Positions 1-50,837 of a DNA stretch of 50,837 bases are shown here, piece after piece. Within the stretch, counting starts at the first letter, position 1. Every line of letters begins with the position of its first letter. The DNA comes from Promethearchaeota archaeon (GTDB lineage: Archaea > Asgardarchaeota > Lokiarchaeia > Sigyniarchaeales > SOKP01). Position numbers and translations under genes: made by a program. The DNA lies in NCBI GenBank assembly GCA_048938855.1, contig JBHLLT010000008.1, positions 61,971 through 112,807 of the forward strand, in the 5' to 3' direction. Below the pieces are notes generated by a model that saw only the letters and a program-made list of their open reading frames with translations, ran no database searches and was not told the origin of the DNA.

Positions 1-1641
1 GTTAAAGTAATTGATGAAGCTGAGTTGTTATTAAAGCATATTTCTCATATATCTGAAAATCTTCTAATTACAAGAGACATTCGTTTAAATATACTGAAAG
101 CATGGATTAATATAGAGATAGGCAATGAAGAATTAGCGCTAAACTGCTTAAAATTAGTTTTAAAGGCAGAAAAAGAACTTGGTATCACATTCGAGATTGT
201 TTGGGCAAATATATTAATGGCACGCCTTATGTTTTGGGGAGTAAAAAAAAATTTTAATCTAGCAATAGAATACGCTGAGAAAGCATTATCTAAGGCAAAA
301 CAAATACAATTTAACCACTTGTGGATTGCGTCATGTCATTTACTTCTAGGGGCATTTAATTATGGAGTCGGTGAATTGGATACTAGCTTGAAACATAGGA
401 TTGAGAGTTTAGAAATCTTTAAAAAAATAAAAAACGAACCGTTTGTTGCTATAACACTCAATGATATTGGAGCTTTATATGCTGAAAAAGGCAAATATGA
501 TCTAGCTTTGGAATGTTTTGAAGAATCATTATTATTTAAAGAAATCCCATATATTAGAAAAGAGGGTGTGTTTTCTAATCTAGTACAGGCTGCTCTCGAA
601 AAGGGAGATCCTGAGCTAGCTCAGAATTATTTTCATCGTTTAGAAGAGATTTACTCAAGAAAACAGGATAGTTATACTGAATTACAATTCAAACAAAGTA
701 AAGCTAGGATACTAAAAAATAGCCCTCGAATCCGAGATAAAGCAAAAGCTCAAAAATTATTTAAACAAATAATAAATACAGAAACCTCACGCAAATTTGC
801 TTTTACTATAGATGCTTATATTAATCTATGTGATTTATTGCTTACAGAATTTCGAATAAGTAACGCTGATGAAATACTCGATGAATTAAATCACAATTTC
901 TCCGAATTATTAACTTTAGCTGAAAAATTTCACTCTTATAGAATTTTTTGTGAAACATTCATATTACAAGCTAGACTAGCTTTAGCTAATTTGGAATTGA
1001 AATCAGCTCGAAGATTTCTGACTCAAGCTCAAAAAATAGCTGAAAATTTCGGAAACAAACGATTAGCAATGAAAATCTCAAATGAACATGATAAATTACT
1101 TAGACATATAGAAATGTGGAAGAGTTTAAAAGAATCAGATGTGCCCTTATCTAAACGTTTGGAGCTTACTGGTTTGAACGAGCAAATTGAAAATATGGTA
1201 AAAAGACGAATGATTGAAGTTCCAGAGATATCAAAAGAAGACCCTGTTATGCTATTAATCTTAACGGAGGGTGGCAATCTTTTATTCTCTAAAAAATTTA
1301 TAGAAGATTTTTCATTTGAAGATGATATCTTAGGAGGCTTTCTAACAGCCGTAAATTACTTTATAAGTGAAGTTTTTTCTGAAGGACTTGATCGAGCGGT
1401 TTTTGGGCAATACACTCTGCTTATGATGCCTCTTCGACCATTCCTGGTATGTTATATCTTTAAAGGAGACTCATATTTTGCTCACCATAAGATTAATAAT
1501 TTTCTTGATTCCATACAGAATGACAGTCATATTTGGCAATCATTACAGATCTTTTTCCAAAAGAGTAAATTAGTTCAACTAAACGATATTCCTTCTCTTG
1601 AATCTAAAATAATGGAAATTTTTGTTGAGAAAAAAGATTAA
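1..1641 (+). CDS. TPR-repeat protein with C-terminal longin-like domain (5'-truncated by window edge)
   Basis: Frame is open from base 1 (VKVIDEAELLLK), aligning with internal FKKIEEAEELLK of the paralog at 2669. TPR motifs (TLNDIGALYAEKGKYDLALECFEESL). C-terminal PVMLLILTEGGNLLFSKKF..ILGGFLTAV..YTLLM..FLVCYIF fits a longin/profilin-like pattern. Confidence 0.8.
   Translation, partial: VKVIDEAELLLKHISHISENLLITRDIRLNILKAWINIEIGNEELALNCLKLVLKAEKELGITFEIVWANILMARLMFWGVKKNFNLAIEYAEKALSKAKQIQFNHLWIASCHLLLGAFNYGVGELDTSLKHRIESLEIFKKIKNEPFVAITLNDIGALYAEKGKYDLALECFEESLLFKEIPYIRKEGVFSNLVQAALEKGDPELAQNYFHRLEEIYSRKQDSYTELQFKQSKARILKNSPRIRDKAKAQKLFKQIINTETSRKFAFTIDAYINLCDLLLTEFRISNADEILDELNHNFSELLTLAEKFHSYRIFCETFILQARLALANLELKSARRFLTQAQKIAENFGNKRLAMKISNEHDKLLRHIEMWKSLKESDVPLSKRLELTGLNEQIENMVKRRMIEVPEISKEDPVMLLILTEGGNLLFSKKFIEDFSFEDDILGGFLTAVNYFISEVFSEGLDRAVFGQYTLLMMPLRPFLVCYIFKGDSYFAHHKINNFLDSIQNDSHIWQSLQIFFQKSKLVQLNDIPSLESKIMEIFVEKKD
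1217..1604 (+). repeat. High-identity paralogous segment (copy 1), longin-like domain coding region
   Basis: Aligns to 4188-4575 at a constant offset of 2971, with long identical runs (e.g. gaagaccctgttatgctattaatcttaac). Confidence 0.8.
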
Positions 1642-1800
1642 TGAAAGTTTGTTGACTATCATCTTCTAAAATTGATATTAATGCTCCGATGGTTTATATC
1701 TATTTTCAAAACTTCCATTTATTTTCGAAATTTTCAAAGAACTGTCGAAAGTAGAACTATAAATGATAGATATCTATACTTTTCAGTGATCATCATAAAG

Positions 1801-2382
1801 ATGATAAAACTGAAATTTAGAAAAATTGAGTTGATCAAAATTAACAGATCGAAATTAATACCAAAAGTATTTGTAGGTTTAGCTGTTTTAACAACAATCT
1901 TAGGCATAACCTCAGTAGCTAGAGCCGGTGCCCCTCCATTTATTTGGGAATACTTCCAATATAATGTTATTAGTTGGGGTTGGGATGTAGAGATTCCACA
2001 AGATGAGCCATGTTTATGGGCAGTTGGTACCGCATGTACTGACTGGGAAATTGAGACGGGTTACTACCCTGAACCTCCATTTAATCATGAAGTGTATATT
2101 GATGGAGAAAAAATAGTTTTACGCAGGTTTGTGTTCTATGACGAGTTTGGGTATGTATTTGGGATTCCTGATACCAAATGGTTTTGTTTTTATCATGTTT
2201 TTGAAGCGGGTTACTTTACCAACGGCGTACATAATGTTATACATGAAGTATTGGTTCAAAAACCTTATGCAGGAAGTGAAACTTATGGATGGAGAGTTTT
2301 TGTAAATTATGAGGGTCCTGTAAATTTGTATGGAGAAGTAGGAGTACCGCAAGTACTAACTTACACTATAACCGTTGTTTAA
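1801..2382 (+). CDS. Hypothetical secreted/surface protein
   Basis: In-frame ATG at 1801 (track starts at 1672). Basic N-terminus, hydrophobic stretch and AxA site (VFVGLAVLTTILGITSVARA), then an aromatic, beta-rich region. Confidence 0.6.
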   Translation: MIKLKFRKIELIKINRSKLIPKVFVGLAVLTTILGITSVARAGAPPFIWEYFQYNVISWGWDVEIPQDEPCLWAVGTACTDWEIETGYYPEPPFNHEVYIDGEKIVLRRFVFYDEFGYVFGIPDTKWFCFYHVFEAGYFTNGVHNVIHEVLVQKPYAGSETYGWRVFVNYEGPVNLYGEVGVPQVLTYTITVV

Positions 2383-2385
2383 ACG

Positions 2386-2529
2386 CCCTCACCTCATAAC
2401 AACGAGGGTGAAAAAGGGAAATTTTAATTTTAAATCAGGGAATAGAAGTGGAGGAGTTGGGTTAGCTAAACTACTTCCTGACAAAGCTACTACCAAACCA
2501 ATAATCATCCCTTCTATACTTCTTTTTTT
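2386..2529 (+). terminator. Two stem-loops followed by a T-tract; terminator or structured 3' UTR
   Basis: TCACCTC(2389-95)/GAGGGTGA(2404-11); ATAGAAG(2442-48)/CTTCTAT(2511-17) with GGA/TCC; T-run at 2523-29. Confidence 0.35.
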
Positions 2530-2668
2530 CTTTATAAACCTTAATAACTATGCAGAAAATGCATTTAATTTTTGAACAGGAATTAAAAATCTCTTTCCTT
2601 TACATTATATTTAAAAAGATTATTAGCCTAATATTTTCATAAGGTTATAATCCAATTCAATTAAATAT

Positions 2669-4603
2669 ATGTCTCATCCCAAGCTAAACCAACTAACAAG
2701 AGCGGAAGAACTTTTTGATGAAGGTGAGCTTGAGAAGGCTCTTGAAATATTAAACGATCGGAGTCAATTTAAGGGGCTAGATGCTCAACAAAAAATCTAT
2801 TATCAGTACCTTAAGGGCTTAATTCTATTGTATCAACATAAAACCGAAGAAGCTATTAAGTTCGGTGAACAATTATTTAAAGAAGGGCAAAATCTTAATG
2901 ACAATCTCCAATCATTTGATGGATTATTTTTTATTATCAATGGATCATGTTTAGCTAATAAATTCGATGATGCATTCAAAAAAATTGAAGAAGCTGAAGA
3001 ATTATTAAAAATTATTTCTAGTGAACCTAAGAATGAGTTAATTTTAAGAGAGATTCGTTTAAATTTGCTAAAAGCATGGATAAATATGAGTTTTGGTAAT
3101 ATTGATATAGCAGAAAAGTATTTTGAAGAGATCCTAAGTAAAAAAAAAGAACTTGGTAATACTTTTGAAATCGTTTGGGCTTATAGTCTAATGATACAAA
3201 ATATGCTTTGGGTAAAAGGTAGACCTGATCTTGCTATGAAATACAATAAAAAATTATTATTACAAGCAAAGGAAATTAAATTTAACCACTACTGGATTGC
3301 TATTTATCATGGTTATAAGGGGGTAATATATCAAGCTATTGGAGAGCTAGATAAAAGCTTGAAGCATTATTTAACTTGTAAAAGATTAATTAAAGAATTA
3401 CAAAGTGATTTTCTGAATGCTCCTATATTTAATAATATTGGGAATGTTTATTGTGAAAAGGGAGAATATGACCTTGCTTTGAAATATTTGGAAGAAAGTT
3501 TATTATTTCATAAAGCCCAATATAAAGTGCTTCACCCAGGCTATCTTTGTAGTATAATCTCTATAGCTCTTAAAAAAGGTGATATTGATTATGCTCAAAA
3601 ATATTTTCAACGCCTAGAAAATATATATAATCAAACACCGGATAGTTATATCAAATTACTTTACCAATACAATAAAGCTTTAATATTGAAAACCAGCTCT
3701 CGAATACGAGACAAAGCAAAAGCTGAGAAATTATTAAAACAAGTTATCAAAAAAGGAGGTTTTGAATTTCTTCAATTAAGTGATGCTTATATTCATCTTT
3801 GTGACTTACTCCTTGCGGAATATCGTACTTATAATTATGATGAAGTTCTTGAAGAACTTAATCAAAATATTGCTCAATTATTAACTATTGCTGAAAATTC
3901 ACATTCTTATCGTGTTTTTTGTGAAACTTTTGTATTAAAATCCAAATTAGCTTTATTAACTTTTGATATGAAAGCAGCTCGAAGATACTTAACTCAAGCT
4001 CAGAAAATTGCGGAATCTTATGGCCTAAAACGATTAGCAATGAAAATCTCAATTGAACATGATAATTTACTAAAAGAATTAGATAAGTGGGAAAATTTAA
4101 ATGAATCAAAAGCAAGTCTGACGGAGCGTATTAAATTGGCCCGATTAGATGATCAGATGACAGTAATGCTAAAAAAACGGTCATTGAAAGTTCCAGAGAT
4201 ATCAAATGAAGACCCTGTTATGCTATTAATCTTAACCGAGGGTGGGATTCTTTTATTCTCTAAAAAATTTATCGAGGATTTTTCATTTGAAGATGATATC
4301 TTAGGAGGTTTTCTAACTGCGATAAATTATTTTATTAGTGAGGTATTTTCTGAAGGTCTTGATAGAGCGGTTTTCGGTCATTATACACTTCTTATGATGC
4401 CTCTTCAACCATTTTTGATATGCTATATCTTTAAAGGGGCTTCGTATTTTGCTCAACATAAGATAAAAACTTTTGTTACTTCATTAAAGAATGACAATAT
4501 TACTTGGCAATCTTTACAGAAATTTTTCCAAAAGAGTAAATCAGTTCAATTAAACGATATTCCATCGCTTGAATCATTAATTACAGAGATTTTTTTAGAA
4601 TAA
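2669..4603 (+). CDS. TPR-repeat protein with C-terminal longin-like domain
   Basis: TPR motifs (FNNIGNVYCEKGEYDLALKYLEESL). C-terminal domain nearly identical to that of 1..1641. Confidence 0.85.
   Translation: MSHPKLNQLTRAEELFDEGELEKALEILNDRSQFKGLDAQQKIYYQYLKGLILLYQHKTEEAIKFGEQLFKEGQNLNDNLQSFDGLFFIINGSCLANKFDDAFKKIEEAEELLKIISSEPKNELILREIRLNLLKAWINMSFGNIDIAEKYFEEILSKKKELGNTFEIVWAYSLMIQNMLWVKGRPDLAMKYNKKLLLQAKEIKFNHYWIAIYHGYKGVIYQAIGELDKSLKHYLTCKRLIKELQSDFLNAPIFNNIGNVYCEKGEYDLALKYLEESLLFHKAQYKVLHPGYLCSIISIALKKGDIDYAQKYFQRLENIYNQTPDSYIKLLYQYNKALILKTSSRIRDKAKAEKLLKQVIKKGGFEFLQLSDAYIHLCDLLLAEYRTYNYDEVLEELNQNIAQLLTIAENSHSYRVFCETFVLKSKLALLTFDMKAARRYLTQAQKIAESYGLKRLAMKISIEHDNLLKELDKWENLNESKASLTERIKLARLDDQMTVMLKKRSLKVPEISNEDPVMLLILTEGGILLFSKKFIEDFSFEDDILGGFLTAINYFISEVFSEGLDRAVFGHYTLLMMPLQPFLICYIFKGASYFAQHKIKTFVTSLKNDNITWQSLQKFFQKSKSVQLNDIPSLESLITEIFLE
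4188..4575 (+). repeat. High-identity paralogous segment (copy 2)
   Basis: Matches 1217-1604; many differences are at third codon positions. Confidence 0.8.
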
Positions 4604-4715
4604 AAATTCTTAGTAATTTACTATTCAATCATTCTAAATCACAAAAATTTTATATTAGACAAAAGCTAATCTTTCTTTAAGAAATATTATATTTTCATTA
4701 AGATATAGAAATCTA

Positions 4716-5264
4716 ATGAAGATTTCTGAGACATTTCGATTTAAGATAGTAGTTGTAGGAGATGGGGCCGTAGGTAAAACGTCCTTAATTAAAAAATTCA
4801 CTCAAGGAACATTTGAAAAGGATTATGTAAAGACTATTGGAGCTCAATTTTCAAAATATCACAAGGAATTTAATGGAGATAAGGTCAGGTTAGTATTTTG
4901 GGATATAGCAGGTCAGGATGATTTCAATTTTCTGCATCACCTGTTTTATAAGGAGAGTAAAGCAGCGATTATAGTATATAGTCTTGAAGAAAATGAACTT
5001 GGTCAAAATAGCCTAACCCATATAAACAACTGGTATGAAGTAGTAGAAAAAAATTGTGGAACTATTCCTATAGTTTTATTTGCTAATAAAGTTGATTTAG
5101 TGGATGAAAATAGTATAAATAAGACAAAACTCCAAAAACTTATTGATGAACATAATTTTTTAAAATTTTTTTTCACATCCGCAAAAACAGGGCAAGGAGT
5201 AGTTGAGGCTTTTAACACAATTATTGAGCAACTTTACTTAAGATTTAAGACTTTAGAAAAATAA
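4716..5264 (+). CDS. Rab/Ras-like small GTPase
   Basis: G1 GDGAVGKT, G2 TIG, G3 WDIAGQ, G4 NKVD, G5 SAK. No C-terminal prenylation Cys. Confidence 0.95.
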   Translation: MKISETFRFKIVVVGDGAVGKTSLIKKFTQGTFEKDYVKTIGAQFSKYHKEFNGDKVRLVFWDIAGQDDFNFLHHLFYKESKAAIIVYSLEENELGQNSLTHINNWYEVVEKNCGTIPIVLFANKVDLVDENSINKTKLQKLIDEHNFLKFFFTSAKTGQGVVEAFNTIIEQLYLRFKTLEK

Positions 5265-5357
5265 AACCATATTTTTGATTTTATTAGTATAAAAAATATT
5301 GGGTTTTTAAATCTATTTTTGAATTATTAATTAAATAGAAATTGCGTTGTTTTAATA

Positions 5358-5984
5358 TTGATTATAGATCACAGTCAAAAAACAATAAGTATTAAAATCG
5401 TATATTTTGGACCTGCTCTATCAGGTAAAACAACTTCAATTAAAGCCCTATTCTCTCAGTTTGGTAAAGAAAAAGAAATATTTTCCATAGAAAGTACGTT
5501 AAACAGAACACTGTTTTTTGATTATGGAACGGTGACTTTTGAAAATAAAGAATGGGGTTTGAAAATACATATTTATACCACTACCGGACAAGATTTTTAT
5601 TTTGTTACCCGTCCTATTACACTAAGAGCAGTAGATGGAGTAATTTTTGTCATCGATTCCAATAAAGAAGTTTTCGAAAGGAACTTAACTTCATGGCAAG
5701 AATTAATCACCTATTTTAATAATAATATAGATGATCTACCAATAATTATTGCTTTTAATAAACAAGACTTAAATGAAGAAATCAAATTTAATCCTATAGA
5801 TTTCTTAAATGTGATCAGATTTCATAATTATAAAAATATAGATACACGGTATACAAGTGCTTTGAGAGGAGAAGGAATTTTAAATTGTTTTGAAGATATT
5901 TTGAGATTAGTATTAAGAAAATATTATAATAATAAATTGGTCTCAACAATAAACCAAAAAAGTATTAATTTAACTAACTTCTAA
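5358..5984 (+). CDS. MglA-like small GTPase
   Basis: KIVYFGPALSGKTT, RTLFFD, YTTTGQ (MglA-type G3 without Asp), DGVIFVIDS, NKQD, SAL. Confidence 0.85.
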   Translation: MIIDHSQKTISIKIVYFGPALSGKTTSIKALFSQFGKEKEIFSIESTLNRTLFFDYGTVTFENKEWGLKIHIYTTTGQDFYFVTRPITLRAVDGVIFVIDSNKEVFERNLTSWQELITYFNNNIDDLPIIIAFNKQDLNEEIKFNPIDFLNVIRFHNYKNIDTRYTSALRGEGILNCFEDILRLVLRKYYNNKLVSTINQKSINLTNF

Positions 5985-7198
5985 AAAAAGCTTGCTTCTG
6001 CGACAGGAGATTGAATTCTTATTCTTTGTTGACTGTTATCTTCTAATATACTAATTAAAGCAGTTATATTCTGTTTTGTCTCATAAATAATTTCTTTCTC
6101 CTCTCCTTTCTTCCACGTATTAAATCCAGTCAAACGAGAGCTGGTCTCGAAGAGGCCTTCTTGAAGTCCAGAGATGTTGACAGTAACTCCTTTAAGATCT
6201 TCTTTTGAGATGTTTTTTATTCTTAAATTATATTTATCAATATCTGAATCTATTGAAATTACTTTATAGATCTTTTGAAATTTTGAAATTCCATCAAATA
6301 ATGATGAAGCTGCCGCAGTTCCTTCTGAAAATAGTTCAACTCCTGCTTTTTCTTTAGATATTTGTCCTGTCGTAATAGTAATGGGAATTTCTAATTTGAG
6401 AAGCTCTTGTCCGAACTCAGGTTTCTTTTTTCCAATAACTAAAAGCGACCACTTTGTGTATGCACCATATCGAAAACCAAACATCTCTTTTTCAGAGGGA
6501 GACCATAAATAATTATGACTTGGCTCCGCAACTTCTGGAACTTTTAAGAGGACAAAATCTTTTTCAAAATTTTGGGTTTTTACATCTCCAGCTATTGCTG
6601 GGGGAAGTTCTTCCACTTTACTACAATTTTGACCATACGCTTCACAATAACACACTAAATTCGAATTTTGGAGTAATCTTACTTCAAGTTGTTTAAGTTC
6701 TTCGGAAGTATAACCAATTTTTATAGTTTCTCCCGGTTTAAACATATCTTTAGTAAGTAAAACGTTTAACCCAGAAATCGAAAAAGATATTGGATTTGGT
6801 GATTTAGCATGCAGTCCAGAATTTCTTGCTTTTATCTCAATATCATGAGTTTTATTAATAATTAAATCATCTTCGGGATTAATTGGATTTGGTTGTCTTA
6901 AAATAAGTTTTAAGTGATATTCAAGGCTTCTATTCTTAATCGTTGGAATTACATTACTCTTAATTAATAATGATTTTTCACGAATATACTCTCCAGATTC
7001 GAAATGACCTTTTGAAAATATATCTTCTTTCGAAACTTGTAGCTCCTTCTGACATGGAGGATTTGTAATTAATCTAACACCACTCCATAAAATATCAGTG
7101 TCTTCTTCGAAAATAAATCGGGCTCTAAAATTTAATTTATCTCCAATAAATATGGAACCGTTGTTTAAGTCGCTTAATTCTAGTTTTGCCAAATCCAA
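5981..7198 (-). CDS. Arrestin-fold (alpha-arrestin/Vps26-like) protein with extra C-terminal Ig-like domain
   Basis: GEYIREKSLLIKSNVIPT..LEYHLKLILRQP resembles arrestin-N; LNVLLTKDMFKPGETIKI..LEVRLLQ and LEIPITI resemble arrestin-C. Fold inferred by eye. Confidence 0.55.
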   Translation of the reverse strand: MDLAKLELSDLNNGSIFIGDKLNFRARFIFEEDTDILWSGVRLITNPPCQKELQVSKEDIFSKGHFESGEYIREKSLLIKSNVIPTIKNRSLEYHLKLILRQPNPINPEDDLIINKTHDIEIKARNSGLHAKSPNPISFSISGLNVLLTKDMFKPGETIKIGYTSEELKQLEVRLLQNSNLVCYCEAYGQNCSKVEELPPAIAGDVKTQNFEKDFVLLKVPEVAEPSHNYLWSPSEKEMFGFRYGAYTKWSLLVIGKKKPEFGQELLKLEIPITITTGQISKEKAGVELFSEGTAAASSLFDGISKFQKIYKVISIDSDIDKYNLRIKNISKEDLKGVTVNISGLQEGLFETSSRLTGFNTWKKGEEKEIIYETKQNITALISILEDNSQQRIRIQSPVAEASFF

Positions 7199-7460
7199 AC
7201 AGATTTAATATTAATTATCTTCTTAATTTTATTAATTAAAAGATAGACTTTTATAAAAATTTTTTATTATTATTTGTTAAGACTTACGGATTTAAGTATT
7301 TTAGCTAGACTCTTAGGAATTTTCTCAATAATGTTGATGTTTTGGAGAATTTATTGGAATTGTTCGTACGTTTGAGTCAAAATTATTGAATTGTAAAAAA
7401 GTAAATAACTTCAATTTTTATTATAAATACTATACAAAAAGTAGCCATTTTATAAAGGAA

Positions 7461-8177
7461 ATGACAGAAAGATTGGATGATATTAAAGCAATTCTTTTTG
7501 ATCTTGATAAAACACTTTTAGAGATAAATCTAGATGAGTTTATTCCTCAATATTTGAAACTTCTTGCAGAGAGTGTTGCTCATTTAAATATATCCCCCAA
7601 AAAATTTATTTCAAAAATTCTTATGGCCTCTAAAGCTATTGAAAGAAATAACGGGCACATTACCAATGAAGAAGTGTATGTGAATAACTTCTTTCCCATA
7701 GAAGGGTATTCTCGTGAGGATATTGAACCTTTCTTTAATGAATTCTATAAAAATAGATTTCAAAAATTGAAATATTGTACTCAACAAAAACCTGAGGCAA
7801 GAGAGGTGGTTCAAGCTGCATTTGACAAAGGATATGATTTAGTAATAGCTACAATGCCTGTTCTACCAAGAACTGCTATTGAACAACGTCTTGAATGGGC
7901 AGGTGTAGCCGATTTTCCTTACCGTTTAATAACAACTATCGAAAACAGCTGTGCTACCAAATCGTTAATACATTTAATATATTATGAACAAATTTTAAAT
8001 AGATTAGGATACTCTGCTAAAAATTGTTTGATGGTAGGAGATGAAGATCATGATATGATAGCTGGAAGGTTAGGAATGAAAACATTTCTTATAACTGATA
8101 ATGATAAAATATTAGGTCCTGATATTCCAGAACCAACATTTAAAGGAACTTTATCTGATTTAAAACCATTACTTTAA
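7461..8177 (+). CDS. HAD-superfamily hydrolase
   Basis: Motif I ILFDLDKT, motif IV MVGD..HD. ATG at 7461 follows AAGGA (track starts at 7386). Confidence 0.9.
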   Translation: MTERLDDIKAILFDLDKTLLEINLDEFIPQYLKLLAESVAHLNISPKKFISKILMASKAIERNNGHITNEEVYVNNFFPIEGYSREDIEPFFNEFYKNRFQKLKYCTQQKPEAREVVQAAFDKGYDLVIATMPVLPRTAIEQRLEWAGVADFPYRLITTIENSCATKSLIHLIYYEQILNRLGYSAKNCLMVGDEDHDMIAGRLGMKTFLITDNDKILGPDIPEPTFKGTLSDLKPLL

Positions 8178-8182
8178 AATTT

Positions 8183-8356
8183 TTAATCTGTTTTTTTCCA
8201 TGTATAAGCAAGCTTACTCATATTATATATTGCTGGTGGAGGATCCTCTAACAACATCTTGCCAAGGCATTTCGCACATAAATATACTTCTCTATTTTTA
8301 TCAGTAAAGAAGCACATATACAAATTTTCTTCTTGAAGGCATCCCTCGCACCTCAT
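8183..8356 (-). CDS. Small CxxC..CxxC zinc-finger protein (57 aa), not in ORF track
   Basis: Manual translation MRCEGCLQEENLYMCFFTDKNREVYLCAKCLGKMLLEDPPPAIYNMSKLAYTWKKTD*. Confidence 0.65.
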   Translation of the reverse strand: MRCEGCLQEENLYMCFFTDKNREVYLCAKCLGKMLLEDPPPAIYNMSKLAYTWKKTD

Positions 8357-8529
8357 TATTCATCTAACAATCTGTGTTTAAAGATTAAAAATCTTATTAT
8401 TAAAATTTCAATAATATTTAATGTACTTCTAATTCTAAATTTGGTATTATGTGAGATAAGACATCTTAATTCATGAATTCTTTTAAATCATTGCGATAAA
8501 TCTACCTTTTAAAATTATATGGAACGCCT

Positions 8530-9111
8530 TTAATCCTGGTTGATCAATTTTTTTATTTCCTCATATCTATAACAGTTTTGGACATGGTCATTCACCATGC
8601 CCACAGCTTGCATAAAAGCATAGCATATTGTAGGACCAACAAACTTGAATCCTCGTTTCTTTAAATCCTTACTCATCTGTTCTGATTGTTCAGTTTTAGA
8701 TGGAAGTTCTGAAAGCTCTATAAACTTATTATCAATAGTTTTATAATTTACAAATTTCCATATATATTTGTCAAAGGAACCGATTTCTTTCTTTATCTTT
8801 ATAAAAGCTTTAGCGTTTGTAATTACGGCTTCAATTTTAAGTCTATTCCTTATGATGCCTTCATTCTCCATTAATTTTTCGATTCTTTGTTCAGTGTATT
8901 TCGCAATTCGATTATAATCAAAATTCTCGAAGGCGTTTCTATATTCTTCACGTTTTTTTAGAATAGTACTCCAACTTAAACCTGCTTGAGCACCCTCTAA
9001 AATCAAAAACTCAAAAAGAAGCTGATCATCATGCACCGGATTGCCCCATTCGAGATCGTGATAAATGACCATTTGATCATCATTTTCTGCCCATTTACAT
9101 CGATTTACCAT
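8530..9111 (-). CDS. tag: DNA-3-methyladenine glycosylase I
   Basis: RCKW..YHDLEWG, LFEFLILEGAQAGLSW, IIRNRLKI, FKFVGPTICYAFMQAVGMVNDH. Confidence 0.96.
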   Translation of the reverse strand: MVNRCKWAENDDQMVIYHDLEWGNPVHDDQLLFEFLILEGAQAGLSWSTILKKREEYRNAFENFDYNRIAKYTEQRIEKLMENEGIIRNRLKIEAVITNAKAFIKIKKEIGSFDKYIWKFVNYKTIDNKFIELSELPSKTEQSEQMSKDLKKRGFKFVGPTICYAFMQAVGMVNDHVQNCYRYEEIKKLINQD

Positions 9112-9286
9112 TTCAAACTAACCACATATTGTTAATAATAATAGACATAATGTTTAAAGTCAATTTTACAATAAAAACCATCCTAATTTATAAAGTAATT
9201 CGATTTTTCATCATTAACTTGGAAATCTGGTCACATTAGAAGATGAAAGAAAAAGAATATAAACTACGAGTATCTTACTTTCCTTA

Positions 9287-9577
9287 ATGAGAGAAGTTTG
9301 GAAAGATCTAATTGCCCTTTTTATTTTTTTGGCTGTAAACTTTTTTGTATTTTATATTCGCACTTTAGCGAGAACACCATATCAGATCTTAATCACTAAT
9401 GTATTATTTACTATGGCAACTATTATGAGTATTTTAATTTCTGTCACATTTTTACATAATTTATTTAAAAGAGATCTAGACATGAAATATTGGCATAAGT
9501 GGAAAATAGAACATGCTGAAGAACTTGTAAATGATCCTCTACCAGAAGGATTTAGTGAGAGAAAACAAGAAATTTAA
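9287..9577 (+). CDS. Small two-TM membrane protein
   Basis: Two hydrophobic segments and a charged tail. Confidence 0.6.
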   Translation: MREVWKDLIALFIFLAVNFFVFYIRTLARTPYQILITNVLFTMATIMSILISVTFLHNLFKRDLDMKYWHKWKIEHAEELVNDPLPEGFSERKQEI

Positions 9578-9614
9578 CAATTAATGTATTAAAAAAGATA
9601 ATTTATTAAAAATA

Positions 9615-9890
9615 TTGGTTGTAGATATGAAAGATTCATACCAAAGCTTGATCGCTTCTGCGATTTTACTTTTTATTGGGCTATTAATGATTTTAATCGG
9701 ACATATACGTGGTACTTATTATAGTGTTGTTATATTCTCATATATCAGTTTCTTTTTCTTTCTTTTAAGTTTCCTTACATTTCTTACTTTTCTATATAGC
9801 ATTTTTCATAAAGATTATAAAGTGAAGAAACAAACTGATTTAGATCCAATATTAGATGATACATATAAAAAATTCGCAGACAAAGATTAA
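9615..9890 (+). CDS. Small two-TM membrane protein
   Basis: Same layout as the upstream gene (FLHNLFKRD vs FLYSIFHKD; DPL/DPI); possible diverged paralog. Confidence 0.6.
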   Translation: MVVDMKDSYQSLIASAILLFIGLLMILIGHIRGTYYSVVIFSYISFFFFLLSFLTFLTFLYSIFHKDYKVKKQTDLDPILDDTYKKFADKD

Positions 9891-10040
9891 TTTATTTTTT
9901 ACTTTAAATCCGAAAAATTATACTTTTATTATTTTAAAAAACCTTTTCTCATTCTGTTAGATTTTTAGAAAAGTAAAATTTATTTAATTGAAGTGTAGGC
10001 AAAAAAAAAGATAAGTGTAAAAATAATATAGATTTAAAGA

Positions 10041-10949
10041 TTAATCTGTGTGAGCAGATATGATCAAATCAGCAAAAAGCTTCATATCATTGAGTAACAT
10101 GTTCAATTTATCCTGGGAATCGCGATCAAGTTCTCCAGATTTCATAACTAGTACAGAGATGATATATTTGAAAATATGAAGCTCTACCTCTTTACCATCA
10201 CCATCTCGACCCCAAAATTTACTAGAATCTGACATAAATATATTTTCTCGGACGGTATTACATGCATTAATAAAATCTCTTAAATCTCCTCTCAATGTTA
10301 AACCACTACTAACCCCTTGAACATTATGGACAATGACATTGCCGGATATATCGCAAATAATTACTTTCGCATTAATCTCATCAAGTTGCTTTTCAGCTTT
10401 TTCTACATGAGACTTTAGCTCTGCATATTCTGAAATTAACACATCCCGGAACACTTTCGCTAATTTATCCTGTTCATAGATGCTTGTTAGCATGTAATCG
10501 AAGTCATAGTCTTTAAACAGGTCAAGGAAGATTTCCTTCGCTTTCTTTACATTAGTATCTAAAAGTTCTTTCTGGTAATCTTCAGTATCATATTTGTGAA
10601 GGAATAAAAAGATTTTTGGTTTTTCATTATTTTTTCGGTATAAGTCTAAAAGACTTATAAAATATTCCTTTGCATCATTGTAAGTATTAGGTTCATGGAG
10701 AGAGACAATAGGTATAAGAATGTCAGTTCCTCGGAAAATTTCAGGTTTCTCCATATATTCTTTCCTGAATTCTTCTTGCCCACCAAAATCAAAGATACCA
10801 ACTTGCAATCCTAAGAAAGGATGCCGTCGAGTTTCATAAAGGATTGTGGGTGCTAATCCTTTTGTATCTTCTGGGCGTTTTGCAGCAAACGCAACAGAAT
10901 AAACACTTGTTTTACCACATCCACTTAGTCCAACTAAACTGATTTTCAT
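10041..10949 (-). CDS. Rag/Gtr-like GTPase with C-terminal roadblock/longin-like domain
   Basis: GLSGCGKTS, PTI, DFGGQ, Rag-type G4 HKYD, TSI. C-terminal KVIICDISGNVIVHN. Confidence 0.85.
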   Translation of the reverse strand: MKISLVGLSGCGKTSVYSVAFAAKRPEDTKGLAPTILYETRRHPFLGLQVGIFDFGGQEEFRKEYMEKPEIFRGTDILIPIVSLHEPNTYNDAKEYFISLLDLYRKNNEKPKIFLFLHKYDTEDYQKELLDTNVKKAKEIFLDLFKDYDFDYMLTSIYEQDKLAKVFRDVLISEYAELKSHVEKAEKQLDEINAKVIICDISGNVIVHNVQGVSSGLTLRGDLRDFINACNTVRENIFMSDSSKFWGRDGDGKEVELHIFKYIISVLVMKSGELDRDSQDKLNMLLNDMKLFADLIISAHTD

Positions 10950-11027
10950 TTTTGACTTTCCTTTTTTTAATGGTTGTTATAATAATTTATTTCATTTAAC
11001 TTTTTTAATAAAATTTGATTTAGATTT

Positions 11028-12521
11028 TTATTCTTTTGGTGCTATTTTGAGTGTTCTGGAAAAAATCTTTCCCATAGATTCAGTTGAAGCTTCAACTAAT
11101 ATGTTTGCACTAATAGGTTCACCATCGGGGTTATCCATTGGATATCCAATTTCTATAGTTTCAAAAGGAAATAATTCTCTTATGGTTGTTATCCATGGAT
11201 TTTTTTCAAAAAGTTCTTCAACCGTTACTATTCTAATTTTCAAGTCTTCTAAAACATAACCTATAGTATTTGTTAATGATATATTCAGAATCTTGTTTTC
11301 CTCGTTTAAATCTTTTGAGACACTTAGAAATTTACGCGCTCCTAGCGAAGGGGTAACTTCTGGTTGCTCTTCTTCTGGTTTTGTTTCAATTCTAGGTTTT
11401 TCTTTTTCTTCCGAATCACGTATTATAAATACCTTTCTTTTTTGGATATTATATTGAGAAACTTTTTTGAGTTTTGCTAAAAACAGAACAGCATTTAAAT
11501 TAATGGCGTTAAAAGGTTCAATTTTTAAATATCCTTTTTCAGCAGCGTCTTCAATAATTTCAGTCCCAATACCAGTTCTTGCAAATACCGTATTTTTGTT
11601 CGCTCCTGAGCCCACACTACCCACAGAAATGTCGGCATGCTCAGCAGTCAAATCAGTACAGAAATTACAGCTCGAGGACTTAAATTTATCCAGTTGCTTA
11701 ATAGTGTATGATTTTACTGGTTCTCCTTGTAAGTCATAATATAAATGAAATTTACCTTTATTTATATCCATTTTTTGAACTTTTGATAAATCTATCCCTT
11801 CTTTCTCAAAAAATGAGTATATAGCTTCAGAAGCAAATGAATCCATACAGAATAAACCAATTTTAAGCACATGACATCGCATAAAATATTTTAACATACC
11901 GGTAGGGCTGTCAAACATTTTTGCAACAGCATCAATATTACAAGGAGTTCCTACAAATGCTATAGATCTAAAATCTTGTCTGACAGCATCCATAAGTGCC
12001 TCGACTGTTTGAGAATGACTATAAATAGAACCTGAAGCCTTAATTGCATCCTCTTTAGTTGTAATAATTTGGGCTACTGGATACCAAGGTTTATTACTTT
12101 GATCTTTCATTGTCACAACAGCAGCGTCAATTAAGTGTTCATCAAATAGATAACACAGTAGACTTGTGACTGTTCCTCCATCTTGTTTATGTGTCACTTC
12201 AGGTATATTAGTATTCGCTACATAACCTGTCCTGAATTCTCCCATTAATTGGTATGGATCAGTGATCGTTCGTGGGCATTGGTTATAGCAGATTCCACAT
12301 CCAGTACATTTACCAATTAATTTTGGCTGTCCTGCCATGTCATCCCATTCTAACACGGGACATACTGCAGCACATGTACCACACTCAGTACATATACCAG
12401 TTCGCACAATTTCTTTCATCAACATCCCAAAACTGTCTTTCTTCCCTTCTAACTTCTTTTGAATATATTCAAACGAGTACTTATAAGGGGTTTCGGTTTG
12501 ATCTGATTTATCTTCAGTCAT
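11028..12521 (-). CDS. FrhB/FdhB-family (F420-interacting) Fe-S flavoprotein with C-terminal Ig-like extension
   Basis: CTECGTCAAVCP, CTGCGICYNQCP, QDGGTVT, VGTPC, IGLFCM, CNFCTD, ADISVGSVGS; about 130 aa of linker plus beta-rich tail. Confidence 0.9.
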   Translation of the reverse strand: MTEDKSDQTETPYKYSFEYIQKKLEGKKDSFGMLMKEIVRTGICTECGTCAAVCPVLEWDDMAGQPKLIGKCTGCGICYNQCPRTITDPYQLMGEFRTGYVANTNIPEVTHKQDGGTVTSLLCYLFDEHLIDAAVVTMKDQSNKPWYPVAQIITTKEDAIKASGSIYSHSQTVEALMDAVRQDFRSIAFVGTPCNIDAVAKMFDSPTGMLKYFMRCHVLKIGLFCMDSFASEAIYSFFEKEGIDLSKVQKMDINKGKFHLYYDLQGEPVKSYTIKQLDKFKSSSCNFCTDLTAEHADISVGSVGSGANKNTVFARTGIGTEIIEDAAEKGYLKIEPFNAINLNAVLFLAKLKKVSQYNIQKRKVFIIRDSEEKEKPRIETKPEEEQPEVTPSLGARKFLSVSKDLNEENKILNISLTNTIGYVLEDLKIRIVTVEELFEKNPWITTIRELFPFETIEIGYPMDNPDGEPISANILVEASTESMGKIFSRTLKIAPKE

Positions 12522-12669
12522 GATTTTTGATTGAAACGCATATTGATTTTCAATAAATGAAAGTTCAATTAAGTAAAATAGGTTTTGTAAAAAAAATATT
12601 ATTAAAATAACGTAATTCTTTTTGAAAAATAAGTCAAAAATAGTCAGACTAGAATTTTATACTGATAAC

Positions 12670-14268
12670 CTAAGAATTTTCCAATTCCAATCTTTCCTCA
12701 ATTTTTTTAATCGCATTTGAAGCATGAATTCGAACAACTCTATGAAAATCATTAACTCTTTTAATTAATGCTTCAAGAGCAGGCTGACTACCAAAATTTT
12801 CTAATAATTTAATTAAACTTAATTTTACTTTATAGTTTTCACTTTCATTTGTACGTAAGAAATCTGTAAGAAGTGCTATGTCTTTGTTTAATATTCTTTT
12901 CAGATTTTGCGTATCTCCCCTATTTATGTACCAATTATTTTGAAAAATATTATATATTGCATCTACAGTTACTTTTTTTATTAGCCAGTACACATTCTCA
13001 TCTTCTATAATATCGAGCATATCATCTAACGGTATTATACTACCAATTTTCCCTAAAGCTATAATTGTATTCTTTTTTACATCGAGATTCCTTACTTTTA
13101 AAAGTTCACATAAAGGTTTAACAAATTCTTCTTTTCCAATTTCACCTAAGAGAAAAGCAACACTTTCTCTAACAGTGTTATTATCTTTACTTAAGGAATT
13201 AAATAAATTTTCGAAAGAAGCATTTGGATTATTTTGATAGATCTTTTTTATTGCATCTAATATATATAACTTCATGTCCAAATCAGTGTACTCAAAACTT
13301 ATATCTTCAATATCTAAGACATCTAAAAGTTCTGTTACAGCAGATAAATCTCCAATATCTCCTAACGCTTCAATAGCAGCTATACTCACTTCATTATAGA
13401 TATTATCTAAATTCGAGATTAATAAGTCTACAGCATCCTTGAGTTTTAATCTACCACATAATAAAACAGCATTTTTCTTAACTATAAAATCGTCGATTAA
13501 CAGCAATTTGATTATATCCTTCTCCACTTCTTTACCCAATATTGTTAATGTAGCAACTGCAGCGTCCATTAAGTTAATATCCTCTTCTTTTAAAACCTGA
13601 GTAATAACATCTAATAGTATAGATTTATTTTCAATTAAATTTGAAAAAATTTCGGGATATTTTATTTTAAGATAGCTTTGATCTTCAAATGAAACATTTA
13701 TGCTTGCGAGTTCGTATCCCATAATTTTTATTAATTCCATTTTATGTTTCTTTGAAAATTTTTTATTCTTTAATGATTCTAATGATAAATTTATTAGATT
13801 TTCAGGATCGATACCTAGTAATTCAATCGATACATATTCTCTAATGGAATTTGATGAATTATCTAATTCACTAATAAAAAGCTGTATTTCAGGAGTATCA
13901 AATCGAGTTTTTCTTATGGCTTTTAAGGCGGATAATTTGATTTCATTATTTATTGGTTCTTGTTCTAAAACCCATTTTAATGGTTTCAAAGCTTTTTGAT
14001 CCTTAATCCTTCCTAAAGCTTTAGCCGCTTCACATTTTATATCAATTATGTTATCAGAAATAAGAAGGTTTTCAAATAAATCATAACAATCATTCTTTAG
14101 TTTTGCTGAGCTATTACTGATCAATCCCAGATACTTAATTGCCTCTCTTCGCTTTGAATTATCTTTTTCTTGCTCTATAATTTCAGTTAACATATTTGCT
14201 GAAATTTCCAAACCCAATTCCTCAGTTCTTTGGTATATTTCACGAGGTTGAATTTTTACTTTCAACAT
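12670..14268 (-). CDS. HEAT-repeat (PBS lyase-like) protein
   Basis: Repeats such as AAKALGRIKD, AAIEALGDIGD, VAFLLGEIGK, TIIALGKIGS. Confidence 0.9.
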   Translation of the reverse strand: MLKVKIQPREIYQRTEELGLEISANMLTEIIEQEKDNSKRREAIKYLGLISNSSAKLKNDCYDLFENLLISDNIIDIKCEAAKALGRIKDQKALKPLKWVLEQEPINNEIKLSALKAIRKTRFDTPEIQLFISELDNSSNSIREYVSIELLGIDPENLINLSLESLKNKKFSKKHKMELIKIMGYELASINVSFEDQSYLKIKYPEIFSNLIENKSILLDVITQVLKEEDINLMDAAVATLTILGKEVEKDIIKLLLIDDFIVKKNAVLLCGRLKLKDAVDLLISNLDNIYNEVSIAAIEALGDIGDLSAVTELLDVLDIEDISFEYTDLDMKLYILDAIKKIYQNNPNASFENLFNSLSKDNNTVRESVAFLLGEIGKEEFVKPLCELLKVRNLDVKKNTIIALGKIGSIIPLDDMLDIIEDENVYWLIKKVTVDAIYNIFQNNWYINRGDTQNLKRILNKDIALLTDFLRTNESENYKVKLSLIKLLENFGSQPALEALIKRVNDFHRVVRIHASNAIKKIEERLELENS

Positions 14269-14679
14269 ACATTAACCATTTAATGTAATTTTTTTTAAAT
14301 CTAACATTTTATGTTGTTTAATTATCAATTATTGATCAGCAATTATAAAAATATTGCCCAAATTAAACATAAAGTTAGAAATACACTATCAGAACAATTA
14401 AAAATAACCAATAATCGCCATAAACCTAATTAAATTTATGGGTTTTCAGATAATTTTCTATTTATGTTTCATTTCTCTCGAAAGTTAAATCAAGAATTCA
14501 CATTAAATTTGATAAGACTAAAACCTAAACCTTTAAAATTTTATATATAAAAACATCTAATATTTTATAATTATATTATAAAACAGAGGAGATTAAATAC
14601 CCAAAATTATCACTTATTAAAAATAGAAAAGGAAGTTCTTCAAGAGTTAGAATCAATTATAAATCACGCTATCCCTTTA

Positions 14680-15282
14680 ATGGAAGCATGTGAATATGAT
14701 AAATTAGGTTTTTCTATTAGAAATAATCATGTTTTTGGGCTTTCTCTAGCACATCAGAAGTTAACAATATTCCCAAAATGCATCCTAAGATTAAAATTTC
14801 TCCGAGAATTATGGTTTTTGGAGAATCGTATCCATCAACTTCCTGAAAAAGTTGGAAAATTGAAATATTTAATCCGAATTGATATGGAAAGAAATTTCTC
14901 ACTTTCAAATTTACCTGAATCTGTATGGAATTTAAAAAATTTGGAAGTTTTGGGCTTAGGAGGAAATAAATTTTCCAAAATTTCTGAGAGAATAACAGAA
15001 CTTCCCAACTTAAAATATCTTTTTCTTGAAAATAATGAATTTACAAAAATTCCAGATTTTATTTGGAATTTAACACAATTGGAAGTGTTAGGGCTTGGTG
15101 GTAATAAGTTTAAAGAAATTTCACCGAAATTAAAGCAATTTACTCAATTAAGGTATTTAAATTTAAAAAACATTGATTTTTTAGGCTTAAATTCTCGTTG
15201 CGTTGGGAATATACGAGATAAGAGTGGAAAAGCAAAAAATGAAGTTAAGGATTATATTAAGTCATTATTTCATTTACATTAA
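14680..15282 (+). CDS. Leucine-rich repeat protein
   Basis: LxxLxxLxLxxNxxxxLP repeats (LKNLEVLGLGGNKFSKIS). Frame stays open upstream to at least 14593, so the real start may be earlier. Confidence 0.9.
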   Translation: MEACEYDKLGFSIRNNHVFGLSLAHQKLTIFPKCILRLKFLRELWFLENRIHQLPEKVGKLKYLIRIDMERNFSLSNLPESVWNLKNLEVLGLGGNKFSKISERITELPNLKYLFLENNEFTKIPDFIWNLTQLEVLGLGGNKFKEISPKLKQFTQLRYLNLKNIDFLGLNSRCVGNIRDKSGKAKNEVKDYIKSLFHLH

Positions 15283-15463
15283 ATTTTCTCTCAATTTCCT
15301 TAAAAATTAGGATAGAAAGATAAAATCAGAGTCTGATTTCAATGAAAATTCCTTTGAACAGATGAAATTGAAATGAAAAAGATTCGAGAGTCCTAAATCG
15401 AAAAAAAGATCATATTTATATTCCTAAATGATAGAATAAGATTCATCTAGGTGAAGTCTTTTC

Positions 15464-16678
15464 ATGAATACAGAATCTAAGAGAATAAGGTACCTTTTCC
15501 TTGATAACATCAAAGTCCTTTTTACAATAATAGTGATTTTTTGGCATACGATGGTCACTTATTTTGACGTAGGGTGGTGGTACTATAAAGAATCTAACCC
15601 AGTTGATCCTTTCAGTGAAATTTTCTTTCTACTTGTAGCTTCAATTGGAGGTGTGTTTCAAACTTCACTATTAGGATTATTCTTTTTATTAGGGGGTTAC
15701 TTTACTCCAAAAAGTTATGATCGAAAAGGTATTCGTAAATTCTGGAAAGAACGACTTATTCGTCTTGGTATTCCTCTCTTTTTGTATATCCTAGTAATTA
15801 ATCCTTTAATGATTTATATCCTATCTACATTAGGAATTTCTCCATGGAGTACCGACCCTATGTTAAAAGGGACTTTTCTAGATTATTATTTCAGCAGATT
15901 TTTATCTTGGGAAAATTTCATTAACTTTATATCATTTGGGGGGCCTATGTGGTTTCTCAGGGTTTTACTAATCTTTACTGTGGTTTACACTTTTTGGCGA
16001 CAAATAACCAAGTTAGACTCAATACAACGAAAAATTCCAAAAAAATTTTCCATCCCACGATATTTTTATTTACTTCTTTTAGCTATTGGTTTAGGATGCC
16101 TTACTTTTTTAGTACGTATAGTCTTTCCTATAGACGTACGCCCACTGGAAGTACCGTGGGGTCAACTCATTCAGTATCTAATGATGTTCATTCTTGGTGT
16201 TATATGTATTAGGTATCTTTGGTTTGAAAGAATGACTAAACAACATGTTAAAATCTGGTTATTTACAATAATAATTTCACTTGTTGTAATTTATATCGAC
16301 TTTTTTATAGCTATAGTAAAAGATGTAGATTTTATAGATTTTACAGGAGGTGCCAATTTACATGCTTTTCTTTTCGCCTTGGTAGACAATATCATTTGTA
16401 TGGGAATTATTTTTGTCTTGATCAAGGTTTTTTACACAAAATTCAACAGACAAGGGCCTATTTTACGAAACCTATCCACTAGTGCATATTATATGTACCT
16501 TCTTCATCCAATTATCCTTGTGGTTATATCCCTTGGATTTGCATCCTTAAGAATTTATCCTATTTTAAAATTAGCTATGGTTTTTCCTTTAACTGTCCTA
16601 TTTTGCTATTTAGCAAGTCATTATGTCCTCGAAAAAATCAATTTGAAAAAATGCATAAGAACTATTCAGAATAATTAA
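15464..16678 (+). CDS. Acyltransferase family 3 (OpgC/MdoC-like) membrane protein
   Basis: RYLFLDNIK..VIFWH, LFFLLGGYF, ERLIRLGIP, PMWFL, AYYMYLLH; about 10 TM segments. Confidence 0.9.
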   Translation: MNTESKRIRYLFLDNIKVLFTIIVIFWHTMVTYFDVGWWYYKESNPVDPFSEIFFLLVASIGGVFQTSLLGLFFLLGGYFTPKSYDRKGIRKFWKERLIRLGIPLFLYILVINPLMIYILSTLGISPWSTDPMLKGTFLDYYFSRFLSWENFINFISFGGPMWFLRVLLIFTVVYTFWRQITKLDSIQRKIPKKFSIPRYFYLLLLAIGLGCLTFLVRIVFPIDVRPLEVPWGQLIQYLMMFILGVICIRYLWFERMTKQHVKIWLFTIIISLVVIYIDFFIAIVKDVDFIDFTGGANLHAFLFALVDNIICMGIIFVLIKVFYTKFNRQGPILRNLSTSAYYMYLLHPIILVVISLGFASLRIYPILKLAMVFPLTVLFCYLASHYVLEKINLKKCIRTIQNN

Positions 16679-16887
16679 AGTATATTTGATTTTTCTTAAA
16701 CAAGGTAAATTGATATCATTCATTAACAAATAAGATCATTCATATAGAAATTATATAAAAAATTATGTATATTTTGAAAAAAGTGATATTTATTTAAAAC
16801 CAAAAACGATATTTGGATATATGTTAGAAATTATCGGTTATACACCATAATTATAATAATTGTATTAAATTATTCGAAAACCTCAAA

Positions 16888-19752
16888 ATGTTTGAATTTG
16901 AAACAAAAGAACTAGACTATGCAAAAGAACTCATTGAAAATGGAAGATTTAGTAAAGCTTCTCAGGTTTTAAAAGACTTCGGGGAAAGAGGAGATATAAC
17001 GCTGAATGAACAACTCTCATATTATATTCTTATCTGTTTTTTAAATGCAAAATTGAAAGATAATGAAACACTACAAAAGTATGCTGAAAAAGCTTATTCT
17101 GCAAGTCAGGGGCAAAAAAATTCTCTTCAATTAGTTGATGTCTACATTGTAAAATCAATGGCTTTTGTTTCGCTTCACAAATACAGAGAAGCTCTCACCT
17201 TACTTTCACAAAGCGAAAAAATCCTTGAATCCCTTAACTTAAAGGCGTCGAAAGAGTCTAACGAAAGAAAGGCTGAGATTTCCTATGTTAGAGCAAATAT
17301 ATATTTTTTGACGAGAGACTTTGATAAAGCTCTCGAGTATGCAGAACAATCTTTAATGTTAAACAGAAAACATAAGCTCAAAGTAAGTATAATTGAGTCC
17401 CTTGAAGTACTGAGAAATGTATATTACTACCAAGGTAAGTTTGAAGAATCGCTAGAATATTCAAATAAATGTCTTTCACTAGCTGAAGAAATTGATTACA
17501 AATCGCAGATTCTAAGCTGTTATATGCATTTTGGTATTATTTATGCTTTTAAAGGTGAAGTGAATAGTGCAATAGAGCACTACAACAAAGCTTTAACAAT
17601 TGCTAAAGCAATTGATTATAAGTTTGGAATAGCAGCAGCTCTTAACAATCTTGGAGATTTATATCGAAAACAAGGCAAATTCAATCTTGCTAAAGAAACT
17701 TTGGAAAAAAGCGTAGATATCTTTAAACAAATAGGAATTTCTGGAGTTACGTCCATTGATTCATTATTTCATTTAGCTCTTGAAGAGGGTGACCTCGAGT
17801 TGGCTCAAAAATATCTAGAACAACTGTGGCAAATTAAAGATAGGTCGAAATTTAGTTACATGGCTTATCGAGTTGATAATGCTGTGTTCTTGAAGAACAG
17901 CCCCCGAGCCATAAATCGGGGTAAAGCTGAAGAAATATTGAAAGAAATAGTTGAAGCAGAAATTGTTGACTATGAAATTACAATTATTGCCTTATTGCAT
18001 TTAACTGATCTGCTATTATATGAACTTCAAAATACCGGAGATCGTGAAATAATCGATGAGATTAAGCCAAATCTTGTGAAATTACTCGACTTAGCCGAAA
18101 AAAACCACTCGTTCCCTTTACTAGCTGAAGTCTACATATTTCGAGCTAGACTCGCATTAGTGACCCTTGAATTACAAGAAGCTCAAGCATTATTGACTAA
18201 AGCACAAAATATTGCTGAAAAATATCATATCAATAACCTCGCTATAAGGATTTCAATCGAGCATGACGATTTACTCAAAAAAATAAACAAATGGGAAGGC
18301 ATTGATGAATTTAATACCTCATTAAGCGAGAGGATGCAATTAGCGGGCATCCGTCAACAAATGGAGCAGTTGATCCACAAAAGAGCTATAAATCCTTTAG
18401 AGGTTCTATATGAGGAACCCATCGTGCTTTTAATTATGGGGAAAAATGGACTTTCGTATTTTAAATATCCGTTTAAAACGGATTGGGATAAAAGTTGGCT
18501 TTCCACCTCTTTTATGTCTGCTTTAACAACTTTAAGTAAAGAAATCTTTTCTGAGTCTATCGATCGTATCCAGATCGGAGAAAACACAATACTAATTAAT
18601 CCAATCGAATCATTTTTGGTGTGTTATGTAATAAGAGGACAATCTTATCTTGGAAAACAGAAGTTAAATTATTTTACAAAAGCCCTTAAGGATGATACTG
18701 AAATTTGGGAAAGTTTGAACAAAGCTATCCAAACAGGAGAAGAATTAGATATAATTTATTTTCCTTCCCTATTGGCCATTATTAACGAGATTTTTCATAA
18801 GTTTAATAAAGCAGTTCAATTTCAAAAAGATGACGATGTTGATTACACTGAAGTACAAATAGAGCAAAGTAGTCAGCAAGAGTTAAGCAGGGATTTCAAA
18901 TTAATTAAGTTTTTAGGCGAAGGTTGGTCTGCTAAGGTTTATTCCTGCAAAATAAAAAATGATAGATTAATTAGCCTCTTGAAATTAGACCCAACCAAAT
19001 TGTATGCAATAAAAATCTACAAGAAAGAAAAACTTCATGTAAAAAATCAAGAAAAGAGAATTCAAAGAGAATTTAGGACGGGAATTAAGTTAAAACATCC
19101 TAATTTGGTTAAACTGTATTATTATGGATTGTCAGCAGTAGGGAATCCATATCTTTTAATGGAATTTTTAGATGGAAAAACACTTATCGATTTTGTAAAA
19201 GAGAATTATCCAATTGAACCGGATGTAATAATTGAATTGTCAAAAAATATTTGTTCTGTTGTCAATTTTCTCAATCAGAACAAAATTATCCATCGTGACA
19301 TAAAACCCGATAATGTTATGATCCTAAATAATGGATCTATCAAACTCATGGATCTTGGAGTAATTAAAGATTTAAGTGATAACACTTTGCAATATTCAAA
19401 TCAAGATTTTCTTGGTTCAATTAGATATTCTGCTCCTGAGTATCTTTTAAACTTAGATTATAATTCGATTAAAATGGATGCATATGCAGTCGGTGCGATC
19501 TTGTATTTATTAATATATGGATACCATATTTTTGATGAAGAACAATATTTTGTGAAATTGATTAATTTAAAGAACGCTCATAATCTAAATTTTAAAAGAT
19601 TACCCCATGAAAATGAGACTTTAGTCGAATTATTAAAAATAACACAGGATTTACTAAAGAAAGATCCAGGTGAACGACTTAGTCTTGATGATGCTCTGAG
19701 TCAAGTTAAAAAATTATATGAAACGAATAATCGAGAAATTGCAGCCTTATAG
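16888..19752 (+). CDS. TPR-longin-like protein fused to Hanks-type Ser/Thr kinase
   Basis: TPRs, then the same longin-like module (PIVLLIMGKNGLSYF..FLVCYVIRG), then LGEGWSAKVY, AIK, HPNLV, HRDIKPDN, DLG, YSAPE, DPGER. Confidence 0.9.
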   Translation: MFEFETKELDYAKELIENGRFSKASQVLKDFGERGDITLNEQLSYYILICFLNAKLKDNETLQKYAEKAYSASQGQKNSLQLVDVYIVKSMAFVSLHKYREALTLLSQSEKILESLNLKASKESNERKAEISYVRANIYFLTRDFDKALEYAEQSLMLNRKHKLKVSIIESLEVLRNVYYYQGKFEESLEYSNKCLSLAEEIDYKSQILSCYMHFGIIYAFKGEVNSAIEHYNKALTIAKAIDYKFGIAAALNNLGDLYRKQGKFNLAKETLEKSVDIFKQIGISGVTSIDSLFHLALEEGDLELAQKYLEQLWQIKDRSKFSYMAYRVDNAVFLKNSPRAINRGKAEEILKEIVEAEIVDYEITIIALLHLTDLLLYELQNTGDREIIDEIKPNLVKLLDLAEKNHSFPLLAEVYIFRARLALVTLELQEAQALLTKAQNIAEKYHINNLAIRISIEHDDLLKKINKWEGIDEFNTSLSERMQLAGIRQQMEQLIHKRAINPLEVLYEEPIVLLIMGKNGLSYFKYPFKTDWDKSWLSTSFMSALTTLSKEIFSESIDRIQIGENTILINPIESFLVCYVIRGQSYLGKQKLNYFTKALKDDTEIWESLNKAIQTGEELDIIYFPSLLAIINEIFHKFNKAVQFQKDDDVDYTEVQIEQSSQQELSRDFKLIKFLGEGWSAKVYSCKIKNDRLISLLKLDPTKLYAIKIYKKEKLHVKNQEKRIQREFRTGIKLKHPNLVKLYYYGLSAVGNPYLLMEFLDGKTLIDFVKENYPIEPDVIIELSKNICSVVNFLNQNKIIHRDIKPDNVMILNNGSIKLMDLGVIKDLSDNTLQYSNQDFLGSIRYSAPEYLLNLDYNSIKMDAYAVGAILYLLIYGYHIFDEEQYFVKLINLKNAHNLNFKRLPHENETLVELLKITQDLLKKDPGERLSLDDALSQVKKLYETNNREIAAL

Positions 19753-19974
19753 TAGTTAATTTTAACTCCTCAGTTAATTTGTATAAATATTTTAATTCAA
19801 TTAAATAAAATACATTGAATACAATTTGTGTATATGGCTATATTATAGATTTTGATGAAACTATTATTAAGAAGGAGTTTAAAGATAAGAAAATATTGAA
19901 AAATTTTCTACTAATTTTAAGTTTAGATTTAGTAGGGAATAATCATAGACTTATAAAGCATTAATAAAGAGATT

Positions 19975-20817
19975 TTATGAAAATTTAAGAGATTCTAACT
20001 TTCTGAATTGATTGTAAGCTACTTCAGAACCATCCATAAACATTTTTCTGAAACTTTTTTGTGCCAATTTTCCTATAAAACCAGCAACGAGTCTTTTCAT
20101 TAAGCCTACCCTCACATCAACAAAATATTTTTTACCATCATCCAACCATCCTTGTTCAAACCAAAAAGCATAATCTGCATTTTTTTCATCGTTTACTATC
20201 CGATGTAGTAATACCCTTAATTTAAAACCGATAACACTCCCATAGGTAGGCTTTTGATATTTCTTTTCCTGCAATGCTTTTATAAAAACCCTACAAGTCT
20301 TTCGAATTTTTTTTACAATTTTTTTTTCTCTTCCAGGTTGTGTTAAAAGTTCTAAGCTGGCAACGTAATTAAAGCCCCAAGAATGAGCTACTTCATTAAA
20401 GTAACTTGTAATAGCTTTTGCTCCAGTAATTCCTTGATTACAAACACCAATAGCAATCTTCCCAAAAAAACAAGGTCTATGGAAAATATAGGCACATCTG
20501 TCAAAAAAGTTCTTCATCAATGCTGGAATATGCAGGGCATACGCGGGAGCCATAAATATGATTCCATCAGATTCATTGATTTTGTGTAAAATTTTGTCCC
20601 TATCATCATTTCTAAAGGGACATGAATCTTCCCCATCGAAAAAACAGTTTAAACACCCTCTACACCGTTCTAAATTTACATCCTTGAGGTATAAATATTT
20701 AAATTCAATCTCATTACTGAGAGTTTTTAATTCTCTTTCTAATTGCTCCATCACAATGGTCCCGTATCCTTTTCTAGGACCTCCCATTATTGTTAAAACT
20801 TTAATTTTTATCTCCAC
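19975..20817 (-). CDS. Flavodoxin-fold / iron-sulfur flavoprotein (NADPH-dependent FMN reductase family)
   Basis: GGPRKG, CRGCLNC..SC, SDGIIFMAPAY..PALMKNFFDR. Confidence 0.88.
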   Translation of the reverse strand: MEIKIKVLTIMGGPRKGYGTIVMEQLERELKTLSNEIEFKYLYLKDVNLERCRGCLNCFFDGEDSCPFRNDDRDKILHKINESDGIIFMAPAYALHIPALMKNFFDRCAYIFHRPCFFGKIAIGVCNQGITGAKAITSYFNEVAHSWGFNYVASLELLTQPGREKKIVKKIRKTCRVFIKALQEKKYQKPTYGSVIGFKLRVLLHRIVNDEKNADYAFWFEQGWLDDGKKYFVDVRVGLMKRLVAGFIGKLAQKSFRKMFMDGSEVAYNQFRKLESLKFS

Positions 20818-20995
20818 CTTTTATATTATTTTAAATTCCATTTGTTGTAACTACATAGAATAGAAAAGTATTAGAAATTTGAATAGTCCAATTTTTAGAA
20901 AAAATATTCAAATTCAATTTAGATTGAGAAGAGGTATAAAAATGAAAACAACTAAAATAAAGGTTTAGCGTCTTTTTAAATAAGAATACTTGGAG

Positions 20996-22177
20996 TTATA
21001 TCCATTCAACGAGAGATGAACATCCGAGACCTTCTTTGTCTTCAATTCTGCCTTCAACTGTAAATGTATCCCCTTCATAACCACATTCATGACACTTATT
21101 TTTTGATACTAATTCTACAAGGTCATCAACCAAAACCGCATGATTTATTGAGGTGGCTACTCCAAACGGGGTAAGAACTTCCAAAAAACCTTTATCACCC
21201 ACATTTCTAAGAGGATCAAGAGTATTCAAATCTCTGACTATAATTCTTGCTTGAGGTGGACAGTGAAATATAAAATCCTCATACTTATCTGACCAATGGC
21301 TGCCGAAAACTATTGGTGTTTCTGTAAAACCGTAAATATCTCTAACATTTTCAATTTTTGTTCCAAAAAATTCGATACAATCCGAAATAAACTGAGTTTT
21401 TTCGATGGGAGGATATTTTAGTTGAGACTTATGTCCACTCCATCCACCGCCACCTGTAGTTAAATAACAATTAGGTAATTCAAATTTAATATTTGCTTCT
21501 CTTAAATGTTTATTCATGAATGTGTTTAATAATTGGAGGCTTCCCCCAATAGAAATATTTTTTTGTTTATCAGCGGGTTTACTGGAATTCTTATTGATTG
21601 TCTTTATTACATATTTAGCATTAATTCCAAAAGCCCCCACTAAACTACGCTTCTTAATTATTTCTTTAAATGCTTTTAGGATAAAGAATTTAATTAAATA
21701 CTTTGGTTTTGTTATTCTAGTTGTAATATCGTTTAAAGTGCTAGTATATAATTTCAATGGCCTTAAATCAGAGTATCTCATCGCAATCCGATCTAAAAAC
21801 TTAACGGGCGGAGCAAAATTCATTGAAATAGTACCATATTGATTGTGTTCCTCCATAGGTATTGGGATGAACTCATAGATACATTTAATGGTCATACTGG
21901 ATAAAAACTCTAGATCATCTAAAGATCTCCCTACTAAAGATGGATCTCCAGTTGTACAAGAAGAAACATTCCAAGTCTTGAATTCAGGGGATTCTAAGGG
22001 AATTTTTAAGAATTTTTTAAACATCCCTGCTGATTGCTTGAATGCAGCTGAATTTATAAAAGGCATTAATGCTAAATCATCCATTTGGTTTACATCATCC
22101 AGATTAAATCCTTGCTTAGTAGCAAATTCTTTATAAAATGAATTAGATTCAATGGAATCCTCGGTGATACCTTTCAT
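20996..22177 (-). CDS. LuxE/PaaK-like acyl-protein synthetase (adenylate-forming)
   Basis: MPFINSAAFK, SSCTTGDPS, GGGWSG, RDIYGFTE, FHCPP, GRIEDKEGLGCS. Frame is open upstream to a possible ATA start at 22264. Confidence 0.75.
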   Translation of the reverse strand: MKGITEDSIESNSFYKEFATKQGFNLDDVNQMDDLALMPFINSAAFKQSAGMFKKFLKIPLESPEFKTWNVSSCTTGDPSLVGRSLDDLEFLSSMTIKCIYEFIPIPMEEHNQYGTISMNFAPPVKFLDRIAMRYSDLRPLKLYTSTLNDITTRITKPKYLIKFFILKAFKEIIKKRSLVGAFGINAKYVIKTINKNSSKPADKQKNISIGGSLQLLNTFMNKHLREANIKFELPNCYLTTGGGGWSGHKSQLKYPPIEKTQFISDCIEFFGTKIENVRDIYGFTETPIVFGSHWSDKYEDFIFHCPPQARIIVRDLNTLDPLRNVGDKGFLEVLTPFGVATSINHAVLVDDLVELVSKNKCHECGYEGDTFTVEGRIEDKEGLGCSSLVEWI

Positions 22178-22535
22178 TAAACTTATAAATTGCTTATCTT
22201 CATAGTCCGAATTAATAATAGTCCGTATTTTATCGTTTTGTACAATTTTATTTGAGATTGTTATTAGAATACACCAATTTAATAGGATAATATTTATGAA
22301 CTATTATATTAATAAGATTTGGACCTATTTAAACATAGCAATTATATTGAAGGTTAATATTCTTTGAAAAATAAACTCAGAATCAGATTTCAATGAAATT
22401 TTTGTCAAATTCTAACTTTTCTTATTATTTATTTTATCCGATATATTTCCGTATATTTACCTCTAATTTTTAGATAGATTTAAGTTAGAAAAATAGAAAA
22501 AAAATTAATTAAAGAAAATTTCTTGAAAAACTTTC

Positions 22536-22850
22536 TTATGATGACCCTGAACCTTTTGAAGACATCAAATCAACCAATGGTTCGGCTGTAATAACAGAAT
22601 CACAATTTGAACACGATTGTACTATTAAAGGGATAGCTCCAATTAGATCTAAATACCGTTCAACGAATTTTAGACTATAATTTGCCATTCTTTTTATCAT
22701 CTTTCCACCAAATGGCACAACTTCAGCTTGAATATCTATAAAACTTGTATAGGTTTGCAATAAATCATTTTTAAACTTGTCATTGATAGGTGCTGGTTTT
22801 ATTTCAATTTTGAATTCAATCTCGTTTTTACAATATGGACATTTTGGCAA
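22536..22850 (-). CDS. Small Zn-ribbon protein
   Basis: CPYC near the N-terminus, CSNC near the C-terminus. Confidence 0.7.
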   Translation of the reverse strand: MPKCPYCKNEIEFKIEIKPAPINDKFKNDLLQTYTSFIDIQAEVVPFGGKMIKRMANYSLKFVERYLDLIGAIPLIVQSCSNCDSVITAEPLVDLMSSKGSGSS

Positions 22851-23043
22851 TCAAAATCACTTTTTTACTCTTTTAATTATTGAATTTCTGAAATATAGTT
22901 AAACATTCTATATAAAATATAATATGATCTCATCAAATTTCCTTTGAAATAATTGAACTCATTTCTATATATAAATTTGGAAAGATTTGTATTCTAGTAA
23001 TTTTAATAATCCTGTATCAAATATGTTTTAATAAAATTGGATA

Positions 23044-23802
23044 TTGAATACTACTATGACAGTACGTCAATCAATTAATAAGGCTAGAGCAAAAATGTAT
23101 CATTTTGCTACTAACTTTACAGTAGTGAAAATAAGTGCTATGGGTGTTATGGTGGGGTACATTTTATTACTAATAATTGGAGTTTTCGTGGCAATGTTTC
23201 TTGATCCAGATGGATATACTTTTTGGAATAATTGGATTTCCGATCTTGGTTCTATTAATGACACTCCTGCTCCATACCTATATGATATCGCATGTATTAC
23301 TGCAGGGATCCTGACTATTCCAATTACATTCTATATGGAAAATTTACTAGCTCCATTGCCAAGGAAAACTAAAATGAGAGGAGAACACTTTTCTCGATTA
23401 CGTTTTAGATTAAGCAGTTTTGCTTTTTTATCAAGTATTATTGGTAATTTTGCTTATATTGGGGTTGGAATCTTTAGTGCAGATCGTAATTATAATCTCA
23501 TATCATCTTTAGGAATAGGATTCCACGATCTGATGTCATATTTAGCTTTTGGTGGATTCACTTTTGGAGCTTTCTTTATGGGCTGGTTAATTGTTTTCTA
23601 TGATACTAAAATTCCAAAAATTCTGGGAATATATGGCATTATTGGACCATTGACAGTTGCTATTTTGAATTTAGTAGAGGGGATTCCATTACCAGGTCCT
23701 TTACTGGAATGGATGTTACTCTTAGCAATATTAATCTGGTTAATCCCACTTTCTCTCATTGTATTAAATAAGCCAGAATTAGTCCCAAAGAGAACTGAAT
23801 AA
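23044..23802 (+). CDS. DUF998-like membrane protein
   Basis: GYTFWNNWISDLG, GVGIFS, HD..SYLAF; six TM segments. Confidence 0.75.
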   Translation: MNTTMTVRQSINKARAKMYHFATNFTVVKISAMGVMVGYILLLIIGVFVAMFLDPDGYTFWNNWISDLGSINDTPAPYLYDIACITAGILTIPITFYMENLLAPLPRKTKMRGEHFSRLRFRLSSFAFLSSIIGNFAYIGVGIFSADRNYNLISSLGIGFHDLMSYLAFGGFTFGAFFMGWLIVFYDTKIPKILGIYGIIGPLTVAILNLVEGIPLPGPLLEWMLLLAILIWLIPLSLIVLNKPELVPKRTE

Positions 23803-23952
23803 AAAGTTACATCTTAATATTTATTAATTTAATTTTTTTTTAATTATAATGCGATTTTTCCTTTATTGTAAACCTACACAAAAAATTAATATATATTACG
23901 AAATTTGATATATCTAATTGGTATTATTTTTTTTTAGCGTTAAGTAGGCTTT

Positions 23953-24531
23953 TTGACAATGAGTAGTAGAAACAGTGAAAAAATTGATGTTATAGCAGAT
24001 GCAATTGAGCAATCTATGAAAAAAGGACATATTAGCACATTGATATTATTAGCTTTGGAGAAAGGTCCTTCCCATGGATACAGTTTAATGCAAACAATCA
24101 CAGAGGATACTTATGGTGTATGGAATCCTACAGCTTCTTCTTTATATCCACATCTTTCTTCTTTAACAGACAAGGGTTTAATTGAATTTACAACAGAAAT
24201 GGAAGGAAAAAGAGAGAAGAAAGTTTATGAAATCACTGAAAAAGGTAGAAAAACCCTTAGGATGCTTCTTGAAAGACAACAAAACATGAGGAAATCGCTG
24301 CTTTCAATGATTATGTCAACAATAGGATTAACTGATTTTTCACTCCCAAAAGATTTCGAAGATTTATTAAGTCCAGATTTAATTGACGATGCAAGTTTAA
24401 TAGGAAAGACTGATGAAGAAAAGCTTAAAATACTTACGAAAAGGCAGCTTGTTTTATCAAAAATAATAAATAAATTGGAAAATTTCGTTCATGAAATAGA
24501 CCAAAGAATCGAAAAATTGAAATCTGGTTAA
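23953..24531 (+). CDS. PadR-family transcriptional regulator
   Basis: LILLALEKGPSHGY, SLYPHLSSL..KGLI, KKVYEITEKG. Confidence 0.92.
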   Translation: MTMSSRNSEKIDVIADAIEQSMKKGHISTLILLALEKGPSHGYSLMQTITEDTYGVWNPTASSLYPHLSSLTDKGLIEFTTEMEGKREKKVYEITEKGRKTLRMLLERQQNMRKSLLSMIMSTIGLTDFSLPKDFEDLLSPDLIDDASLIGKTDEEKLKILTKRQLVLSKIINKLENFVHEIDQRIEKLKSG

Positions 24532-24666
24532 AGTTAAACCATTTTTTCTAACTTCTTATTTCTTAAAATTACAAAAAAAATACTAAAAGTAACTCAGATT
24601 TTTTTTTAAAATCAAGTAGAAGAAGGGTTAAAATATCAATATATAAGGTTTTTAGAATACATAACT

Positions 24667-24722
24667 TTATATATCAGATTCTGTATATATCCATTATAGA
24701 CATATCAGTTATATACATATCA
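24667..24722. promoter_or_regulatory. Array of four ATATC-core direct repeats (spacing 16, 15, 15), candidate operator
   Basis: ATATC at 24671, 24687, 24702, 24717. The last two units are TTATAGACATATCA and TTATATACATATCA. Confidence 0.4.
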
Positions 24723-24771
24723 AACAGTAGCTCAAAATCATATTTGTATTAAAAATTAGGTGATATTTTAA

Positions 24772-25761
24772 ATGAAAATTTTATTAACCGGAGCATTCGG
24801 TAATGTTGGTTTAAGTACTTTAAAAGAGTTAATTAAACGGGATCATGATATAAGAGTTTTTGATATTAGAAATAAAAGAAATGTCAGGTTAGCAAATAAA
24901 TATAAAAAAGATATTGAAATCGTTTGGGGTGATTTGAGGATCTACAAGCAAGTGGAAAAGGCTGTTTTCGATAGAGATGTAGTTATACATGTCGCTGCAA
25001 TTATACCTCCACTTGCAGATAAAAAACCCAAATTCGCGGAGACTGTAAATGTTGGAGGTACAAAAAATATTATTGAAGCAATTAAGAATCAGCCTAAAAA
25101 GCCGAAGTTAATTTTCACATCTTCAATAGCAGTCTATGGAGACCGGCTTGAAAATCCAATGATCCACACTGATGATCCTCTTAACCCAAATCCAGATGAT
25201 GAATATGCTAAACAGAAAATAAAGTGTGAAGAATTAATTAGAAATTCTAACCTGGATTGGACAATTTTCCGATTAACTTATATTGTATCATTAAACAAAT
25301 TGCAAATGGATCCACTCATGTTTGAGATGCCCCTTGACACATCCATTGAAATTTGTGATACTAACGATGTAGGTCTGGCACTTGCTAATGCTGTAGAACA
25401 TAAAGAAATATGGGGGGAAATAATGCATATAGCAGGAGGAGAAAGATGTCGTATATCATATCGAGATTACCTTAATGAAATGCTAGATATATTTGGTATT
25501 GGCCATGATTTCTTACCTGAAGAAGCATTTAGACGAGATCGAGGATTTCATTGTGGATACATGTCAACAGATAAAAGCCAAACACTTTTAAATTATCAAA
25601 AGTATACTCTTGATGATTATTTCAATGCAGTGAGAAAAAAAGTGTCTTTCTCAAGATTTTTTACTTCTCTATTCAAACCTTTTGCCCAAAGATTACTTTT
25701 AAATAAATCTCATTATTATAAAGAATCTCTAAAAAACCCTGTTCTAAACTCTAGGACTTAA
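24772..25761 (+). CDS. NAD-dependent epimerase/dehydratase (extended SDR)
   Basis: TGAFGNVG, HVAA, NVGGT, TSSIAVYG, YAKQK (YxxxK); SD-like GGTGA upstream. Confidence 0.92.
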   Translation: MKILLTGAFGNVGLSTLKELIKRDHDIRVFDIRNKRNVRLANKYKKDIEIVWGDLRIYKQVEKAVFDRDVVIHVAAIIPPLADKKPKFAETVNVGGTKNIIEAIKNQPKKPKLIFTSSIAVYGDRLENPMIHTDDPLNPNPDDEYAKQKIKCEELIRNSNLDWTIFRLTYIVSLNKLQMDPLMFEMPLDTSIEICDTNDVGLALANAVEHKEIWGEIMHIAGGERCRISYRDYLNEMLDIFGIGHDFLPEEAFRRDRGFHCGYMSTDKSQTLLNYQKYTLDDYFNAVRKKVSFSRFFTSLFKPFAQRLLLNKSHYYKESLKNPVLNSRT

Positions 25762-25780
25762 AAGCCAACTTAATTTTTCC

Positions 25781-25808
25781 AGGTGTCTTGGACACTTATT
25801 TTTTTTTT
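25781..25808 (+). terminator. Hairpin plus T-tract terminator
   Basis: AGGTGTC-ttg-GACACTT followed by A and a 10-T run, just after the SDR stop. Confidence 0.55.
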
Positions 25809-25898
25809 GATAGAAATGTAAAAATTCTTAAATCTTAAAAATAATGCAAATTAGAATCTAATTTAACAGAATCAAATTATTAATAAGAGGGTAAAATT

Positions 25899-26231
25899 AT
25901 GCCTCATATAGTTATTTTTGCTAAGTGTCCTAGTCATATAGCGGGGAAATTCGTAAATAAAGCAGTTGAAGCTATACAAAAGAATTTATTTCCTGAGGAT
26001 GAATCTCAACAAGAATCCCTTGTTAGATCTGCATGGAAAATTACTGAAGATGGAATAAAATTTCTAAGCATAACGGGTGTAAAAGAAGGAAAGCTTGAGG
26101 AAGCATTAAAAGCGATTTATAAAGAAATGTTATATTATTCAGATATTGAGGGCTTTGAATCGAATGTTGAAGTTTGGGGAACTTGGCAAGAAGGTTTTGA
26201 AGCATTAGGAAGAGAAATTCCTTCAGTTTAA
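25899..26231 (+). CDS. Hypothetical protein
   Basis: 110-aa ORF with GAGGG SD-like site; family not recognised. Confidence 0.7.
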   Translation: MPHIVIFAKCPSHIAGKFVNKAVEAIQKNLFPEDESQQESLVRSAWKITEDGIKFLSITGVKEGKLEEALKAIYKEMLYYSDIEGFESNVEVWGTWQEGFEALGREIPSV

Positions 26232-26539
26232 TTAACATCCTAAATAATAAAAAATCAATTTTTTTTTATTCTTTAATTTTATAACAATAACTAAGAATGA
26301 TCGCTCTTTTCTATAATTCCTAGCTGTTTTTCGAATTATCTTATTCTGTGATAATCAAAAAGATAAATTTTTTCTATCATCAATAATCATAATTCTAAAT
26401 TTCGCTTACATTGATAAATAGTAACAAATAAAAATATTAAAAACGAATAAAACCTAAAAGATAAAATATTAATTGACGTAATAAATTAAAGAATTCTACA
26501 ATCTTGTATAAAAAATTAGAGGTTGATGTGATAAAAGGA

Positions 26540-28483
26540 ATGGAAAAACAAACTCATCGGATTGGTTACTATGCATGTCAGTGAGGTATAAACATCCGAA
26601 GTAAGGTTGATTGTGATGAGCTCGTAGAGTATGCTAAAAATGAATTCCCTGATGAAATTGTTATATCAAAGAAAAATGCTTTTCTATGAACTGATAATGC
26701 TCAAAATGAGATCATAAAAGATATACAAGAGAAAAATCTTAACAGAATTGTCGCATCAGCTTGAACACCGCGCACACACGAAGTGATCTATAGAGGAACA
26801 ATAGCTAAAACTGACTTAAATCCATATTATTTTCAGATGGTAAATGTCCGTGAACATTGTTCTTGGTGTACAGATAATAAAGAAGAAGCAACAGAAAAGG
26901 CAAAAACCTTAGTGAAGAGTGGTATCGAGAGAGCAAAATTATTGGAGCCAGTTCCTATTAAAACTGTCCCTGTCACTAAAGCTACATTAATTGTCGGTGG
27001 TGGTATTGCAGGTATGAATGCTGCACTTGATCTTGCAAATCAAGGTATTAAAGTATACCTTGTGGAGCATAAGACAACTATTGGAGGTAGAATGGCCCAA
27101 CTTGATCGAACTTTTCCAACTGATGATTGTGCTATATGAATCTGTGGACCTAAAATGCTTGAAGTTAATAGAAATGAGAACATAGAATTACTTACTTATA
27201 GCGAAGTAAAAAAAGTAGAAGGTTATGTCGGCAATTACAAGGTTACAATTGAAAAGAAACCAAGATATACAACTGAAGAATGTAATGGCTGTGGAGCTTG
27301 TGCTGAAGTCTGCCCTGTTTTCACATCGAATTATTTCGATGAAAATTTAGGCGCAAGAAAGGCAATCGATATATCATTTGGTCAAGCAGTTCCATTCTTG
27401 TATGATGTCGATAGAAATGCATGTATTGAATGTTATTCGTGTGTAGATGCATGTGAATTAGATGCGATTGATTTTAGCCAAGTTCCAAAAGACGAGAATA
27501 TTGAAGTTGGCACAATAATTATAGCAACAGGTTGGGATATTTATGAACCTTATGGTGAATATGGATACGGAGAATTTGAAAATGTAATAACTCAATCACA
27601 GTTGGAACGTATGTTGGCTCCTAATGGTCCACTTGAAGGGCATGTACACAGAATTTCAGATGATAAAAAGCCAAAAGAAATAGTGTTTATCCAGTGTGTT
27701 GGCAGTAGAGAAACGGAAAGAACTTATTGCAGCGGCGTATGCTGTATGTTGGCTCTGAAAAATGGAAGATTGTTAAAAGAAGAATTTCCAGATGCCAATA
27801 TAACAATATGTTACATAGATATAAGAACAAATGAAAAAGGTTTTGAAGAGTATTTTCAACGTGCTAAAGACTTTGATATTAGATTGATTCGCGGTAAAGT
27901 GGGCGAGATTTCTGAAGATCCCGAAACTAAAGATATAAATCTTCGTGTTTATTCGTCCTTAACAGATGAAATAATAAAGATCGACGCAGATTTAATCGTT
28001 CTTTCCACAGCAGCTCTCCCATCAAAGGGTACTCATGAAATTTCTCAAGTGTTAAATCTTGATACAAATACATATGGATTCCTTACAGAATCGCACTTCG
28101 GTTTAATGCCACAAGAAACTAAAACTAAGGGAATTTTTATTGCTGGATTTGCTCAAGGACCAAAAAATATCTCCTATTCGGTCTCTCAAGCAAGAGCCGC
28201 AGCAAGTAAAGTGGCAGAATTGACATCTCCTGGAGTGGTAGATATAGAATTAATTACAGCTGAAGTTAACAGCGCATTTTGTATATCCTGCAGAAGATGT
28301 GAAAAAGAATGTCCAAAAAATGCAATTAAAATCGATGAAGCGATTGGTGCGTTTATTGATGAAATAAATTGTGATGGATGTGGAATTTGTGCTTCTTGTT
28401 GTCCTACTCAAGCAATTGATATTAGATATTATCGAGATCACCAATTATTTGCTGAAATTGATGGGCTTTTAGGAGGTGGTTAG
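26540..28483 (+). CDS. hdrA: Heterodisulfide reductase subunit A, selenoprotein with 4 Sec (647 aa)
   Basis: One frame from ATG 26540 (or GTG 26528) to TAG 28481-83, with TGA at 26582 (ACQUGINI), 26687 (AFLUTD), 26762 (SAUTPRTHE) and 27137 (DDCAIUICGPKM). It joins the track ORFs at 26783 and 27155. GGGIAG FAD motif, ferredoxin motifs, QCVGSR, YCSGVCC. Confidence 0.95.
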
Positions 28484-28487
28484 AGAA

Positions 28488-28943
28488 ATGGAAAACAACA
28501 TTAGTTTAATAGTATTTGCATGTATGAAGTGAGGATATAGTGCGGCTGATTTAGCAGGGGTTTCAAGATTAAAGTATACATCCTCGGTAAAAATAGTAAA
28601 AGTGAGGTGCACTGGAAGGATTGATCTAAAGCACATCCTATATAGCATCATTTCTGGGGCTGATGGTGTTATGATTGTTGGATGACGACCTAATGAATGC
28701 CAATTCAAGAATGGAAACTTTACAGCTCAACGACACGTCGAATTAGCGAATAGAATATTAGACTCTCGAGGATTTGGAAATCAAAGAGTTAATATGTATT
28801 GGTTAAGTGGAGCAGAATCAGAGAAGTTTGTTAAGAGTGTAGAAGATGCATATGATAAAGTAAAAAGAGCTGGTCCAAACCCCATTAAAGCTATGGATGT
28901 TAAATTACCAGAAAAAGACTTACTAATTACCCCTATTGAATGA
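28488..28943 (+). CDS. mvhD: MvhD/VhuD [2Fe-2S] subunit, selenoprotein with 2 Sec (151 aa); absent from ORF track
   Basis: MENNISLIVFACMKUGYSAADLAGVSR..VRCTGRID..GADGVMIVGURPNECQF..GPNP, with TGA at 28530 and 28683. Ends at TGA 28941-43 (next in-frame TAA 28950-52). Confidence 0.95.
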
Positions 28944-28996
28944 ATCTTATAAAAAAATTTTTGTTATAAGAGGACTAACCTCGCAAAGGGAGGGGT
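28929..28996 (+). promoter_or_regulatory. Eukaryote-like SECIS element candidate
   Basis: AUGAA(28940-44), 8-bp stem UCUUAUAA(28945-52)/UUAUAAGA(28964-71), extendable by 2-3 A-U pairs with apical As, then GGAC(28972-75) giving tandem GA/AG. Lower helix ACCCCU(28929-34)/AGGGGU(28991-96). Confidence 0.75.
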
Positions 28997-29059
28997 TCTT
29001 AAAAAATTATAAAAAAGTATCAGATTTTTGAAATAGTATAAAGAAGAAATGAAAGATAT

Positions 29060-30562
29060 ATGGTTCAAATTGTAAATAACAAATTATTTTCAAATATATC
29101 CCCAAAATCTTTAATGGAAGCTACTTATGAAGCTTCAGGAAACTTCCAAATCAGAGCATTTTTTGAAGCAAAGGATGAAATTCTAAAAGCAAATAAATAT
29201 TCTGAAGTTGAGTTTTATGAGATATTAGATGCTATGATCGATGCTGAAACAGAGCGTAAACTGGTATTAGAGAAGTTAAAAGGTAAAAAACCATTATTTT
29301 TAGAAGAGATGGTAAAAATAGTAAAGGAATTTCCCTCAGACAATGTAATTAGAGATATAATTTACCTAAAGGAACAAGGTTATATTGAGGAACATATTGA
29401 AATTAAAACTAAAAAGGTAATTAAAAAAATCAAGGGAGAAGAAAAAGAAGTCGAAGAAGAAGAACGCTTTTTTAGGTATCAAGTAAAAAAACTCCCTGAT
29501 GATTTTATGGAACACTTTTTTGAACCTGTTTCTCTTGTATTCACCTCTGGTGTATGCTGTCAATGTGGTTGGTGTTCTTCAATTTGCCCTGTAAATGCTA
29601 TTGTTGTAACTGCGGATACTTTAGAGATCGATGATAAAATTTGTATGAAGTGTGGATTATGCTATTCAGTTTGTCCTCGTTCATTCTCAATTGAACAATT
29701 TTTACTGAGTAGGTCAAAGCTTAATAAATCCTTAAATTTCTCGGATAAAATCAATGGATATCTAAGTACTCATTCTGCATCAACCACTAGTGATAAGATT
29801 AAAAAAGTACGACAAGATGGAGGTATTGTTACTTCTTTACTCGAATATTTATTAAAGAATAAATTAGTCGATGCTGTAATAGCAGTTCAACATTCAAAGG
29901 AAATGTGGAAACCGGAACCAGTTATAGTAGAAAATGTAAAGGATTTATATAAAACTGGGGGAACTAAGTATGCAAATGCATCAACTCTAAATATGATAGA
30001 TAAAATGAAGCAGTACGAGAATATTGCAGTTGTTGGTGTTCCTTGTATGATGAATGCTCTAGAAAAAGGCAGGTTATTTCCAAGTGGAAGACCTTTTTTT
30101 AATAATATTAAATATCGAATAGGTCTTTTTTGCATGGAATCCTTTTCTTATGATAATGTACGTAAATTAATTAAAGAACAATTTGATAAAGATTACACAA
30201 AAATAACAAAAATGGATATTAGTGGGGGTAAGTTCATTATATATTTAGATTCGGGTGAGGATTTAAGAGTACCTTTAAAAGATGTGAAATCTTTTGCCCG
30301 CCATAACTGTCATTTTTGTGAAGATTTAACAGCAGATTGTGCTGATATTTCTGTAGGTTCAATCGGTTCACCTGGTGGTTGGTCAACAGTGATAATCCGA
30401 ACTAACTTAGGTGAAAAACTTTTCAAAGATGCAATTAAAAAAGGATTGATTGAATCTAAAAACCTCTCTGAAGTTAAGCCAGGTCAATCATTACTAGAAC
30501 GAATCGCACGATCAAAGAGGAAAGATTGTAAACCAATCAAATTAGATATAAAACAGGATTGA
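29060..30562 (+). CDS. FrhB/FdhB-family protein with N-terminal helical/wHTH-like extension
   Basis: CCQCGWCSSICP, CMKCGLCYSVCP, QDGGIVT, VGVPC, IGLFCME, CHFCED, ADISVGSIGS. Confidence 0.9.
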   Translation: MVQIVNNKLFSNISPKSLMEATYEASGNFQIRAFFEAKDEILKANKYSEVEFYEILDAMIDAETERKLVLEKLKGKKPLFLEEMVKIVKEFPSDNVIRDIIYLKEQGYIEEHIEIKTKKVIKKIKGEEKEVEEEERFFRYQVKKLPDDFMEHFFEPVSLVFTSGVCCQCGWCSSICPVNAIVVTADTLEIDDKICMKCGLCYSVCPRSFSIEQFLLSRSKLNKSLNFSDKINGYLSTHSASTTSDKIKKVRQDGGIVTSLLEYLLKNKLVDAVIAVQHSKEMWKPEPVIVENVKDLYKTGGTKYANASTLNMIDKMKQYENIAVVGVPCMMNALEKGRLFPSGRPFFNNIKYRIGLFCMESFSYDNVRKLIKEQFDKDYTKITKMDISGGKFIIYLDSGEDLRVPLKDVKSFARHNCHFCEDLTADCADISVGSIGSPGGWSTVIIRTNLGEKLFKDAIKKGLIESKNLSEVKPGQSLLERIARSKRKDCKPIKLDIKQD

Positions 30563-30576
30563 ATTGAAAAAGAATC

Positions 30577-31686
30577 ATGACTGTTAAAACATTTCAAGAC
30601 TTGATAATGGAGGTCCATGAGAGGGGTATATGCCAAGAATGCGGTGGATGTGTAAGTTTTTGCAGTTCTGCTGAATATGATATCATAGGATTTACAAAAC
30701 CGTACTCACCTCCAGAATATATTAATGAAGATCAATGTCTCGAATGTGGTATTTGTTATTATATATGTCCGCAAACTCATATTTCAGATAAAGATCTTAA
30801 CAGAGAGTATAATTTCTCAGATTTTTCTTCCATGCCACTAGGGTTTGTGGAAAAAATTTACTCCTGTCAAGCAACAGATCCTGAATTTTTAGAATATGGA
30901 ACTGATGGGGGTGTTGTTAATTCTATCATAAATTATATGATAGAGAAAAAGTTAATAGATGGATCAATTGTCTCTAAAATTGATGCTCCATTCTCAAGAC
31001 AAGCTATGTTTGCTGACAAAAAAGAAGATTTAATTAAGGCATCAGGAACTAAACTCGATATATCTTCACATCTTGATGAGATACAAAAATTTTGCACTTA
31101 TACACGTTCTATTCCAAAATTAAACCAATATAAATCTAAAAAATTAGCTGTTGTGGGTACACCATGTCAAATCTATACCATTCGTTCTATGCAGAGTTTA
31201 GGTGTCACTCCTTCAGAAAATATAGAAATTTGTCTAGGATTATTTTGTTATGAGAATTTTCTTTTTGATCGAACCCAAATAAGAAAATTTGAAAAGGATT
31301 TTAACATTAAACTCGAGGATATTAAAAAGATTAATATTAAGGAAGATGTAATTTTAAGATTAAAAAGTAAAGGAACTGGAGAGAAAATAGTTCATGTTCC
31401 TTTCAGTCATTTAGCAGATTACATGCGTAATGCATGTAAAGCTTGTAAAGATTTAACAAATATTTATTCAGATATTTCTTTTGGTGGGTTGGGATCTCCC
31501 GAAAAATACACTACAGTAATTCCTCGTACTGAAAAAGGAAAGCAGTTATTTAATAGAATCCGTGATGAAAAAATAATAACATGCTTAGAATTTGATCCTA
31601 TAAAGGAAAAAAAAATGAAAGAAATAATAATTCACATGTCACACCTGAAAATAAAACGATACGAGGACTTTGTTAAAATAATATAA
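30577..31686 (+). CDS. FrhB/FdhB-family protein
   Basis: CQECGGCVSFC, CLECGICYYICP, TDGGVV, VGTPC, LGLFCYE, CKACKD, SDISFGGLGS. Confidence 0.9.
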   Translation: MTVKTFQDLIMEVHERGICQECGGCVSFCSSAEYDIIGFTKPYSPPEYINEDQCLECGICYYICPQTHISDKDLNREYNFSDFSSMPLGFVEKIYSCQATDPEFLEYGTDGGVVNSIINYMIEKKLIDGSIVSKIDAPFSRQAMFADKKEDLIKASGTKLDISSHLDEIQKFCTYTRSIPKLNQYKSKKLAVVGTPCQIYTIRSMQSLGVTPSENIEICLGLFCYENFLFDRTQIRKFEKDFNIKLEDIKKINIKEDVILRLKSKGTGEKIVHVPFSHLADYMRNACKACKDLTNIYSDISFGGLGSPEKYTTVIPRTEKGKQLFNRIRDEKIITCLEFDPIKEKKMKEIIIHMSHLKIKRYEDFVKII

Positions 31687-31890
31687 CAAATTTGTCTAAA
31701 GAGCGAAATGCTGTATTTTATGATTCTTTACTTATTTAAAATAAAAAAAAAGAATAATAATTATTAAACGTTTTAAGAAATAAGATTTTGAGAAAACTTT
31801 AGAATTGGAATTTTGTTAATATTACCAATAAATAATCATGATTGATACAGATTAGATATACCTAATTGAATTAAAATTTCAGAAGTAAGA

Positions 31891-33171
31891 GTGATAACAA
31901 TTACAGAAACAGAAAAAATGAAAACATCTGGAAAAAAGAAGGATGAAAATAGTGCTTATCTAGAAAAGATTTATAACTCGAATTTACGTGATATGTTAAA
32001 GCGTTGTTATCAGTGTGCTCGCTGCTCAGGAATATGTCAATTAAGTAAAGTTCAGACATTTACTCCAAGTCGAATTATACAATTGATATTAGAAGGTTTT
32101 GAAGATAAAGTTATTGAAAGTGGAATATTATGGGATTGTTTAACTTGTAATGCATGCCTTCAAAATTGCCCTGAGGGAATAAATTTTGCAGATATTGTAA
32201 GAATGGCAAAATATAAAATGCGAGAATCCTATAATCAAAATCCAGATGAATATATTGCCCATAAAGGTGTGTATACTACTATTTCAGAAATTATGAGTGA
32301 ATCTCATATAAATCCGGAAAGATCACTGGATTGGGTTCCTAAAGGATGTGAAATTTCAACACACGGTAATATAATGTATTATGTTGGATGCTTGCCCTAT
32401 TTTAATTTTGAGTTTGAAAATTCAAATTCTATAGCAGAAAGTACGTTAAAAATACTCTGTCAAATTGAAAAAGAATCAATCGTGGTTCTTCAAGACGAAA
32501 TTTGTTGTGGACATGATCTCTATTGGGGACAGGGAAAACTTAATGAATTCATAAATTTGGGAAAAAGGAATATAAAAAGAATTGAAGAGACTGGGGTAAA
32601 AACGATAATTACAGCTTGCGCAGAATGTTATAGAACCCTTAAAGTAGATTACCCTAGTATCTTTGAAGATTTTAAGGAAAAATTTGTGGTTAAACATCTG
32701 ATCGAATACATTTATGAAAACTGGAAATCTCACAAGATTGAATTTAAGAATCCGTCTCAAAAAGAAGAACTCATCCCTTTTACCTATCATGATCCATGTC
32801 GTTTAAGTAGATTTTTACCTAAAGATAGTAATATTATTGAAAATGTACGTGAGATTTTCTCTCATTTAAAAGAAATTGGATATAAATTTAACGAAATGGC
32901 ACACAATAAAACTGATGCTTTGTGCTGTGGAGTAAGTTCATGGATGAATTGTAATGATCGTTCAAAAGCATTGCGTTACAAAAGATTATTGGAAGCAAAA
33001 GACGCAGGTGAGATAATGGTCACTTCTTGTCCTAAATGTAAAATGCATTTATCTTGTTTGCAGAATGATTATGAAGATATATCCTCAATTGAAATAGTGG
33101 ATTTTTCTGAATTTTTGGTGAATTTAATAAAAATTGTTGATTCTAACCAAAAAGTGGAGGGAGAAAAGTAA
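31891..33171 (+). CDS. HdrD-like Fe-S oxidoreductase (HdrC-type ferredoxin plus two CCG domains)
   Basis: CYQCARCSGIC, WDCLTCNACLQNCP, YYVGC, EICCG, TACAEC, YHDPC, LCCG, TSCPKC. Confidence 0.9.
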   Translation: MITITETEKMKTSGKKKDENSAYLEKIYNSNLRDMLKRCYQCARCSGICQLSKVQTFTPSRIIQLILEGFEDKVIESGILWDCLTCNACLQNCPEGINFADIVRMAKYKMRESYNQNPDEYIAHKGVYTTISEIMSESHINPERSLDWVPKGCEISTHGNIMYYVGCLPYFNFEFENSNSIAESTLKILCQIEKESIVVLQDEICCGHDLYWGQGKLNEFINLGKRNIKRIEETGVKTIITACAECYRTLKVDYPSIFEDFKEKFVVKHLIEYIYENWKSHKIEFKNPSQKEELIPFTYHDPCRLSRFLPKDSNIIENVREIFSHLKEIGYKFNEMAHNKTDALCCGVSSWMNCNDRSKALRYKRLLEAKDAGEIMVTSCPKCKMHLSCLQNDYEDISSIEIVDFSEFLVNLIKIVDSNQKVEGEK

Positions 33172-36100
33172 TGGAAGGGTCAGTATTAGTAATTGGTGGA
33201 GGGATAGCAGGAATTCAAATTTCCCTTGATCTCACCGAATTAGGATTCAAAGTGTATTTAGTAGAAAAATCTCCTTCTATTGGAGGAAGAATGTCTCAAT
33301 TAGATAAAACATTTCCAACATTAGATTGTTCTTTATGTATCTTGGCTCCTAAGATGGTAGAGGTGTTTAGAAATCCCAACATAGAATTAATGACTTACCA
33401 TGAAGTTCTTAATATTAGTGGTAAACCGGGCAATTTTACCGCAAAAATCTTAAAGAAACCTCGGTATATTGATGAGACCAAATGTAAGGGTTGTGGAGAA
33501 TGTAGTAATAAATGTCCTAAAATTCTTGCTCCAAATCCTTTTGAAATGAATATTGGCAAAAGAAAATCAGTTTATATCCCTTTTCCTCAAGCAGTACCTC
33601 CCATTTATTTAATTGATTCAGAAATGTGCCTTTATTTAAAGAAAGGAGTATGTCAAGTATGTAAAAAAGTTTGTCCTGCTGATGCTATAGATTTTGAGCA
33701 GCAACCAGAAGAATTTAATATTAAAGTTGGAGCAGTAGTGGTTGCAACAGGTTTTCAAATGCCTGCTGAAGAATTATCGTCAAGATGGGGATATAGATTT
33801 GAAAACGTTATAAGTGCGCTTGAATATGAAAGGATATTATGTGCATCTGGACCATTTGGAGGTCATGTTATGAGATTAAGTGATGAGAAGGAACCTGAAG
33901 TGATTGCATTTGTTCAATGTGCAGGTTCGAGAGATCTTCATGAAAATGTACCTTTTTGTTCAAGTGTATGTTGCACATATACTGCAAAACAGGCAATTAT
34001 TACACAAGAACATTCAAAAAATTCAAAATGTTACATATTTCGACATGATATTCGTGCTTATGGAAAGAATTTTTATGAATTTACGCAAAGAGCTCAGGAT
34101 GAATATGGTGTAAAATATTTTCAATCCAAAATAAGTAAAATTGAAGAAGATCCTGAAACGCAGGATTTATTCATACATTATGAAGATTTAAAAACTGGAG
34201 AATTTAAAGATTTCCGAGCAAATTTGGTAGTTTTAGCATCACCATTGGTTCCCTCAAAAGGAGTTCAAGAATTATCGAATTCTTTAGGAATTGAGTTGGA
34301 TAAATATAACTTCTTTCAAGAAAAATCTTATTTTGATAAATTAAAATCCTCTAAAGATGGAATTTATTTATGTGGATTTTGTCAAGGTCCAATGGACATC
34401 CCAGAAACAGTTGCAAATGCTAGTGGAGTAGCAGCTGAGATTGCTGATTTATTAAATTCCGTGAAATATACACAAATGAAAGAAAAAACTGTGGATGTAC
34501 CTGAAAAAGAAGTAAAAATAACAGATGAGCCTAGAATTGGAGTAATGGTCTGCCATTGTGGAATAAATATAGGAAATTATGTGGATGTACCAAGAGTTGT
34601 AGAATATGTTAGCAAATTACCAAATGTAGTAGTATGCGAAGCTAATCTATACTCATGTTCTTCTGATTCTCAAATTAGGATTAAACAATTAATTGCTGAA
34701 CATAATTTAAATCGATTTATTGTAGCATCATGCACACCTAGAACTCATGAATCATTATTCCAAGAAACTTGCCAAGAAGCAGGAATGAATAAATATCTAT
34801 TTGAACTTGTAAATATTCGAGATCAATGCTCATGGGTTCATATGACAGAAAAAGAAGCAGCTACCAAAAAAGCGATGGATTTAATCCGTATGAATATTGC
34901 TAAATCAAAATTATTAAAACCACAGAAAGAAGATAAGATTGACATTACCCATTCAGCATTAGTTATCGGTGGAGGTGTTTCAGGTATGACTGCCGCATTA
35001 AATACAGCTAATCAAGGATTTAGTACTATTCTTGTTGAAAAAGAAAGTGAATTAGGTGGGAACCTAAAATTCTTGAATATATTATATCCAGTTCATAAAA
35101 ATGCTTTAGAATTATTAAATGAATTAAAACAGAAGATTGAGAAAAATAGCAATATTCAAGTATTCTTAAATGCGGGAATTAAAAATGTTAAAGGTTATGT
35201 TGGAAATTATGATGTAGCAATTAATGATTCAGATAATAAAATCCATGATGTAAAGATTGGGACAATAATTGTTGCTACAGGAGGGCAAGAATATAAACCA
35301 GTTAACCTTTTTGAATATAGTGATAAAAATGATAACGTTATGACTCAATTAGAGTTAGAACAGAAATTAAAAAATAAAGGCCATTCATGGTTAGATAAAA
35401 TAAAGCGAGTTACCTTCATTTTGTGCGTAAATGCGAGACAAAATGAAGGAATAACTTATTGTTCAAATATTTGCTGTGCAATCTCGATGAAAAATGTTAG
35501 AATTCTAAAAGAATTGAAACCGGAATTAGAAATTGTTGTAATTTATAGAGATTTACAAATGGCTAAGAAAGAATTCGAGGAATATTATCGTGAGCGACGA
35601 AAAGATGCGATATTCCTTAGATACGACCTGGATAACCTCCCAGAAGTAATAAAGTCAAATAATTCTCCCGAAAACTATCAGATTAAAGTATTTGATACAA
35701 ACCTTAAAGACTATATTAATTATGAAACAGATTTGTTAATATTAGCAACGCCTATGATTCCTGCTGATAATTTAAAGGAATTGGCTATGATGTTAAAGGT
35801 CCCATTAGATAAAAATGGGTTTTTCTTAGAAGCGCATGTTAAATTGCGACCTTTAGATTTTGCTACAGATGGTATTTTCTTATGTGGGTGTGCTCAATGG
35901 CCAAAGAACATTCAAGATTCAGTTGCACAGGCTAATGGTGCTGCAGGTAGAGCAAGTAGATTCCTTAGTGCTGAAAAAATAACTACATCAGGGTTAGTAG
36001 CTGAAGTTTTAGAAGAGAAATGCATTGGTTGTGGAAAATGTGAAGATGTATGTCCCTATAAAGCAATCACACTTTTAGAAATATCCAAGGATTTTGAAGA

Positions 36101-36278
36101 CATAAGTATTAAAGTCAAGAAGTCTAATATTAATGCAGCTGTATGCAAAGGTTGTGGAACTTGTGCTGCGACATGCCCTGTCGGTGCTATTATGGTAAAA
36201 CATTATGATTTTGATCAAATTTCTACGATGATTGATTCTTATTTATTAGAAAAGGAGGAAGTTAAGAACGGTTTTTAG
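33171..36278 (+). CDS. hdrA: Large HdrA-like flavoprotein with two FAD modules, all-Cys
   Basis: GGGIAG and GGGVSG; FPTLDCSLCILAPKM; internal RIGVMVCHCGINI, YSCS, ASCTPRTHE; C-terminal ferredoxin motifs. Confidence 0.92.
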   Translation: MEGSVLVIGGGIAGIQISLDLTELGFKVYLVEKSPSIGGRMSQLDKTFPTLDCSLCILAPKMVEVFRNPNIELMTYHEVLNISGKPGNFTAKILKKPRYIDETKCKGCGECSNKCPKILAPNPFEMNIGKRKSVYIPFPQAVPPIYLIDSEMCLYLKKGVCQVCKKVCPADAIDFEQQPEEFNIKVGAVVVATGFQMPAEELSSRWGYRFENVISALEYERILCASGPFGGHVMRLSDEKEPEVIAFVQCAGSRDLHENVPFCSSVCCTYTAKQAIITQEHSKNSKCYIFRHDIRAYGKNFYEFTQRAQDEYGVKYFQSKISKIEEDPETQDLFIHYEDLKTGEFKDFRANLVVLASPLVPSKGVQELSNSLGIELDKYNFFQEKSYFDKLKSSKDGIYLCGFCQGPMDIPETVANASGVAAEIADLLNSVKYTQMKEKTVDVPEKEVKITDEPRIGVMVCHCGINIGNYVDVPRVVEYVSKLPNVVVCEANLYSCSSDSQIRIKQLIAEHNLNRFIVASCTPRTHESLFQETCQEAGMNKYLFELVNIRDQCSWVHMTEKEAATKKAMDLIRMNIAKSKLLKPQKEDKIDITHSALVIGGGVSGMTAALNTANQGFSTILVEKESELGGNLKFLNILYPVHKNALELLNELKQKIEKNSNIQVFLNAGIKNVKGYVGNYDVAINDSDNKIHDVKIGTIIVATGGQEYKPVNLFEYSDKNDNVMTQLELEQKLKNKGHSWLDKIKRVTFILCVNARQNEGITYCSNICCAISMKNVRILKELKPELEIVVIYRDLQMAKKEFEEYYRERRKDAIFLRYDLDNLPEVIKSNNSPENYQIKVFDTNLKDYINYETDLLILATPMIPADNLKELAMMLKVPLDKNGFFLEAHVKLRPLDFATDGIFLCGCAQWPKNIQDSVAQANGAAGRASRFLSAEKITTSGLVAEVLEEKCIGCGKCEDVCPYKAITLLEISKDFEDISIKVKKSNINAAVCKGCGTCAATCPVGAIMVKHYDFDQISTMIDSYLLEKEEVKNGF

Positions 36279-36287
36279 GTGAATATC

Positions 36288-36722
36288 ATGTCAAAGGCCA
36301 AAGAGAAAGCAAAAGAAAAAGATTTTAAACCAAATATTTTAGTATTTTGCTGTAATTGGTGTAGTTATGCTGGAGCAGATTTAGCGGGAGTTTCTCGATT
36401 TCAATATCCCCCAAATATTAGAATTATAAGAGTTATGTGTTCTGGGAGAGTAGATCCCTCATTTATTTTGAAAGCTTTTAAAAATGGTGCTGATGGTGTA
36501 CTAATAAGCGGATGCCATATTGGGGATTGTCATTATATAACTGGAAATGAATATACTCAGAAAAGATTCGAAAGATTACATAATATTTTAATAAAGCAAA
36601 TGGGAATCAATCCAAAAAGATTAAGATTAGAATGGGTAAGTGCTTCCGAAGGCAAGAGATTTGCTGAAGTAATAACAGAATTTACCAACCAAATTAAAGA
36701 ATTAGGCCCCTTCAATTATTAA
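36288..36722 (+). CDS. mvhD: MvhD [2Fe-2S] subunit, all-Cys
   Basis: FCCNWCSYAGADLAG, RVMCSGRVD, GADGV..GCHIGDCHY, WVSASEG; AGGTGA SD 5 nt before the ATG. Confidence 0.95.
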   Translation: MSKAKEKAKEKDFKPNILVFCCNWCSYAGADLAGVSRFQYPPNIRIIRVMCSGRVDPSFILKAFKNGADGVLISGCHIGDCHYITGNEYTQKRFERLHNILIKQMGINPKRLRLEWVSASEGKRFAEVITEFTNQIKELGPFNY

Positions 36723-36830
36723 ATTCTTTATAAAATCATTGAGTGTAATTTCTGCAGTTTTTTATATAAACCTAAAAAAGATAGCTGTATATAATTAAAG
36801 GAAGTTAATTTATATTTTAATGGTTGAAAA

Positions 36831-37400
36831 ATGGAAAAAAAGAGATTATCAAAACCAAGAACTCTATTATATCCAATGCCAATAATTATTGTAGGATCCA
36901 TGGTTGATGGAAAGCCAAATTATTGTACAATTGCATTCTGTGGAGTTGTAAACCTTACTCCACCTATGATTTCAATTGAATCCGGTCCAAGTCATCATAC
37001 AACAAAAGGTATTGTTAATAATATGGAATTCAGTATAAATATCCCTTCATTAGAAATGGTCGAAACTGTAGACTTTATCGGTATCAAATCAGGTAAAGAT
37101 ATCGACAAGTCTGAAATTTTTGAATCATTTTTTGGAGATTTAAAGAATGCCCCATTAATAAGTGAAGCAAGCGTTAATCATGCATGTAACGTCATTAAGA
37201 TTGTTGAACTTGCAAATAGAAAAGATCTATATATCGGGCAAATAATTAATACGTATGTCAGTGAAGATTGTCTAACAGATAAGCTTCCAGATATAAAAAA
37301 AATAAATCCTATAATATATTCTGCTTCGAATAGAACTTATTGGAGTTTAGGTCAAGAGGTTGGTAAAGCATATAAAATTGGAAGGAATTACGAAAAATAA
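36831..37400 (+). CDS. Flavin reductase-like protein (flavoredoxin family)
   Basis: LYPMP, GKPN, HHTTKGI, FSINIPS, GIKSGKDIDKS, APLI, YWSLG..VGKA. Confidence 0.88.
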   Translation: MEKKRLSKPRTLLYPMPIIIVGSMVDGKPNYCTIAFCGVVNLTPPMISIESGPSHHTTKGIVNNMEFSINIPSLEMVETVDFIGIKSGKDIDKSEIFESFFGDLKNAPLISEASVNHACNVIKIVELANRKDLYIGQIINTYVSEDCLTDKLPDIKKINPIIYSASNRTYWSLGQEVGKAYKIGRNYEK

Positions 37401-37471
37401 GGATTTTGATGGTTGAAGAATGTTTAAATTAATTTTTTATTAAACATATTTGAGTAGTCCAATTAACCTCA

Positions 37472-37729
37472 TTAAATAAGACTTTCAAAAATACTCACAC
37501 GTTTATCTATCTTATCCTTAAATCTTCTGATAAAACCTTTTTCTTGTAAACTTCTTAAAGCATACGCAACGGTTCTTTTAGGTAACAATGTTTTTTTTAT
37601 AATTTCTTTTTCTTTCAGTGGACCTCGTTGTTTTATCAAATATAATATGAATTTACTTGATGGAGATAATGATATTAAATCCATTTTCTTTTCATAAGAC
37701 GAAACGGAATAGTAATCTTCAACAATCAT
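37472..37729 (-). CDS. MarR-like winged-helix DNA-binding protein
   Basis: LSPSSKFILY..GPL..EII..TLLPKRTVAYALRSL..KGFI..DKR. Confidence 0.8.
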   Translation of the reverse strand: MIVEDYYSVSSYEKKMDLISLSPSSKFILYLIKQRGPLKEKEIIKKTLLPKRTVAYALRSLQEKGFIRRFKDKIDKRVSIFESLI

Positions 37730-37932
37730 ATTTATACACTTTTGAAATAATAATATTTTTTAAAATGGTACCCAATTAAAAAAAACTACTTTCCTATATA
37801 ATGTTTATTAACGCTGGGTTAATTTAAACGATTAAACTAGTCTTAGTTTCATTCTTATACTAGTTTTATTATAAAGTTTCAATTTTAAACTTCATAATGA
37901 TGTGGAGAAAAGATGCTATAATATGATTAATT

Positions 37933-38496
37933 TTAAAAATTTCCGCACCCATCGCATTCACCGTCTAAATAAGCTTCACAATCTTTACAGATGTTACCAC
38001 ATTCAGTTTCTTGGCTTTTTTTATTAAAAAGATATAAAGGTAGATATTCCGGGGCTTCAAGATTTGATACAAATAAAATTTCAGAATGTAAGATTCCTTC
38101 TTTGTTAGTTGGTCCACAGTGGTTAATATATCTATGAAGAACATCTATATTTTGACCTATTATTCCCATTATCAAGTTATATCTTCCTGTAATTTGAGCT
38201 AGTAAAAAGACTCTTGGACATTTAGAATATGAATTAATTATTTTTCTAAGTTCATCATAATTTTTCATTTCTAAAAGAATTATACTAGCTTTATATTTAA
38301 GGGCTTTAATATTGATGTTTCCCTGTATTCTAAGTATTTCTGAATCTTCCAATTTTTTAATTCTTTTTCTTACACCAGCATGACTCATGATATCCTTATC
38401 TGATTTAAACACTTTTTCACCTAAACTAATTAGACTTTCACGTCCTTTTTCATATAAAGCGTTAATAATTTGCTTATCAATGTTATCTAGTCCCAT
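37933..38496 (-). CDS. Lrp/AsnC regulator with Cys-rich C-terminal tail
   Basis: LDNIDKQII..GR.SL, VRKRIKKL, ITGRYNL; tail CGNICKDC..CDGC. Confidence 0.88.
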   Translation of the reverse strand: MGLDNIDKQIINALYEKGRESLISLGEKVFKSDKDIMSHAGVRKRIKKLEDSEILRIQGNINIKALKYKASIILLEMKNYDELRKIINSYSKCPRVFLLAQITGRYNLIMGIIGQNIDVLHRYINHCGPTNKEGILHSEILFVSNLEAPEYLPLYLFNKKSQETECGNICKDCEAYLDGECDGCGNF

Positions 38497-38759
38497 AATA
38501 TAAATATTAGAATTCTTCCCATAAAAAAGTACAAGTAAAATAATAAAAAAAGGAGCCTAATTTATCTCTCTATTAGATAATTCTTTTACTCCCTTTTTTC
38601 TATACTACCTCTATGATAAACCTTTCTATAAATTTGAGAATTGAAAAATATGCAAAATTTGCCCTTATATTTAAAAACCACCTCACCTAAAATTAATTTC
38701 AATTCCATTTAATATATCTAAAGGAAGATAAATAATAATTTATGTTAAAGTGAAATCTA

Positions 38760-39299
38760 TTGAAAATTGGAAAAATTTTAATCGTTATAGGTGCGATAAT
38801 AACTCTTCTATCAACTTTTTTATTTTCTTTAGCTCGGACAAATGGTGCTGATGGGCGCACATTTAGCTCTGGTATTGGTTTTTTGATTAATCTGCCAAGT
38901 ATATTTGGAAATATGGCTTATTGGCTTGCTTTTAATGGAGGAGAAGTAACACTTGAATATATAATGTCAATATTATTTATTATTTTTGTATTTTCAGGTG
39001 TAATACAATTGATAGGTTTAGCAAACAAGTATGTAGCATCTATTGGCTCGCTAATTGCTATAGCTTTCGGTATAACAATAATCACGTTTGTAGCCGTTGA
39101 TATCCCAGGTTGGGGCTTGAATCTATACTCTTCTTTATTTTGGGCTCCTCCAATCTCAAGTGGTATATTGCCACTTGACATTCCCGTAATGGCAGCCTCT
39201 GGCGCTTTTTATCAAAATCTTCAACTGGGTACTATTACTTTGATCGTTGGTGGTGGTGTAGGGCTGGTTGGAGGAATTTTAACTTTTAAGGATATATAA
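38760..39299 (+). CDS. Hypothetical membrane protein
   Basis: Four Gly-rich hydrophobic segments. Confidence 0.7.
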   Translation: MKIGKILIVIGAIITLLSTFLFSLARTNGADGRTFSSGIGFLINLPSIFGNMAYWLAFNGGEVTLEYIMSILFIIFVFSGVIQLIGLANKYVASIGSLIAIAFGITIITFVAVDIPGWGLNLYSSLFWAPPISSGILPLDIPVMAASGAFYQNLQLGTITLIVGGGVGLVGGILTFKDI

Positions 39300-39596
39300 A
39301 ATTCTTTTTTTTTTATTTATTTAAATTTTTTCTCAATTAATATTAGCTTTCATGAATAATTTCTATTTATTAAAATTCTCATTTTAAGATATAGTGCAAG
39401 GTTTGCATTTATTTTTATATATGAAATCATCAAATTTATGATTGAAAAGGAAATTAAATTATTCACTTTTTGATATGATGGCGCCCTTAAATAAAATTTA
39501 CGCTAAGTTGATTACCTCTTCCTAATACCTAAATAGAATAAATTTAATTCCTTTTTTCCTTTCTTATCTGAAGATTAAATTAAGATAAGTAAAGTG

Positions 39597-40547
39597 TTAT
39601 CTTATCGAATAATGTTCTGGCTCTGGATGAATTTTATTAACGAATTGTAAGTCAAATATGTCATGTTCTTCAAATAATTTATTAATATATCCCAGTTTAT
39701 AAAGAATCTTTACAAATTCCCTTGTAGCTTTTCTATAATCCTCTGAGAGAGAGATACAATATTTAGGGGATATTTTTAAAACTGCTTCTGCATATTTTTT
39801 GTCAATTATATTAAATGTTTTAGATATTTTCTCTGCAGCTAAAGATGGTGAATTCCGAAGTAGGGTAGAAGCATTTTTATGATAGATTAGAAATTTTAAA
39901 ATTAGATCTGGATGAGACTGAATAAGCTTTTCATGAGCAAATATTCCATAGCTAGGATTATTTGACCATAGATCCTTCGCATCAATAATTAAATGTGATT
40001 CCATAATCGTTGATGCAAAGACCGCTAAAGCAGGAGTTCCTACACCAGCCTCTAAAAGACCATCCCTCATATCTTTGGCTATAAATTCAGCTTGTCCATA
40101 ATTTTTTACAATAATTTCATTTGTCAAATTATTTTTTTCTAAAAAATAATTTAGAATAACATCATGAATAGACCCTTTACTTGGAACTCCTATCGCTTTG
40201 CCTTGAAATTGAGAAAAGACACTTTTTAATGTATTATCTAATTGTTTTTTTGTTTTATATTGCTTTTTAGCAATCATAATAGTTCCTTCAACATGACCTC
40301 CAGCTACACACTTAATTGGAACACCTTTAGCAATGCCTATAACCGCAGGAGGTAATCCCATATAACCAATATCTAACCGGTTATCTTTAAATGCTTTAAC
40401 CATGGCGGGTCCTGTTCCAAATAATTTCCAACTGACTTCTACTTTTAAATCCTTTTGTAAATCTTCATTTTCCATCAGAATATAATTAGTATGATATGCA
40501 GTTGATAAATGGCCAATAGTTAATTTATGTTCTTTAATTAGAATCAC
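39597..40547 (-). CDS. NMT1/SsuA-like substrate-binding-fold protein
   Basis: FGTGPAMV..LDIGYMGLPP, GKAIGVPSKGSIHDV, HPDLI..F; no signal peptide seen. Confidence 0.8.
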   Translation of the reverse strand: MILIKEHKLTIGHLSTAYHTNYILMENEDLQKDLKVEVSWKLFGTGPAMVKAFKDNRLDIGYMGLPPAVIGIAKGVPIKCVAGGHVEGTIMIAKKQYKTKKQLDNTLKSVFSQFQGKAIGVPSKGSIHDVILNYFLEKNNLTNEIIVKNYGQAEFIAKDMRDGLLEAGVGTPALAVFASTIMESHLIIDAKDLWSNNPSYGIFAHEKLIQSHPDLILKFLIYHKNASTLLRNSPSLAAEKISKTFNIIDKKYAEAVLKISPKYCISLSEDYRKATREFVKILYKLGYINKLFEEHDIFDLQFVNKIHPEPEHYSIR

Positions 40548-40685
40548 TTGATTGAATAATCTTTATCAGTAATAACAACTACAATATTTTTTAATTTTAT
40601 AATTCAAATAAATAAATGTTATATTTTTATAAAATTTCAAATTAATCTATCACAATTAGAAAATTGATTACAAAGGAATTTTAAA

Positions 40686-40973
40686 GTGACTAATATTAAA
40701 GCTTCATTTCTATCATTATTGGTAGATATAGTTGGTAAGGAAGAAATTACAATATCAATTATTGAAAACTCAACAATTAGAGACGTTCTAGTAAAACTTA
40801 GGTTATCAATAGGAAAAAATTTTGAAGAAAACATCTTCAATTTAAAAGACAAAGTAAATAAATACATTATTTTAGGCCTAAATGGGAAAGATATTCGTAA
40901 ATTTAATGGTTTAGATACCATCATTAAAGATGGGGATGAACTTTCTTTCTTACCTGCTATTGCTGGAGGTTAA
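40686..40973 (+). CDS. MoaD/ThiS/SAMP-like ubiquitin-fold sulfur carrier
   Basis: LNGKDIR..GLDT.IKDGDELSFLPAIAGG, ending in GG. Confidence 0.92.
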   Translation: MTNIKASFLSLLVDIVGKEEITISIIENSTIRDVLVKLRLSIGKNFEENIFNLKDKVNKYIILGLNGKDIRKFNGLDTIIKDGDELSFLPAIAGG

Positions 40974-41073
40974 TATGTCTTTTTTTTTAAAATTAGATGA
41001 CAAAATTGCACTTAATTTTTTATTTTTAATTAAATGTTTTCCACTTAATACAAACCTGTAAAATTGGCAAAGA

Positions 41074-41913
41074 ATGGAAGATTTTTTAAATTGTTTAAAT
41101 TGTGGTAAAACGTTAGGAGATAAAGAGAGAAATCATTCTAATTTTTGTGCGGAATGTATCTTAAAATTAGACTTTCGTTTAGAAGAGTTAAACCGTGAAG
41201 AGATTGATCAAAACTTACAGAAAATTTTGAATTTCTTTGTATCTGATGTTAGTGCTGCATTTAATAAGGATCCAGCTGCACAATCACTACTGGAAGTTTT
41301 AACAAGTTATCCAGGAATTAAAGCAATTTTGTTACATCGTATTGCTCATTTTTTCTGGAAAATTAAGATGCCCTTTGTGCCAAGATATCTTTCAGAAGTT
41401 ACCCGAGAACTTACTGGAATAGAAATTCATCCTGGTGCTGAAATTGGAAGAGATTTTTTTATTGATCATGGAGGGGGTGTGGTTATTGGAGAAACAGCAA
41501 AGATCGGTGATAATGTTACTATTTATCAAGGCGTTGTTTTAGGAGGAACTATGATAGATCCTGTAAAAAGACATCCAACATTGGGTAATAATATCGTTGT
41601 TGGTACTGGTGCTAAGTTATTAGGTCCTATTAATATTGGCGATAATGTAAGAATCGGAGCTAATTCTGTAGTTGTCCAAGATATTCCACCTAATTCAGTT
41701 GTAGTTGGTGTTCCGGGAAAAATTGTATCTCGGGATGGAAAAAAAATTATGAAAGTAGATCTATCACATGGAGATTTACCTGATCCCGTGACAATAACGA
41801 TTTCTTCAATAAACCAAAGAATTGAATTTCTTGAAAAGCAATTAAACATCAAGTTTGATACTAAAAAAAATGGTATTGAAATATATTATGGTTTGCAGGG
41901 AGGAGGTATCTAG
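41074..41913 (+). CDS. cysE: Serine O-acetyltransferase with N-terminal CxxC..CxxC
   Basis: DPAA, YPG, HRIAH, TGIEIHPGA, FIDHG.GVVIGET, KRHPTLG; ends GGGI. Confidence 0.95.
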   Translation: MEDFLNCLNCGKTLGDKERNHSNFCAECILKLDFRLEELNREEIDQNLQKILNFFVSDVSAAFNKDPAAQSLLEVLTSYPGIKAILLHRIAHFFWKIKMPFVPRYLSEVTRELTGIEIHPGAEIGRDFFIDHGGGVVIGETAKIGDNVTIYQGVVLGGTMIDPVKRHPTLGNNIVVGTGAKLLGPINIGDNVRIGANSVVVQDIPPNSVVVGVPGKIVSRDGKKIMKVDLSHGDLPDPVTITISSINQRIEFLEKQLNIKFDTKKNGIEIYYGLQGGGI

Positions 41914-41926
41914 GAGGTAGATAATT

Positions 41927-42856
41927 TTGGGAAGAATTTATAATAATATTATCGAAACAATTGGAAATACCCCTTTAGTAAGACTAAATAAAATTACTGA
42001 AGGAATAACTCCAAATATTTTTGTAAAAATTGAAGCTTTCAATCCTGGAGCAAGTGTTAAAGACCGAATTTGTGTGTCTATGATTAATGCTGCTGAAGAA
42101 GCTAATATTATTGATAAAAACACAACAATTGTTGAACCTACATCAGGAAATACAGGTATAGGTTTAGCATTAGTTTGTGCTGCAAAAGGATATAAATTGA
42201 TCCTTACAATGCCAGATAGTATGTCAATAGAGAGACGAAAAATATTGAAAGCCTTTGGAGCTAAATTAATTTTAACCCCTGCTGATAAAGGAATGAAAGG
42301 AGCAATTGAGAAAGCTGAAGAATTAGCTAAACATTCTGATAAAGTTTTCATTCCTCAACAATTCAAAAATAAAGCAAACCCAGAAATTCATCGCAAAACT
42401 ACAGCAGAAGAGATAATAAGTGATTTAGATGGGAAAATAGAAGGCTTTGTAGCTGGAATTGGTACTGGAGGGACTATTACTGGTGTTGGAGAAGTTCTTA
42501 GACAGAAAATAGGTCAACATGTGAAAATTTATGGTGTAGAACCAGTTGATTCTCCCGTTTTATCTGGTGGAAACCCAGGTCCACATAAAATACAAGGTAT
42601 AGGAGCTGGATTTGTTCCAGAAGTGTTAAACACAGAAATTTATAATGAAATTATTCAAGTTAAATATGAAGATGCGGTAGAAACTGCCAGAAAATTAACT
42701 AAACTTGAAGGAATATTTGTAGGTATTTCTGCGGGAGCAGCAGCATGGGCAGGTATCTATAAAGTATCAAAACATTTTAAAGAGAGAGAAAATATCGTTA
42801 TTTTATTACCTGATACAGGAGAACGCTACTTATCAACAGACCTGTTTCAAGATTAA
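41927..42856 (+). CDS. cysK: Cysteine synthase A
   Basis: IGNTPLV, NPGASVKDR, EPTSGNTG, GTGGT, PHKIQGIG, PDTGERYLS. Confidence 0.96.
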   Translation: MGRIYNNIIETIGNTPLVRLNKITEGITPNIFVKIEAFNPGASVKDRICVSMINAAEEANIIDKNTTIVEPTSGNTGIGLALVCAAKGYKLILTMPDSMSIERRKILKAFGAKLILTPADKGMKGAIEKAEELAKHSDKVFIPQQFKNKANPEIHRKTTAEEIISDLDGKIEGFVAGIGTGGTITGVGEVLRQKIGQHVKIYGVEPVDSPVLSGGNPGPHKIQGIGAGFVPEVLNTEIYNEIIQVKYEDAVETARKLTKLEGIFVGISAGAAAWAGIYKVSKHFKERENIVILLPDTGERYLSTDLFQD

Positions 42857-42898
42857 ATTTATTTAATTAACTTGTAACAATTCAAACCGATTTCGTCA

Positions 42899-43168
42899 TT
42901 AAAGCTTTCTCAAAACTAATTCATAAATTTTAGCTGTTTTATCTTTTTCTTTAACATCTATTAATTCTGCTAAGCTTTGTCGTTTACAATTTTCCGGAAT
43001 ATTCTTTATAGCAGGAAGAAAATCTAATTCAACTTCCAAAATATCACCCTTATTTAACTCTTCAAGCGCTAACTTAGTATAGACAAAAGTCATAGGACAC
43101 ATATAACCTTTTATATCTATTTTCTTTTTGGAGTGATTGTTAATATAGGCTGAATTTTCTATTGACAT
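42899..43168 (-). CDS. tusA: TusA/SirA-family sulfur transferase
   Basis: IDIKGYMCPMTF..KLAL..L..GDILEV. Confidence 0.85.
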   Translation of the reverse strand: MSIENSAYINNHSKKKIDIKGYMCPMTFVYTKLALEELNKGDILEVELDFLPAIKNIPENCKRQSLAELIDVKEKDKTAKIYELVLRKL

Positions 43169-43965
43169 AGCTCCTCAAACCTATAATTATAATTTTTTAC
43201 TAAATCAATAGCATTTTCACCACATGCTACACAGTTTTGATCTCTATAAATATCAATAAAATTAAATGAATTATGTAAAAGATCTATATACATAATCTTA
43301 TTAATAATTAAATCACCCACCTTCAAAATACATTTTATTGCTTCATTTGCTTCCATGCAACCAAGAATCCCTGGAATTAAACCTATGACCCCTGCTTGAG
43401 AACAAGACATTCCTGAAGGAGAATCGTTAACATCGCCAAAAACACATCGATAACAAGCTGTTTTCTCCGTAGGAACTACAGTCATTATCTGACCATGAAA
43501 TCTTAAAACTCCTGCTATTGTAAATGGTATTTTCAAACTAATACAAGCATCGTTTACTAACATTTTGGTGGGGAAATTGTCAGAACCTTCTATTACAAAA
43601 TCTGAGTTTCTTAGAACTTCTTTTACATTATCAGGTGTTAACCTTTCTGTAATACTTTCAATCTTACAATCTGGATTTAACATTTGGAGTTTTTCGAAAG
43701 CACTTTCTGTTTTCTTTCTATTAATATCATTTGTGAAATGTAGGATCTGTCTGTGTAAATTGGATATTTCTACTGAATCATAATCTATTATCTTTAAATT
43801 GCCGATTCCTGCAGCTGCTAGGTAATAGGCAGCCGGTGATCCAAGAGCTCCTAAACCAATTAAAGATATGGTCGAATTCAATAATTTCTTTTGACCTATA
43901 CCTCCAATCTCTTTAAGTACAATTTGACGGGAATATCTGTTTATTTGTTCTTCAGTAAATTTCAT
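43159..43965 (-). CDS. MoeB/ThiF/UbaA E1-like activating enzyme
   Basis: RYSRQI, GLGALG, DYDSVEISNLHRQ, SDNF, CYRC, SCSQAG, CVACG. Confidence 0.93.
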   Translation of the reverse strand: MKFTEEQINRYSRQIVLKEIGGIGQKKLLNSTISLIGLGALGSPAAYYLAAAGIGNLKIIDYDSVEISNLHRQILHFTNDINRKKTESAFEKLQMLNPDCKIESITERLTPDNVKEVLRNSDFVIEGSDNFPTKMLVNDACISLKIPFTIAGVLRFHGQIMTVVPTEKTACYRCVFGDVNDSPSGMSCSQAGVIGLIPGILGCMEANEAIKCILKVGDLIINKIMYIDLLHNSFNFIDIYRDQNCVACGENAIDLVKNYNYRFEELCQ

Positions 43966-44176
43966 TTTCTACTGTTCTTATCATAATGTCTAAAATATTA
44001 AAATTTACTACTTATATAAAATAAAATGCAATTTTTGCATTTAGCTTCCTAAACTGTGGTATTTGTTCTAATTAAATTTATAAATATTTTTTCAAGTTTC
44101 TAAGAAGAAAAAAGAATTTTAAAGCTAGCTATCTAAATTTTAACTAATTAAGTCAAAATTTCATGAGTTGATCTTA

Positions 44177-44914
44177 ATGGAAAAAGAATATCGATATATA
44201 AAAATTGAAAAAAAAGGGAAAATCGCGTTAATAACATTAAATCGTCCAGAAAAAAAAAATGCTCTAAGTGAAGCTATGAGAACAGAAATTATTGAAACGC
44301 TAAATTCACTTAAGGAAGAAAAAAGAGTTAAAGCTGTAATTTTCTATGGAGGAGAAGAGATTTTTTCTGCTGGATTTGATAGAGATGAAGTACAAGCAGT
44401 TGTACAAGGAAAAGGAGATTATCAGCAATTTATCGATTCCAATCACCTCTTTCATCAAACGATTTTTGAATATCCTAAATTATTAATTGCTGCTATCAAT
44501 GGATATGCCTTAGCAGGTGCATTTGACCTCGCTGTCATATGCCATCTTCGAATTGCTTCAAAAGGCTCTCTTTTTGGACACCCTGAGATAAGGTTTGGAG
44601 CGTGTCCTCTATTTTTTCCCTATATGACTCTCGTAGGACGAGGGAAAGCATTAGAACTAACACTAAATACGGGAACTCAAGAAACATTTCTTACTGCTGA
44701 GGAATTATATCGTTTGAATATAGTTAATAAAATAGTTGAGAAAGGAGAAGTATTGCATGAGGCATTTAACATGGCAAAACAAATCACGCAATCACCTGAA
44801 TATGTTATAAAACAACTAATTCAAGTAAACAATATCTTTTTTGATCAGGTTAATACTTTTGATACTGAAATCGAAACAATCCTTAAGAGTATGAAAACAT
44901 TATTAGGGATTTAG
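44177..44914 (+). CDS. Enoyl-CoA hydratase/isomerase family protein
   Basis: ITLNRPEKKNAL, FSAGFD, IAAINGYALAG, FGHPEIRFG. Confidence 0.92.
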   Translation: MEKEYRYIKIEKKGKIALITLNRPEKKNALSEAMRTEIIETLNSLKEEKRVKAVIFYGGEEIFSAGFDRDEVQAVVQGKGDYQQFIDSNHLFHQTIFEYPKLLIAAINGYALAGAFDLAVICHLRIASKGSLFGHPEIRFGACPLFFPYMTLVGRGKALELTLNTGTQETFLTAEELYRLNIVNKIVEKGEVLHEAFNMAKQITQSPEYVIKQLIQVNNIFFDQVNTFDTEIETILKSMKTLLGI

Positions 44915-45012
44915 AATCCTTTTTTAGCTTTTTATTGTTAAATTAACAAAAAGTATTTTTTTTTTCTTTAATAAATGATATCAAAGGAAAAATATTAAGG
45001 GATGATTGTTTT

Positions 45013-45996
45013 ATCAAAGCTGCTGTTATTGAAGATATTAAAAAAATAGTATATAGAGAAGATTATCCTAAACCTACTCCTGGATCTGATGAGGCATTAG
45101 TCAAAGTTCATTATTGTGGAATTTGTGGAAGTGATATAACAAATTTCAAATATAAAATGTATAATTTTCCATTAATTATGGGGCATGAAATTACAGGTGT
45201 TGTCGAGGAAATAGGAGATAATATATCACATGTTAAGGTGGGCGACCGTGTTATTTGCGTGAACGTATCACTTGACGTAAGTCAAGGCCAATTAAGAGGG
45301 ATGGGAATGTTTCAGAATGGGGGTTTTGCTGAATATGTTATCGTCCCTAAAATCTCACTCTTTCCTATACCTAAAAATGTTTCAATACAAGATGCTGTAA
45401 TGGTTGAAACATTTGCCTTGATGATGAGAGCATTTAAACTCTCAAAAATAGAAAAGGGAGAGAAAATACTAATAATAGGAGGAGGAAATGTCGGATTAAC
45501 TGCTCTTAAAGCCGTATTAATTGAAAAAAATCCTGAATATGTTGTAGTAATTGAACCAAATGAATTTTTAAGAAAAAAAGCTATAACCATGGGAGCAACT
45601 GAAGCGGTTGGTACAAGCAGAGCAAAAGTAAAAAGGATTACTAAAAAATTAGGAGATCCTACATTTATTTTTGATTGTGTTGGGAATGAGGAGACAATAT
45701 CTAATGCCATTAATTTCATTAAAAAAGGTGGAACAATCTTGTTAGAAGGAATTCATAAAGGGAGTATAACATTTCCTTTATTTATGTTAAATTCTAAAGA
45801 AGTCACCTTGAAAGGATGTTTAGGTCATGACGAAGATGATATTGTTGCAGCTATAGATTTATTTGCAAAGGGAAAGGTGGATGCAAATGAATTTATCTCT
45901 GATATAATTAAGTTAGAAGATATGCAAAAAACTTTTGAAAGATTCGTAGAATCTGAAGATCGGGATTTTATTAAAATTATTGTCGAGCCAAAATGA
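45013..45996 (+). CDS. Zn-dependent alcohol dehydrogenase (MDR family), probable ATC start
   Basis: In-frame upstream of the track start (45157) lies IKAAVIED..P.P...EALVKVHYCGICGSD, followed by GHE and GGGNVG. The structural-Zn Cys cluster is absent. Confidence 0.88.
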   Translation: MKAAVIEDIKKIVYREDYPKPTPGSDEALVKVHYCGICGSDITNFKYKMYNFPLIMGHEITGVVEEIGDNISHVKVGDRVICVNVSLDVSQGQLRGMGMFQNGGFAEYVIVPKISLFPIPKNVSIQDAVMVETFALMMRAFKLSKIEKGEKILIIGGGNVGLTALKAVLIEKNPEYVVVIEPNEFLRKKAITMGATEAVGTSRAKVKRITKKLGDPTFIFDCVGNEETISNAINFIKKGGTILLEGIHKGSITFPLFMLNSKEVTLKGCLGHDEDDIVAAIDLFAKGKVDANEFISDIIKLEDMQKTFERFVESEDRDFIKIIVEPK

Positions 45997-47294
45997 GTAA
46001 AAAGCCAAATATAATTTTATTTATAACGCATGACCAAGGACAGTTTCTTGGCTGCTATAATTCACCACAAACTCCCAATTCACTCAATACTCCAAATATA
46101 GACAAGTTTGCTGAAAATGGAGTTAGGTTTACAAATTATTTTTGTACAGCACCTCAATGTAGTCCAAGTCGAGGTGGAATTCAAACCTCTTTATATCCTC
46201 ATCAGAATGGGCTTATGGGACTTGTAGATAGAGGTTGGACTTTACCTGAAAGAAATAAGACTCTTCCGATGTATTTAAAAGAACATGGATATACAACTCA
46301 TTTAATTGGGTTTCAACATGAAGCTTTTGATGCATATACTTTAGGATATGATACAATTAGTAAACGACGGTCAGAAATATTATACACCTGTAAAAAATTG
46401 AAGAAGAATTATGAGAGTTTTTTCGAAACACATCAAGATGATGATAAACCATTTTATCTATGCATTGGAGACATTAATACGCATAGACCTTTTGGCATCG
46501 GGGGAGATCCTGTGGATCTAAATGAGGTAATAATCCCACCATATTTACCAGATAATGTGTTAGTAAGGAAAGATTTAGCTCAGTTTTATGGATCTATTCA
46601 AGGAGTTGATAACTGCATTGGAAATATACTTAAAAAATTAGAAGATCTAGGTTTAAGGAAAAATACTTTATTTATTTATACAACGGACCATGGAGAAGCG
46701 TATCCTAGGGCAAAATGCACACTCTATGATCCTGGGTTAAAAACACTTTTACTAATGTCTTGGCCAAGCTCAAATATATTCCAAATGAATAAGGTATATA
46801 ATCAACTGATAAGTAATATTGATTTATTACCAACGTTATTGGACATAATCGGAGCAGATGTACCAGAAAATATCGAAGGAAGAAGTTTTCTTCCATTATT
46901 AAAGGGCGAGATTGATCAATTCAGAAAGGAGATCTTTTCAGAAAAAACTTTCCATGAATATTATGATCCCATTAGAAGTATTAGAACTGAAGAATTTAAG
47001 TTTATAATTAATTTTGAAAAATCAGAAAATTTGTATCAGATAGGAATGGATATACTACAAGATGAACTTGGTAGAAATATGTTAAACCTAATTAAAAAAC
47101 CACGCGCTAATGAAGAACTTTACGATCTTAAGAACGATCCTAATGAAACTTACAACTTAATTGATGATCCCAGTTATAAAAAGATTGTTAAAACGTTAAA
47201 AAATAGATTATATGAATGGATGAGGCGAACCAATGACCCTATTCTTAAGGGAAAAATTATGGACCTCCGGCAAAAACCTCCATTAAAGTTTTAA
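45993..47294 (+). CDS. Sulfatase (formylglycine-dependent)
   Basis: KPNII..HD, CSPSR (CxPxR), TTDHG, ELYDL..DP.E..NL. Confidence 0.93.
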   Translation: MSKKPNIILFITHDQGQFLGCYNSPQTPNSLNTPNIDKFAENGVRFTNYFCTAPQCSPSRGGIQTSLYPHQNGLMGLVDRGWTLPERNKTLPMYLKEHGYTTHLIGFQHEAFDAYTLGYDTISKRRSEILYTCKKLKKNYESFFETHQDDDKPFYLCIGDINTHRPFGIGGDPVDLNEVIIPPYLPDNVLVRKDLAQFYGSIQGVDNCIGNILKKLEDLGLRKNTLFIYTTDHGEAYPRAKCTLYDPGLKTLLLMSWPSSNIFQMNKVYNQLISNIDLLPTLLDIIGADVPENIEGRSFLPLLKGEIDQFRKEIFSEKTFHEYYDPIRSIRTEEFKFIINFEKSENLYQIGMDILQDELGRNMLNLIKKPRANEELYDLKNDPNETYNLIDDPSYKKIVKTLKNRLYEWMRRTNDPILKGKIMDLRQKPPLKF

Positions 47295-47426
47295 TTTAAC
47301 AATTTAATTTAGCTCATAGATAATTTGAATTGTGTAACATATTATATATAGATTAAAAAACAAGCAATAATTTCAGAAACTATTGCTTATATATATTATT
47401 TAGATTTAAAGTCCTTTAAAATCATT

Positions 47427-48389
47427 ATGTCATATGAAGGGATAAAGAACGCTTATAAAAGAATTAAATCTCATATTAATAAGACACCTGTAATGACTTC
47501 TAGCACACTTGATAGTATAACGAACGCCAAAATCTACTTTAAGTGTGAAAACTTTCAAAAAGTTGGTGCTTTTAAGTTCCGTGGAGCATTTAATGCTATA
47601 AGCTTACTTACAGATGAACAACGGAAACAAGGCGTTATAACACATTCAAGCGGAAATCATGCTCAAGCTTTAGCATTAGCAGCAACAAAATTAGGGATTC
47701 ATGCAACAATTGTAATGCCAAAAAGAGCGCCAAAGAATAAAATAAATGCAACAAAAGGATATGGTGCAGAAATTGAATTTTGCGATAATACTCTAGAGGC
47801 AAGAATTCGAAAAACAGAAGAAATCATTAAAAAAAGAAGAAGTATTTTAATCCATCCATTTGATAACGATAACATTATAAATGGACAGGGAACTGCTGCT
47901 TATGAATTGTTTGAAGAAATAGGCGAATTAGACATTATTATTGCTCCACTTGGAGGGGGTGGTTTATTAAGTGGAACCGCTATTGCTACTAAAGAATTAT
48001 TTCCGAACACACAAATTATTGGAGTTGAACCAGAATTGGCGGATGATGCTTTGAGGTCACTTGAAGCAGGCTACATAATTCCAAGTACTTATCCCGACAC
48101 TATTGCTGATGGATTGCGAACTTCTTTATGTGAAAGAACCTTTAATATCATCCAAAAATATGTCGATAATGTGGTTACTGTGTCTGAAATTGAAATAATA
48201 GAAGCAATGAGATTTCTTTGGGAACGTATGAAGATGATTGTAGAACCTTCTGGAGCAGTTCCTTTGGCCGCTCTTTTATCAAAAAAAATCTCAATAGAAA
48301 ATAAAAAGATCGGGGCGATTTTAAGTGGAGGGAACATCGACATTGAGCCCTTTTTTCAATTACTAAAAAAGAAGATAGATAGGTTATGA
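47427..48389 (+). CDS. PLP-dependent threonine/serine dehydratase / serine racemase family
   Basis: KCENFQKVGAFKFRGA, SSGNHA, HPFD, GQGT, GGGGL, TIADG, VEPSGA, SGGN. Confidence 0.93.
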   Translation: MSYEGIKNAYKRIKSHINKTPVMTSSTLDSITNAKIYFKCENFQKVGAFKFRGAFNAISLLTDEQRKQGVITHSSGNHAQALALAATKLGIHATIVMPKRAPKNKINATKGYGAEIEFCDNTLEARIRKTEEIIKKRRSILIHPFDNDNIINGQGTAAYELFEEIGELDIIIAPLGGGGLLSGTAIATKELFPNTQIIGVEPELADDALRSLEAGYIIPSTYPDTIADGLRTSLCERTFNIIQKYVDNVVTVSEIEIIEAMRFLWERMKMIVEPSGAVPLAALLSKKISIENKKIGAILSGGNIDIEPFFQLLKKKIDRL

Positions 48390-49660
48390 TAACTTCATTA
48401 GAAAAATTATTTAAAAACATAAAACTTTCTTGGATTGATTCATTTTCTGATATTGAAACTTCTAATGAGTTTACTGAACTGATATCAATATTTCCAAACT
48501 TAACGGAAATTTTTCAAGATGCTCGTGAGAAGAACAATGATGAATTTCGAAGAACAATAAGGCATATATTTAGATCATTTAAAATATTCTTTTTACTTAA
48601 AAATGGAGAATTCCTTCATGAAACCCTTTCACAAGAATCCATTTCTAAAATCAGAGAAAAAGTGCTGAATCAGCATCTCAAAAATCAAAAATTTATCCCT
48701 ATAATTCTAATGTATCATGATATTGGTAGATACATTGATAATAAAAAACACCCATCTCAAAGTTATAAACTTGTATCAAATATGGATCTATTAAATCCAT
48801 TTAAGCTCTCAGATACTGAGAAATTAATTATTGAGAAAATAATTCACTACCATTTACTAATAGCTACAATATATACTGGTGAATCTACTTTTTATGGGAT
48901 ATATTCGTTGTTTAAAGATTCTAAATTTATTAAACTACTCTCAAGTGAAAATAACATTAATATGTTCATCGATTTCTTAGAAGTTTTTACATTTATTGAC
49001 ATTCTTGGCTACTACTATACCAAAATTTATGACCATTACATTAAATATTATGAAGAAATCAGTTCAAAGCTGAAAGAAATTTTAAATTATTTTCCAGATA
49101 AGGAATTTGCTTTAAAGAAAGCTGAAGAATATTCACAGGATTGGTTGGAATGGAGACTAGCAGGAGCTCTTAGAATATTCCAATTTGTTGAAACTAAACC
49201 ACATTTAACAAAAGAATTTTATTACAATAAATTAATAGAAAGCGTAACTGATAGTAAAAACCAGCTACTCAGCAATCAAGATTGGAATTCTTTAAAAAAG
49301 AAGTATTTATCTCATTCATATAAAATCCAAATGAGGTATTCTTTAGCCCTATTAATGATCTTGGCATTTGGAAGCTTTCAACGTATGGGATTGAAAATTG
49401 ATACTGGAATTTCCCATAAATTAATTTTATTTTGGGTTCTACTTTCTAAAGAAGTGAAATCAAGATCTATAAAACATTCTAAATCTTTATGGAATATATA
49501 TTTAGACGGTGTACCTCATTGGTCGAAATTAAGTGAAAATTTTATTAACAAAATAACAGAAGATAAAATAAAATTTATAATTGAAACTGCAAATCAAGAA
49601 TTTGAGGATACTAAACAGGAATTTTCTCTCTTTTTAAATTTCTCTCAAATTACTGATTAA
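48386..49660 (+). CDS. Hypothetical protein with HD-like motifs
   Basis: TIRH..MYHDIG..HP..IHYH..FID ordering is compatible with an HD fold. Confidence 0.55.
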   Translation: MITSLEKLFKNIKLSWIDSFSDIETSNEFTELISIFPNLTEIFQDAREKNNDEFRRTIRHIFRSFKIFFLLKNGEFLHETLSQESISKIREKVLNQHLKNQKFIPIILMYHDIGRYIDNKKHPSQSYKLVSNMDLLNPFKLSDTEKLIIEKIIHYHLLIATIYTGESTFYGIYSLFKDSKFIKLLSSENNINMFIDFLEVFTFIDILGYYYTKIYDHYIKYYEEISSKLKEILNYFPDKEFALKKAEEYSQDWLEWRLAGALRIFQFVETKPHLTKEFYYNKLIESVTDSKNQLLSNQDWNSLKKKYLSHSYKIQMRYSLALLMILAFGSFQRMGLKIDTGISHKLILFWVLLSKEVKSRSIKHSKSLWNIYLDGVPHWSKLSENFINKITEDKIKFIIETANQEFEDTKQEFSLFLNFSQITD

Positions 49661-49680
49661 ATCCACCTCTTATTAATATC

Positions 49681-50613
49681 TCATCCAAAACCTAAAGCTA
49701 ATATCACAATCCAGACAAGAATGAATGAGATAATAATAGTTAAATTTGTTAAAGTGCCAGCGAATCTTTTTTCAGTATAGTTGAATTCAACAGCAAAAGG
49801 AATTATCGCTAATCCGATTGGTAAAATTAAAGCTATTGCTAAAATTCCTCTATATAGGAGATCAAAAGGTAGGGTGAAGAATAACAAAAGTCCTACCACC
49901 AATCCAAATGAATAACGAATTATCACTACCTTCAAAATATTTTTCCATTGTGTTCTTTCAAATTTAAAATTTAAGAATATCCCTAATAGTAGCAATGTAA
50001 GTGCCATATTTGCTCTAGACAAGACATCTAATAGATCAACAATAAAAAGTGGAAGAGTAACGTTAAAAAGATTTATACTTATAGCAATAAAATAACTCAT
50101 TAAAGGCGCTGATTTTAATAACTTTTTTAGAATAGTTTTTACTAATTCTTTTTTATCATGAAAATCATTTTTTGGAGAAAATATTAATCCTAAAATATAT
50201 ACAATAACAAAAACTACAACCGCATTCCCAATGTCAAACATAGCTATATATTTTAATCCCTCCTCGTTCCAAATCCCTTGAATTAATGGATACGCAAAAT
50301 GCCCCACATTAAATCCTATTACAGCCATAAATATTAACCCTTTTATTTCTCTGGGATACTTTTTAAAGAGGAAAAGTGTTAGTATAATAATAGGAATACA
50401 ATAAAGAATAGAAATTAAAGTAATTAATCCTAATGATGGAGTAATTTCAGTAGAGCTTACTACACTAATAATTAAGGCAGGTAATGTGACATTAAAAACT
50501 ACTTTTGCAATAGTTTCTCCATTCTTTTCTGAAATGATGTTAAGCTTTTTGAGAATGTACCCAATTATAATCATAGTTAGAGATAATAAAAAAATGTAAT
50601 TAACATCCGTCAT
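49681..50613 (-). CDS. AEC (auxin efflux carrier) family transporter
   Basis: VFNVTLPALI, NVGHFAYPL, LTLLLLG; about 10 TM segments. Confidence 0.88.
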   Translation of the reverse strand: MTDVNYIFLLSLTMIIIGYILKKLNIISEKNGETIAKVVFNVTLPALIISVVSSTEITPSLGLITLISILYCIPIIILTLFLFKKYPREIKGLIFMAVIGFNVGHFAYPLIQGIWNEEGLKYIAMFDIGNAVVVFVIVYILGLIFSPKNDFHDKKELVKTILKKLLKSAPLMSYFIAISINLFNVTLPLFIVDLLDVLSRANMALTLLLLGIFLNFKFERTQWKNILKVVIIRYSFGLVVGLLLFFTLPFDLLYRGILAIALILPIGLAIIPFAVEFNYTEKRFAGTLTNLTIIISFILVWIVILALGFG

Positions 50614-50769
50614 TATTCTCTAGAGGAACTATGAGTTTTATATAATAAAAATTAAAATAAAAAAAAGCTTTCTATTTAAACAATTTTACTTAAGAGTAAT
50701 TGTAAATAATTTGTTTATTAATAATATGTTGAGAAAGCTATATCTTAATTAAATTTCTTGATTAAATAA

Positions 50770-50837
50770 TTAAATTATTACGTTTTCTTCAAACAGTTTT
50801 TTGTTAATTTCTACTCCTAACCCGGGCTTTTCAAGCG
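50770..50837 (-). CDS. C-terminal fragment of a probable enolase-superfamily (MR/MLE) enzyme
   Basis: Reads LEKPGLGVEINKKLFEENVII*; PGLGVE is typical of the MR/MLE C-terminus. Gene continues beyond the window. Confidence 0.55.
   Translation of the reverse strand, partial: LEKPGLGVEINKKLFEENVII

Follow-up and report, generated by a model that had tools for sequence, protein, structure and literature searches.

The window analysed here, a 50,837-nt stretch of DNA from a Promethearchaeota archaeon, carries on its + strand an hdrA gene of 647 codons (26540..28483), which we assigned as a five-domain type I HdrA based on full-length matches to solved HdrA structures and an AlphaFold2 (AF2) model. 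Starting 4 nt past the hdrA stop is vhuD/mvhD, a member of the FlpD family (28488..28943, +; 151 codons; Pfam FlpD, E 4.8e-41), and at the end of vhuD lies a type I eSECIS-like element, or lokiSECIS (28926..29001, +), which we located by comparative structure and a covariance model. Next comes an frhB/fdhB-like gene (29060..30562, +) whose product has a ferredoxin domain and the Pfam domains FrhB_FdhB_N/C. Further downstream are genes for a second FrhB-like protein, an HdrD-like CCG protein, an all-Cys fused HdrA and an MvhD of the Cys type; of the CCG-domain genes, the nearest (31891-33171) is the one beside the all-Cys fused hdrA paralog. In the gene annotation of the window, no hdrB, hdrC or hydrogenase gene adjoins the hdrA copy studied here. 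An FrhB-like gene is found directly downstream of hdrA-vhuD in 76 of 80 orthologous loci, and this conserved neighbour suggests that electrons enter or leave by a flavin- or F420-type route and not through a hydrogenase.

Reading frame and identity of hdrA

When TGA is read as U, positions 26540-28483 (+) form a single frame of 647 codons with four TGAs and no other stop before the TAG at 28481-28483. The frame contains no frameshifts and no internal TAA or TAG, and the strand opposite has stops throughout. We placed the start at the ATG at 26540, which in most orthologs is preceded closely by an in-frame TAA. We decided against a GTG start at 26528, since in most orthologs the TAA follows a conserved GAGGTG box and precedes the ATG. 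Standard ORF calling broke the gene into fragments of 118 and 442 aa, the latter beginning at 27155, just as an earlier reading of the DNA by itself (below, the sequence-only reading) had expected standard annotation to do.

The identity of the encoded protein was examined at the level of sequence, motifs and predicted fold. In phmmer searches, residues 6-645 aligned with the HdrA of M. maripaludis (9sfi_A; E 5.5e-198) and with that of M. thermolithotrophicus (5odc_A; E 4.6e-193), and end-to-end alignments were also obtained with M. marburgensis 8rvu and M. hungatei 7bkb. Pfam placed Pyr_redox_2, NAD_binding_8 and FAD_oxidored at residues 149-240, and Fer4 families at 244-306 and 574-631, the inserted and C-terminal 2x[4Fe-4S] ferredoxin domains. 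The ferredoxin cysteines (248/251/254/258, 295/298/301/305, 581/584/587/591 and 611/614/617/621) are conserved. Invariant in the ortholog/paralog alignment are the dinucleotide-binding glycine motif of the TrxR-like FAD domain (G153, G155 and G158) and the Cys set of the [4Fe-4S] cluster HA4 (C386, C397, C401 and C402). An AF2 model, made from an input alignment of 27 orthologs and paralogs, had a pLDDT of 84.7, and Foldseek matched it to 8rvu, 5odc and 7bkb with TM scores of 0.70-0.74 over 646-664 columns. Judged by these matches, the predicted gene product is a standard five-domain electron-bifurcating HdrA.

In-frame TGAs at conserved cysteine positions

The four TGAs stand at codons 15, 50, 75 and 200, where the sequence-only reading had placed them, all in one frame and all on invariant Cys columns of HdrA. 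The first (26582..26584, +) is part of a CxU motif just after strand beta1 and corresponds to Cys13 in 5odc numbering. The second (26687..26689, +), equivalent to Cys46 in the same numbering, lies in the loop after beta2, and the third (26762..26764, +), equivalent to Cys71, directly after beta3. The fourth (27137..27139, +), within DDCAIU, occupies the canonical HdrA Sec site and aligns with Cys197 of 5odc, Cys205 of M. marburgensis and Sec197 of M. maripaludis. The local motifs read ACQUG, FLUT, SAUTPRTHE and DCAIUI, and the earlier proposal that three Sec belong to the N-terminal Fe-S domain and a fourth to the DCxxU site is borne out. Over the N-terminal domain and the flavin pair, which is Cys194/Cys197 in 5odc, columns 13, 15, 50, 75, 197 and 200 are C, U, U, U, C and U in the window protein. 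The solved HdrAs have Cys at all six, with one exception: M. maripaludis 9sfi_A has X (Sec) at column 200; for the four TGA columns the comparison covered five solved structures. The chance that four of four stops would fall on the ~33 Cys columns among 647 is about (33/647)^4 = 7e-6.

The paralogs in the same genome show a similar picture. Eight full-length HdrA paralogs were compared, and all have Cys or Sec at the TGA columns. Five hdrA copies are of the Sec type: the window copy with its four TGAs, and four others with two each, at columns 15 and 200. Sec15 and Sec200 thus occur together in all five. Three full-length Cys-type paralogs have Cys at columns 15 and 200, and column 75 is Cys in all paralogs, as it is in the solved HdrAs. 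The pairing of each TGA with a Cys in the neighbouring paralog, on which the sequence-only reading had relied, could be reproduced: the 1035-aa fused HdrA encoded at 33171-36278 has CHCG (residue 461), YSCS (494), ASCTPRTHE (519) and DCSLCI (52). A 644-aa ORF at 2669-4603, another supposed paralog, was discarded, as it is unrelated to HdrA.

We then compared orthologous loci, of which 80 (75-91% identity) were collected by scanning Promethearchaeota MAGs with one genome per species. Codon 15 was TGA in 77/77 and codon 75 in 78/78 of the orthologs covering these columns, and codon 200 was TGA in 80/80. The alternation of TGA and Cys codons that had been suggested as a check across Asgard genomes was found at codon 50, which is TGA in 54 orthologs, TGT in 17 and TGC in 7. 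On an ortholog tree built with the four Sec columns masked, Sec50 and Cys50 switched at least 5 and up to 9 times. With the window copy included, the census comprises 55 four-Sec and 24 three-Sec hdrA copies. Five orthologs carry one extra TGA at a ligand position of a ferredoxin CxxCxxCxxxC motif (298, 301 or 614), and the extra TGAs at 301 and at 614 each appear in two separate branches; predicted Sec at Fe-S ligand sites therefore recurs in the HdrA family.

Substitution patterns were examined segment by segment. Between the window copy and its orthologs, pS was 0.73-0.81 from codon 16 on and 0.55 in the short segment of codons 1-14, and pN was 0.09-0.17 in codons 16-49, 51-74, 76-199 and 201-647 and 0.23 in codons 1-14. 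Because pN is low while synonymous sites are saturated, the codons between the TGAs appear to be translated, and by these estimates every inter-TGA segment is under purifying selection. The split into ORFs of 118 and 442 codons would also be expected of a decaying pseudogene, of an assembly error, or of a gene from which only the 442-codon ORF from 27155 is expressed as an HdrA without its N-terminal domain, and the assembly is a MAG with an estimated contamination of 7%. We give these explanations almost no weight, given the intact frame, the recurrence of these TGAs in 80 species-level genomes that were assembled independently, and the low amino-acid divergence of codons 16-199 and 201-647 against saturated synonymous change. 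As far as comparative sequence evidence goes, conservation of the TGAs in the 80 orthologs settles that the four-TGA observation is real.

A shared SECIS element and the decoding of UGA

The vhuD gene has two in-frame TGAs of its own, at 28530-28532 (codon 15) and 28683-28685 (codon 66). The SECIS core supplies its in-frame stop, a UGA, which is backed up by a TAA at 28950-28952. The lokiSECIS consists of an ATGA core (28940-28943), a stem of nine positions (28944-28952 paired with 28964-28972), an apical loop of 11 nt that opens with AAAAA, a 3' GA (28973-28974) and a lower helix (28929-28934 with 28991-28996); the first position of the nine-position stem is mismatched (A/G) in the window copy. 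The element was present in 75 of 78 orthologous loci, 430-480 nt past the hdrA stop, and the same layout, with vhuD downstream of hdrA and the SECIS after vhuD, was likewise found in 75/78.

In an alignment of 76 SECIS sequences, the ATGA and the loop AAA were invariant and compensatory changes were seen in 8 of the 9 upper-stem pairs. Paired cells made up 94.7% of the alignment, a percentage inflated by pre-selection of hairpins for at least 7 of 8 pairs; the observed values were matched in 0/500 shuffles and by no slid register. A covariance model scored 89.6 bits at the lokiSECIS, and the next match on the + strand of the window reached 13.9 bits. With this model, no second SECIS was detected on the + strand of the window and none between hdrA and vhuD; further matches lie behind three of the other Sec-hdrA copies and at other places in the genome. 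The element was missed by Rfam models, a scan of the window at the gathering threshold giving no matches. Single-sequence folding of 28920-29010 was not significant (z -0.89), and the structure is visible by comparison only.

A search of the genome for Sec machinery, which the sequence-only reading had recommended, was positive. The tRNA-Sec scored 61 bits and was called by ARAGORN as tRNA-SeC with anticodon TCA. A SepSecS gene (464 bits) adjoins it, and a SelB-like gene (232 bits) lies 5 kb away. The SelB-like gene and a PSTK-like gene (133 bits) score below the NCBIfam curated cut-offs, as expected for divergent Asgard versions. Two SelD genes, at 183 and 168 bits, contain one TGA each.

We considered whether the UGAs might be decoded as something other than Sec: as Cys via the Sec machinery under selenium shortage, by near-cognate read-through, or through reassignment of UGA across the lineage. 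UGA does occur only where Cys would work, and 24 orthologs have Cys at codon 50, so that a Cys product would probably be functional. We nevertheless regard non-Sec decoding as very unlikely. TGA is the ordinary stop of 4 of the 37 long ORFs in the window, which argues against reassignment. The dedicated tRNA-SeC(TCA), SepSecS, SelD and SelB-like factor are all present, and a covarying SECIS is conserved downstream of the UGAs. Furthermore, TGA has long been kept at three sites though TGT and TGC are one step away, which suggests that Sec itself is selected. Both the pseudogene and the reassigned-code readings were rejected on the strength of the orthologous TGAs, the ordinary TGA stops and the purifying selection.

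Our preferred reading, to which we assign a probability of about 90%, is that this is a functional Loki-type Asgard (Promethearchaeota) hdrA whose four UGAs would be read as Sec via a shared SECIS. Most likely, hdrA and the two-Sec vhuD are read from one mRNA. The single lokiSECIS after vhuD, 1.8-2.4 kb from the hdrA UGAs, would recruit the Sec-specific elongation factor and Sec-tRNA(Sec) and serve all six UGAs of the two genes, which lie 257 to 2358 nt upstream of it; we infer Sec insertion here from genomics.

The class of four-Sec HdrA with a shared SECIS is already published (PMC4989117), in agreement with the earlier remark that it is not new. In the Lokiarchaeota studied by Mariotti et al. 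2016, HdrA contains as many as four Sec and its gene forms a tandem with vhuD, the two sharing one SECIS that possibly serves six UGAs over about 2 kb; in their set vhuD was always directly downstream, HdrA never ended in UGA, and the AUGA core could double as a stop (PMC4989117). The Asgard selenoprotein survey has been extended to 227 genomes (PMC11227280). The window has the same features as the Loki tandem (PMC4989117): the canonical Sec near 200 and up to four Sec in all, vhuD directly downstream after a tiny gap (4 nt here), TAG as the hdrA stop, and a single SECIS after vhuD with an AUGA core, a 9-position stem and an 11-nt AAAAA loop. Its six UGAs are spread over about 2.4 kb, and its AUGA doubles as a stop like that of VhuU.1 (PMC4989117). 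We found no essential difference from the Loki class and regard the window locus as another genome's copy. What the present analysis adds to the published class is the ortholog census, the FrhB-like neighbour and the mapping of the Sec sites onto post-2017 structures.

Comparison with better characterised systems places the protein more precisely. HdrA(u) of M. maripaludis (PDB 9sfi; PMC13518236) has the same five domains, Sec at DDCxxU and a two-Sec VhuD partner. Methanococcales HdrA(u) has Sec at 197 only, an archaeal-type SECIS, and HdrBC, Vhu hydrogenase and Fwd as partners, whereas the N-terminal domain of the window HdrA has three further Sec, and its gene shares a eukaryote-like SECIS with vhuD and has an FrhB-like gene nearby. 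The HdrAs of HdrABC-MvhAGD, Elp-Hdr and Fdh-Hdr-Fmd (5odc, 8rvu and 7bkb) have the same domain order, Fe-S and FAD motifs and CxxC pair, but in these solved Cys-type proteins all six special positions are Cys, while four of the six are Sec in the window HdrA. An HdrA-type bifurcating module also occurs in BamE/BamF of class II benzoyl-CoA reductase, where the MvhD-like adaptor has Sec beside its [2Fe-2S] cluster and the Cys pair meets the HA3-equivalent cluster E3 (bioRxiv 10.64898/2026.04.10.717634). BamE/BamF is bacterial, its double HdrA is fused and its Sec is confined to the adaptor; it is closer to the all-Cys hdrD-like, fused hdrA and mvhD genes at 31891-36722.

The N-terminal cluster and its predicted selenium ligands

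HdrA is the core of flavin-based electron bifurcation. In the mechanism that we propose, Sec200 is the second residue of the CxxC/U pair beside the bifurcating FAD, and the N-terminal domain holds HA3, the [4Fe-4S] shuttle cluster of the low-potential branch, which leads from FAD through HA3 and HA5/HA6 to ferredoxin. Selenium would tune or speed the low-potential electron hand-off. Columns 13, 15, 50 and 75 are the only invariant Cys/Sec positions in the N-terminal domain across solved structures, paralogs and orthologs, and in the AF2 model they lie at the C-terminal ends of beta1, beta2 and beta3. In Rossmann-like sheets, cofactors are usually bound at the C-terminal strand ends.

HdrA binds its N-terminal Fe-S cluster through N-terminal Cys together with Cys197 of the other HdrA subunit (PMC9012536); in the crystal form, the ligands are three N-terminal residues plus this one from the partner. 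Since three of the four invariant N-terminal positions are predicted to be Sec in the window protein, any three N-terminal ligands would include at least two Sec. Two N-terminal Sec ligands plus Sec200' would bring Sec to at least three of the four ligands, and ligation by all four N-terminal positions would give three of four. On this count HA3 probably has at least three selenolates among its four ligands, supplied either by three N-terminal residues and the partner Sec200 or by four N-terminal residues. That the selenolates are specifically Sec15, Sec50 and Sec75, joined by the partner Sec200 when docked to make three or four, we would put at even odds. A largely selenium-ligated cluster, which the sequence-only reading had implied, may soundly be inferred from the published ligation (PMC9012536) and the topology of the model. 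We had also compared the HdrA N-terminal domain with MvhD/FlpD, but there was no Pfam match and BLASTP gave E 8.3, and transfer of ligands from that family was dropped.

Alternatively, the N-terminal Sec residues could be redox-active selenols and not Fe-S ligands. In that case Sec15, for instance, might pair with Sec200' or Cys13, and selenenylsulfides or diselenides of this kind would relay electrons among FAD, HA3 and the [2Fe-2S] cluster of MvhD; a four-Sec HdrA would be encoded all the same. Catalytic rather than ligand roles were proposed by Mariotti et al. 2016 (PMC4989117), and cryo-EM density for a Cys-Sec197 bridge led to the proposal of a thiol-selenol shuttle (PMC13518236). In another cryo-EM study the Cys202/Cys205 pair (197/200 here) binds an unknown ligand (PMC13580544), and these descriptions of the pair count against a fixed role as HA3 ligand. 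In a preprint on BCRII, Cys59 and Cys62 are reported in a disulfide state, and the MvhD-like BamF has a Sec beside its cluster (bioRxiv 10.64898/2026.04.10.717634). The joint presence of Sec15 and Sec200 in every Sec-HdrA copy of the genome also fits a functional pair.

We consider a relay role for all of the N-terminal Sec rather unlikely. The N-terminal domain must bind a [4Fe-4S] cluster, yet it has only four invariant Cys-type positions, of which three are Sec. At most one N-terminal position can be a non-ligand when Cys197' ligates the cluster, and none otherwise (PMC9012536). A pure model with no Sec ligand is therefore hard to reconcile with the N-terminal Cys/Sec set. A mixed model, in which one Sec acts as a relay, most plausibly Sec15 with Sec200, and the others are ligands, is a live alternative to ligation by all of them.

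If HA3 is indeed held mainly by selenolates, it would be a natural, almost all-selenium-ligated Fe-S cluster; to our knowledge, such a cluster has not yet been characterised in any enzyme. It would also overturn a statement from 2016, made before the structures were available, that the Sec positions of Lokiarchaeota HdrA are not cluster ligands (PMC4989117). Our mapping of the Sec sites onto post-2017 structures appears to contradict that remark, and a literature search found no paper that maps the Loki Sec sites onto HdrA structures.

As a gene finding, this locus is a confirmation, a new copy of a described class and of modest interest. The proposed service of six UGAs by one SECIS up to 2.4 kb away would be an extreme of recoding. 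How the mobile shuttle cluster, the Cys/Sec pair and the flavin pass electrons to one another was called unresolved in structural papers of 2025-2026. With predicted Sec at shuttle-cluster Cys positions and in the flavin pair, the four sites would offer built-in selenium labels for EXAFS, anomalous diffraction and 77Se spectroscopy, and a natural Sec/Cys series at position 50 is available across the orthologs for comparison. Annotation pipelines still split such genes, a problem that has been noted in methanogens as well (PMC12054007), and HdrA is consequently undercounted in reconstructions of Asgard energy metabolism.

SECIS elements elsewhere in the genome

Besides the four-Sec hdrA of the window, the same genome carries two-Sec paralogs with TGA at columns 15 and 200. 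In the copy on contig C77, the SECIS (G000:C77:2602-2678, minus strand) lies immediately 3’ of hdrA, with no vhuD between them. No match to the SECIS model was found within 1.5 kb of the copy on C62 (G000:C62:93751-95742, minus strand), so a variant element may be in use there.

The lokiSECIS covariance model, built from the SECIS alignment of hdrA-vhuD loci, found five more matches elsewhere in the genome, scoring 47-57 bits apart from one at 35 bits (G000:C47:26694-26775, plus strand). The others lie within G000:C70:123312-124997 and at G000:C66:27670-27745 (both minus strand), and all five presumably belong to other selenoprotein genes. The two selD genes that lie in tandem at G000:C34:253707-255755 (minus strand) and carry a single in-frame TGA apiece had no match to this hdrA/vhuD-type model, in agreement with the distinct SECIS type described for SelD in the literature.

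Sequences flanking the window’s hdrA

A GAGGTGGATGTG box (window 26518-26530), 10-20 nt 5’ of the hdrA start codon, is kept in most orthologs, and in the same place in loci L034-L063; it might serve as a Shine-Dalgarno-like sequence or in regulation. A cluster at 31891-36722 of the window encodes an hdrD-like CCG protein, a 1035-aa fused double HdrA and a Cys-type MvhD. The fused protein has the DCSLCI pair within its first TrxR unit (residue 52) and, mid-protein, a Cys set like that of the N-terminal domain (CHCG 461, YSCS 494, ASCTP 519). This is the complementary layout of the fused HdrA of ANME and Moorella (PMC9012536), and also matches that described for BamDEF of benzoyl-CoA reductase.

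Additional Sec codons in HdrA orthologs

Four orthologs of the window’s gene from Promethearchaeota MAGs (L109, L081, L086 and L051) have a fifth in-frame TGA, and L111 has one extra TGA on a three-Sec background. The extra codons fall at columns 298, 301 and 614 (window HdrA numbering), with those at 301 and at 614 each appearing in two distant tree branches. Each takes the place of a Cys in a ferredoxin motif of the classical CxxCxxCxxxC type (CVEU, CFSU, CDGU); the predicted extra Sec residues occupy undisputed [4Fe-4S] ligand positions. While Lokiarchaeota HdrA was reported with up to four Sec (Mariotti et al., 2016; PMC4989117), the first four of these orthologs reach five.

Follow-up and report, generated by a model that had tools for sequence, protein, structure and literature searches.

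A lokiSECIS with the mvhD stop codon in its core, probably serving six UGA codons in hdrA and mvhD

Positions 28929–28996 of the window, by which we mean the whole 50.8-kb stretch of DNA analysed, are a genuine lokiSECIS, and its AUGA core doubles as the stop codon of mvhD. The element probably serves six UGA codons that lie upstream of it in hdrA and mvhD. We consider it very likely that this is a Loki-type, eukaryote-like (type I 'eSECIS-like') lokiSECIS at the 3' end of an mRNA that is probably bicistronic for hdrA and mvhD, that it licenses the six distant UGAs, and that the UGA of its core terminates translation. The motif and its covariation, the single element per gene pair, the conserved UGA positions, the stop-codon pattern and the genes of the selenocysteine (Sec) machinery were observed directly. 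As a phenomenon this is already known; publications of 2016 and 2024 cover the signal, the use of one element by two genes and the overlap of stop codon and core. The additions made here are small: conservation statistics, the observation that within one clade of vhuD orthologs most members keep the stop in the core, and the dismissal of a back-up stop.

Structure and conservation of the element

All parts of the element were located on the plus strand. The 5' strand of helix I (ACCCCU, 28929–28934) overlapped Thr-Pro codons of the mvhD tail and paired with the 3' strand (AGGGGU, 28991–28996). The AUGA of the kink-turn-type SECIS core (28940–28943) was invariant in 43/43 aligned elements, and its UGA (28941–28943) was the mvhD stop. 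It was followed by the 5' strand of helix II (AUCUUAUAA, 28944–28952), which included an in-frame UAA (28950–28952), by an apical loop of 11 nt that begins A-rich and has G as its last nucleotide (AAAAAUUUUUG, 28953–28963), and by the 3' strand of helix II (UUAUAAGAG, 28964–28972). Helix II comprised eight Watson-Crick pairs and an A.G closing position. The GA of the core (28973–28974) forms the tandem G.A quartet together with the UGA. A mini-hairpin (28979–28989; CCU at 28979–28981, loop CGCAA, AGG at 28987–28989) stood after the core, ahead of the 3' strand of helix I, and made the lokiSECIS fold three-armed. The original prediction had described an AUGA, a stem, an A/U-rich apex, a GA and a lower ACCCCU/AGGGGU helix, and each of these was found where it had been placed.

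The eukaryote-like lokiSECIS was described by Mariotti et al. (2016, Mol Biol Evol, PMC4989117), whose rules specify AUGA, a 9-bp stem, an 11-nt loop (AAAAA...G) and GA, with AUGA_GA or AUGA_AA as the core. Every published feature was present here, namely the AUGA, a stem of nine positions, the 11-nt loop with its A-rich start and terminal G, a GA after the stem, and the position behind vhuD. The nucleotide before the terminal G of the loop was U, where A is usual. Single-sequence minimum free energy folding recovered the helices with an energy that was not significant (z −0.99); support for the element therefore comes from the motif and its covariation, not from stability.

The 3.95-Mb genome (a Promethearchaeota MAG of approximately 30% G+C) was searched with a strict lokiSECIS pattern (AUGA; a stem of 9 nt in which 8 or more positions pair; a loop of 11 nt that opens A-rich and closes with G; and GA or AA after the stem). 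It gave 9 matches, compared with 0–2 per simulated genome (genome-size first-order Markov sequences). Each of the 9 was located just behind an open reading frame (ORF) that contained an in-frame UGA. Three of these ORFs were mvhD and one was hdrA; the others were a peroxiredoxin-like gene, a gene in which two UGAs are adjacent, and three small genes for membrane proteins. Comparison with covariance models, proposed as a check in the original prediction, had a divided outcome. A model of the genome's own Loki elements (R2), built from eight other SECIS elements of the genome with the 28929–28996 element and its orthologs excluded, matched 28918–29002 at 71.5 bits (E 2.3e-15, filters off), the sole significant match in the AT-rich window. 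The Rfam eukaryotic SECIS models, in contrast, did not match; cmscan reported no SECIS family in the whole window at the gathering score, and none in 26200–29300 at E <= 10; the only matches were noise, to snoRNA and Lnt models.

The closest relatives of the mvhD gene were all from Promethearchaeota (Loki-type Asgard archaea). A scan for orthologs with one genome per species yielded 42 usable loci in Promethearchaeota, with MvhD 66–86% identical, and the element was found at the same place in 42/42. The conservation and covariation on which the original prediction was staked were thus both seen. After the stem, the core read GA in 39/43 and AA in 4/43 aligned elements, and A38–A40 and G46 of the loop (numbering of the first aligned sequence) were invariant. 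In a plain MAFFT alignment of the orthologs, 91.7% of cells were paired, compared with 45–58% when the partners were slid. Compensatory changes on both sides were found in 6/9 pairs of helix II and 4/6 pairs of helix I, and the observed covariation score was reached by no shuffle. Third positions of the Thr-Pro codons, on the 5' strand of helix I, covaried with the strand in the 3' untranslated region (UTR). The mini-hairpin was paired in 89.9% of cells among orthologs.

Eight paralogous elements had the same architecture. Changes on both sides were found for 5/6 pairs of helix I, 8/8 predicted pairs of helix II and 2/3 pairs of the mini-hairpin; overall, 15/18 pairs changed on both sides in an alignment that was fitted to the model and so leans towards the structure. 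The mini-hairpin was present in 8/8 paralogs, with 95.7% of cells paired.

In most orthologs (L009–L052), the 3' strand of helix I was immediately followed by UUUU(U), with UUCUU at the present locus, a possible oligo-T terminator of the archaeal kind. Further downstream, an AT-rich, TATA-like stretch (UUAUAAAAAA, 29009–29018) preceded a frhB-like gene starting at 29060. The UUCUU and the TATA-like stretch before the next gene suggest that the SECIS may mark the 3' end of the mRNA. It is extremely unlikely that the hairpin serves chiefly to end the transcript, as a 3'-end or terminator structure, and resembles a SECIS only by coincidence. The run of 4–5 U after helix I does resemble the archaeal termination signal, but the same three-armed fold, with its invariant AUGA, A-rich loop and terminal G, stood behind at least 10 other UGA-containing ORFs of the genome and the window held no other match; a terminator role would, moreover, be compatible with SECIS function.

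Several of the other elements in this genome (G000) had features of their own. On contig C70 (approximately 123300–125000, minus strand; L004–L006), three tandem lokiSECIS of 52–59 bits were located behind small membrane-protein ORFs with an in-frame UGA, a family outside the seven Asgard selenoprotein families of Huang 2024 (PMC11227280). On contig C49 (approximately 285150–285360, plus strand; L002), an ORF of approximately 159 codons with two adjacent in-frame UGAs (..HADUUADV..) ended 11 nt before a lokiSECIS-like element with an AUGA_AA core (30 bits with a covariance model of the orthologous elements, R1); this ORF may be an unlisted selenoprotein. A peroxiredoxin-like selenoprotein gene on contig C34 (approximately 438200–438300, minus strand; L001) also stopped at the core UGA of its own SECIS; its stem had no UAA three codons later, and by eye no stop was visible in the stretch that followed. 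Contig C47 (26686–26776, plus strand) carried a SECIS of 44.7 bits that was longer and had an additional apical stem; this type II-like shape resembles the published Loki SPS element.

Two selenoprotein genes and a single element

Translated with UGA as Sec, hdrA (26540–28483, plus strand) was a selenoprotein gene of 647 codons with Pfam Fer4, Pyr_redox_2 and FAD-binding domains and a UAG stop (28481–83). It contained four in-frame UGAs, at 26582–84, 26687–89, 26762–64 and 27137–39 (codons 15, 50, 75 and 200). The selenoprotein gene mvhD/vhuD (28488–28943, plus strand) encoded an FlpD family protein (Pfam PF02662, E 5e-41) with in-frame UGAs at 28530–32 and 28683–85, and it ended in the SECIS core (..ITPIE-UGA). 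Only 4 nt separated the hdrA stop from the mvhD ATG at 28488, and the core UGA lay in the mvhD frame, both as originally predicted. The distance from the UGA to the AUGA was 1.8–2.36 kb for the four hdrA codons (2358 nt for the first) and 255 and 408 nt for the two mvhD codons. Among 37 hdrA orthologs, UGA was conserved at codon 15 in 34, codon 50 in 26, codon 75 in 34 and codon 200 in 37. The genome encoded tRNA-Sec, SepSecS (464 bits) and a SelB-like factor. Sec insertion at these codons is presumably directed by the 28929–28996 element.

A Shine-Dalgarno-like GGAGGUG (28472–28478, plus strand) was read within the 3' end of hdrA, 9 nt ahead of the mvhD ATG. Its location inside hdrA suggests that translation of the two genes may be coupled. 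Co-transcription of hdrA and mvhD appears probable from two features only, the 4-nt gap and this site. On such an mRNA, the SECIS would act at a distance across the boundary between the two cistrons.

Whether hdrA has a SECIS of its own bears directly on this sharing. R1 recovered 8/8 of the paralogous SECIS, at 30–61 bits; since it found all eight of these diverse paralogs, we regard it as sensitive. With R1 and R2 and filters off, no second SECIS was found in the window, and R1 placed nothing other than the 28929–28996 element above 18 bits. Likewise, each of the 42 orthologous loci had one strong match and no second SECIS (up to 3 kb upstream, contig permitting). Three non-self matches scored best. 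One, at 18 bits, was the reverse strand of the same hairpin; another, at 9934–9974 of the window (minus strand, 17 bits, E 0.05 by R1), was not found by R2; and the third, at 2945–3013 (19.6 bits), was inside a 644-codon ORF without a UGA. Weak recurrent matches approximately 1.8 kb downstream in L030, L034 and L038 (17–21 bits) lacked AUGA, lay within the next coding region and were rejected.

We see very little chance that hdrA is recoded through an unrecognised signal of its own, such as an element within the coding region or a SECIS that is divergent or lacks the kink-turn, with the mvhD element serving mvhD only. The best match of the two models over 26200–28900 with filters off reached only 10.5 bits (E ~4), no second match recurred in the orthologous loci, and published de novo searches with RNAz and Glam2 did not find a second element either (Mariotti et al. 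2016, PMC4989117). A single shared element is therefore the preferred reading. A separate SECIS within or upstream of hdrA, named in the original prediction as the finding that would speak against sharing, did not emerge, and the predicted service of six UGAs up to approximately 2.4 kb upstream by one element, with no other convincing SECIS nearby, is supported by the occurrence of one element per gene pair.

The stop codon in the core

In 34/42 orthologs, the mvhD stop was the core UGA; these loci are related by descent, so they do not represent 34 independent events. One of the remaining orthologs had a UGA three nucleotides upstream, and the others had UAG or UAA 4 to approximately 30 nt upstream. 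In the genes examined, UGA served as stop at two places only, +1 and −3 as counted from the AUGA; UAA or UAG was used wherever the stop lay farther upstream, and the shortest distance between a presumed Sec codon and the AUGA was approximately 118 nt. The hdrA stop in 37 orthologs was UAA in 29, UAG in 8 and UGA in none. MvhD orthologs that stop at a UAG at −4 from the AUGA were only two codons shorter, which argues that the core UGA really terminates. The MvhD tail past the FlpD domain (28884–28940, residues ~133–155) was variable, and it was much shorter in the two orthologs with an earlier UAA (L035 and L037). The mvhD coding sequence seems simply to continue until it meets the SECIS.

In the mechanism that we propose, the folded SECIS would bring the elongation factor for Sec, together with Sec-tRNA(Sec), to ribosomes that have paused at one of the six distant UGAs. 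A ribosome with the core UGA in its A site would already have unwound helix I and would cover the 5' strand of helix II. With no SECIS remaining at that moment, the release factor would win and mvhD would end with ..ITPIE. A UGA inside the element would thus not be recodable, since it comes within reach only once the ribosome has unfolded the element. The original prediction had suggested that melting of the SECIS could turn the last UGA into a stop. This fits the 34 stops in the core, the orthologs with UAG at −4 and the absence of UGA stops from hdrA, and mvhD probably terminates at 28941–43.

The next in-frame stop was the UAA at 28950–52, three codons past the core UGA, where a back-up stop had been predicted. 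Its presence was confirmed; its role as a selected fail-safe was rejected. An in-frame stop three codons past the core UGA was found in 32/34 orthologs stopping in the core, but UAA also occupied stem positions 7–9 in 8/8 orthologs where it is out of frame, and it is therefore a feature of the stem and not evidence of a fail-safe. The two exceptions (L014 and L024), which also stop in the core, had an altered UAA with a compensating change, and their next stops were 22 and 31 codons on.

These observations also bear on a leaky core UGA, at which some ribosomes would insert Sec and go on as far as the UAA, so that an MvhD-UIL isoform would be made depending on selenium. We regard this as unlikely. 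The in-frame stop shared by the 32 orthologs would accommodate it, but the stem explains that UAA, L014 and L024 reach their next stop only after 22 and 31 codons, the ribosome reaching the codon must unfold the element, and the published minimal-distance argument applies (PMC4989117). It also appears distinctly improbable that the stop in the core is a conserved regulatory device and not a by-product of compaction. Every ribosome that terminates on mvhD would then unfold the only SECIS of the operon, and mvhD translation flux, or Se-dependent read-through to a UIL tail, would modulate how Sec is inserted at the four UGAs of hdrA. Our preferred reading remains that translation terminates at the core UGA and that the UAA is part of the stem.

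Comparison with known SECIS systems

Among known systems, the element matched the lokiSECIS of HdrA-VhuD (PMC4989117; PMC11227280) in its motif, its place at the end of vhuD, its occurrence as a single copy per gene pair, the six UGAs and the overlap with the stop codon; nothing of substance differed. Mariotti et al. (2016, PMC4989117) reported HdrA with up to four Sec and VhuD with two, HdrA-VhuD tandems with very short gaps, and one common element for up to six UGAs over ~2 kb. In their set, the HdrA stop was always UAA or UAG, and VhuD stops included UGA. The published example of an AUGA doubling as stop codon is VhuU.1, which the authors accounted for by a minimal-distance rule (PMC4989117); here, the gene is VhuD, and the overlap was kept in 34/42 orthologs. 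AUGA/stop overlaps were subsequently found to be frequent by Huang, Xiao & Zhang (2024, ISME J, PMC11227280), who named the element the Asgard type I eSECIS-like structure. In the parts of the two lokiSECIS texts consulted (PMC4989117, PMC11227280), the mini-hairpin and the location of helix I within the last codons were not described. The published picture is unaltered by the conservation of the stop in the core, the covariation of helix I with the last codons, the UAA as a stem feature or HdrA never ending with UGA.

The SECIS of Euryarchaeota (Methanococcales/Methanopyrus), especially that of VhuD, resembles the element in its 3'-UTR location, its action at a distance, the hdrA-vhuD synteny and the AUGA_[G/A]A of VhuD/HdrA elements. 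The SECIS of M. maripaludis is functional at distances of 88–679 nt and may lie immediately next to the coding region (PMC9622424). The element described here was nevertheless not of the euryarchaeal type, as it had a single G-C pair in the upper stem, no GAA_A bulge by eye, and a kink-turn-type layout.

Eukaryotic type I SECIS (Rfam RF00031 and others) resembles the element in layout only: the AUGA/GA quartet, the AA of the apical loop, helix I and the internal loop. This agrees with the originally predicted eukaryote-like character and with the description by Mariotti et al. (2016, PMC4989117). Eukaryotic SECIS is also located 3' of the coding region and serves distant UGAs, and a UGA that is too close terminates. 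It differs in that the element here had a shorter upper stem of nine positions, an extra 3' mini-hairpin, an overlap with coding sequence and a probably polycistronic mRNA. No Rfam SECIS model matched it, as SECISearch3 likewise did not match lokiSECIS, and SBP2 was not found in Loki (Mariotti et al. 2016, PMC4989117). SECIS elements of Lokiarchaeia have been proposed as an evolutionary link between archaeal and eukaryotic Sec decoding. The common hdrA-vhuD element holds the record for a single SECIS serving many distant UGAs beyond a cistron boundary, and the locus described here is a clean further example.
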